Shown: positions 1 to 64,000 of the stretch, one piece after another
Numbering within the stretch: position 1 is the first letter of the stretch
Layout of the letters: each line of letters begins with the position of its first letter
DNA from: Cycas panzhihuaensis
Lineage: Eukaryota; Plantae; Cycadophyta
Length of the DNA stretch: 64,000 nucleotides
Assembly: GCA_023213395.1 (NCBI GenBank)
Contig: CM041465.1
Coordinates: forward strand, 126,797,741 to 126,861,740
Reading direction: 5' to 3'
Program-made: the position numbers and the translations under genes
The notes under the pieces: model-generated
Databases searched by the model: none
What the model was told of the DNA's origin: nothing
The model's input: only the letters and a program-made list of their open reading frames with translations

Positions 1-1490
1 ATTATTGTTACTGCTTTTGTGATGCATTATTGTTGTTGTTACTTTTATGATACTTTATGCTATGTGTGCAAATATAAAAGCATGCTAGATTTAGCAGGGG
101 AATCAGATGTTACTTCTGATCTAAGGTTTCCTTTACTTTAGTACAATGTTTCCAAATATGATTTTGAAAGTTTTGATATAAAATCCATGATGGGATAAAA
201 ATCAGATTAACTTGCCACTAAAATAATGATTTTTTTAAATCTATATGCACGCTATTTTGCCCTATTTTGTGATTTTTTCATAAAATTAACAAATAATGAT
301 AAATGGGTAATTTTTTAGAAATTACAGATATGAAGGCCTAAATGATAAAATCTAAATTTATGACAAAATGAAAGAGTGTTCAGAATGTTATTTTTGATAG
401 ATTTGTGAAGTCAGATTTCAGAAAAGGTACAAAAACTTTTCTGCTCGAAAAAGCACCAAAGTAAATCATGCCAGATCAACTGTCTCAGAATCTAGACTTC
501 AATATGTCAAAAGTTAAATTTTAACATATACATTAACTTTTCCTTCTACACCATCTATAAAATTTGCCAAAAAATTACCCGAAATGCCCTTGCAAGGTCC
601 TTTGTGGGGTTGAGTAGGCAAAATCAGCAACTGTGAGAAAACTGCATAGATCTCACTAATTAGTGGATGAAATTTATCTTAAAATGATCTTAAGACATAA
701 ATATACCAAATCCCTTAATAAAAATTTTAGATATTTATCTTATAATTGAAGGATTTCATTAGGAAATGTGCTTTAAATCACTTATCCACAAAATTTACCC
801 TTTTTATCACAGCTAAAACTTACTGTTTCAGGCTAAATCTAAAGTTTCTCCAAAAGAAAAAAATGATCCTCTAGTGAATTTGACATTGCATACCAAATTT
901 CATCAAATTTTAAGATGGTTGAATTTTTATGAAAATTTAGGCCTTTAATGCTTCGGTCATTCGGTTGAACGGCTTCAAAAACCTGTATTCTTCACCTTTA
1001 AATTTTTTCACACATGTACAAAGTAGTAGCATGCAAAATACTATAATTTTATTCTCTCAAAATATTAAAAAAATAAGGAATGCATTATCAATACATCACA
1101 TTGAAGGTGAAGGAGAGGTAAAATGACTCCATGCAAGTGGAATGGAGTGAATAGATCTGCTTCTAGCTCTGATACCACATGAAGGAATGATGGATCTAGG
1201 AGATAAATCACTCACATGCACACAATGGTAATGGAGAATGAAAAAGAATATAAACAAGATATGAAAGCAAGCTTAGAGATGAGAATGAATAATGACTCCC
1301 TCTTTGAGATTTCACCTTTTATTATTGAGGGTGAGCATTAGAGTTAGGATTTTCCTGCCTAATGACATGAACCTAAAATTACATCTAAATACACATAAAG
1401 TACATTTCATTAAGAGATTAATGCTAATAATATATCCTAAGGTCACATAATTAATCTACACAAATGACCTTGATATATTAACCTCTTTCA
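1..1490 (-). mobile_element. 5' end (LTR + PBS + non-coding leader) of an LTR retrotransposon nested in the copia integrase; runs off the window start
   Basis: gctctgatacca at 1166-1177 is the reverse complement of the tRNA-Met PBS. It is followed by a TG...CA bounded segment (1180-1490), after which copia integrase sequence begins abruptly. Confidence 0.7.
1180..1490 (-). repeat. Putative 5' LTR (~310 bp)
   Basis: Starts tgaagg 2 nt from the PBS and ends ctttca. No partner LTR in the window, so the right end is inferred. Confidence 0.55.
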
Positions 1491-3894
1491 CTTGTTTGTC
1501 GGAGGGGTCAATCAAATAGGTGTTGGTTAACATATTTTCGATCAGAAGTTCTACATAAATAGAGGTTGAAGAAGATCCTTCTTCATCAATATGATATCAT
1601 TCAAAATTAAAATTTGATACGTAACTGGATCCAAAAGTCTATAGGCTTTACTTTATTCACTGTATCTTACGAAGATGTATTTTTGACTTTTAGGATCAAG
1701 TTTCTTATGTTTTTCTTTGGGAACATGTCCCCATGCAATACTTTCAAAGATTCGTAAATGATTGACTGAGGGTTTTCTTCCAGACCACTTTTGTTCTGGA
1801 GTAACATTTTATAGGCATTTACTAGGTAAGCAGTTTAGAAGATAGTTGGAATAGTTAATTACTTCTATCCACAACTTTAGATTAAGGTTCTTTGTATGTA
1901 ACATGCAATGAATCATCTCAATAAGAGCATGGTTCTTGCATTCAACAACACCATTTTGTCGAGGAGTGTATGCAACAAAATGTTAAAATTAAATTCTGTA
2001 CTTTTTATAAAATGAAGTAAATTTACCACTTAAGTATTCCTTTGCATTATTAGATTTAAAAATTTTAATTTTTGAGTTTGATTGGTTTTCAATAAGTGTT
2101 TTGAATTCTGTAAAGATATTAAAAACTTGTCTATGTGTTTTGAGTGTGTATACCTAACATTTTCTGAAAAAATCATCAATAAACATGACAAAATAACAAG
2201 AGCCAGAATATGATGTTGTATGAAATGGTCCACATATGTTAGAGTGAATAAGTTCAAGTGAAACTTTTGCTCTAAATTGAGTTTTATGTGGAAAAGGGTC
2301 CATGTGTTGCTTACCTATTACACAAGCTTCATAGACACCATAAACAATATTTAAAGATGGAATACCATGAACCATGTCATGTCTTTTTAGGTATTGAAGT
2401 TTGGCATAACTAGTATGGCCAAATCGTGCATGCTAAAGTTTACTAATTAAGTCAGATTTGGTTATAAAGGCACTGCAGGGTTTTATTTTGTTATTTTGTA
2501 AACTTATTAAACTATAGAGACCTGTGCTATGATCAATAGGTCTAGAGATAATACATTAAAATTTTTTTAATAGTTCTTTAATAATAAATTTATCTTTCCA
2601 AAATTCGACGACAAGATTTTGCTGGCAGATTTGGTAAATTGATAGTAGGTTTAGTAACAAACTAGATACGTAGAAGATGTCCTTTATTGAACTATCTTTT
2701 AAAGTAACATCACATAATCCTTTTACTTTAAGTTGGGTTCCACTTCCAAAAGAAATCTCTTCTTCAGAGTTAGTTTTGGATTGATAAGTAGATAAGTTTT
2801 TCTAGTGTCCTATCATGTGATGGAATGCACTAGAGTCAAAGATCCATTATGGTGGTTAATTAGTTAAGGCAACAAATGTAGAAGTCGTTTCTATTAGAGA
2901 ATGATTATTAGTTTGTTATTGATTTTGTAGTTAGGATTGAGGTTGATTTTGCAATCCCTTGGAAGCTTTCCATGCTTCTAAAGCTATTCTACTTCTACAT
3001 ACATCAATAGTCTCTTTTATGATAATAGGCACAACTAGTGTTCTGAGAAGAATTTACATTGTTCCAATTAGGAAAGGACTAATTATAAGTATTATGATGT
3101 TTAGATGGACTACAATACTTAATATTATTTTGGGAGTTAGATTGTGAACTTCTATGAGGTTTCTAAAATTTTAGATTACTATTAAAATTGTTCTGATGTT
3201 TGTTTTTATTTTGTGACTTAGTTTTGGAAAATAAAGCTTGGGAAGAATCTTTTAATATGCCTATCTGAATTAACATCATTTGATATTCTATCAGTTAGTT
3301 TATCAATTGATTAAGTGTTATAAGAGGATTGTCAGCTTGTTGTCTATCTATTTTGAAAAAAATAAAATGTTTTGGTAATTTATTTATTGCAAGACGAACA
3401 AGCATATCATCGTCTTTAACGTGGGTGATTATTTATTTGGTATCACCTACTTTAGTTTTAGATTTAATATAGTTACCTATGTCTTTATTAATTAGTTAAA
3501 TTTTGTATAAAAAATCCTCAACCTTGGAAAAATCATCATAATTAAGGTCATACAATTGCTATTCTAAGACAGCCAGTTGATGTGTATTAACCTTATTATA
3601 TTTTTCTTGTAGAGTGTTCTAGACAGTGGCTAGATCATCTATTTCAGGAAATTGTCGACTAATTTCTAGTGAAAGTGAGTTCAAGATGGTACCTAGGGAT
3701 GAATCTAAGTTCATCAGATATACCATATAACTTTCTGTAGTTTCATCTTTTAGTTTTTTAAATTCACCTATTACATATCGCCATATCTTTTATTGTTTAA
3801 GCTAATGGGATATGCGATTCCTCTAGTAGGCATAGTTTGAGTTGGTTAGAACTAGAATTGGAATACAGGTGGTTGTCCCTGGCATTAGTGCCAT
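1491..3894 (-). pseudogene. Degenerate copia gag-protease-integrase
   Basis: Gag start MALMPGTT..NSNYAY*..KIWRYVIGE; protease WIFDSSAFHHM; integrase EACVIGKQH..LELIHSNICGP..YFVMFIDDF (ORF 2154-2375) and YTPRQNGVVE. Many stops. Confidence 0.9.
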
Positions 3895-4559
3895 CTTGGG
3901 AATTGTAAGAATGATTAAAAGTCAAAAGATTTAGAAAATCTAAATGAATAAGTGTAGGTGAAAAAGTCACATAAAAAATTTGTCAAACATTAGAGTAATT
4001 TTATTAACATTTCATAGACATGTTTAAGAAACTGAAAATCATTGTTATATGTTTGGATACACTTCCCCTAAAAAGAATTAAATGTTTCATTTTTCTGAAA
4101 AAAATATTAATAGTCCCCCTTATATATTTGAAAAATAAGTTACTTGTTCAATTATTAAGAAAAATAATAATAAAGGTGTTATATAGTCTAATTACCCTTT
4201 AGTTATCTATATAATGATAAAAAAATAAAATTAAATAAAGTTTTAAATGGTTCTTCTTTAGAAAAGAGTTGCTCACTTAAGACAACTTTTAAAGTATTTA
4301 CTAGATAAATGAAGCTCAATTAAAGGCTATTAGGATATCTATTATTGCTAAGTTATTGAACCTATAGTTTCAATGTGAATTAGAAAAAGGAAAATAGGAA
4401 ACAGTAAATACATAAATAGACTAATAAGACATATTAAGTTATCATAGTTAGTCTCCCTAGGTCATATCATTTTTTGAGAGAGGGGACGAATATGAGGCCA
4501 TAAATGCTAAGAAGGAAAGAATAATTTGGTCCTTTCAAGAGATTAAATGTTTAATATAA

Positions 4560-5060
4560 TAAGAGGGAGTTAAAGGTTAACATTAAAATGTAATGTTATC
4601 ATTAAATTGTAGTAAAAAAGGGAGGGGGGGGGGGTTATAATAAAATGTAATAGGGATAATGTTAAAAATGAAGTAATGGGATGATAATGTTAATAAATGT
4701 AATAGAGGGGGAACTGCTTTTAATCTTAAAGTGTAATAGAGGGGGGTTAATTTTAATAATAAAATGTAAATAAGGAAGGGTTAATATTAAAAAGGTAAAT
4801 CAAATGTAATAAAAAGGAATTAATAAGGTGGGGAATGTAACAAGTATGAAATAAAATAAGGGAAGGTTTGATTTATAAACTAGATGTTATAAGGGGGGGA
4901 ATGTAATAAAAAGAAATTAATAAGGGGGGGAATGTAACAAGTATGAAATAAAATAGGGGAAGGGTTGATTTGTAAACCAAAGGTTATAAGCGGAGGGGTT
5001 AAAATTATCCTAAAGGTTATTTATATAGGAGGGGATTTGTAAAAATAACTTAAAGTTTAT
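4560..5060. repeat. G-run/AT-rich low-complexity repeats, including a ~97-bp tandem duplication (about 4804-4990)
   Basis: aatgtaacaagtatgaaataaaata..gaagg occurs twice; recurring aatgtaata.aggggg motifs. Confidence 0.75.
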
Positions 5061-5467
5061 TGTATTGAATATATTTATAAATAAAATAAAAATGAATGAA
5101 AAGAATGTGAACCTGATGGGTTTGTTCAATTTTTAAAAGAAAATTAATGTAAAATAAGGTTTGGGGTCTGAGGGGGGAAAATGGATGAAACCCTTACCTA
5201 TTACAATTTCTCCATGGCAGTGGCGAAGGATTGCTTCATCTGTTTTGAAGGAGCGACGATGTCAACAAATGATTCGATCTTCATCTGGTTCATTCGTCTT
5301 CGACTGGTTGGAGATACACCTCATTCCCTTGTCGAAGGCTGAGAGCAAGAGATTCATGGCATGGTATCCAACTAGAGGTTCATGGCTAAGGCTATTGATA
5401 TTTGAGTAAACCCTTGGTAAGGAGATTACTCAGAAGATTGGGATTTCAACACAATTTCTAGATTCGA

Positions 5468-5701
5468 TCATCTGGAAATGCCTAACTCCTAACTGAAATT
5501 ACTGAGGCCAATAATGTGAAGGAAAAACTGGTTGGTTCTAAAGTTATTAGAATTAGGGCCACCCACGATGCAAATGACAGGCAATTTCTCGCTATAAGCT
5601 CCCGCAATGGCATTGAGCATGCTAAGGCCACTAATAGTTAATGTAACAACACAAGCTCCAACGCCCCTAGATCTTGCATAACCATCTGCAACATATCCTG
5701 C
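5468..5701 (-). pseudogene. PDC: Pyruvate decarboxylase fragment (N-terminal pyrimidine-binding domain)
   Basis: Translates [72 protein letters not shown], close to plant PDC [57 protein letters not shown]. Confidence 0.95.
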
Positions 5702-5770
5702 ATAAGCCTGCGAGCCAGATGCCGACTAAGCTTGTGAGCCAGATGCTTGATGCCGACCCAAGCATATCAT

Positions 5771-5839
5771 TAAGTTTCTTTTCCTCTGCTTAGTGATATG
5801 CTTAAATTCAGTGGGTGCTCTCGCCTAACCTGGGGTCAC
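5771..5839 (-). rRNA. Non-functional fragment of the 25S/26S rRNA 5' end, possibly with adjoining ITS2 to ~5900
   Basis: Reverse complement gtgaccccaggttaggcgagagcacccactgaatttaagcatatcactaagcagaggaaaagaaactta matches the conserved LSU start, including the ITS4 primer site with two mismatches. Confidence 0.9.
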
Positions 5840-5933
5840 AGCATTCCTGCCAGGATTGCACAGAACTATATGTTGCACGACGCTTAAATTTGGTAGACTC
5901 CCTATGTCATTGCTTATCGGTTTGCTGCCATTC

Positions 5934-6077
5934 AGTTGATGGCATTACAACCCAAGCATAACCCCATGTGTTTGTTAATTCTACAAATGCACTCCCTGCC
6001 TTTACAACCCTAAACTTTGGGATCCCAATTAAAACTGACTTTACTACTGCATTAAGGAAATCTGTTGCCTTTTCAAT
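5934..6077 (-). pseudogene. PDC: Pyruvate decarboxylase fragment (middle domain)
   Basis: IEKATDFLNAVVKSVLIGIPKFRVVKAGSAFVELTNTWGYAWVVMPST resembles plant PDC VEATAEFLNKAVKPVLVGGPKLRVAKACDAFVELADASGYALAVMPSA. Confidence 0.85.
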
Positions 6078-6089
6078 GGGATCGCAGGT

Positions 6090-6315
6090 TTGTTTTTGTG
6101 GTGTGCTATGATAGATATGCATGTCAAATATGGGAGCATGGAAGATGCATATAAAGTTTTTGACAAAATGCCTGAACATAATATGGTTATGTGAATTGCG
6201 ATAACAACATGATACACATAAGTGGGAGAAGCTCTGAAGCTCTTTCAGAAAATGCCTCAACAAAAGGTTATCTCATGGAATGTGATGATAGCAGGACATG
6301 TACTGAATGAGCTTT
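6090..6315 (+). pseudogene. PLS-class pentatricopeptide-repeat (PPR) gene fragment
   Basis: AMIDMHVKYGSMEDAYKVFDKMPEHNMVM*..EALKLFQKMPQQKVISWNVMIAGH shows typical PLS-PPR motifs with stops. Confidence 0.9.
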
Positions 6316-6346
6316 GAGCAACCATTTTCTCAAGAAGGATTTATGT

Positions 6347-6358
6347 GCTCTAATACCA
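6347..6358 (-). promoter_or_regulatory. tRNA-Met primer-binding site of copia A
   Basis: gctctaatacca (reverse complement TGGTATTAGAGC) directly abuts the LTR terminus at 6359. Confidence 0.8.
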
Positions 6359-6802
6359 TGTAAGAATAGGTACAGGCACAATGTCATAGGATCACAAAGA
6401 TAGAAAATTATAGGAAAATAGACATTGCACATGTACACAGATTTTGCCAGGTGGAAAACCCCTTATGGGGAAGAAAAACCACCTCCTAAGCTATAATTTT
6501 ATTAAAATTAGAAACTATACAAAGACCTTAAAAAATACACTTTAAAAACATCAAACTAGCCTTTGAAATAGGCTTTGGACAACCTCCTAGATTCTCTAAA
6601 CCACCTCCTTGAATCTAGGGCAAGGTATTAATAATAAGAAAGGCTTGTTGAAATGGGCAGTTACACATTTCAATGACCTTTCACATAATAATTAAATATA
6701 AACTCTTAACTTTAAACCTTTGAATCACTTAAATGTTTATTTACACATGTGACTTAAATATAAAATAACAATAAAATAAAAGTAACATTAATAATCCTAA
6801 CA
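6359..6802 (-). repeat. 5' LTR of copia A
   Basis: tgtaag...ctaaca termini; internal gtggaaaacccc..gggaagaaaaaccacc motif typical of copia LTRs. Confidence 0.65.
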
Positions 6803-7751
6803 GGAATAAATTTTACTTTTAATGGGAATTATATATTCTAGACTATAAACTAGAGAAGATGTGACAAATCCATTAGCTATCATGACAATGGATCAATTGA
6901 GATATAAGGATGGATAAATTTAACAATGCTAATAATTTTTGTATTCATTAATGATAGTTTTCAAAAGTGATAATCAAGAGAAGGGTGATACAAGACAATG
7001 TGAAAGGTAAGGTAGATACACGTGTTATATTTGGCAATGGAGCTATAAATGTTGAATATATTGTCATATAAATATGAGATGGGAATAATTGGTAGGGAAA
7101 CAAGTTGGGGATGAGAAGTATGTGGGAGGTGTAAGTGAATGCAATGAATGTGGGCACTTTAGAAATAGAGTCATAGAGTATTAATTCAATGAGTATTAAG
7201 GGTATTTTCATAAATATGATGATCTCGATATGCAAGTAGTGATTGTTTAGATGATAGTAAAAGAAATAATGTTAGGAGGTTAACCATAATCAAAGGTTAT
7301 AAGAGAGTTAAATTCAAGAATATTACTAACTTGTATATATGAATGGTTATTAAAATTGATATCTATAAAGAATAAACAAAATGATAACTATTAGGTAATA
7401 TAAGGCAATATGGTAGTCAATAGCTAGGTATGTGTAATGTTACTAGCAAGCATAACATTATAGGAAGTAAAAGTGATACACATGAAGCAATGATGCTATT
7501 TTAAGGCATTTACTTAGATACATATAATTACCTTATAATTCCATAGGGTTGGTAGGGAGTTAATGAATAATTACATTGTAAGATCTCCATCAATGTGACT
7601 TAAACAATTTGCATAAAATTTGCACTATTTATATATATACAGAAGCAAGGAGGTTAATAGAGATTACCTAAGAGTTATCAAAGTACAAAAACCTTTGCAT
7701 GGGTCAAGGTTTAGAAATTGTTAAGCAACTCCTTGTAAAGGATGTCTCTAG

Positions 7752-10700
7752 TGTTAAATACCTCAGAATATAAGAAATCATGTGCTTTGATCAATATATT
7801 AAGTAAAATAATATAACTATGTAATAAAACATGTGAAACAAATAAGCATAACTCATATGGATAAAGTATGGGTGAATTTGTCACCACATAGAACTCTATT
7901 TGGGAGGATCTTCTACATTAATCATAATCCAATGTATAATACAATGGTGCCAGTCTTAATTTATAGTCAACTTGCCAATAATTGAAAGATACAATAGGCT
8001 GACTAAGCAACAAATAAGGCAGATCTGACTAGTTTATATAATAACATTAAATTATAATAAAGGGTCGCATTAATATTATACAATGTGCACAAATTATATG
8101 AAATATAAGAAATGATGGGTGTTATTATATGGTTTTAACACCATCCCTTAATAGGAGCTTCATTTCTTCTGATACTGAGGTCATGTGTAAACTGTTTAAA
8201 CTTTGATTTACTAAGAGCTTTGGTGAAGATGTCCACAACTTGGTCCTCAGTTAGATGATAGATGAAATTAGCTTCTCCGTTCTAGACATGTTCATGGATG
8301 AAGTGATGATGGACCTCAATGTATTTGATTCTATCATTAAATATATGATTCCATATCTAATACACTTTGATTGTGGTAATCAAGAATGATGGGTGCATGT
8401 TGTTGAAGTCCAAGTTTAGTAAGAATGCTTTTAAGACAAATCAACTCAGTTGTATGATGGACAACTACTTTATATTATATTTTGATGGAGGAAATAGAAA
8501 CACTTGGCTGCTTATTACAGCTCCATGAGATTACAACTAAATTTGCGTCAAAATAATAACATAAAGTTGAGTTGTGAGTGTCTTGGCAACTTGCCCATTC
8601 AACATCTATATGTCCCTTTAGTATAGGGGAATTAGATTAGTTATACTTAAGGCCAAACTGATGTGTACCATAGATATATTTGAGAATCCTAGTGTAGACT
8701 TTCTAATGAGATACTTTTGGTTATGACATGTACCTAGAATAGATCCCTACTACATATAAAATATCCATACGAGTGTGGGTGAAATAGATGAGGCTCTCAA
8801 CTAATTGTTGGTACAAAGTGGGATCAAAAGGCTTTCCTTGTTTATCTAGGTTTGGGTTAGTTCCTTTCACCATAGGAATTAGTGTTATTTTATACATTGT
8901 CATCCTAATTTTTTCTAAATTCTCATTGGTATACTTTGTTTGAGTCATGAAGATGTGTCTTAGTTCTTGTCAAACATAATGTTCAAGGAAGTAGTGGAGT
9001 AACCTATGATCTATTATCTCAAAGTTACTTTTTAATTATGATTAAAGCTAAACAAGGCCATCTGTGTCATTGTCAATGATTACAAGATCATTTACATAGA
9101 GAACAATAATTGTGGTCAAATTATCTCTAACCCGAATGTAGAGATCTAGGTCATAGGGTGAACAATTGAATCCATCCTAGTTAAGGACAATATCAATCTT
9201 TATACACCAGGTACATTGTGCTTGTTTCAGTTTATAAATGGATTTTTTAAGTCTACATACTGAGTATTCTTATCTTGGAATAGTATAGATGGGGTGTTGT
9301 TTGAAGAAAACCTCTTCTTTAAGGTCTCTATTGAGGAAAGTACCCTTCACATCCATTTGCTAAATATGCTAATTAAATTAGATTGCTAAGGACATAACCA
9401 AATGGAATGTGATCACATTAGCTACCGGTGCAAAGGTCTTGTCATAATCAATCCCCTCTTGTTATTTTAAACTTCTTACTATAAGGCAGGCTTTGCAAGT
9501 GTCATATTTTGTAAGGCCTTTTAGCAGTTATGGGAGGAGGAGCATCCATTAATAATTGTTATATACATTAGGATTTAGTTGAATGCTAGTGGCTTCCACC
9601 TAAAGGTCATCAACTAAAATTTGAGGTAAAGTTATACTTTCTTGAGTTGTTAATGTAGATGCTACTGGAATCGATGAAGGAGCTGGAGTGTAGAAGGAGG
9701 CTAGTATTGGTGGCTCCATAATTTGTCAAAGAGTCACTTAAGATGCACAAACTTCTTCTACCACTATAATATAAGGTTGAGGTGGAGGTAGGTCCTATGA
9801 ATCTTATATAAATATTATATCTCATGTTGTGTAAACTTGGTTCCCAACCATGTCAAACACTTTATAGGCTTTACAACTAAGTACATAGCTAAGGAAGATG
9901 CATTTCAGGATCTTGTCATCAAGCTTATTTTTATTTTCCTTTGAAATATATTTATATTCCATACATCCAAATATCTTCACAAGTGCTACCGATGGTTTCT
10001 GACCTGACCAAACTTCTTCAAGAGTAATATTTCTAACTGTAATTTTGGGACTTATGTTGGTTAGATAAGTAGTTATGGTTGTGCCACCAACCCAAGATCT
10101 GGTGGTAAGATTTGCAATACTAAGCATGACTTTTCCTTTATTTATCAATGTCTAATTCATTCTTTTAACTACACCATTTTGTTGAGGTGTGTGGGGAGCT
10201 AAGAACTGATGTTGGATTCCATGTTCCTTGCCTAAAATGTTAAATTGATTAGAAATATACTCACCACCATTATTAGATCTAAGGAGCTTGATTATCTTTA
10301 TACTTTTCTTTTCTATGGTAGCTTTGAACTCTTTGAATTTATTTAGGGTTTTATACTTATTTCTCAGGAAATAGACCTACATTTTCCTTGAGAAGTCATC
10401 TATGAATGTGATGAAATGCTAGTTTTTATCGAGTGGTTAGACAAGTACCAACCTACAAATTTCTAGGTGGACCATTTATAATGATGCTGAGGATCTCCAT
10501 GCATTCTTAGAAGGAAAATTTTCTCTTTAGTGCTTTTCTATTAGGTAAGCCTTACATATATTGTTGTACCTCTTAATTTTATGTAAACCATGTACCATTT
10601 GGGGCTTAAACATGATGTCTAAGCTTTGCATGGTTAAATGACTTAGGCATTAATGCCATAGGCATACTTTGGAGCTATTTGAGATGATAATTTCCTTTCA

Positions 10701-12220
10701 ATATGAGAATTCACTCGGTTCTTATATACAAGGGGACTCTCCATTAATGACTTCATTTACCTTATCTATTTGAGCTTTGTTGGTCATTGAACAAGCTTCA
10801 TTTTATGGAGTAGTTGTAAGGGGCATACCACCCAACCTATATAGGCCACCATTTTCATGTCTTATGGCCACAAGTTTGCATGTTGCATGATATGTGATTC
10901 TACTAATACCCTAGCCAAAGATGATATCTAAATTCTATTTGTTTATTTCATTGATAAAGAGCAAGTTCATCTCCATTTTAGGTGCAAGGAATATATTATT
11001 GATGTGGTGCCTTATATTGGAGTCCTTCAAGGCTATTGGATCCCTACAAATTTTGGTCATTATTGTAAGTCAAATTATCCTAAAATGTGATAGTTTGAGT
11101 ATCAATTGGTCAGGTGTCTTTTAACATTTTTTTCTAATCCGATCATATATCTGGTTGCACTTGAGTCAAGGAGCCATGTATCCTCATCAAGTTGTGAAGA
11201 AAGAGCTACAAAGAATAGGCTATGGAAGGAGGAATCCTAATTGTCTACCACATTACTTTCCTATTATTTATTATTATGCTGGTTCCTTTAATTTTTGATA
11301 GTAAATTGCTGCTTATTTTAAGGTCTCTGTCCTTAAGTGGGTCTCAGATTCCAATTATGTTGGTATAATTGGCCTTGTGGTTGGAATGATGGCCTTCTTA
11401 CTACTGAATAAGGCCTCTTTATTGGAAATATGGGCCTCTTTGTTACAAAATAAGACCTCTCCATTATGGAAACGAGGCTCCTTGTAGAAGGCACGATCCT
11501 CCTTACTAATATCCTTATCTCTATTAAGAGTAACTAGGACCTCCTTATTGATATGAGGGTGGTCCTTATTAGTAGATTAGGCTTAATTGCGGATAATAAG
11601 AGGTAGTTTATTAGAAAGGAGGCCCATATGATTGACTCCCTTGATTTTACAAGAGTTGTGAATCAACTTGTCCTCACTTGCATTCAAGAACTAAGCATAT
11701 TTTTTTGTCATAGTAGAGGTAACTGACATTTGGTCTAACCTATTAATTATTTTAAAATTGTGCATATGGATAGTATTGAGACTTCTGATGCTAATGACTT
11801 AGATGGGAGGAGGACGTGTTAATTGGTTATTACTTTTCTTAGGTTGGTTGTTGATATGGATCTTGAGAGATGCTTAGAGAATCTAAGTGTTGAGTTAAAT
11901 CTTGGTGTTGACTAAGCTGTTGAGTTGATCTATTGATAGTCTTATGGTTTTCTGAGTTATGGGCTATAAAGGTAGGAGCAGGGTCAGATATAGATATCGC
12001 CCCAAGTCAGTTGAGTATATTCTCCTCTTGTAATAAGAGTTCCCCATAGGTCATGGAGTCTATTTTGGAATAATTATCATGTAATTTGGAAATAAAGGAG
12101 TTATATTCTATGGGTAGGATGTTAATGATGCTAAAGATTAAATCATGGTTTAACAGTGGTTCATTAAGGATTATATCTTAATTCCTAGTTATTTTGACTT
12201 CAATCAAGTGGTGTGTAATG
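7752..12220 (-). mobile_element. Ty1/copia element B, 5'-truncated, same family as element D
   Basis: 3' LTR ~7752-8140 (tgttaa..ttaaca), PPT ccatccctt 8141-8149, RNase H (KYIEVHHHFIHEHV..DQVVDIFTKAL), RT (YQQLVESLIYFTHTR; MDVKGTFLN), integrase, protease WLLDSSAT, gag to ~12220. Collinear with 36512-41330. Confidence 0.9.
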
Positions 12221-12229
12221 TTGCCAAAA

Positions 12230-13400
12230 AACGTATACCTTTATCAAAACTTTATGAACTTAAAGAAGATAAGTCATGAAAATAAGATTAATTTTAGATT
12301 CACCTATTCATTATACGGTGTACCCTATGCTTGGCACACAAATAATTATACCCAACTCAGACATGGGAGAATATTACGAAGTAATTTAAGGAGAGACTTT
12401 AAAAGTCTTGAAGTAATAATGTAGTGGAGTTATCTCACAAGGAAATGAGATAAAGGCTAGTAGTATTACTATTAATATGAAAAATAAATATTAAAGTTGT
12501 AAGTATGATGAATAAAGAAAAAATCATGGATTATAATAAGAGAAACTATTTTATAAATGGGCTAAATTCTAAAGTAAGGGCCACAATGGTGACTCATTCC
12601 TTGAAATGCTTCCATTGCACACATGAGTTGGTATTACACTTTGAGAAAGAAATGGACATTTAAAAGGGTAGCCATAAACCTTATTATTTAGATCACGAGA
12701 CAAAATGTAATAATTAAGAAGCCAAAATATAAATAAACCTTACTATTAAGTAACAAAAATAAAGGAGACCTCAAAAGTAGAAGCCTTTAAAAAGGAAGTC
12801 ATAAGGTTGAAGTTATAAAGAAAGAAACCTCAAGTTACTAAGGAGAAGAAGAATAAAAAAATATAGGGGTAACGAACCCTAATTGAAGAAGTGGTGTCAC
12901 ATTTGTGATAATAATTCATATTCTAGTAAAGAATATGACCTAAATAAGAGGAATAATATGGTAAAAAAGTAAAGTACATGGTGTTATATTTGTGATATGG
13001 ATAACCATAATATGAATAAACACTATTTTAATATGTGTAAAATAAACCAATATAGTACAGGTTATGGAAGAAGGAACAACTTAAGCATGATGTAATATAC
13101 TAATGATGTAGGAAGACATGTGAAAAAATAATAATGCATGAAGAGAGAGTAAAGGAAAAGTACTAAACTAACTAAAATAATAGAGATAAAATTGATCTAT
13201 CCTCATAGAAAATACTTATAGAGAGATCAAATATCACCTAATAAGAAGGCTGCCAAAATCTAAGAGGTCCACTAGAGCATATATGCCCAAACTATTGAGA
13301 AAAGTATGTGCTTGGCCTATTGTAGATACCCTTCATAAAGAAGAATGTCCTATCCTAACTTAGACTCTTAAATATACCTAAAACACTAGACTCAATCTTA
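12230..13400 (+). pseudogene. Degraded gag-like region of another retroelement, with zinc-knuckle remnants
   Basis: KWCHICD..H and TWCYICDMDNH..Y remnants near 12890-13030. Confidence 0.5.
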
Positions 13401-14071
13401 AAATATGAGAAGGGACTAACTAGAGTAAGAGGCCTAAAGGAGTTAAGACCATAGGATCCATATGATCATAGGTAGGTTCTTGGAAAATTATCAATACTAG
13501 TGACTCATCTCACATAAGTTTGAGATAGGCTAATAGTAGAAGCATTTAACTCCAACTAGCCTCAAGCTCTAATAGGTAAAATAAAAAGAGGTCATTACTC
13601 TCAATAAGATGCACAGAGTTTACTCAGTTGTCGAGGCCACACATATAAATGCATAGTCAAGATAAATGGCCACCATTAGGTCAATCAGAATATGAATCAT
13701 AAGACTCTTCTCACATAAGGACAAAAGATCACCTCTCTCATCTAATGATTAAATCTAGGTTCAGAAAAAGTGATCTGCCTTATTTGTAATGAGTTAACTC
13801 ATTTGTTATAATAAATATGTCATAAAACCCTCATCAATCATGATACCATCATGACTAAGTGAAAGATAGTGGCTGGCTTACCATATCATCAACTTCAATG
13901 TGGTGATAAAACTTACTTTGAAATCCTTATTCTTGAATATACGTATAACACCTATATATACACTAGCAAGACACAGATACAATATCTCAAAAATAAATTA
14001 AAACATGCAATAAACCTCTATGAGATTTTAAAAAACCATAATCACTTATTCTCTCAACTAGATTTTCTTTA

Positions 14072-14400
14072 ATGCTCAAGTACCAACATGCTCCAAGCTC
14101 GTGACACCAATAGACTCCAAGCATACTTAATCACTAGCATGCTTTAGGCTCATGACGCCAACATTCTCTAGGTATACTCAAGTACAAACATGTTCTAGGC
14201 TTATGACACTAACAAACTCTAGGAATACTTAAGCACAAAAATGCTCCATGTTCATGACACCAACATGCTCTAAGTACATTTGGGTATCAATATGCTCCAT
14301 GGCCATGACACTAATATTCTTTAAGTATATTAGAGCACTAATATGCTCTAGGCTTATGACACCAACATGCTCTTGATTCATGATAATAACATGCTCTAGG
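14072..14400. repeat. Tandem minisatellite, ~51-bp unit (27+24 subunits), ~6.5 copies, in a retroelement leader
   Basis: Consensus approximately atactcaagcaccaacatgctctaggctcatgacaccaacatgctctaggt. Confidence 0.85.
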
Positions 14401-14575
14401 TACGTTGCAAATACATAGTTCAAAACCTTCCATAACCTGCAATAGATCTTCACCTAATAAATAAGACCACCCCCTTCACTGGTCATAAATAGGGATATAT
14501 AAAATAAGTTTTGAATCGTCACATTAACAAGTAGATATACTCATAATATTATAGACTAATTGGGTTCAAACTAGG

Positions 14576-14807
14576 GCTTTGATACTATGTTAAAAGATAT
14601 ATACAAGTAGAGAAGAAATTTTATATGAAATATAGAGAATATAAATGCAAGCCCTAAGATCATAACTCAAAATATATTAAAACCATAACCATATATATAA
14701 GAGTATGAACTATGAATACAGAGATATGAAATAATAAATGAATAAATACACATGAATATATAACATAATATACTTATGGAAAATGATCACTTCTAAATAG
14801 TATTATA
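14576..14807 (-). mobile_element. PBS plus partial 5' LTR of another element
   Basis: gctttgatacta at 14576-14587 followed by tgttaaaag at 14588. Confidence 0.6.
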
Positions 14808-15050
14808 TGATGGGATTAACGTTCTTCACCTAACTCCCACCTTAGAAACATGTGACCGTACACTTCTTCATGGTAAGTAAGGTAAGGTTATTTTATTGTG
14901 CATTATCATTATTTTATATTATTTTGAATTAAAGGTTAAGGAGGTTTTCCTCTTTCCTCAAAAGTATATATCTTATGAGGTTCTAAACATTGGTGTTCTT
15001 CAACACCACCATCTATTAGAAATCTAATGTACTCTCTTCGTAATGGATCT
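14808..15050 (+). repeat. LTR related to the 58876/60193 LTR family
   Basis: tgatgggattaac..ggtaagtaaggtaaggtta..ttattttgaatt..gttttcctc..tatatat shared with 60193-60523. End approximate. Confidence 0.65.
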
Positions 15051-15059
15051 GTTATTTCA

Positions 15060-18000
15060 CAACTATATTTTGAATATAACTTAAGTTACATGCTTTTACC
15101 TACTCCCCTCTATCTTATATTTTTAATTATAACGTGATATCATAGCATAGATCTTGGCCACCTATATCAAAATGTTGATCTACCTTCACAACAAGCATTT
15201 ACATTGATATTTTATCAGTTTTATAAAGTTTATTAATATTTTTATATAGCTTTTTGTTAATATTTAACTATTTTTGATACGTATGATCTATTTCATCACT
15301 GGTTTCTCCATACTTTTATAGTTATAGTATGTACATTCATCCTACCAATTAGTTGGTGTAATTATTTTGAAGTTTTGTTTGATATTTCTTAAGATTTTAA
15401 TCAATTTTCATCAATTTTTTTAAGGATCTTTTAAGTTCTTAAACTTTGACAAGCTGGTGTGATCTCCACACTGATTAGAACCATATCAAATGACCACTCA
15501 TTGGATTCATCTTTAAGTCCTCTATGCTCCAGAAAAGATGGTTCAAAAAATTGTTGCCCCTATAGTGAGTTATAGCTCTCAAAAGCCCAGTGTATATCGC
15601 TACTTATTGAAACTCTTAAGCATTAAAGTTGAAATTACTTCATTTGGCTTTGTTTCTCACTGGTTTTCTCTAAAACTTGGTATCAAGGTATTTCTAAGGA
15701 TGTAGAATTTATTTATGATATTTTTTTAGCTTCATTTTAGTAGTATGACCCCTTCACTCTCCACGGTCTCCTGATCTTTGGCATGCTCATTCTCTGCCTG
15801 TAGATATCTATTTCTTGTGAAATTTTAGGGGCACCTTAGCATCAATAAGAGCAATCCATTACTTAGTTTTTATCATGCTCTATGAACCCAATAAGCATAA
15901 TGAGCTCCTAGAGTGACCACTATTTGTGCACTGTTCATTTATATCATTTTTCAATATTATATATTAAAAAATTATTTTTTTGGAGAAAATTTTCATTAAT
16001 CTTTGTCTTAGATCAATGACACCCTATCATTACATGTAATTAATATGTATTTATAGTACACACCACTTAGTGTTTGTCTAATTAGAATTTTGTAACCATT
16101 TGTTTAATGAATGACCTATTACATAAAAAAATATGTACACTATAATGTATGACTACATATCAAAGGGGTAATTACATCAATTGAATAGTACCATAGGTTT
16201 AACATTATGTAACATTTGTATTATGCTCTAACTGAATTATGTATTTCATTTTATATTTGGGAGGTAGCCATACTAGAAGGTTTAAAGAAACCTCCTTCTA
16301 TTTACTAATTCTTTTCTACACTTGTGAGATATCCTTAGCTTCTTACTCTACTCTAGCTTGTAATGTGAATAATTAGGCTATAACACTTGTATATCCTTTA
16401 TATATGAAGATTTTTATATGATATAATGACCTTATCTTTATTGTAGTAGGTTGTTATCCTTGTAATATGATTCATTCCCCACCTTAGTTATATCTCATTA
16501 AGAGCTCATCTAAATTCATTTGAATGCTTTTAAGTCTCTACAACCATTGGTATCCTAATATCATATTTACTTTATTTATATGAATGATGTAAAAAATTTC
16601 ATTCAAGGTTATATCCATGACTTCTTATTTAAGATATTCAAGCTTGCCTTTGCTTAATATTTCTTACCTATGTCCAACACTAACTTGGAGCTTGGGTATC
16701 ATAGTTGGGAGTAATTTTAGATGCTGGGTTATAAATTAATAGATGAAATTATGGGTGCTTCTCAAATAGATCAATATAATTATTGGTTCCTTCATAATAT
16801 ATTCTTATAGCTTTAGTGTGTTGGGTCTTATTAATTTGATACTATTAAGAAAGATATATGATGGGCATCTTTCTTGATGTTTAGTGTATCTTATGAAAAT
16901 CCTAAATCAATTTTATTACCCTGTGTTTATCCTACCGGTCTTAGTTTTATTGTATAAAGGTTATTCCTAGTGCATTTATATGTTGTACCCCATTTTTTTT
17001 TATATTTAAAATTATTTCCCTAATTTTGGGCCTTCTACCTTTTAATATAGGAATGTCAAGTATGAATTCTTCCAATACTCATTAGATATACATTAACTAC
17101 TTATCATTTTCCTTATACTATATCTGACTATTTATACTTGCCTATCATTTCAACTTATGTTGAATTTTGATTAAGCATTTGCTTGCATTTTCTTATGTAT
17201 ATTACATCTCACACTTGTTAATGATGGAAAAAGTATATATTCTTTATAACACCTTCATGTTATAAATGCACAACTTTGTAAATTGAATTAATGCTCATGA
17301 TAGTGGATGTGACACCACCATCTTTTTGTCTTATTTTATGCTTTCTTTTCTCCTACATGAGTGTCCATCTTAAGTTAACATGAGCCTATATTTCTAAGAG
17401 TTATCTTACATGGGTCAATATAGAATTTAAGTACCCATCTAAGTTAGTTATCATATAGTTTAAGCACAAGTTAGTGCCCCTATATCTTATTTACTTTAGT
17501 CAACATGAATATCTTAAGCGTTTTAACTCACATTATGATTCTTTTACGTTTTTCACTTTGATTTTGAATTTAATTGATTATTCTACATATATGATTACAT
17601 AGATCTACTTAAGTAGATATTAAATGAGTGGTTGTGTGTTAAAAATAGACATTGTTTAAGGAGATTATACTCCCCTTTTTATATTTCCATCTTCTGTTAT
17701 CACCTAGTTTCATGACTCTAAAGATTAATTTCATAATCAAACCATGAATAATAATATAATTCTTTTAAAAATCACTTCAAATATAAATTTAGAGATTTAT
17801 TCTCTTATCCTTACTATAAATACCACTCAAACAAGGCCTTTGGGTCCCTAAAGAGAGCAATTATTGCACATGCTTGCTTGTGTTCAATGAAGGCCTCTTG
17901 CCTATTCCTTTCTTGCTTACATTTAAGTAAGGTACTCCCACTTATTTTTGCATTTACTTTTGATTTTGATTGAGGATTTATGCATGTCTATTAATTTCCA

Positions 18001-19880
18001 TCAAGATTATGGAGTTTTATTTCTTGTTTTTATTGATTTCTATTAAATCGCTAATGTTTATTTTAGACTACATATTTTATCCTTTTATCTATAATTATAC
18101 CATGACTTTTAGATATATTTTAGTGGTATTACTCTACTTATATTGCCTATTTTCTACTCTATTTAAATGATGTTATCATAGATTTACTTTTTTATTTCCA
18201 TGGCATTGATGAGGTCATACCATGCCTTTTCTACTTGCCTTTTATAGTTTTGTCATAAACCTTGTATATCAATCTGTGATATCATTTTATTATATCATAA
18301 ATTTCTTGTAGAATACTTGTGGTATTTCCACAAGTCATATATTGCTATTTTGTGATGTCATATACTTTGCCCTACATATCTCCTATATTTGCTTTATGGT
18401 ATCGTTGTTATAGTCTCATATGTATATTGTGATATTGATTAGCTTTAGTGGTATTATTTATTACTTTTTGTTCTTATTTATTTTATTTTATTTTGCATCT
18501 CATAATTATTTACTTGATTATTTTCTTTTAATCTCATATAATTATTTGTTCTTTTTGCTTTTCTTATTTCACTCTCTTACTTCATCACTTTGGAGAATTT
18601 ATTAAGTGACTATTTGATGTGAACTCACATAGCCTCATTCTAATCTTGAGACAATCCTTTCTCCTCCTTATATGTGTATGTGTGTGTGTCTGTTTAATAT
18701 TAACAAGTACTTGGCAACATTCTCTTTAGTGTTGTTTTACATGAGAAAGAATATTAAAAAGGGAAGGAACACAACTGTATGTATTTATCATTAACCAGAG
18801 GTAGTTCTCAAGCAACAAACTAAGTAAGAGCCTTTTATATACTTTACTTGACTTATTTTTTGTGCTTTACTTATTTAGAAAAGAAAATAATAGAAATAAA
18901 TATATTAATTTATTTTAAGATAATTTAGAAAATAAATTGATGTAATAAAAGAACCCAAAGACCCTTAACAAAGGATAATATATTGTACTTTATAAATACA
19001 CTCATTAATAACTATATAGACATAAATATCTTTCATCACATATAAGGATAATGTTGGTTATAGTATATTATCTATCTCTATCCATGTGTCTTTGAGTGCT
19101 TTCTATGCCAAATTGTATTTTCTCTATATAGTTGTAGTTACAACCTGTTAATTTATACTTTCATTACATTCTAATTTTCTCACTAAGTTTTTTTATATTT
19201 CTATTCCTAACTCTCTTAACATCTTAAAACCCTCTTTGCTATGAATGAACTATGATTTGTAGATAACCAATGCTAATAAGATCTTTCAAATCAACCTCCT
19301 AACCTTGTAGGGGTTTTAAGCTTTTACTTTCCTACTTCCACTATGCCTTGACTATAAAGTAGTGTCATCACCATTGCACATTCCCATTTGAAGTAATTTA
19401 TTTTGGTCCAAAGAGATCAGTAGCTAAGAAAGAAAGGGAAGAAATGGGAAAAATGATAAAAACTTATATGTTTGAAACTAATCAAAATTACAATATTATA
19501 GTAATACTAGTGTAAACTATGTAGTCTATGAGTGTCAATTGGAAACCACAGACTTGTAAGGGATTCCAATATGGCATCAAGGGTGACCAAATTATGTTAA
19601 ATATGTAGGTGTTAGAGAATAGGTATGAAATCATACAGTCATCCTCCATTTGACATGAGATAATTGAGATATTTCAAATTTAACTATTTGCATTTAATGT
19701 GTAGTCCATGTTACCTTATCACAATGACATGTTTACTTGGTTGAGAGATGCATTAATTAATTGATTACATTTAATATGCAAACTATATTACCTTACCAAA
19801 GGGAAGACACATGGATTTTATGGAGGAGAACAATTAACCATTTCAATTTATTTCTTTTTTTTCTTCTAAATTACTCCCAT
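15060..19880. other. Heavily degraded, probably retroelement-derived DNA
   Basis: Leader-like motifs and only weak gag-like traces near 16600-17300. No assignable domains. Confidence 0.3.
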
Positions 19881-21272
19881 CATATGGCATGGAGTAAATA
19901 GTCATATACAAAGTCCATTAGGGTTATTTATCGACACATAACAAATATTTTATTCTAAATTATTTTTAAGAATCTTCTACTTAATTAAATAATTGGATAA
20001 TAAAACAATAGATCTTTCCATATTTGTGTAGATTATCAAGCACCAAATTTGATTTGATAAAGAATAAATAACCCGTTCCTAGAATGGATGATATCATTGA
20101 TGAACTTTGTGGTGCAACATTCTTTTCAAAGATTGATCTATAATCTAGTTATTATTAAATCCCTATCGAAATAATTAATTATGAGAAAATAACTTTTAGC
20201 ATACATCAAGGACTATATCAATTTAAAATCATGCTTTTTAGCCTCATAAATACTCTAGCAATATTTCAAGCCACAATGGATAAGGTATTAGTTCCTTTTT
20301 TATGTAAATTTGTCATGGTTTTATTTGATGATATTTTAGTTTATAACAAGTGTTGACAATAACATCTCAATCATTTATATAAGGTATTAGAATCCTTGAG
20401 TCAAAATAAGTTGTTTGCCAAATAAATGAAGTACCATTTTAGCCAACACTTTGATATTTGGGTCACATCATTTCCATGCAAAGTATTTATATGGACTTGA
20501 ATAAAATTCAAGTCATCTTGCACTATTCAACACCCACTTTAGTCATTACTCTTAGGGTGGTTTCTGGGACATGCTAGTTTTTATAGGTAATATATTCAAC
20601 ACTATTTGTCCCTAACTGTCCCACTCACCGATCTTTGAAAAAGGAATGTCTTCTGTTAGTCAAACTTAGTTGACCAGGCCTTTTCATACCTAAAAATAAT
20701 TATTATTTTCATCCCTATATTAGTAATGCCTAATTTTTCCAAACCATTCAAACTTTATTGTGATACATCTAGATCAAGAAATAGTGTAGTATTATTATAG
20801 GACAAGCAACCCATAGCATTTAAAAGTAGAAAACTTAATCTTTAAGAGTAAACCTACTTGACTTATAATAAAGAAATGCTAGCTATTCTTCATGCCTTAG
20901 CAAAATGTTGATAACATCTTTTTAGCAATAAATTCATAATACATACCAATCATCACATCTTTACATATTTCTTGTAACAACCTGGCTTATTAAAATTATA
21001 ATAAAAATGGCTCATGAAAATTCAAGATTTTGATTTTGATAGCATTTATAAGAAAGGGAAAAGGTAATATGTTAGCTCCTAGTTTATGTAGGAAACATGA
21101 ACATGAGTCATGTAATGTGATTTCCATAATACTTCCTATATGGATCAATGGATTATATTTTAAATATGACACTAACCTAATGAGTAAAGGTAGGCTTTAT
21201 AAATACCATTAAGGAAAACCTCCATCAAATTAGTCACTGGATGGGAATACATTATTATGTAAAGGTCAAATT

Positions 21273-21633
21273 TGTTGGGATAATACCCAATGTACGCTTG
21301 CTACCATGCACTTAGGGCCCCTCAAAGCCATCTTTGGGGCTCCCTAGGTACCTCGGGCCACATAACAGTCACCACAAGCTATCCAAAATGCTGACATACC
21401 ACTATTAAGGTATGTGCATATTTATTACTTTTATTTTTTAATATTAATTTGAGTTATTGGTAGGTAAGTTTGAGGTGATTACCACCTCCCCAAAATCTCT
21501 TATAAAAGGGGTGGGAATACCTCCCAGGTATTTTTTAACACCACCCTTCATTCAATCAGAATTATTAAGTAAAAGTGAGCCACAATAAACTTGCCAAGTT
21601 AATTATCCTACTCCGTACCTTGCAAGTCCTTTA
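21273..21633 (+). repeat. 5' LTR of copia C
   Basis: Direct repeat of 29052-29413. Confidence 0.95.
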
Positions 21634-24600
21634 TTTGGTATCAAAGTGTTAGGTTAACTTATATGTGAGTTTCACAACTATCATTTTATATTGTATGGTA
21701 TGTACATCATATTATATTGAGAAATATTATAGTTTTACTTTACATTACATTATTATTTTCATGATACATTTTTGTATGTTTTTTAGAGCCTTGGTTCTCT
21801 ATTTCTCACTTATATTCAACACACTCTAGCTTCTTATAGAGTGATTAGAACTATACTATATGGCTACTTGTTCTGATCATGTCTGAGTGCTCCATCTAGT
21901 AGTGAAGATGATTAATTATTTCATTCATTTATTTGAGAGATATCTCTCTATGGGGCTTCATCTCTCTTAGCTTTCTTTATATTGTTTTTTGTAAATTTGC
22001 ATTATTTTTACTTATTAGACCTTCTTAGGCATTAGTAAGAGCCCTGCACCCACTCCTAGTGCCTGATAAAGGAGTTTTGAAGTAGTTTAGGGCTTCATCT
22101 GGATTGGTTCCTTTTTGTATGGTCTATAGTGACCCACTAAATTTGGCAGCCCTATTCTCACAACCTAGAGAATCTTTTGGAGTGTCATCTATTCTAGCAT
22201 CTCCCTCTATGTGTCACACCCCTCCCTCTAAAATTTCGTGAAGTTTCATTGTCGTTTGATATAGTTTCAACGCCCCAGAGCCTTTGTAGTCTCGTGTACT
22301 CTTCTTCAAGTCTGTGAGCAAAAATCACTATTTTGAGGCCATTTTTCAGTAATTTCTCTTCATAGGATCCATTGTCTATACCATATCTGAGCTCCTCTAT
22401 GATTGTGTGAGGATTGGTCTCCATTTTTTATTAATTCAAATCAATCTCTACTCTCCTTCTTTGCCATAGACATAAAAAACTCGCAGATGCTACCTCTTTC
22501 ACTTTTAATTTGATTTTATTTTATTAAAAGTTTATAACGTTTATAAAAATTTAATTATATTGTATAGTGTTTAGTGTTTACACCTTCTAACCCCTATCTC
22601 AGTCATATTGACCCCTCATACAACCTCAGTCTTTGTGTTAAAAGGGGCTAATCAACTTTTGATTATAAAGTTTATTTTATATTTTTTACTCATAGAGACT
22701 TTATTGCCTTTTTCAGTATATCTCCTCATTGGCATATCATATTTTAGTGAAATTAGTTCTATTGCATTTGTCTTTTAGAGAGCAATAGTGTAGAGTCATC
22801 ATTTTTCAAATTTGAGATTGTTTTGGCTAAGATTTAATTAATCAAAGTGACCCCTTCTTTTAGCTATTATTTTGTTAACCATAAAGAGGTCTTCTTACCA
22901 TATCTATAATAACTTTGGTATACGAGCTCTGTTTTTCAAACTATTTGTTCTATTGGAAAGTCATTTTAATTCTCTATATGCTCATATATATTTTTTATTT
23001 TATTTGAAGCTGTTTTGTAGGTTTTCAAAGCCAGTAAAGTTGAGGTAACCTATTTGTCTTAGTTCATTATTTTTAGCAATAATAAATTAGTTTTTTCTAA
23101 GTTTCTTTAGCTTGAGACATACTATGAGATTTATGATCTCTATATGATTATTTTCATATTATTCTACAAAATTATAATTTAAATTTTGTAGTATTTAAGC
23201 CTCATGGCTCTATTTTGAGTCCTTAAAAGGGTCCTCATATATGTATTCATTAGTATCTTAAGCTCCAAGAGCCCGTTTTCTAAACGGTTGGATTTGTTAG
23301 AAAGAGTTTTTAATACTCTTCAAATTGGAATAAGTTTTAGTCTAATTTGACATTATTTTATAGGCTTTTAGAGATGGTCAACTTGAGCTTCTTATTTAGC
23401 CTAGATAGGCCTATTTTTGTAACTCTTTAATGATTTTATTATTTCAAAAGGATTATACTTGTTTCATTTATCATTACTAATTAATTCTTAAAGTTGCTAT
23501 TGGTTCTCGTATATATTTGTTAAGCCATTTTACATCCAGAAGTTATCTTTTTATCACTTAGAGCTTTCAACAACCTAAGTGGTGTAAATTCAATAAACAT
23601 GTATAATATGTATTTAATCTATATATTTCCTATATTATTGATTGAATGCATATAACTTTCTGATATTTTTATCATTATAAGCAAAGGTTCTACTTAAGAA
23701 TTTTAAATTTCTCATATAACTATTTTTCTTTTCAAAGGGATAATTAATCATTCTCATTGTCCTACATATTTTGACAAAGAAGTCATTTCATTCTCATTTA
23801 AAGGCTTTAGTTTTTTATTTCGTTTGAAAGCTATAAAGTTAGGTGCAAAATACCATTGTTTGTTTATCATTGAAAGCAACAAAGTTCAGTTTTATATTTT
23901 AAAAGCATTAAAGGAGCATACATATTTCTATTTCTTTCTACAAAGTTATCAAGTTGGAAGAACTTGTTTGCATGTTATCTTGTATTCTTTAGCTTACTTG
24001 AAGAAGAAAAGATTCATTACTTTATTTACTTGCTTTAGTGAGATTTGAAGAAAGTTTATTGCATATACTCATTTGAAAGTTTGAAGCACATTTCCATTTC
24101 ATACAAGTTGATCTTATATTCATTTTGCTTAGTGGATTTATTTTTTTTGAGTTATTTTATTTCCTACATAAAAGGAACTTTGTAAAACCTAAGTAAGACC
24201 ACAATTTTAACTAATATATTCTCACATTAAAAAAGATAACTCTCGAATCAATCACACTATATCTTTAGCCTTATAAGGGGAACGGTTAGGACCCTTAAAG
24301 TTACTACCACATACATGCTAATTGGCCTATTCATATTGGATGAGGAAAGACATTAGCTATAAGGTGTATTAAGTGGAAGGTTGAGGTTGAGGTAGAGAAC
24401 CTATTCTTATTTAGTGTTTAGAGACCAAGGCTAGACCTAGAGAGGGTGAGTACCTTGGTTCGTGTAACCTTCATCGCTAGATTTGTTGCTAGGCATAAGT
24501 TTAGTACAAGTAGATCCACAACTCAGGGCGGTGTGAAAACTTTCATAGCAGCTTGTATATTAAGGTATATTGAGCCTTGAGCTCATGTACTAGTATATAG

Positions 24601-24806
24601 GGTCCATGTTTTACCACTTATGAGCAAGCACCACTAGACAGAATAACAACTAAAAGTTTTCCTTGGAGACCCCTAAACTTAGAGCCTAGAAGCCTTATTA
24701 GGGACTAGTGGGTAAAACCTTAGATATTATCACTTCGGTCAAATTTTAAATTCAAATATTTATAATCCTCATCTCATTTACCATATTTTAAAAACCTTAG
24801 CTAAAA

Positions 24807-27800
24807 ATGGCCTTTAGCTTTGAAAATATAATAATTCCTAAATTTGATTAAAATAACTTTCTAAATTAGAGTAGGAAGATGAGACCCATCCTCATAGTTA
24901 ACAATATGTGGGAGATTGTGAAAATAGGATATAGTGAGTTAGGACAAAATGTAACTAATGTAGAAAAGACCACTTATAAAGAAAATATCAAAAAGGAAAA
25001 TGAAGCCCTCGCACTCATATTTTGTGCATTAGAGGACTATGTTTTCCCTCGTATTAGCGAATCAACCAAATTAAAAGAAGCATGAGACAAACTCGAACTA
25101 ATCTATGAAGGAGTTACTTCCTCTAAGCTCTAAAACCTTAGAAGCAAGTTTAAGAATTTGAGAATAATACCTATAGAATCAGTAACTGAGTTTATGACCA
25201 ACGTTCAAGATATAGTCAACCAAATTAGGTCCCTTGGGGATGCTTTGATAGAACAACGAGTGGTTAAAAGAATATTAAGATGTGTTGGTGCTATTAGAAG
25301 ATTTGAAATAGTTGTAATAAGCATAAGGGTGTCAAAGGACCTAAGTACAATACAAGTAGAGCAACTAAGTGCTATGCTAATGCTGATTAAAGAATGATAG
25401 AATGTCAATGAATTTCTTGAGTATGCCTTTGCCACTAAGACTAGAATTCAATCAAACTCTCAAGCAGAAACTTCAAGATCTAGGGAATCACCTCCCAAGA
25501 TAAGGGATCAAAACCCTAGAAGGGATGTAAGATAAGACCCTCCTAAGTACCAAGCCCCACATCAAAGGAGGTAAGGAGGAAATCAACAAAATGTGAACCC
25601 TCATAAGTACCCAAACCAAGGAAAATAATCTGAGGGATATGCATGCTGTCTAAATTATCAAGGGAATGCTCAATCCTCAAGGTTAAATTAGGACTACTAT
25701 GATAACTGACAAAGGGAAAATCCACCCCTACATTATAAGGAAAATGAGAAACCTTCCAACATTGATAGATCTCATCCAAGAAGTAGAAGTTTGAGCTATG
25801 GAAGGAGAGATCCTTTATATTGTTCATATTATCATAGAAGTGGTTATTCAGAAGATAAGTACTTTTCCAAACATAGGCCACCCACCAAAGGGAGTGCCTA
25901 TAATATAATAAAATCAAGGGACAATAATAGATTATTTTTATCCAGCTTCACTACCAAGGAAGAAGAGGACGACAATTGGTATATTGACTCAGGTTGTTCA
26001 ACCCACATGAATTACAAGGAACACCTATTTCAAACATTGGATAAAAGCAAGAAGGGATTTATAATATTTGGCAATGATACCTCACACAAATTGGTTGGTA
26101 GAGGTAATATAGCCCTCATGACAGATGTAGAAAAATATAAACATCTTAATGATGTCTTGTATGTCCTACCTTTAAAGAAAAAATTATTATCTATAGGGCA
26201 GATGATAGGGGTAAGACTATAAGGTTATATTTGACAATGGTAAGTGTGTAATCAAAGATAAAAGAAAAAATAAAGTTGTAGTTACAAAAGGAAAGATGAC
26301 CAAAGATCGATTATTCAAACTCATTCTTACTCCTTCAGATACCTATGCCCTAAAAACTATAGCTAAAGTGGATAGTAAATTGTGGCATAATAGATTTAGC
26401 AATCTTAACTATAATAGTTTGGCCCTTATGAAAAGAATGGATATGGTAAATGGATTACCACATATTGAAATAGACAAAGACTTATGTAAATGATGCCTTC
26501 TTGGTAAACATCATAGGGAACGTTTTCCATACTTCAGTCATTGGGCATCAGGTCCACTTCAACTACTATATACTAATATCTGCGGTCAAATGAATATCCC
26601 CTCACTAGTAGGAGCTCGATACTTCATCACATTCATAGATGATTTCACAAAAAAGACATGGGTATTTTTCCTCAAATTCAAATTAGACACATTTCAACAT
26701 TTTTTTGACTTCAAAACCTTTGTGGAGTGACAAAGTAGATATAAGTTACTTTCCCTAAGATCATATAATGGGGGAGAATTTATCTCTAATGAATTCAAGG
26801 CTTATTGTATTCACGATGACATTAGAAAATAACTCATTAGTCCCTATATCCCATAGTAAAATGGTGTAGCAGAGAGAAAGAATCAAGCAGTAGTCAAAAT
26901 GGCTAGGTGCATGTTAAAGGATAAGAATTTGGGATATGAATTTTGGGTTGAAGTAGTACATACAAATGTTTATCTACTTAATAAGTGCTCCACCAAAGCC
27001 CTTAGGTGGAAGATTCCTTAAGAAGCTTGGACTAGCTACAAACGAAGCATACATCACCTTAGAGTTTTTGGATGCTTAGCATATTCTTATGTTCTTGATC
27101 AAAGGAGATCTAAATTATATGATGATAGCATCAAATGTATATTCCTTAGCTATAGTAAAACCTCTAATTCATACAAAGTTTATGACCTTAATTCAAAAAG
27201 GGTCATGTTAAGTAGAGATGTTAAATTCCAAGAGGATGCCTATTATCAAGATATTCAAGAAAAGCATAAAGAAGTTATAATCAAGTTTAATAAATTGTCC
27301 AAATCCAAGTATGTACCTCCTATGTTTGACTCTAGAAGAGTCATCAATGAACCTAGTGGGGAGGTAACTTTCTCTCAACCTCTACCACAAAGTCTTTTAA
27401 AATGGATTCAGTGAAATCAGACTTAGGCAACATATTGGACAATAATCATAGATCCATACACCCACATAGGGTTAATTTTGCCTTCATGAGCAAAGCATTG
27501 GAAACTCATGAGTCTCAAACCTTTGATGAGTCCAATAAATATGCATCTTAGCGAAAGACAATGGAAGATGATTACCATTCCATTGTTAACAATGACACTT
27601 GGGAGTTAGTCAATTTACCTCTAAATAAAAAGGCTATTGGCACTAAATGGGTCTACAAAACCAAGTTTTATTTAGATGGATCTATTAATAAATACAAGGC
27701 TAGATTGGTTCCTAAGGGTTATACCCAAAAAGAAGGCATTGATTACAATGAAACTTTTTCCCTTGTTGCTCGGATGGAAACAATTAGAATGATGAGGAGC

Positions 27801-29040
27801 TTAGTTGCCCAAATGGGTTAGAAAGTCTACCAAATGGACGTTAAAAGTGCCTTCCTTAATAGCTATATCAAAGAGGATATTTATGTCGCCCAACCCCTTA
27901 ATTTTGAAGTTAGGGTGGCAGAAAACAAAGTGCATAAACTTAAAAAGACACTTTATGGATTAAAACAAGTACCCAGGGCCTGGTATTCCCACATAGACAA
28001 ATACTTTAGAGATCAAGGTTTTGAAAGATCTCAAGAAGATCCTAATCTTTATATTCAAATCAAGGGAGACTCAATCCTAATAGTAGGACTTTATGTGGAT
28101 GACCTTATATATATTGGAAATGACTCCCACTTATTATAACAATTTAAGGATGTTATGTGTAAAGAATATGAGATGACATATTTAGGGCTAATTCATTACT
28201 TCCTAAGCTTAGAAGTATGGCAAGACAAGAAGGGTATTTTTATTTCCCAATAGAAATATACCCTAGATTTATTACAAAAGTTTAGGATGATTAACTGTAA
28301 ACCTTTGGCAACTTTAGTACAAATTGGAATCAAGCTCTCTAAGTCAGATGATTCTATATCAGTCAACCCTATGCTCTACAAATAACTAATCAAAAGCTTG
28401 ATATATTTGATATCCACTCAACCTAATATAACACACTTAGTTGGTATTGTGTCTAGATTTATGTAAGATCTAAAGACCATCCATTAGCAAACAACAAAAG
28501 GAATTCTCTATTATCTCAAAGGAACTTTAGAGTATGGGTTATATTACAAAGCTTCATCAAAATTTTAGTTGATAGGTTATATAGACTCAGATTAGGTAAG
28601 AGACATTAATGATAGGAAATCCACAGCAGGTTATATGTTTAGTATGGGATCAACAACTATAGCATGGCGTACTAAGAAACAAAACACATTTTCCCTATCT
28701 ACAACTAATGTAGAGTACAAAGCACTGGTTGCAAGCGCATGTGAATCAGTTTGGTTGAGAAGACTACTACAAGATTTTTGGCTAAAACAAAAATGTGCCA
28801 TAAGAATTTGGTATGATAATCATAGTATTATTTAGATGGAAAAGAATTTAGTTTTTCATGGTAGAACGAAACACATTAAGACTCAATATCACTTTATTCG
28901 TGAACTAGTTCAAGCAAAAGAAATTGAATTGGCCTATTGTAGCACTGAAGACCAAGTAGCAAGTATCTTCACAAAGACATTAGGCAAAGTTAAATTCTAG
29001 AAATTCAGAGACAGTTTGAGAGTTATTCACATTCGGTATT
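24807..29040 (+). pseudogene. Copia gag-pol polyprotein pseudogene
   Basis: MAFSFENIIIPKFD..; WYIDSGCSTHM; LWHNRFSNLN; [33 protein letters not shown]; MDVKSAFLN; YVDDL; RTKHIKTQYHFIRELV. Confidence 0.95.
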
Positions 29041-29051
29041 ATGAGGGAGAA

Positions 29052-29413
29052 TATTGGGATAATACCTAATGCACGTTTTCTACCATGCACCTAGGGCCCC
29101 TCAAAGCCACCTTTGGGCCTTCTTAGGGCACCTTAGACCACACAACAACTGCCACAAGCCACCTAAGATGTTAACAGACTATTATTAAGGTATGTGTATA
29201 TTTATTACTTTTATTTTTTAATACTAATTTGAATTATTGGTAAGTCAGGTTGAGGTGCTTGTCACGTCCCTAAAATCTCTTATAAAAGGGGTGGGAATAC
29301 CTCCCTGGTGTTTTTTAACACTGCCCTCGATTCAATCTAAATTATTAACTCAAAATAAGCTACAATACACTCGCTAAGTTAATCATCATTATTTACACCT
29401 CACACATCCTTCA
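29052..29413 (+). repeat. 3' LTR of copia C
   Basis: Follows the PPT; direct repeat of the 5' LTR; ends cttca. Confidence 0.95.
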
Positions 29414-31169
29414 GAATCTACCTATGTTAATCTTTGGATTTAGAAAAGAGCATCCTTTTGAAAGGGCATGCAATACTATCCTCTATGTATTCAAGTTTTG
29501 ATAAAACTTATGATTATATCAGAAGATCATTTTACTAGTTGGGGTACAAATCTAACATTCAACACTTCATTGTATCTTTTGATATTTGCCAATGACAAAA
29601 AGTAGAGGTAGTAAAACTTCCTAGTTAACTTCAGCCATTTCTAATTCTAGGTCATAAATGGACATATATTAATATGGATTTTATTATAAGACTACCTAAA
29701 TCTATAAGTAAAGATACTATTTTGGTTATTACGGATGGCCTAATAAAATATGCATATTTTATTCCACTATATAATACAATATCTATAATTTAAATTGGTG
29801 AGTTATTTATGAATACAATCCATTGCCTCCATGGGTTTCCTCAAATAATTGTTAATAATCGAGACCCAAAGTTTATAAGTAAATTCTGGTCTAAATTATT
29901 TTAACTAGTAGGGACCTAACTGAATTTGAGTATGCCCCACCATCTATAAATGAATGGACAAATTGAGTCTATCAACAAATCTCTTGAAGGATATTTTCAT
30001 TGCTTTGTAACAGATAACTAATCGCAATAGGTATAATGGGTACACTTTACTGAGTATTGATATAATACTTCATTCATTTAGTAATCAAGATGTCTCCCTT
30101 CCTAGAACTTTATTGTTACCAATCTTTAGACATTAATTCCTTTCTCTAGAAAATAATAAAAGCAACAATAATTAAAGAAATCTAGCAATAAACTTTAGAT
30201 CTTCTTTAGGCTCTCAAAGATAAACTATAACTAGCTTAAAATTATATGAAGAAACAAGTTGATACCCATCATTATGCAAGAGAATTTAACATTGGTGATT
30301 AGGTTTTTTTTCACCTATAACCTTATAAATAGTCATCATTCAAGTCTTATAGTAAATTGGTTCTATCGCTTATGTTTTGGATATATATATGCTCAAATTT
30401 ATAATATTTTTCATGTTTCTAACCTCAAACCCAAAACTAACTCCTTGGTCATAACACTGATAGCATTACCTATACTTGATGAAGAAGGTCAACTTGTCTT
30501 AAGTCCAAAAGGAAGTTTAGATGCTTGTATAAGATAATTATGAAGATGGATAATAAAGGAGTATCTAATAAAATGGTAGTCACTTTCACATCATGATCCC
30601 ACTTGGGAAAGTGAAGACATCCTCCAACTATTCATTAACCTTCCCATGTTTTAAGGGAAAAACATTTCAAAATAGGAGGCACTTTTTAAAAACCTTACAA
30701 CTTATTATAATAATAATAATTCTAAAGTACACATTTAATAGACATGACCTAAGGTTTTGACTTATCTAAAGAGTATGTCATTGATATTTATATGGTTGTG
30801 CAATAGTATACATTCATTATCATTCTATTAAAATCAATATATATTTCCTATAGATCTAATAATCACTTACTGTATGTTTAGTTCTAGTAATGGAAGTGAG
30901 ATCCACTATAACCCTTGTGCACTTCACTAATTTGTGTAATCATGATGTTACTTACTATCTTTGCCTAATCTAGTAAAAACTCCCCTTTTAAACATTTTAA
31001 AATTATGAATACATGACTTAATGCTAGTTAAGAATTATCACTATAACCAAACACCCGTGATATGAGAGATATTTAAAGCTTAAAATCATCCTTAACGAAT
31101 TCTAATTTAAGTTCCCACTTTTTCATATTTTTTTTTTAGGCTTAATATTCTATTTCCTGATATACATCT

Positions 31170-32030
31170 CCAACTCCTTATTTATTCATAGTTGACTGCA
31201 ACTTGTTAATATTGAAGGGTATCATTAGATGAGGAAGATGAAAAATCCTCCTAATATTCTCTGGGTTTTGAATTGCCATTAGTTGGTTATTAGATACCAT
31301 AATTAGCTTAGATTTAGGAATCAAACAATAGGCTAACATTCCAGTTGACTTAGGGCATGCAAACATCTTTGGCACAAAGTTAATTTTGGCTAGACTGCAT
31401 TATCACATTGGCCCTACCTTTTCTATTACTTTGAAATAAAACCTATCATTCCTACCATTCAAATTCACTTCAGTGTCTTTGACAATTAGCATCTTTACAA
31501 GACTTCTAATTCTCTAAGCTTTACTATTTAACTTAATTGATAGTGAATAATATAGGAAATTATTGAAATTCATTTACCATCACTTTCTTGCATGTAATTA
31601 ATTATTGCTTTATTTGCACCCTTGACTTGTTAGAAATCCTCCATTTCATTTAGTATTAGAACAACTAAACAATAAATGTGAGAGGTTTATATAACTATTT
31701 AATTTAGTTTGCATCATATTATATGTGTTATACTATTATCTAATTTGTTCATTATTAACTCATGCATGTCAAAAGATAATTAGATCTTATTATGCCATTT
31801 ATATGTATGTCCTATATGTAAATTAAAAATTAATGCCAATGTTTTGATTAAAGCTCTTGAGCACAAGAATGGAAATCACATTTTATAATCCATCATTTTA
31901 CTAGTGTTCAAATTGTTGAATGCCAATCCCATATTCATATCTCTTATAAAGTCTCTTCTCTTATGTGATTGAGTTTTATATGATACATCCTTTCGTTCAT
32001 TTTCTTTTACATTATTTATGTAAATACCTT
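31170..32030 (-). pseudogene. Degraded gypsy-like gag C-terminus and protease; 31590-32030 has a diverged copy at 34798-35222
   Basis: Protease-like LIPKSKLIMVSNNQ..VKDTEVNLNG; ~430-bp direct repeat (ttagaaatcctcc..aactcatgcatgtca..tatatgtaaattaaaaattaatgc). Confidence 0.5.
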
Positions 32031-33346
32031 TTGTGTAAGGGATTAGTGATACAAATTGATTGGTAAATTAACTTTGTCTATTATAGACTAGTTTTACACT
32101 CTTTGAATGAAACTATACTCATGCTTCCAAGTATACTAAGAACCTAGAGATTTGAATTAATTTGTGCTACCTTAATTTGACCCACTAGATTCATACTGAA
32201 AGGTAATGCCTTCATCCTAGGAATTAACCATATTACTTGTTGCATAATACTTGTAATTATGACTTATTTTGGTTCCACCTAGTGAGTCTCTATAAAAAAT
32301 GAAGTTATACATATATAAGAATGTTACAATGTAAATTTATAGATTTGGGAGAGCAACACTGTAGAAATATAAGTTTGATATACATCATTAAGATCGATGA
32401 AGCATTCATGAAAATCCTTTCCAAATTCATTGTCTCATTATTTAACCAAGAAAAGGGATTTCTCTTCTATTCCAAAAGGACATGTGACATGAAAGTTGCT
32501 TATACTTATATCCATCAATTATTGGAATAAGTGGATTAAATCTTAGGACAACTAGTAAAACTAGTTAAGAATATTACCTTATAGCATCCTTAGGAAAAGT
32601 CTTATTAATAAATAGTCATTAGGCATTATTGCATATTTAATGATCCCTTGAGTACAATCTAATATATCTTAATAAGACATATAATCTGCTCTTTTAGGGA
32701 GGTATGATACAAGACACAATACAAAAATGCCTAGGTAGAGATAACACTTGATCAAGTTTTCTGAACCTTCTCAAGTTAATACTGGGAAGAGCTATCATTA
32801 AATCCTTCTTCTTATTAAGTCTACATATATAGCCACTACCTTATTCTACTTTGACTAAAACAATATCCAAGGACTATAATTGATATAAAAGTAATCTTAG
32901 TATTTAACTACGGAGCATTGACTCTATACTAAAATCACTCTATACTAATTGATATATAGAAAGTTGGTATAAGAATTATATAGAAGACTTGAACTAAGTC
33001 ACCCTTTATGGCCAAAAAATCTCAAGTTATGAATAAGTAAAACTTAGTTACTAGATTTCATGAAAGACAATAAGAAACACTCATCATCAATGATAATCTA
33101 ACATGAAAAACATAGAATACATTACCTATTTCATCAATAGTTTTTTCTCAAATCATTAGACAATGCTTAACAAAATAAGTACAAAATAATTACCTCAAAC
33201 TTTGATATTCAAATGGCACAAGTTCAATAAAATAATAATGGAATGAGCATGATTGTATTATCTAACATAATCATTTTGGTATAAAATTATTACCAATCAA
33301 GAAATAATCTAATGCCTTTTAGTCGCAAAAAGACACTTACCAATGG

Positions 33347-33439
33347 TAGCTATTAGTGTTGTGGCAGTGCAATTATCATTCTCCTCAGTTGGCAAATATA
33401 GCTATTAGGGTTGTGGCAGTGCAATTATTGTTCTCCTCA
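33347..33439. repeat. Two-copy tandem duplication, ~51-bp period
   Basis: tagctattag.gttgtggcagtgcaattat..ttctcctca occurs twice. Confidence 0.85.
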
Positions 33440-33539
33440 AATCTAGTGCAAGAGTTAAGAATGCTTAATTAAGACATAGGAAAGGAGTAAGTTATCAATA
33501 TCATATCCAACTATAGTTTGTCTACTTATTCTAACACAT

Positions 33540-34780
33540 ATTAAGGAAAAGATATTTAGATATTTTGACTACCTTAACACTCTATTTATTCCTTAATCAA
33601 CTATGAAAGAAGTTTTACCAACTTTTGTTTTCATCTTTACATGCGTAATTTGTATAATCATTGGTCTTATCAAATCTAAATGCCCTTATAACTTGGATAT
33701 CTAATCTCTAATACTATTAAACCTTTAATCTTGATACTTGAGTAAGTTTTTAATGGAAACTTTTTGTGTTATCTAATTCTAAATACTTGTGGCCCATTCC
33801 TCAACCTCACCTATTATAGTTAAATTAATCCAATATTTTTTCTTTGTTGATTCTTCACCTATGACCTTAAGGAATTTTCGTTTGTCTAGGATAATGCTTT
33901 AACCCAATGAAGAGGAGATAAGAAATGAGATAGTTGAAATCATTTGTCTTAAAATAGTATCTAAACTATCTTCAAGCTCTTATATTTTATTCATTACCTC
34001 CTTACTCCTATCTATTCCTATTTCTAAGACACATTTCCATTTTGAGATAAAATGTGCATGATCTTCTTTACTCTTATCTTTACTTACTGCCATTTTATTC
34101 TTAAATTTAAGGAAAGCCCCCTTAGGTTATAACTCCATTGAATATATTTCTTCTAGTTTGTAAGTTTCTACCATTAGCATCTAAATCTTATTATGCAAGG
34201 AACAAACTTGATAAAAAAAACTCTATATATGAGGCCTTAAAAACTTATCCTCATTAAGGATTTTTTCTACATGCCTTTAAATGTACTTTACAAATTCAAC
34301 AACAACTACTAAAGCATTAATTAACTCTTTTATTTCAAGTCCCATTGTTTTGCTTGATGTATCCTTAATAAGTTCTTACCAAGCATTTTATAATGAGCTT
34401 AGTTTCTGATTTAATATTAGATTCTCTTCCTTTATGGTGGCATTTTCTTTCATCACTTATTGTAGTTGAGCTTGTAAATTTAAAACCTTATCTTTTATAA
34501 TTTGGCCAATGGCCAAATGTAAATCCATATATTCAATTGCAACATCTTCTTCTAAATACTAAGTAAATGATTCTACTACTTTCCTTTTCCTCACTACTAT
34601 TTTCTTTAGGGTCTTTTCCTACTTGTTACACTGATAGAACCTATTCTTAACTTTCTTATCGAATGGAAAGGCTAAAGTAAGGGTCAATTCTAATTTTCTA
34701 TCTTAATGTCTAGTTGCTACCATAGGTCCAATTCTATTACTAGCCCCTTACCTATTTTGGTTTAGATAAACTCCTCTTTG
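33540..34780 (-). repeat. Dispersed repeat carrying a decayed unknown ORF (copy 1)
   Basis: Collinear with 51700-52930 and partly with 62200-62440. Confidence 0.8.
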
Positions 34781-36121
34781 TTTACTATACTTTTCTTACA
34801 TGTAATTTGATTATTACTTCTTGTTATCCCTAACTTATTAGAAATCCTCCAAGCTATTCACTATTGGAATAATGAAATAGTAAATACAAGAGCTTGGTAT
34901 AATTGTTCAATTTAGTTTCCATTATGTTGCATGTGTTATGCTACTATCTGATTTGTTCATTATCAACTCATGCATGTCAGAAATCAATTGGATCTTATTA
35001 TACCACTTAATTGTATGGGCTATATGTAAATTAAAAATTAATGCTAATGATTTGATGAAACCCCTCCAATTGCATTTAATAACCCTTCATTTTATGAGTT
35101 CTCAAATTGTTAAACTTCTATTTTATGTTTATCTTTTGAATGAACACCTCTCATGTAATTGTGTTTTATATGGTACATCCTTTCTTTTGTTTTTCTTTTA
35201 TATTATTTCTACAAATACCTTCAACACAAAATAAGTCTCTCAAAAATTTGATATACACTCTAGAATAATTATTTGGTTGGTCTCTTAGCTGAGGATTTGG
35301 TGTGGAGAGCATAAATTATTATAAATGACCTAAGAGAGGTTGTCTTATTAAAGAGTCACAATCCAATAATGGGAAGAGAAGGGATCATGATGGGAAAGGT
35401 GTCACAAATATAAAATCACTCTAATACTATAAGAAATATAACCAAAATAATATCAAATAAGTGAATAAATAAAAAAATAACAAAACTAAATAACCATATT
35501 AATACCTAGATCATAAACAATATCATGAGATACATTTATTTTTAATTTTTCAAAACATTAAATACTACATAATATGCTATACAAGATGTCATCTTATGTA
35601 CTATTGATGTCCTTATATAGTAAACTTTATCTTTAGTATGGGGCCCACCATATTTTAGTGTGTTATAAATAAATGTGCATTAGTAATTATGTCCATATTT
35701 TTCTCTAATATTTTAATATTATAATACTCCCCCTTAATTTATATTTTGGTACATAAATATTCCTTTGAATTTTTAATTTTTTATTCTTAGAAATTTCTTA
35801 AAAATGGCATTTGGTACTTAGTTTTCAATTTGATCTTAATCTTTAACTTGTCTTTGTTGTATTGCCTCTTGAATGTAGTGATAATATTTAATGTCAATGT
35901 GCTTTATTTTGTCTTGTAATACTAGGTTCTTTATCAGTTGTATAGTAATCTCAAAATTATATTAAACCTCTATTGGTTCAATCACGTAAACTATTTGATA
36001 TAGGTCTTCAAGTATCTTTGTTAGATAAATTATTTTAGGAGCATCTATTTTAGCTTCTATGTATTCTACTTTATCTTGATCACTCTAGATCATAGGAATA
36101 TCTCTTAGATTGGACTCAATC

Positions 36122-36511
36122 TGAGAAAACTTTTTCAGGATCTAAATACTATGTGCATCCATAAAAATGTAATGCAAACTATTGAAATAATGAAATAATC
36201 AAGTTAAAATGAGTACAACTGAGATATATAAATGTTTATGAGTGAATTTATCACACCATAAGATTCTAATCTAGTAGAGCTTCTAGGTTATAAATGATTC
36301 AATATATAAACTATAGGGCAAATGCACAATATATAGATAATCTACCCATATTTACAAAGATTTAATTGGCTGACATATTGGCACAAGTGACAGATCTAAC
36401 TACTATTTATAATATGATTAAATTACAAATGAGTTACACCTAATAATATACAAATATACAAATGTACATGCATATTACATGGTAATGAAGGTGACATTAT
36501 AAGCTCTAACA
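36122..36511 (-). repeat. 3' LTR of copia D
   Basis: Direct repeat of 50209-50562 with ~36 bp extra. Confidence 0.95.
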
Positions 36512-39500
36512 TCCTCCCTTAATGATAACTTGATTACATTTGATGTTAAGTCATGTCGATGTGAAGATGTTTACAACCTAGTCCTCAATTAGATGGTAAA
36601 TGAGATCAACTTCTTCATTTTGGACATGTTCACGGATGAAGTGATGTCAGACCTCTATATGCTTGGTTCTAGTATGAAAGATTATATTCCTTATCATCTT
36701 TAATATACTCTAGTTATCATAGTAAAGAGTGGTAGGTGCAATTTGTTGAAGACCAAGCTCAATAAGAATCCTTCTGAGCCAAATCAACTTTATAGTGGCA
36801 TGAACAACTACTTTGTATTCAACTTTAGTAGAGGAAAGAGCAACATTTGGTTGCTTCTTACAGCTCCAAGAGATTGTAACTGAATTCATGTCAAAATAAT
36901 ATCTTCAAATTGAATGGAAAGCGTCTTGGCAACTTGCCTAGTCAACATCCATATGTCCTTTCAGATAAGAGACTTAGTTTGGTTATAATCAAGTCCAAAC
37001 TAATGTGTGTCATGAATGTATTTAAGTATCTTGGTTATAGCTTTCTAGTGGGATGCTTTGGTCTTTGACATATACCTGGAATATATCCCTACCGCATAAG
37101 AGATGTTTGGTCGAGTGTAGGTGAGGTAGATGAGACTCCCAACTAATTGCTAATTCAAGATGGGATCAAATCACTTCCCTTGCTTGTCTAGGTTTAGCTT
37201 GGTTCCTATTTCCATGGGAATTGATGCTAGCTTGCAATCTTTCATCCTAAATCTTTGCAAGAGTTCATTGGTATATTTTGATTAAGGTAGGAAGTTATGG
37301 CCTAGTTCCTACCAAACTTCAATTCCAAGGAAATAATAAAGCAACCTAAGATTTGTCATCTTAAAGTTATTTTTTAGTTCTAACTATAGCCAAGATATGC
37401 TTTTGATGTCATTGCCTATGATTGCTAGATCATCTACATAAAGAATAATGATGATGATCAAGTTTTCTCTAACTTGTATATATAAGTCTGCATCAAAAGG
37501 TGAATGTTAGAATCCATACTGAGCGAGAAAGGTGTCAATCTTTACAAACCACATATACAGTCCTACTTTAGTTCATATAAGGCTTTCTTGAGCTTATAAA
37601 CAAGTGTTATTTGCTTATAACAATATAACTGAGAGGTTGCTTCAAGGAAACCTCTTATATGAGCTCTCCATTAAGGAAAGCACCCTTCACATCCATTTGG
37701 TAGACCAACCAATTGAATTGGGCTACTAGTGACATTACTAAATGGAATGTGGGCATGTTAGCTACCAGTGCAAAGGTCTCATCATAGTATACCCCTTCTT
37801 GTTATTTGAAACCTTTTGTAACAAGATGAGCTTTGTGATGCTTGACTGTGCTATCTGCATAGAATTTGGTTTTATACAACTATATACAATTAATGGCCTT
37901 TTCCCAAGTGGTAATTCTATCAGCTTCTAAGTTTTATTTTTAAGGATGGAGTTCATCTCTTCATTCATGGCTACTTTCTATGTTTGGTCTTTGAGTGCCT
38001 CCTCAAATATGGAAGGCTTAGGAGTTTTTAAGACATATGGCATTAGAGAAAAATTGGTAAAGTGTCTTATCTTTAATGGCCTTTTAACAACTGTGGGAGG
38101 AGGAGGAGAATCATTTAACACTTATTGAACCCACTTGGGAGGTGGCTAAATGTTGGCAGCTTCTACCTATAGGTCATCAACTGAAATAGGTGGCATAGTT
38201 GTGCTTACTTTTATTGTAGAAGTGGAGACTACTAGAATTGATGAAGGACCTAATGTGTAGGAGGAGATAGGTATTGGTGGCTCTAGAATGGATGTAAGAG
38301 GCACTTGAGGTGCACCAACTTCTTCTTTTACTATAAACTAAATTTAAGAGGAATTCAAGTCCTATGTATCTTCTGCAAAAATAATATCTCTAGTTGTGTT
38401 TTCTTAGTTTCTAACAATGTTGAACACCTTGTAGGCTTTGCAACCAGGTACATAGCCAAGGAAGATACACTTAAGGCTTTTATTATCAAGATACTTTCTA
38501 TTCTCCTTTGGAACAAGTTTGTATGCCATGCATCCAAACATTTTTAAATGTGTAACAGTTGGTTTAAATCCTAATCATGTTTCCTTAGGAGTGATATTCT
38601 TAACTGCTATAGTGGGACTCCTGTTGGTTAGGTATATAGTAGTCATAATTACATTAATCCAAAATCTAGTGACAAGGTTGGTAGTACTTAACATGGATTT
38701 TCCTTTATTCACTAAAGTTTAGTTCATTCTCTCAGTTATATTATTTTATTATGGTGTGCGAGGTGCTAAAAATTTATATTTGATGTCATGTTCCTTATAG
38801 AAATTAATGAATTGGTTTGAGATGTATTCATCACCATTATTAGATCTTAGTATCTTGATGGTCACGCCACTCTCATTTTCTACATTAACTTTGAACTCCT
38901 TAAATTTATCTAGGGCTTGGTACTTATTTCTCAAGAAGTAAACCCATAATTTCCTGGAATAATCATTTTTAAATATCATTAAATACAAGCTACCATTAAG
39001 TGATTGTACTAGCATTAGCCTATAAATATCTAAGTAGACCAACTCCAATGGTTAGAAGGCTCTCCATATATTCTTAGATGGGAAATTTTCTCTTTATTAC
39101 TTTCCTATAAGATATGCCTCACAAATACTACTATATCTCTTGATCTTAGGCAAGCCATGTACCATATGAAGCCTCAACAAGAGGTTCAAACTCTGCATAT
39201 TAAGTGACCTAGGCATTAATACCATAATTAGTCTCTGGCACTATTGGAGGTAGATGGTTTATTTGAGTAGGAGCATTGACCTGGTTCTTAAACAGAAGGT
39301 TGGCCCTCTACTATGATCTCCTTACCCTTGTCAATTTGGGTACTTAAGGCCATTAAGCAGGATTCTGTTAGTGGGTTATTAGCTATAGAGGGATACTATT
39401 AAGCTTATATAAACCATTTTCTTCATGTCTTACTACTATAATTTATCTAGTTGTATCATCCATAATGGTGTAAATGCCTTGACTAAAGAGGACATCTAAG

Positions 39501-40309
39501 TTCTACTTATCGATTTACTTGACTGAAAGCAGATTCATTTTCATACCTCGAACTAGGAATACATTATTGATATGATGCCTTATGTTAGAATCTTTTATTA
39601 ATATTGGGGTCCTTTTAATTTTAGTCACATCATATGTCAAGTTACACCAAATGTGACTATTTATGTGCTAATTAGACAGGTCTACTCCAACATATTTCTA
39701 TGCTAGTCATGTGGCAAGTGACACCTAAATTAAGTAGCCAAGAGTTATCACTATGCTGAGATGACAATGCTACAAAGAATATATTTTGAGGGGAGGTATC
39801 CTAGGTGTCCACCACATGGCCTCCTTGTTAAGTGTTGGGGTTGGTCCTTTGATTCTTAAGTGGGAATTACTGTCTGTTGTACTACCATTGACTTTGATTA
39901 GATCTTTGGTTTCAATTTTGTTGATAGAATTGGCATAGTTATTAATATGATGGCCTTCCTTGTGGATATATAGATCCTCCTCCTTATTAGAGGTAAGGAG
40001 TTTCTTATTAAAGAATGTCATGGATGAGGGGCTCCTTGGTGAGAGTATAGTCCTCCTTATTGATAACTTTAACCACTTTATTAAAAGTTAGGTGCTCCTT
40101 GTTGATAGGATGTGGCTTCTTGTTGGAAGCTAAACCCATAAGGTTAACTCCCTTGATTTTATAATATTTACAGATTAGCCTATCATCTCTTACATTCAAT
40201 AGTAAGGCAACCAACTTTTCTACAATATAAGCAGGTGACATTAGGTCTACTCTATTATTATTTTTTTGTTTGAGGTTGTGATGGTTGTTGGGACTACTAA
40301 GGTTATTGA

Positions 40310-40887
40310 TGTTAAGAATACAGGTCCCAAACCTTAAATCGCCACAAGATCTAAACTATTTTGTAACTAGTTATAGGAATTGAAACTAAGAATTAACATG
40401 CCAGTTCTAAAATCAGAGATAATGTAATAACATCAGTATACAAGCTAAAAATCACATATGCACGTAATATAATGTGGTAAAACCCTAGCAATGTGCTAGG
40501 GACACATCCACACAGGAAAGGTATCGATCTTTATTATTGTAGAATGGAGAAACAGTACATCTTAGTAGCACAGTGCTCTCAGGAACAATAACTAGCCACC
40601 ACCCTCATCATAGTACATTACATTACATACAACATCATAAGAAAAAGCCCTAAAATAGGCTACATGAGAGGGACATCCAAGGCATAAATCTCAACCGTAG
40701 AATCTAGGGCATTTATATCAAATGACTCTAATTCTATTTACAATTTAATAAGGTTTGCAGAGCTAATTTTTTGGGTTGGGGGCTCCCGCCCCACTTAGAA
40801 CCCCCCCGAGAAAGATTAGGAGGGGAAATCGCATCGAAAACACACCAAAATTTTAACCCGAAAATATTGTTGTCACAATATCCAACA
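40310..40887. mobile_element. Solo LTR (578 bp) inserted in gag of copia D
   Basis: TGTT...AACA termini with a perfect ATTGA TSD (40305-40309, 40888-40892); retains CpGs. Confidence 0.9.
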
Positions 40888-41647
40888 ATTGACCTTGATA
40901 GGAGTAAGTGTCAACTTAATGTGGTTTATGTTGAGTTGGTAGCTAATTTGGCTCTTGTGAGATATCTAAGGAGTTTAATTGTTGAGTAAAACTTTGAAGT
41001 TAACTAGGCTGCTGAGCTGGTTATTGTATAGTTTTCCCCCTCTTTGGGTTTTAGGATATAAATGAAGGGGCCAAGTCAAAGGTAAATGTTACCACTTATT
41101 GATTAAGAATGTTTTCTTCTCTTAGCAAGAATCCCTCAATGATGATAAAATTTATTTTAATGTAGTTATCATAGAGTTTAGAAACAAAACTATCGTATTC
41201 TATTAGGAGGACATTAAGAATAATGGATATAAGGTCATGGTTTAATAGAGGTTCTCCAAGGATTATTAACTGATTTCTAATTATTTTTACTTCAGTTAGA
41301 TGGGCAATAATGTCTCCTTTAAAGGGGATAGCAAATATATGTGCTTTGAGAGTCAAGAATCTTAACTCATATTTTCTCTTATAGAGAGCACATAGGATGG
41401 TCCAAGCTTCATGACAGGTTTGAGCTTATTTCTATGTTCTGGTCTACTTTGTCTTCTACCACTAAGTGGAGGAAGGACAAGGCTATAATATCCTTAGCTA
41501 TAAAGTAAGCTAAGGCAATTAGATTAGGTGAAATGGTGATGTTAGAATCATCAGGATCTTAGGTTGGTCTAGGTAAGGGGATGTCACCATTGACATAGGC
41601 CTAATAGTCTTTCATAATGAGTAAGTTTTTTACTTGTTTCTTCTAAG

Positions 41648-42770
41648 TGATCTGAATTAAATAGAAAAGTAAAGACTTAATCCAATTTAAACAACTTAGA
41701 TTCAATATTATATAAAATACATTTTTACATTTGAAATGTTCTTACAAAAATATATTTATTTTATGCTTTATTGAGCATATTCTAAACTGCTACAATAACC
41801 TAATGATAGTTGGAAGAGATCTGGTCTCTTTCTTGGCTATTGCGTCTCATTTGGAATTTTTTCTAACAATCTTGATGTGAGGTTTTACCCTTTGTTTGGC
41901 CATAAACTCACTTTTGGGATGTTTTCAGACTTGCGCATCTTCTTAGGACTGCTATGACTATTTTCTTCTCTTCCTAGATGTATTTGAAACTACTCAGACT
42001 CCTCATGTGCCTCACAAATAGATCTATACCCTTCTTCTATGCTCATCCTTGTTTGTTCTACTTCCATTCCCTTTTGTCTAGCTGTAACGAATTTTTGGGA
42101 TGATGGTAGACTTATGCATTTCTCTAGGACTGCTACTACTGCCTTTTCCTTCTCCTTGGCTACATTTGAAAACTGTTGGGTTTCCTTCCTCCCTTACGAA
42201 TAGATTTGGGATATTTTCCTATGTTCCTCCCTATCTGTTTAATTTCCTTTTTTGTGTGTCCCCATTTTTAATTATCTTTCCCCTCCCCTCTCCATTTTAT
42301 ATCTTTATTTTCCTTAGTTCATAACTAATGAAAATAAGGTAATAAAACTAATTTCTATCTCTTAGTAGATCATTGACATGCGTATAATTGTGTTGGGTAA
42401 TTTTTGTGACCATTTGATCACTCTTTTTATCATTAGATCATAGTCTAGTCATCCTTGGTTGTAGTTTGTTCGTACTTGGATATAGTATGGTTGTACCTAG
42501 TTATAGTTTGGTCACATTTGGCCATAGTTTGGTCACATTTGGTTGTAGTCTGGTTGCACCTGCAAACTTCTAGTTGTACCTAATACAGTTTGGTTGTACC
42601 TTACCAAAATATGATTGCACCTTTTTAATGCATTTTTCTCATATTTTAAGAGTATGAATTATATTTTCCCACCTACTAAAGGCTGTCCACATGAAAATAA
42701 GTTCCATCTGAATGTATTTATACTCTTTTTGAAGAGTATTAAGGATTTTAATGGGTTTGAAATTAGATCA
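41648..42770 (-). repeat. 3' LTR of gypsy F, with a ~190-bp internal duplication and a 21-bp tandem array (~42440-42600)
   Basis: Direct repeat of 47404-48314; tagtctagtcacacttggttg-like units. Confidence 0.9.
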
Positions 42771-45700
42771 GAACTCCCCCTTTTCAGGAGTTTATGGCCT
42801 CATAAATATTATAATTGTAAATGAGGTAATTTGATTATTTCCTTCTCCTTGTTATACCATCTCACTTTTCTAGGTAATTTTCCTTTCTCTCAAATCTTGA
42901 AGGACTTAATTATGCATCTTTTAGTTGTAGGCTTATTCTTTTAAAGAATATAATTAGTTTATAATAATTGTTCTTTCTCCATTCAGAACTCCTCTAGATT
43001 TGGAAATAGTAGAACACCATCTTCATCTTTATCCAATATAGATGGCTTGAACATCTTCAAGTTCTCAACATTCACAACTAAATATATGTTCATGAATTCT
43101 GGTAATTTTAGCTAAAAATCTATTCCCCCAATCTTCCTCAAGATTTTAAAAGGACCATAATGTATAGGCTTCAATTTTTTACCTTCATCTTGTAATCTTT
43201 TTTTGCTAAGATGTAACTAAACTTAATCTTCTTCCTTGAAGGAATGACTGATTTTGTATTCATAATTCCTTTGTTTATATCTCTTTTGAGATATTTAAAG
43301 CTGTCCTTAACTTATTGATGATTCTTTTTATTCTTTCTAAGAATCTTTGCACTTTCTCTTGTCCTTCTTCCTCCTTTCTATTTCGTATAGTAGGTTGGGC
43401 TAAAAATTCTAAATCAAGTGGACTTGAAGGCAAAAATCCTAAACATACCTTGAATGGTGATTTTTGAGTTGATTTATGGATTACTCTATTTAAGGTAAAT
43501 TGTAGGTATGGGAGACTTTCATATTAAGTCTTAGGATGCTTGGCATTGTACCCTTATAGCATCTACACCATCATCCTATTGGCTAGAAGGCCATGACTCA
43601 TCTTTAACTCCATATCTATTATTCCCCAAAGAGTTTGCCAAAAGTGGCTTAAAAATCTACTATCTTGATCAGAAATGATAGAGTTTAGAAGCCCAAAATA
43701 CTTCTATATATACTAGAAAAATAGTCTAGCTATATCTTCTCCTATATATGTCTTCCTATAGGGAATTAATACCATAATTTTATTGAATTGATCAACAACT
43801 ACAAATAAATAATCCATACCATTTTTGGTCCCTGGTAGTCCTCTAAGGAAATCCATGGAAATACTCTCCCATGGTTACAATGGAATGAGAAATGGAGTAT
43901 ACAATCCTAACTTCCTATTGGCTAGCTTTGATGTGTTACACAATGTACATCCTTATATTGTTGTAGTTATGTCCTATTACACATTAGGCCAATACATATA
44001 TTGCTATAAATTTAGTAATGTTTCCTGCTACTCAAGAGGTATGAGCTTCTCTTACCCACTTCATTCGATTTGCATGCTTTGGAATACAAAGCTTATTATG
44101 CTTGAAGAGTAGACCATTGCTTAGCTAAAAATTAGTCAACTATTTTTCTTGATGTAGCTACTCTAAGATAGGCTTGAATGTCTCATCTTCCATGTATAAA
44201 CCTACATACTCATCATGGCAAAAAGGATGATATTGCAGAGCTACTAATAAGCTAGAAATACCTTGTTATTAAGGAGGTATAGATAATAAGTCTATAATTT
44301 TATTTGTTGTGCCTTTTTTATATTTAACCACGATGTGAAACTATTACAAATAGGATATACACTTTATGTGCTTGGCCTAATACAATTTGAACTGTATCTG
44401 CAAGAATTGCAAAGACTTGTGGTTGATGTTAATGATGACCTTTTTTCCTAATAAGTAAGGTCTCCAATACTTGATCACTTGATGAAATGCATAGAGCTCC
44501 TTATCATAAGTTGGATAAATTTTCACACCTTCATTTAAAGTCTCTAATTAATATGCCACTGATCTTCCCTCTTACTTCAATACTACTCCCTTGGCATAGC
44601 CTAAAGCATCAGTCTCCAACTTGAATGGTTTCTACAATGATGGTAAGGCTAACACAGATTCTTTATAATTTTTCTATTTTAGAATCCTAAAAGCTTTCTC
44701 TTGCTCATACATCTAATGAAATTTTACATGCCCTTCTGTCAATGCATGAAGAGGTGTTGCAATTTGAGAGAATTGACAAACACTAATGAAACTTCTAAAA
44801 TATTGACAAACATCAATGAAACTCCTTACCTTCATGGTTATGTTGGGTCTAGGCCAATTAACGAAACCCAAGAAGATGAGAGATTACTTCCTAAAATTGC
44901 ACTTCTTAAGATTAAGTTTCAGCTATTGCTCTTCAAGAACTTTGAGCACTTGCTCAACATATTGGTGGTGCTCCTCCTAAGTCTGACTAGAAATCAAAAT
45001 ATCATCTAGACAAACAATAATAAAATCATCAATGAAGGGTCTCAATACCTCATTCATCAACCTCATGAAGGTGGTAGGTACATTGCACAAACCAAAAGAC
45101 ATCACCATCCATTTGAATAACCATTGATTTAATTTGAAGACTATCTTCTAAATGTCCTCCTCCCATATTCAAACTTGATGGTAGCTTGATTTCATATCTA
45201 TTTTATTGAAATATCTTGTAGACTGTAGCTGGTCTAATAAGCCATCTATCCATGGTAGCAGATATCAATTCTTTATAGTAATTTTATTCAAAGCCTGATA
45301 GTCAATGCACATTCTCTAACCTCCATCTTTCTTTGGCACTAAAATAATAGGTGAACCATAAGGGGAACAACTCGACTTGGTCACTCCTTGCTCCAAGAGT
45401 TCTTGAATCTACTTCTTAATCTCTTCATTCTTTAAAATTGAGTTTTGGTAGAGACTAAGATTGGGCAAAGTTAAATTAGCAACTAGCTGAATTTCATGCT
45501 CAATTGCTTTCTTAGGGGATAGCCCTTTTGGCTCCTAGAATACTTCATTATACCTATTCTTTATGCCTTCAATTTGTTGCACTTGTTTCCTATCCAGTGA
45601 CTGTGTTGGGGACTTTGCTTACTGCCTTTCTTCCACCTTCTTGTTCACCATCAATATCACAAATTTATCGTAAGTATTAATTAATCTCTTTGCTTATTGA

Positions 45701-47403
45701 GAGGATATGAGAGAGATCTTCTTTTGTGGTTTTAATGCATTAATCAAATATGCTTTTCCATCCTTAATGAGTAAAATCTTTCTTAGCCTCCTGTGATGAA
45801 CTCCATCTCTATCATAGAGATATGGGCTACCAAACATAACTTAACAAATATCTAAAGGAACCACTTCACATTTAACTTTATCAATGAATCTTTTTTAAAT
45901 TACAAATTTGAACTTACATTGGTGAGTAACCTATAGTTTTGAATCTTTCTGTAGCCATCCAAGAGGATATTATTTTGGATGTGCATGTATCTTTAATCTC
46001 CATTTCTTTACTAATGCCTCTGAGATTAAATTATTTTGGCTTCCTCTATAAAAAATGGCATTAACCATGCTTTGTTTTACTTGGATTCTCACCATGAGGA
46101 GATCCTCTTTAATCTCTAGATCAATATGTTAATGGTTATCTTTAGGTTCAACATTGGCCATGAGCATCAACTTCTCATTGGCTCCTTTAGTACTGTAAAT
46201 ATCTTCTTCTCTTGTGGTACTGAATAAATATTTCCCTTTTTCCTTTCTCTTGGTCTACTTCTCTGGATGTAAAAACTGGCAATCTTCAATGTTATATCCT
46301 ACCTACTTACAATGTGTATAAGAGACTTTAATTTGAGTGGTATTAACTTGTTTCTTCTTGCCAAAACCCCTAATTGATTACTATCCTACTTTTCCTAGAA
46401 ACTTCTTTCCTTGGGCATGTTTGTTGCTTCCTTCTTAAGGTATAAACCTTTTCTTCTATGTGTAAATATTCTTATTCATCTTCTTTATGGTAATTGCTTT
46501 CTTGTTAGCTTCATCAAGCATTTTCACTTCAAACAGTTAAAGTTCTTAATGAATATATTGGTGTAATCCTCTAATATATTTTACCATTATGTATTTGCCA
46601 AGTAAAGAGATACCCAATGCAATAACTTTCTTCTAAAATTCTATTGTATAATCTTGGACATTTTGGCCTTTTTCTTACCTATAATATTACCATCTTATCC
46701 ATTGCTTCTCTTCATACCCAATAGGGTAAAATTGCTTCTTAAAGAGAGACTTGAATTGCTGCCATATGATTTTAGCCATATCATGGGATTTGAGGTATGT
46801 ATTCCACTAAACCAATGCATGCTTGGAGAGTTTTAACCTTTTAAAGATGATACTCTACTGGTTTTTGTACCCATAAATTGAGAAGTATGTCTCTAATTGG
46901 TCTAACCAATTATCTAACTTCTTAGCATCTAGGGTTCCATCATAGATGGGCAATTTAAGTTTTACCTCAACCATGAATGGATGCACTATTAAAAGCTTCT
47001 TTATCGATGGGCTGTTATCTCCTTCTTCCTCATCTTACTGGTCATCTATAGGTCCTTCTTGGGTACCTTCACTTGTCTCTTCTTTTACTGGTTCATCTTA
47101 TTCCTTCTTCTTATCTATGGTTATTGAAGAGGATGTACCCTGTTGAGAAATAAGCTGTGTCAAAAGTTGAGTTAACCTATCAAGATTTTACTCAATATTT
47201 AAGAACCTTTTCTTTATCTTTTACTATGCTTCATATATTTTTATTCACTATCTATGCTCTTTCTCAAGAGGTTCAGTCAAAGGTTCACTAGTTAATTGGC
47301 ATTAAAACCTAGTTTTCATATAATCTTTTAATATAGCAACACAATGAGTTTTCTTGCTCGAAACTCCCAAGGATTAGGAACCATGCTCTAATAGCAAAAA
47401 TAT

Positions 47404-48314
47404 TGATCCAAATTGAATGGAAAAGTAAAGGCTTAATCCAATTGAAATAAATCAGATTCAATATTACATAAAATAAATTTTTATATTTGAAATGTTTTTA
47501 CAAAAATCTATTTATTTTATGCTCTATTAAGTTTATTCTAAACTGCTACAGTAACCTAGTGATAGTTGGAAGAGATCTAGTCTCTTTCCTAGCTATTTCA
47601 TCTCATCTCAAATGTTTTCCAACTATCTTGATGTGAGGTTTTGCCTTCTGTTCAACTGTAAGCTCACTTTTGGGATGTTTTTCAGCTTGGTGATCTTCTT
47701 AGGATTGTTATGATTGCCTTCTTCTCTCCCTAGCTATGTTTGAAACTACTTAGACTCCTCATGTGCCTCACGAATAGATCTAGGCCTTTTTCATGCACTC
47801 CTCCTTGTCTGTTCAACTTCCTCTTCCATTCATCCCTATTTTTAATTATCTTTCCCCTATTTTATATCTTCATCTTCCTTAGTTTATAACTAATGAAAAA
47901 TAGTTAATAAAACTATTTTCCATCTCTGATTAGATAGTTGATAAGTGTACAGTTGTGCTAGGTAATTTTCATGATCATCCAATCACTTTTTTTACTATTA
48001 GATTATAGTCCAATTGCACTTGGCTATAGTCTAGTTGTACCTGGCTGTAATCTAGTCACACTTGGTTGTAGTCTAGTCACACTTGGTTGTAATCTAGTCA
48101 CGCTTACGTACTTTTGGTTGCAGTTGAGGCAGTTTAATTGCACCCTACCAAAACATGATTGTACCTTTTTAATACATTTTTCTCACATTTTAAAAGCTAG
48201 AATTTTGTTTTGTTGCCTATTAAAGGTTGGACACATGAAAAAATGTTCCATCCAAATGTATTTATACTCCTTTTAAAGACTATTAAGGATTTTAATAGAT
48301 CTAAAATCAGATCA
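47404..48314 (-). repeat. 5' LTR of gypsy F, with a 21-bp array at ~48005-48130
   Basis: Adjacent to the PBS; direct repeat of 41648-42770. Confidence 0.9.
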
Positions 48315-50208
48315 CTAAGTGATAAAGTTGTTTAGGCCATTGAGTTTGATTCTGTTTGATAGAAGCATTTGTGATATTATTTCTAAGTGTCCTTGTATTT
48401 TATGTTTTAAGTACTTATGTACTATTCTACTTAAGGGCTAATAATCTAGAGTTCCAAGTTTTAGGGTCTCTAAGAAAGCTCTTAGTCACTATCTTATCTA
48501 GTGATGCTTGCCCACAAGTGGTAAACTAAAGACCCTATATACTAGTATGTGAGCTCAAGACTCTATATACCTTAGTGCATGGGCTACTCAGAAGGTTAAA
48601 GATCCCCTTGATTTGTAGATCCACCTAGACCAAACTTATGCCTAGTGATAGATCTAGTGGTGAGAAGTTAATAACCAAGGCACTCAACCCCTCTAGGTTT
48701 AGCCTGGTCTTTAAATACTAAAGGATAGTTTACCACCTAAGCCTATCACTTCATACACCTTATAGCTAATGGTTTTCTTAGCAAATTATAGAAATACTAA
48801 ACGCATGTGTAGAGTGATAACTTTAGGGGTCTTAACCTTTCTCCTTACAAGGTTGATATAATTGTCTTATTAATTCAAGATTATCTTGATTAATGTTTCA
48901 AATTAAAGATGAATTTTAAGGTGATATTATTTATAAGTAAGATTTTTTTCAATAAGAGAAGCTAAAACATGAAAAGAAATACAAGAAACTAAAACGAAAA
49001 GAAGGGTTTAGTGAGTTATTTGAAAGGACTTAATCCAAGAAGATCCACTTTAATATCTAAGAAGAATACATATGATAATTAATCACAAGTACTTTATTAG
49101 CCTAAAAACTAAATTAAAACAAGTAACTAATAGCCAACAATAGCATATAGTAGCAAAAAATCTTATAAAAAATTGAATTTATGCCTTCAAATGATGAGAA
49201 AAGTCTCAAGAATACTCAAATAAATATCTAAACTATAACATCCTATAATACCAACAAAATGAACTTAAATTGAGTAAATTTAGCTTTAAACTATAACCCT
49301 TTGAGTTATCTTTCCAATAGTTTAAATGACACCTGATTTTGACTCACAATTAGAAAGTTATAAAGAAAATTATAACAAGTATCCTTATGAGCTAAAAAAT
49401 AATGAAGATTGGGCTTAAGCCCACTTGAAACTTGGCCCTCGACCACTAAACTGTAGCATGTGACCACCCTTGATCCATTAAGGGGCTAGGTGGATTTGAA
49501 ACTATATCCAAAACACCCTAAATATTTTGTAAAATAAAAAAGTATCAAAGATAATTGAATTTATTTAAGATCTACCCCATTTTTTATAAAAAACGCGGTC
49601 ATATGGCACTCAATATGATTAAATTGAAAGGATTAAATATAGATTTAAGTCAAATATTAGAATCCACTTTAATTTTTCATGAACTTTATAATAAGTAATG
49701 AAATAAAATCAAACTTTTTTAACGTATGAGAGCTAGATGACTTCCACAACCTACACAGACCTTTCCACAATGATTAGACGCAAATGAGGCTATGAATCAC
49801 ATAAAAAACATTCTAACTTTGATTAGAATAGTACCTATAAGCTATGGCACCCTTTTTCAAATATATTAGAGCCATAATAGAGTAGAATGAGGTCACCAAA
49901 GCTTGCAAAGGTAAGATATAATTAACACAAATAATTTAGGGTTGAAAAAGGGGCCAAAACAGAGCTATTTTAACCAAAACTAAAATTGTGAGCTTTGTGG
50001 CCTACAACAAGCCTAAAACACTACAAATTCACATTTATATGAATTGAAAACCACTAGCATTAGATTTAAATTGACTGTTAGCCACTCAATATTGTGAGAA
50101 AACTTGAAAAAATATAGGAACAAGGTGCCATTATGGGTAAATAGACCTTTATTTCTTATTTGATCCTTAAAAAAACACCAAATGGAGCATGTAATGGCTT
50201 TGATACCA

Positions 50209-50562
50209 TGAGAAAACTTCTTCAAGATCTAAATATTATGCGCATCCATCAAAATATAATGTAAGTTATTGAAATAATAAAATAATCAAGCTAAAATGAG
50301 CACAACTAAGATATACAAATGTTCACAGGCGTATTTGTCACACCTTAAGGCTCCAATCTAGTAGAGCTTCTACATTATAAATGATTCAATGTATAAACTA
50401 TAGGGAAAACACACAATATATAGGTAATCTACCCATATTTACAAAGATTTCATTGGCTAACATATCAACACAAATAGCGGACCTGACCATCATTTACAAT
50501 ATAATTAAATTACAAACGGGTCACGCCACATGGTGATGAAGGCGACATTATAAGTTTTAACA
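50209..50562 (-). repeat. 5' LTR of copia D
   Basis: Adjacent to PBS gctttgatacca; tgagaa..ttaaca termini. Confidence 0.95.
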
Positions 50563-51699
50563 TAATCTTAATCTCTTTGATTTCTTAAACTTGTAAATTA
50601 TTCTCATCATTTAAATAATTAGAGTCATCACTTAATTCTTTAATAATAGCTTCATTAGTAACAACTTTATTACATTCAATATTCTCAATAATAGTAACCT
50701 AAACAATAATAGATTTAGTAGTGCATTCAAAAGTAGAAAAATAATTAACAATTTTATCAACTATATTCTCTCTTCCCTAACATACTTTTTCTTTAAGTTT
50801 TGGAATAGCTTTTGATCTTGGACCTTTGAATTTGCTTAAGTATTACTTGTAGAATTACCTTGAGGCTTTGGTTTTATCAAATAAATAAATGGGATGATAG
50901 ATTTATCAACATTTTGAGTTTTTCTTTGGTCTTTAATAATTACTAGATTTTCTTTAAGTGGATTGAGTTCTAGAGTATAAATATATTTCAACATATCCCA
51001 TTCTTCCTTTAAAGAAACATCATGATATATCTAAGTGTATATATTCCTTTCCAAAGCAGAGAAGATGTAATTGAATGCTTCTACATCTTTTTCTAGAAGC
51101 TTTGTCAACTCTTATTCGTTATTAGGTGTTAATTCAACTTTAAAATAAATTAGTTTTAGAGTTTTATATCCTTTAGAATAATATCCTATAAATTCCTAGC
51201 TTCTAAAGAAGGTTTTATTCTTCTTAACTAGAAAAAATGATTCCTCCCATTAAAATTAGGAACCACAAGATGCTAAGGAGAAAATTCCATTTTGCTAATG
51301 AAAATCAATCATAATAGGTTCAAAAATTCATCTATATATAATTGCAAATAAAAATATAGTAGGTCATATAGGAAAGATATCATTATTCTATTATTTCTAC
51401 CATTAGGTGCTCTAACTTATAGATATTATTATTTGGAGGGTGTCTCTTACCTATAGTGTATTAATATATAATAATTTTTGTAAAGTATCTAGGTAGGAAA
51501 TTTGATACATATGTTAGAGTAATTGCTCAGTTAGTCTCTTCATTGTGGTTTTAGTTATCAATGTCATGGTAGTGACATTACCATTCCCCTTGAATCCAAT
51601 GTAGTTATTGAGAATGGCTAATTGAGATGTAGGAAAGTAGTTAATTTCCAATATCATATCTAGTTACAACTAGTCTACTTGATCTGATGCATGTCGTTC

Positions 51700-52930
51700 A
51701 AAATATTATTAGATATTTTCACTAGTTAACACTTTATCTATTCCTTGATCTACTTTAGAAGAAGTTTCACCAACTTTTGTTTCAATCTTTACATGCATAA
51801 TCTATATAATCAATGGTCATATTAACTCCATATGCCCTCTTAACTTGCATATTTGCTCTCTAATACCATCAAGTCTTTGGCCTTGTGACTTGAACATGTT
51901 TCTACGAGTAATCTATTATGTTCTCAAATCCTGAACATTTTTGTCCCATTACTCATCTTTACCTACTACAACTAAATGAACCCATTATTTTTTCTTTATT
52001 GATTCTTCACTTGCAATCCTAAGAAATTATTGTTTAACTTTGGTAGGTCTTTAACCCTACATAAAGGGGTTAGGAAATGAGATAAATAAAAGTATCTATC
52101 CTAAAATACTAATTGAAGTGTCTTCAATCTCTCTTATTTTATTTATTACCTCCTTACTTATGTCTATTCCTATCTCTAGGACATGTTGCCATATGTGGAT
52201 AAAGTATCCACTCTTTTTGTTTCCCTTATCCTTACCTACTACTATTTTATTCTCAAATTTAAATAAAGCTCCTTAAGGTTACAACTCTGTCAGATATGTT
52301 TTTCATAGTTTGGTAGTCACCACCTTTAGCCTCTAAATCTTCTTATGTAAGGAACAAACTTTATGAAAGAAACTCCACATATAAGGCCTTAAAAGTTGGT
52401 CTTCATTAAGGTTTTTTTCCACATACCTTTTAGTGGATTTTTTAATATTAATAGCAACTACTAAAGCATTAATGAACTCTTCTAATTCAAGTCCTAATTC
52501 TTCACTTGATGTATCCTTAATTAGTTCTTGCCAATCATTCTTTGACTGGTTTAGTTTATGATTTAACACTAGATTCTCTTCTTTTATGGTGGAATTTTCT
52601 TTCATGACTTATTGTAGATAAGCCTGTAAATATAAAATCTTATATTTTATAATTTGGCTAGTGGCCAAATATAAATCCCCATATTCAATTATAATACTCT
52701 TTTTTGTAGACCAAGTAAATGGTTCTACCATTTTCTTTTTCCTTATTATTATTTTCTTCACACTCTTTTCTTGATTGGTAACTAATATAACCTAGTGCCA
52801 ACTTCCTTATTAAATATCAAGGTTGGAGTAAGTGTTAATGTTAACTCCCTCTATTAGAGTCTAACTATTACCCATGGGTCTAATTCTTTTATTAACCTGT
52901 TACCTATTTTAGGTAAGATAACCTTTCTTT
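51700..52930 (-). repeat. Dispersed repeat carrying a decayed unknown ORF (copy 2)
   Basis: ORF 52333-52605 MKENSTIKEENLVLNHKLNQSKNDWQELIKD..; homologous to 33540-34780. Confidence 0.8.
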
Positions 52931-53199
52931 ATCTACTTATATCTCTCAAACTAGTTTATCTACTTCTAGGTTCTAAGGCTAATATTTTATAGGTCTCAGT
53001 TCTTGACCTTCTTATGTAACCAATTTCTCCTACATTCTAGCATCAACAATAACTTTTAGAACTTGAGATATTCTAAATAAGATAAAAAATGCAATTGAAA
53101 AGCATATAACCTATATCTTATACCTTTAATATTATATTCTTGGTATTAATTTATTGGGCTTTGGTTTAACTCTATGATTGTTAACTAGAATTTTGGTGC

Positions 53200-54540
53200 C
53201 CTAATATGACTTTTCATGTTGGACTTGGTATGAGATTTTGAATGAAAGGTATTATATTAAAGAAATACAGACCCTTATAAAGTGCTCCCACTTGTTGTTT
53301 TTCTACATTGTGGCCCTTTTCATGAGTTTCATTGAGAATCATGATCCATATGAGGGATGGTTATGTAAGGCTACATTATTTGCTCTTACTTTCTTATTTT
53401 GTATGCTTTCTTATACGAGTCTTTATTTTTTTGAGTTATATCTTTTAACTTGAGTTTGCATTTAGGAACTTACCTTAAATGAATAATATTCTCTTTTAGT
53501 ATTAAGTGGTATGTACCAATGGTTCTTTTTACATTTACTTTAATATAATATAAGATATTATCTTGCATAAGACTTATTTTTATCAAATAAATTATCATCA
53601 ACAAAAGGAAGCTTTTTGTAGAAAGTGAAGTTGTAGGAGCTATAACATTTCTCTCTTTCCCACCTTGAATTTCTTCCATATAGCATCTTCCTATGTAATC
53701 ATCACCTGCATTGATACTTCCTACACTATAGTCACTTTTAAGACTAACTTTCTATACACAAAACATTTAATGCAAAGAACACTTTAGCAAGTATAATAAG
53801 ATTTATGCTTTGAATTCCTTCTGACTATTGATTTCACTTTAGTTCCAGAAATTGATTTGGCATTATAATTCTATTGAACTCATCCATTTGATGCCTCTAA
53901 GAAATTTCTTCATGAATACTATCAAGTAATGATATAAAAAACTTCATTATAGTATAAACCTTATTAATACCACCTTTGTAATTGGTGTCTAAGAAAACAT
54001 ATTTTTTATTGCTATATCCTAAAGGAGTAATAAGCACATAATAGATGTAGGCCAAAATAATAGATTTAATATGACTTGAAGGATCCTACCTAGGTGTCCC
54101 TATGAACTTTAGAATATCAAAAGAAGGGGATCAATTATACAAGAGAACCTTAGGTAAAATAGGATTCCTCTTAGACTCTTCCTTTAACCTTTTCCTTAAA
54201 GAAGAAGTGGATTTGTGATGAATTATAAATATAGGTTTAGGAGGTCCCCCAAAAGTAATATGTCCTTAAGAGGGAGGAGGTTGAACTAATGAAATATTAG
54301 TGTTTGGTTAGGTAGTTTGATATATATAGTTTACCCCTTATAAATGATTGTTAACTGGGTGGAGTGGGTCTAACTACTAGTGGAGAGGTTCTAATTGGGC
54401 TTAATAAGCCCTAAATGTCATAATGTATGAAACTAGGTGTTGTTATAGCTTCTACCACTCATCCTCCTAAATTATTATGAAAATTAAACATTGAATTAGA
54501 AGAGAAGATATACTCATACTCAAATCATTATTGAGTATTT
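53200..54540 (-). pseudogene. Degraded Ty3/gypsy-type gag
   Basis: Pro-rich N-terminus followed by FDILKFIGTPR*DPSSHIKS, resembling the gag motif PKF.G..EDP..HI. Confidence 0.55.
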
Positions 54541-55299
54541 TATGAAGTTGAAGAATTCTAAATGCCATTACCTTGAAAAAAGACAAAGACTTATAAGATA
54601 AAATCCATGGAATCTTTTAGGTCATATTAAAACTTAAAAGTACCAAAAGTCCATGGTCAAATGGATAGACCTACTAACTGATTAATAATCTTAGGAACTT
54701 TAGAAATACAATAATTACAGGCTCAAGAAGTTCTTGTATATAGGAACATGATTATCTATCCTATGACAATTTTAGAAGATCTAATAGTACAATAGTTATA
54801 AGGCAAAAAAAATCTAAGAAACTAGGAGGAATGAAACTAACAAAAAATGAGATGATGCCTTAGATCTAGGTTAAGTAGGTCTAGTAGCTCCTTAGTATGG
54901 TCATTGGTGATGTTCCCTCCTTAGAAAGGGCCTTGATATGTGCCCAAGAAATTTAGAGGAAACCATGAATAGCATCTATTGAAAGGGAAGTATGGGTATG
55001 CATATATGAGATGAACTAAATGATATCAAAGATAGAATCCTAACTAAAATATAAGATAAATAAATAAACAAAAGTAAATAAATTGGACAAGTAACTTAAA
55101 ATAGAATAAATAATATTAGAAACATACTAATCATAATCCTAAAAGCTAGACTTAGAGATAAGTGGACTACCTAAACTAAGCATGAGACATTTGGACCATA
55201 ATTGACACCTAATCTAGTAAGTAAACTATAAGGGACTCCTACAAGTAGAGTATGCCTACATCTAACTATCTTATATGAGATAAAGTAAGTGTTGGGTTA

Positions 55300-56500
55300 T
55301 CTTAAATGCTCAAGTTTAGTAGCTTCAAAGTTGTACTAAACAATGTCAGAATATGGTGAAATTACACCAAATTGAATATCAATAAAAAAAACTTTTCAAT
55401 AGAACTGACCGTTTTGAAAACGAGTTCCTACAAGTCAATATTTTAATGAACAAAAGATACAATCCTCTTTTTGAGGCTTAATGGGAGCCTAGGGCTCAAA
55501 ATATTATAAAAATGCTAGTAAAAAATTTATAGAGTGATAAAAAAGATCAAATATAGTTTAGAGAGTTGCTTAATATATTTTCAGTTAAAAAATTTAAAAA
55601 AATAATATATGTAAATATGCAATAATGATAAATTGGAGGCTATTATGTACTTCAACTTTGATGGCTTTAAAAATCTACAAAAACACTCTAAAACTTATAA
55701 ATAATAGTTTTATTTCGAAGAGGAGTGAGTCAACTTCCCAACGAAACTAATAGATCTAAATTCTAATGTAAAACATAACAGTTATAATAGAAATGGTAGC
55801 AAGTACTTTTATATTAAAATATTTAAAAACGCTAAAGTGTCACTTTCACCTATTAAAATAATGATTAAAATAAATACTAAAAAATAAAATGAATAGATGG
55901 TGATAAAGTTTGCTGATAATAGATAACTGCAGAATGGATCCAGGTAGAAAATAATCTACCGGTGACAAAATATAATTTAATAAAAAAAGGATTTTGTGAA
56001 AATAGTTTAAAATAACTTTAAAAATCAACAAGCGACTTTAAATAGGACATATGACTAGTTGAAATTATACCTCAGAAAATTTTAAACTCAATGGGATAGG
56101 TTTCATCAGAAACTGATAACCCAGTGAAGAGATATAGGAAAAAATAACTAAGTACCTTATGTTTTTAAAATAATTTTTAAAAAAATAAAAAATAAAATGT
56201 TATATCCTTAAGATAACCCCCTTAGATTATCAACCTAATGGTAGACTGGGCAGGGATTGAACCCAAGACCTCACAAAAGATAAACCCCTATGATTCTAAG
56301 AGGGTGAACTCGCTCATCAAATTTAAAATACAAGAAATTTTTATATGAAATAAGGGGTCCCTTAATCACTTAATATAAATAGATTTGAAACTTTATGCAA
56401 TTTAATTTTATTGAAATAAACTTTATAAGAGATATGTGAGTCAAAAATGTCATCATTGACTTTGTTACACAGAGAATACAAGGTGTGAACAATCGCTAGA
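55300..56500 (-). other. Retroelement non-coding leader resembling the copia C leader (22500-23400)
   Basis: Shared motifs such as cgttttc.aaacggt..ttg.aaag.ttttt and ttataaagtttattt in opposite orientation. Confidence 0.5.
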
Positions 56501-57062
56501 ATCGATTGAATCACGCCTGACTGATTGGAGATAGGTCACAAGGAGGACACCTTTGAACAAAACAAAAAGGAAAATAAAATTTCATAAAACCCAGATATAT
56601 TTACGTTCATAACATTGAAGTGATGCAATGTTGAGGATAAGCATCCAACTTGCAACTTCTTTATTACATATGGTGGTAGACAGTGCCGCCAATCAGATAA
56701 ACATGCATGGAAGATAACACTTCAATCGATAGTATGGCAGATGAATTGATTAAAATTGAGCACCCTCGATAATATAATGTATGACGTCAAATTTTGGCTA
56801 ATATCTTAGGTTTCTAGAAGATCCCCATGTTGTTGACAATTAGAGGTGAGAAACTGGCATTGCTATTTGGATTGTCGATCCTTTAACGATTGTAGAAGAA
56901 CAAGTTATTCTTATATCTTCAAAGGAGGATGATATTCAATTACGGTCAATAGTAGAAAATGCTCTTTTACATGCAGCAACAATCTTATTTAACATAGGGG
57001 AATAATTAGATGGAAGAATCAGGGGGGAAAGATGGTTCTATATGAATGCCCTGAGTGAAACG

Positions 57063-57161
57063 ATGGCGAATTCTCCTGGAGGAGATGTGGAGATTCTGTG
57101 CAAGACTCTTCAGGTCAAACATAAGCTCTTTTATTTCAATCTCAAGGAAAACCTGAAGGGG
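57063..57161 (+). pseudogene. PURA1: Pur-alpha-1 N-terminal fragment
   Basis: MANSPGGDVEILCKTLQVKHKLFYFNLKENLKG versus plant Pur-alpha DVELVSKTLQVEHKLFYFDLKENPRG. Confidence 0.9.
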
Positions 57162-57688
57162 GAAGAATGGTGGATGAAAGGCATTCGTAGTGCCAGTGCC
57201 TAGCGATTTGGGTTTGAGAGTCAACAAACATGTCCTTGTTCCTGTATTAAAGGATTAAATTGTAACTATAACCAGTGTCTTATTAGAATAACAATGGCTC
57301 ATTTACTGGGGAAAGGTTTTGATGGGGATGCCTTCATGCAACATGTGACTATCTTGCACTGTTTTCACACACAATGATGGATATCACACACATGATGCCA
57401 CCAGGGTTTAAAAAAAAAAGAAAATCTAAATTGAGTATTAGACCTACTGACAAAGCAATCGATGAACTACTAATGATATCATATGCTTCACCTATATTTT
57501 ATGAATCAAATTCAAGGGTTCAAATAAAATGGCAATCGTCATTGTTAGGGAAGAATTAGTAAGAACTACCAAGTGATATCGTGTGTTTTGCCTATAAAAT
57601 ACCTTCGTTTTGAGGTTAAGGCTTAGCGTAGGAAAGAGGTGAAGGTGAGCTTACTAATTAGTCATTATCCTTTTAACAGGAAAGATTC

Positions 57689-57931
57689 ATGTCAGATCCA
57701 GACGTTTAGATTCCTAGGGCCTTTGATCCATTCATGAAGGGAAATGCTGAAGATTCAGGTGCTGGATCCAAGGAATATGTTCATGTGCGCATACAATAGC
57801 GTAACGATGGAGAGAGTCTAACAACAGTGCAGGGCTTAAAGAAAGAGTTTAGTTTCAATAAGATTCTTAAATACTTGAAGAAAGAATTTTGTTATAATGG
57901 GACTGTTGTCCAAGATCCTAAGCTGGGTTAA
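57689..57931 (+). pseudogene. SUI1: Translation initiation factor eIF1/SUI1 fragment (first ~81 codons)
   Basis: MSDPDV*IPRAFDPFMKGNAEDSGAGSKEYVHVRIQ*RNDGESLTTVQGLKKEFSFNKILKYLKKEFCYNGTVVQDPKLG*; C-terminus missing. Confidence 0.95.
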
Positions 57932-58039
57932 GTAGAAACATCATGCAGGGGGAGCGAGAGGATTAGAGATGTGTTAGAAGATTATTTAGAAGAATTGCAT
58001 GTTAAACATATAATTTGCAAGAATTAAAAATAAAAAGGA

Positions 58040-58120
58040 AAGGTTGTTAACGATGTGGTAGTAAGGGTGCCATGTTATTTTGGGCAGGCAAAGATAATTA
58101 GTGTGCTCAATGCAGCTCAA
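58040..58120 (+). pseudogene. HSP70-17/Grp170 (HYOU1)-like fragment
   Basis: KVVNDVVVRVPCYFGQAKIISVLNAAQ resembles VKDVVISVPPYFGQAERRGLIQASQ; the match is short. Confidence 0.65.
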
Positions 58121-58481
58121 AGTAGCTTTATAAGGGAGAATACCAAATACCAGGCTCGGGGAAATGGGTGTACGACAGTTTTGGCCAAGGCAATTGGATC
58201 GAGGTATTATAGTTATTTTTCAATGAATCAACTTAAATAAAGGGTGATAAAAGTGGTCTTAAGCCCCCAAAACAACCAAAGCCATAAAAATACAAATAAT
58301 ATATACTGTAGTGAGTGAAATTATCACAACACCAAAAAGGTTTAAAAATAGAAACAAGTATTGGAGACATAAGAAGATAATATAGTGACACAATAGAGCC
58401 ACAAACAAAATAAAAAAAAAAATCAAATAGAATAGAGAAATATATACATAATCGAAAAAATTCTAAATATAACAGAGAAAT

Positions 58482-58603
<122 letters not shown>

Positions 58604-58821
58604 GAATATAATGTACAAAGAACCTAGTAATATCACCGTGACAAATTCACAAAAGATGATTTCAGAGTGTGAGAACGTCTTGATCAATGGTCAAAACTCT
58701 AAACCGTGTTCTCTAGTAGACATGTGAGTTTGCTAGGATTCTAACAAGCAGACATATGTAACTATTCTGCTAGATGTATGAGAAGCTAGATTAATATGAA
58801 TAAATATCAAACATCTCTTTG

Positions 58822-58873
58822 GCTTTGATACCAAATGTAGGAAAATATACATGCCCAAATGACTCTGATACCA
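58822..58873 (-). promoter_or_regulatory. Two tandem tRNA-Met PBS motifs
   Basis: gctttgatacca 58822-58833 and actctgatacca 58862-58873, each followed by aa-TG. Confidence 0.85.
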
Positions 58874-58875
58874 AA

Positions 58876-59207
58876 TGATGGATTCAGAGGAGCAGAGTAG
58901 GACGTTAGATCAAGTCCATTTTGAGAAAATAGGTGATTTCTGATTATTGGCAGTGTTTCAAGACACTAGGGTTACACAACCCTCCAAATATATAGCTTGG
59001 GGGAGGAGGGAAACTCCTCAACCCCTAGAATTCAAATAATAATAAAATATTATAAACTTAACTCAAAATAACTTAACTCAAATCAACTTAACCTTACCTT
59101 TTACTTACCTTCACATGTTGAGCACCCACATGTATAAATTGGTAAGAGTAGGGTGTGCACTCCTAGTTGAAAGGTGGGAGTGGGGTGATGATCATTAACC
59201 CCATTCA
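58876..59207 (-). repeat. LTR, inverted copy of 60193-60523
   Basis: Reverse-complement match over the full ~330 bp. Confidence 0.95.
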
Positions 59208-60523
59208 TCATATTTTAAAGTTTATTCTAAATGCACACAGTTATTGAAAGTATTTTTTCTATTTATCATTGTTGAAAAATTCATTTCCCTATCACACTTA
59301 TAAACGTTGCATCTAGTTTATTTAATTTCTAAAGGCATCTTTTATTTTTTCAAAGGGAATTACATTTCTTTCAAAGAGTATATTTGAAATTATATAAGTT
59401 TATTAATTTATTGAGTTCTTTGACTTGGTAAAAGCATGTCTTTTTTATGTACAAAATTTTTTTTTTTATTCAAATGGCAATCAATCTTAATAAAGTATAA
59501 TTTCCTATATTTGATGGCCATAATTTCTCACAATAGCATAAAATAATACACAATTATTTCATCACAAATGATCTTTAGAAATACTTACAAAATGAATATG
59601 ATCTTACTATTAAAGAAAACTTTAAAAAGGATAATGAAATCTTAGGAATATTATTTTGCACTATAGATGATAATGTGTTTTCTAAAGTTTATGAACTAAT
59701 AACTTCCAAATATGTATGGGACATCTTAATTTCTACTTATGGGGGAGATACCCTCAATGAATTTAACATTGATATTATTGAGCATGTGAGACAGGTGCTA
59801 AAGCAGGTGGATTGTAATTAAAAGACCAAGGAAAATTTAAGTTAAATGCATGATCATCTTGTTACACAAGTACCTGATCCTCCATTTGAGAGGGAGGAAT
59901 CTTATGATATGGTAGAGGAGAGATCTTATGATATGATAGTTGCTCACAACATAAAGACTTTAAAAGACAAAGTTAAAGTTCCAGAAGATAAAGTTAAAGT
60001 TGCAACCATACTTCCACATTCACATCAAGCTACATTTACTTAGAGATTTTTTGCACCACTCAATTGTAAAAGGATGAGGCAAGTTAATAAAGATCAATCT
60101 AAGAGATAGATTTTAAAAGTTTTTTTTAAAGTACAAATTTCATAAGTTTAAAGAGAAGACAAGTTGTTAGTGATGACCATTAAGGGTGAGAATGTTGGGA
60201 TTAATGATCATCATCCCACTTCCACCTTTCAACCAGGATTGCACACCCCACTCTCACCAATTTACACATGTGGGTGTTCAATATGTGAAGGTAAGTAAAA
60301 GGTAAGGTTAAGTTGATTTGAGTTAAGATATTTTGAGTTAAGTTTGTAATGTTCTATTATTATTTGAATTCTAGGGGTTGAAGAGTTTTCCTCGTCCCCC
60401 AAGCTATATATTTGGAGGGGTGTGCAACCTTAGTATTTTTAAACACTGCCAATAATCAGAAATCACGTGTTTTCTTAAAATGCACTTAATCTAACGTCTT
60501 GCTCTGCTCCTCTGAATCCATCA
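59208..60523 (+). mobile_element. Non-autonomous mini-copia: leader, gag N-terminus, deleted pol, PPT and 3' LTR (60193-60523)
   Basis: Gag MAINLNKV*FPIFDGHNFSQ*..NDL*KYLQ from 59474; PPT taagggtgagaa; LTR tgttgg..ccatca. Confidence 0.8.
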
Positions 60524-62199
60524 GTAAGGAGATCAAATCATATTCTTTTAATGTATAAGACTAGCATGCTAAGGTCATGAATTAATTTATCTCCTAAAAA
60601 AGTTGTAATTTGAAAGGAGTAATTGAGGAAAATCTAATCAAGAGTGTAAGACAACTGCTTATTCTTTGAATCTCATATGATTTGGAGAATAACACTCCTC
60701 TCCTAAGATAAAAAATGATTTGGAAAATATAAGCATGAAAAGGAAATAAAGGGAAAAAAGTAACTTCAAATTGAAATAAGAAGCAATTGCTAATTTGATT
60801 ATAGAATCATACAACAAAAACTAAACATACAACCAATCAAACTATATGCACAAGAAAGAAAAGTATGAATTTGAAGTTGTAGTTATAATTTACTCTAGCC
60901 CATGTTAAATAAAATGTGTTTCACTTTGAAAATAGTAAATAAATAGGTAGCTATAGGGTTGGGAATAAGGTGGGAAAACTAGAAAGTATAGGTGCTTGAA
61001 ATCACTCCTCAATGAGGTTAAGTTGTTATTTTATATTACCATTTCTAAACTCTAATATGTCAATCCTATTTCTTACCAAATAGATTAGTAAGCAAAGCAT
61101 ATAAATCAAAGATAAAGAGGAGATAAACATGAAAGAGAAAATTAAACTAACTATCAAAATTATCAAATAAATAGTCAAATAAAATGCACCTCGATGATAC
61201 TTACCAATTATATAATGAAATAAGAATCATATCCTTCATATTTGAGAAAAATATTACAAAAAACTAAGACATCCACCAAAACCTAAAAAAATTGTCAAAT
61301 AACAAAGTATATATAATGCTAAAATGAATCTAAATAACATATGAAATCTACCCAATAGAAATCCAAGATAAGATTATTAAACCTATGGAAATTCTAGTAG
61401 CATTTCTACTACAAATGAAAATTTTCCAACAAGGTGACAAATGTAATCCACTTGGTAATACTATATAACAAATATTAACTTAAAAGGAATTAGACTAAAA
61501 TTAAATAATTCTAAGAAACTTAAGCAACTTCAATGGCTACACTAAAAGAATTTCTAAGAAATATAATGAATGCCATACTAAATCTTATTAAGAAAGAGAT
61601 AACATGTCATTGTTGTTACTTAAACTATGCCTAGTATTAATCCAAATAATAGGAAAATACACAACTCATTAGTGTATCCACTTACATAAATTAAGATACC
61701 CTAGTATGTTTATTGCACTGTAAATTACCCCTTTGATTAGTACATATTTTTAATTAATAGAACTGATTACTTCTGTTATAGGGTAAATTAGGAGATGATG
61801 GGTGAAGGTTAGAGAAGAGAAGGTAGGTGTAATTACAACTTATTTCTTACTAGCAATCAATAAATATACAAAATATTTTCATTAACACCAACTTAGGAAA
61901 TAAAACCATATATTGTATATTCTGAATACTTAATATTAAGGACAATCTAATGTAATTAACTAAGCTAATCCATCATTTATATACCCTTTAAGATTGAGCT
62001 TTGAGAGTAAAATAACAATGAATAATCATATTATGCATATAATCCATGGTGCAAAATATCCCTAAAATTTCAAAGAACTAACTCATTCATCAATAATTTA
62101 TGAAACGTATTTCATAACATATTGGAAAAAAATGAAGTTATTTGCTAAAATTTAAAAGAATAGGATTACATCTAAAAATGGCTTGTATAATTCTTGTTT

Positions 62200-62440
62200 G
62201 CTTAGGATAGGGCTTTAACCCAACATAAAGGGAATAGGAAATTAGATAATTAGAAGCATTTATCTTGAAATAATTACTAAAGTGTCTTTAAGCTCTCCTT
62301 TTTTATTCATTACCTACTTGTTCCTATCTATTCTTGTTTCATAGACATATTACCAATTTTGGATAAAATGTCCATGCTTTTCTTTGCTCTTATCCTTACT
62401 TGTTGCTATTTCATTCTTAAATTTAAGGAAATCTCTAATT
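62200..62440 (-). repeat. Partial third copy of the unknown-ORF repeat
   Basis: Matches ~33880-34120 (ttcattacct..ctattc..ctcttatc.ttact..attcttaaatttaaggaaa). Confidence 0.75.
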
Positions 62441-62659
62441 TAGATATGCAAGGATTTAAGTATAGTCTAGGATAACAAATATAAGGATGAAGATGAAACT
62501 ATTTTGCCAAGATCTTCAAAGTTCACAACATGTTATCTATTTATAGATCAAATTATCCATATCTCAATATATATAAACATTGAAGAATTAGATTTAATGA
62601 TCTATTTTATTGTATAATTTGGATTAAATTTTTATCATGTTGATCAATTTAATTCATGG

Positions 62660-64000
62660 TTACATAATAATATCTTCTCAATGAAATATACCTCTAAAGA
62701 TAAGGTTTGCAAAGTTATTATTGATAGTGGTAACTATGTGAATATGGTTTTTAATGAGATACTAGAAAAACTAGGCTTGTATTATAAAAGATATCCTACT
62801 TCCTACCAAATTTCTTGGGTCAAAAAAGGGAGTGAGGTACGTATGGATAAGAGGCATTTGGTAAAATTTACCATTAAGAATACATATCAAAATGAGGTAT
62901 AATATGATGTTCTTGCAATGAATGCATGCCATGTTTTTTGAGGGAGGCTATGACAATATAATAGGAGTGTATATTATGACAAAAGGAAGAATACTCATAA
63001 CTTTTAAAAGGATGGTCTGAAAGTGGTGATGTTGTGTATGAAGGAAGAAGTGCAAGTAGAGACTATGTTGATAATAAAGGAATTTATGAGAGAAGTAAAG
63101 CTGACTAATATTTTTATTATGCCTTAATGGAAAGGAGGTTAAGGAAGAGGATGTACATATACCAGATGAGGCAACAAGCATACTAATAAAGTATATAGAT
63201 GTGATATGAGATGAGTTATTAGATGGATCACCACCTATGAGGGACATCTAATATCACACCAACCTGACTCTAGGACGAACCCTACTAAATTAACTAATCC
63301 ATAGAATGAGACCAATAGAGAATATAGAATTAAACAAACAAGTGAGTGAGTTAATAAGGAATGGTATGGCGAGGGAGAGATTAAGTCCATATATGACTCT
63401 TATATTATTGGCTCTAAAGAAATATGGTAGTTGGAGCATGTATTTCGATTATAAGGTAATAAAAAAGATTACCATCAAGTATACATTTCCTATACCTTGA
63501 ATGGATAACAGGATGGATGTGCTTAAAGGAGCTTTATCCTTCATGAAGATTGACCCAAAAGTGACTATTATTATATTCAAATTTAAGAAGGATATCATTG
63601 AAAATTTATCTTCAAAACCAAGGATGACTTGTATGAGTAAATGGTTATACTATTTATAATGTATAATTCACCAAGAATATTTATAAGGATGATGAACACA
63701 ATGATGAAATATTGTATTAGTAAGTTTATTGTGATCTATTTTGATGATTTTTTGATAGTTAGTAAAATTAAGTAATACCTAATGCACTTGAAGAAGGTAT
63801 TTGAGTTATTAAGGAAGGAGAAACTATATGCAAACTTAAAGAAATATAGATTCATGTAAAGGGGATTAGTATATTTAGGTATTTTTATTTCTCAATAAGG
63901 ATTTTAAATGGATTAAGATATGATCACAATAATTATTGAGTAGCCTACTCCACAAACTATGACAAAGGTAAGGAGCTTTAATGGGTTAGCTATTATTTAC
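62660..64000 (+). pseudogene. CRM-like Ty3/gypsy protease-RT remnant, running off the window end
   Basis: VCKVIIDSGNYVNMV..EKLGL..YPTSYQISWVKKG..DVLAMNACH; LALKKYGSWSMYFDY..ITIKYTFPIP; FIVIYFDDFLI. Confidence 0.9.

What the first reader, a model, noticed from the sequence alone, without database searches (positions are those of the whole stretch)
11385..11740. Hidden prion-like YQQGG heptad repeat after the Gag zinc knuckle (copia B)
Seen: 21-bp periodicity. Reading the minus-strand frame of the decayed knuckle and restoring TAA/TAG to CAA/CAG gives ..QNQGSQSYGPPFQQ..IYQQGPP SYQQGGP SYSQQRQ GYQQGGS..LQQRGP YFQQRGL. Known: Q/G/Y/S oligopeptide repeats such as yeast Sup35 PQGGYQQYN define prion-like domains, and yeast Ty1 Gag has an N-terminal prion-like domain. 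Inference: this plant copia family has a C-terminal, tandem-repeat prion-like domain between NC and protease, possibly driving particle or RNA condensation. ORF callers miss it because Gln codons decayed to stops.
Basis: partly seen in the sequence, partly recalled or inferred. Interest (0 to 1): 0.75.

Follow-up and report, generated by a model that had tools for sequence, protein, structure and literature searches.

The report
Fossil prion-like repeat in plant retrotransposon
An old, broken plant jumping gene carries a run of seven-amino-acid repeats right behind the RNA-binding part of its shell protein, rich in glycine, tyrosine, serine, proline and likely glutamine, which may once have helped its particles condense, a role shown so far only for an unrelated stretch of a yeast element.

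Summary
The repeat is real. A 21-nt array (about 11390-11640, minus strand) sits between a decayed zinc knuckle and the protease of a dead Ty1/copia element. A second family copy in the same window (about 36200-41400, ~70% identical) has the same array two units shorter, with real Gln pairs where copy 1 has stops, and its second half reads straight into the protease. Third-position bias favours the Gln frame over the NKE frame, and Gln/stop exchange is as common in pol as in the array. The knuckle-protease spacer is ~168 codons against 29-98 in 88 intact copia proteins. So it was most likely a coding, low-charge Q/G/Y/S/P tract. What is not shown: no intact family member was found, PLAAC and disorder were not run, and the tract may have been spliced or cut away from Gag. 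Prion-like domains are already predicted in plant copia elements (PMC10372613), so the news is the tandem, post-knuckle form. New variant of a known kind; function untested; interest 0.4.

The parts
12003..12231 (-). Copia Gag capsid part, decayed
   Evidence: Read with X at stops it finds 4 proteins among 1.84 billion; all 4 hit Pfam Retrotran_gag_2, 3 of 4 above the cut-off; the matching part of copy 2 hits it at E 1.5e-4. Copy 1 itself has no Pfam Gag hit.
11728..12000 (-). Q/S/P/H-rich linker before the knuckle, same frame as the capsid part
   Evidence: 91 codons: Q 12%, stops 8%, N 8%, S 14%, charged 12%; transversions against copy 2 by codon position 13/10/24.
11680..11721 (-). Decayed zinc knuckle (x2-x4-x4 spacing; Tyr, Tyr, Cys, Cys at the four ligand places)
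   Evidence: copy 2 has Cys at all four places and that stretch matches a profile of 80 intact Gag regions at E 9e-5 in a search of 8 sequences.
11390..11660 (-). 21-nt heptad array, Q/G/Y/S/P-rich with stops in the Gln columns (the finding)
11240..11392 (-). Q/N-rich tail leading to the protease, behind a frame break particular to copy 1
   Evidence: 51 codons: Q 16%, N 18%, stops 10%; in frame with the protease motif; some related contigs differ by an indel at this place (table 4).
11140..11230 (-). Aspartic protease active-site region (Trp at 11176)
   Evidence: matches the profile of intact Gag-protease regions at E 6e-7.
8171..11099 (-). Integrase, reverse transcriptase and RNase H in copia order, 35 stops in 912 codons
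   Evidence: Pfam gag_pre-integrs, rve, SH3_retrovirus, RVT_2; tblastn of intact relatives to 8171.
36207..41323 (-). Second, decayed copy of the same family
   Evidence: blastn 66-70% over three blocks, tblastn 52-62%.
39960..40233 (-). Knuckle (40192-40233) and heptad array of copy 2, 42 nt shorter, with its own frame break near 40018
   Evidence: second half continuous with the protease motif.

Best explanation
This is a tandem array of 21-nt units between the zinc knuckle and the protease of a dead plant Ty1/copia family, which was likely translated in the Gag-Pol frame as a low-charge Gln/Gly/Tyr/Ser/Pro tract and would have served as a sticky, unfolded tail helping Gag and RNA gather before particle assembly. 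Shown: the array, its place, its presence in two diverged copies, whole-unit length change (42 nt) and frame continuity on each side. Inferred with good support: it grew by slippage of the 21-nt unit, was read in the Gln frame under amino-acid constraint, and lost many Gln codons to C-to-T decay after the copies died. Inferred with weak support: disorder, retention on mature Gag, and a condensation role, with Tyr/Phe once per unit as contact points and Gln/Gly/Ser/Pro as flexible spacers (general knowledge of prion-like domains, recalled).
For: Frame: in copy 1 one frame runs from capsid through knuckle to the array end; in copy 2 the first half is in frame with the knuckle and the second half runs into the protease motif; each copy has one frame break in this region, at different places. 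Copy-versus-copy transversions by codon position are 7/10/17 in the array, 8/7/15 in capsid and 88/72/145 in pol; third-position excess p 0.033 for the array, 7e-4 with linker and knuckle; the NKE frame would put only 7 of 34 at third positions. Decay: of 17 aligned array codons that are Gln or TAA/TAG in both copies, 3 are Gln/Gln, 8 Gln/stop, 6 stop/stop (5.9 expected if independent); pol gives 12, 18, 11 of 41 (array versus pol p 0.39). C/T exchange before AA is 0.57 in pol and 0.58 in the Gag low-complexity region. Composition: G+Y+S+P 43%, charged 6%, Gln 10% plus stops 18%; with stops left out, the best 60-residue window scores 0.53 on (QNGYS minus DEKR) against a maximum of 0.43 in 86 intact Gag regions. 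Spacer 504 nt against 29-98 residues in 88 of 120 hits that had both motifs. Contigs of related copies lie across the array in 4 of 4 runs laid. Precedent: Ty1 needs its prion-like domain for mobility and the Sup35 prion domain can replace it (PMC10372613, passages).
Against: No intact family member was found, so the living protein is not seen. Against distant intact relatives only 2 of 14 conserved Gln columns of pol are stops in copy 1, much lower than the array. Only 4 of the 16 stop sites showed another letter at 45% or more in any of 3 runs, so related contigs mostly share the stops. The stop at the array start (11649) is shared by both copies. A unit-versus-unit test within copy 1 did not favour the Gln frame (36/82/78). 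The tail behind the array shows no third-position excess (6/10/7). About 7 array codons were aligned out of register, which adds noise. Plant copia Gag is often made from a spliced RNA that drops the protease region (PMC5580714, passages), and no shared donor site could be placed here. EVD Gag forms granules although no prion-like domain was found in it (PMC12252137, passages).
Confidence: 0.45

Rival explanations
1. A tolerated slippage expansion: the array was translated in the Gln frame but only as a passive spacer in Gag-Pol, spliced out of the Gag RNA or cut off by the protease, and its prion-like make-up is a by-product of the repeated unit.
For: Unit number differs between copies and units are degenerate; polar low-complexity linkers are common near copia knuckles, in intact relatives and in two other copia families of this window; splicing around the protease is widespread in Arabidopsis copia elements; 88 intact relatives do without such a tract.
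Against: Third-position share of transversions in the array (50%) equals that of pol (48%), which suggests constraint on residues and not only on frame, though on 34 changes only; low charge and Tyr/Gln/Gly columns persist in two copies ~30% apart.
Confidence: 0.38
2. Gag ended at a real stop just behind the knuckle (11649), and the array was reached only by read-through or was a non-coding spacer between gag and pol.
For: Both window copies have TAA there and it is not among the sites with a frequent other letter; the closest natural protein, P0126, ends shortly after its knuckle; some plant lineages have two ORFs (PMC6317226, passages).
Against: With ~59% of such codons decayed per copy, sharing is expected about one time in three; P0126 ends where copy 1 has a Gln codon and its own knuckle is decayed; the array keeps frame with the protease and shows coding bias.
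Confidence: 0.09
3. The array was coding in the neighbouring NKE-repeat frame, with the C/T changes falling on silent positions.
For: That frame has only 2 stops in 88 codons and is largely open in copy 2 as well.
Against: It joins neither knuckle nor protease without two extra frameshifts; transversions would be 10/17/7 by codon position, the reverse of coding; C-to-T decay of Gln-Gln-Gly codons cannot make stops in that frame, so its openness is expected.
Confidence: 0.04
4. The array is a captured piece of a host gene for a repetitive Q/G/Y/P protein.
For: Earlier unreviewed notes report host-gene capture by copia elements in this genome; the units recall FET-family and glutenin repeats (recalled, no call).
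Against: No protein matched the array, and Pfam gave nothing, though X-rich queries are weak; whole-unit indels point to local slippage.
Confidence: 0.04

Closest known systems
Yeast Ty1 Gag prion-like domain (Beckwith et al. 2023, PMC10372613; passages and sections 15 and 18 read)
   Same: Same superfamily; polar, charge-poor, proline-containing tract on the Gag side of the polyprotein.
   Different: Ty1's domain is N-terminal (residues 66-136), has no oligopeptide repeats and is tested by experiment; this one lies behind the knuckle, is a tandem heptad array and is known only from dead copies. No homology is implied.
Predicted prion-like domains of plant copia elements Retrofit, Evelknievel and AtRE1 (one sentence in PMC10372613, section 18)
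   Same: Plant Ty1/copia with prion-like composition, prediction only.
   Different: The passage gives no position or repeat structure; these sequences were not compared here. PMC12252137 found no such domain in EVD Gag.
Sup35 oligopeptide repeats and FET-family [G/S]Y low-complexity domains (motifs recalled; the Sup35 motif is from the finding)
   Same: Imperfect short repeats of Gln, Gly, Tyr with one Pro per unit; 5 [G/S]Y pairs in 90 codons.
   Different: Seven-residue unit, almost no Asn in the array, retrotransposon context; likeness of composition only.
Ordinary plant Ty1/copia Gag-Pol (TNT 1-94-like automatic names)
   Same: Domain order and motifs; 27-42% identity over pol.
   Different: Knuckle-protease spacer 29-98 residues, about 35% charged; low-complexity parts lie before the knuckle and are Arg/Gly-rich.

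Membership tests
Ty1/copia LTR retrotransposon | Order Gag, protease, integrase, RT, RNase H | tested here: met
Ty1/copia LTR retrotransposon | Copia-type Gag (PF14223) | tested here: met
   Through copy 2 (E 1.5e-4, below the cut-off) and 4 of 4 nearest proteins; copy 1 alone has no hit.
Ty1/copia LTR retrotransposon | CCHC zinc knuckle | tested here: inconclusive
   Spacing kept, ligands decayed: Y/Y/C/C in copy 1, C/C/C/C in copy 2.
Ty1/copia LTR retrotransposon | Pair of LTRs and primer binding site | tested here: inconclusive
   No LTR pair found for either copy by blastn; primer site not looked for.
Prion-like domain | 60 or more residues rich in Q/N/G/Y/S and poor in charge | tested here: met
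   90 codons, charged 6%; exceeds 86 of 86 intact Gag regions on a simple score even with stops left out. This score is my own proxy.
Prion-like domain | PLAAC score above threshold and predicted disorder | not testable with these tools
   PLAAC and disorder predictors are not among the programs offered, and no intact ORF is in hand.
Prion-like domain | Self-assembly, condensation or prion nucleation in assay | not testable with these tools
   Needs bench work.
Ty1-type Gag prion-like domain | N-terminal to the capsid domains, no oligopeptide repeats | tested here: not met
   Lies behind the knuckle and is a tandem array; Ty1 features.
Ty1-type Gag prion-like domain | Part of mature Gag and required for mobility | tested here: inconclusive
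   No shared splice donor could be placed; requirement not testable.

The most novel reading that the evidence does not exclude
A high-copy plant copia family evolved, independently of yeast Ty1, a Sup35-like tandem-repeat prion-like tail behind its nucleocapsid, tunable by adding or dropping 21-nt units, that nucleated its RNA-Gag condensates and took the place of the Arg/Gly-rich linker of ordinary copia Gag; such domains are hidden across methylated plant genomes because their Gln codons decay to stops.
Probability: 0.3. Interest if true: 0.65.

Novelty: new variant of a known kind. Interest (0 to 1): 0.4.

Why it matters
Beckwith et al. ask how widespread prion-like domains are in retroelements and whether repeats matter. 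A post-knuckle, repeat-built tract of variable length would be a natural test case, and the yeast swap assay exists. It also shows a blind spot: in genomes with heavy C-to-T decay, Gln-rich tracts turn into stop-rich DNA and escape ORF-based surveys. As it stands it is one fossil family without an intact copy or any functional result. I found no paper describing a tandem Q/G/Y heptad behind a copia knuckle in searches (listings and abstracts' starts only; the library lacks most subscription papers).

Tried and rejected
No whole genome is held, so other copies could not be pulled. Protein searches for the array: 551 candidates, none at E 0.01; 138 candidates, none at E 1; the full HMMER search gave 4 hits, all to the capsid part. 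The pol search gave only distant copia proteins, 120 listed of 2403. A DNA motif from the array start found 0 stretches in metagenome and viral contigs; P0126 in metagenome contigs gave 595 pattern hits, none confirmed. No RNA holder listed. No look-alike in earlier findings. A PPxY late-domain-like motif in one unit of copy 1 was rejected: copy 2 and most related contigs differ there. Donor-like GT sites near the knuckle are not shared between copies. No structure prediction was run: a single X-rich low-complexity sequence would not be informative. The lineage within plant copia (Gymco, Ale, Ivana and others) was not assigned for lack of labelled references. The ESM Atlas was not searched.

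Full report
Setting. The window is AT-rich, repeat-filled DNA with a single stop-to-stop frame of 150 codons or more. CG is at 0.17 of expectation, CAG/CTG at 0.49 and CCG at 0.11, as expected for a land-plant genome with CG and CHG methylation (established knowledge). An earlier unreviewed note calls this genome a gymnosperm, likely a cycad; I checked only the plant-type depletion. No whole genome is held.

Observation. The 21-nt period is real: z 5.0-5.6 at lags 21, 42, 63 over the given span, 6.0-6.6 over 11385-11600, nothing over 11600-11740. In the frame of the knuckle, 16 of 88 codons are stops, all TAA or TAG, and they fall mainly in the third and fourth columns of the unit, beside 8 Gln codons. 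All broken frames were read with X at stops.

The element. Pfam finds pre-integrase, integrase, SH3 and RVT_2 in copia order on the minus strand. The Gag part of this copy has no Pfam hit, but it finds 4 proteins in the full HMMER search, all 4 of which hit Retrotran_gag_2. One frame runs from this capsid part through a polar linker and a decayed knuckle to the end of the array. The protease motif follows 504 nt after the last knuckle Cys, behind one frame break near 11392; some related contigs differ by an indel there. No LTR pair was found.

A sibling in the same window. A second copy lies at about 36200-41400, 66-70% identical. It has Cys at all four knuckle places and the same array, 42 nt (two units) shorter, with intact Gln pairs in units where copy 1 has stops. 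It has its own frame break near 40018, after which the array reads without interruption into the protease motif. The two copies together therefore tie the Gln frame to the knuckle on one side and the protease on the other.

Which frame was coding. Transversions between the copies fall 7/10/17 on codon positions 1/2/3 in the array, 13/10/24 in the upstream linker, 8/7/15 in capsid and 88/72/145 in pol. The third-position excess is p 0.033 for the array and 7e-4 with linker and knuckle. The NKE frame would give 10/17/7. Against this: the tail behind the array shows 6/10/7, a unit-versus-unit test inside copy 1 gave 36/82/78, and about 7 array codons were aligned out of register.

Are the stops decay? 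Among aligned codons that are Gln or TAA/TAG in both copies, the array has 3 Gln/Gln, 8 mixed and 6 stop/stop of 17, with 5.9 shared stops expected by independence; pol has 12, 18 and 11 of 41. C/T exchange before AA is 0.57 in pol and 0.58 in the Gag low-complexity region. In contigs of related copies, 4 of 16 stop sites carry another letter at 45% or more in at least 1 of 3 runs, and 2 of the 8 Gln codons of copy 1 read as stops at that level: exchange runs both ways, but most related contigs share the stops. Against distant intact relatives, only 2 of 14 conserved Gln columns of pol are stops. The stop at 11649 is shared by both copies and could be an old terminator; I could not exclude this.

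How unusual. Of 120 listed pol relatives, 97 had a protease motif and 88 a knuckle before it; their spacers are 29-98 residues, median 38, about 35% charged. The array has G+Y+S+P 43% and 6% charged residues. With stops left out it scores 0.53 (copy 2: 0.57 over 44 residues) on a simple QNGYS-minus-DEKR window, above all 86 intact Gag regions long enough to score (maximum 0.43, Arg/Gly-rich and mostly before the knuckle). These relatives are distant and were chosen by pol similarity, so they are not a full sample of copia lineages. The family is repeated in related organisms: 20 of 24 listed runs from 12 studies hold 8-21% of the words, and contigs lie over the array in the 4 runs laid. No intact member was found.

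Mechanism. Most likely the tract was translated as an unfolded, low-charge tail with one aromatic residue per unit, and helped Gag and RNA gather into assembly foci (inferred; 0.45). The main rival is a passive spacer present only in Gag-Pol or cut away (0.38). Many Arabidopsis copia elements make Gag from a spliced RNA that drops the protease region (PMC5580714, passages); no shared donor could be placed here, so membership in mature Gag is open.

What is known. Ty1's N-terminal prion-like domain is needed for mobility, has no repeats, and can be replaced by the Sup35 domain (PMC10372613, passages and sections 15, 18; commentary PMC10466094, passages). The same paper mentions predicted domains in Retrofit, Evelknievel and AtRE1 without position; its supplement was not read and may bear on this. 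EVD Gag forms granules with no prion-like domain found (PMC12252137, passages). PMC6317226 (passages) notes tandem arrays in non-coding regions and two-ORF lineages; PMC13547354 (passages) has no mention of prions. Searches showed no description of this form.

Verdict. Observation confirmed, reading partly supported. A real, probably coding, prion-like-composition heptad array in an unusual place, known from dead copies only. New variant of a known kind; interest 0.4.

Noticed in passing
window 8364-12000 against 36700-41300: C/T exchange between the two copies is highest before AA among non-CG, non-CHG contexts (0.57 in pol, against 0.26-0.50 for the others), so decay in CHH context is strong in this genome.
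   Followed up: partly
window 40315-40895: 580-nt insertion in the Gag linker of copy 2, with no other match in the window.
   Followed up: partly
window 41648-42770 and 47404-48314: Two copies (72-84%) of another repeat, each with a 21-nt tandem array (42440-42554, 48004-48105) of a different unit; coding status unclear.
   Followed up: no
window 14071-14373: Tandem array of about 6 units of 51 nt, 70% alike.
   Followed up: no
window 24807-29036 (+) and 1575-3700 (-): Two further copia elements of other families; both have long polar linkers before the knuckle (G/N/Y/R-rich and N/S/K/Q-rich) and no heptad array.
   Followed up: partly
window 58876-59203 and 60196-60523: 328-nt inverted repeat, 91% complementary, 992 nt apart; looks like a young DNA-transposon derivative.
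   Followed up: no
window 4803-4996 and 58480-58603: A 97-nt tandem pair rich in G and A runs, and a 124-nt AT microsatellite.
   Followed up: no
window 11697 and 40209: Both copies have Cys at the knuckle place that is normally His; one low-depth related contig differs there.
   Followed up: no
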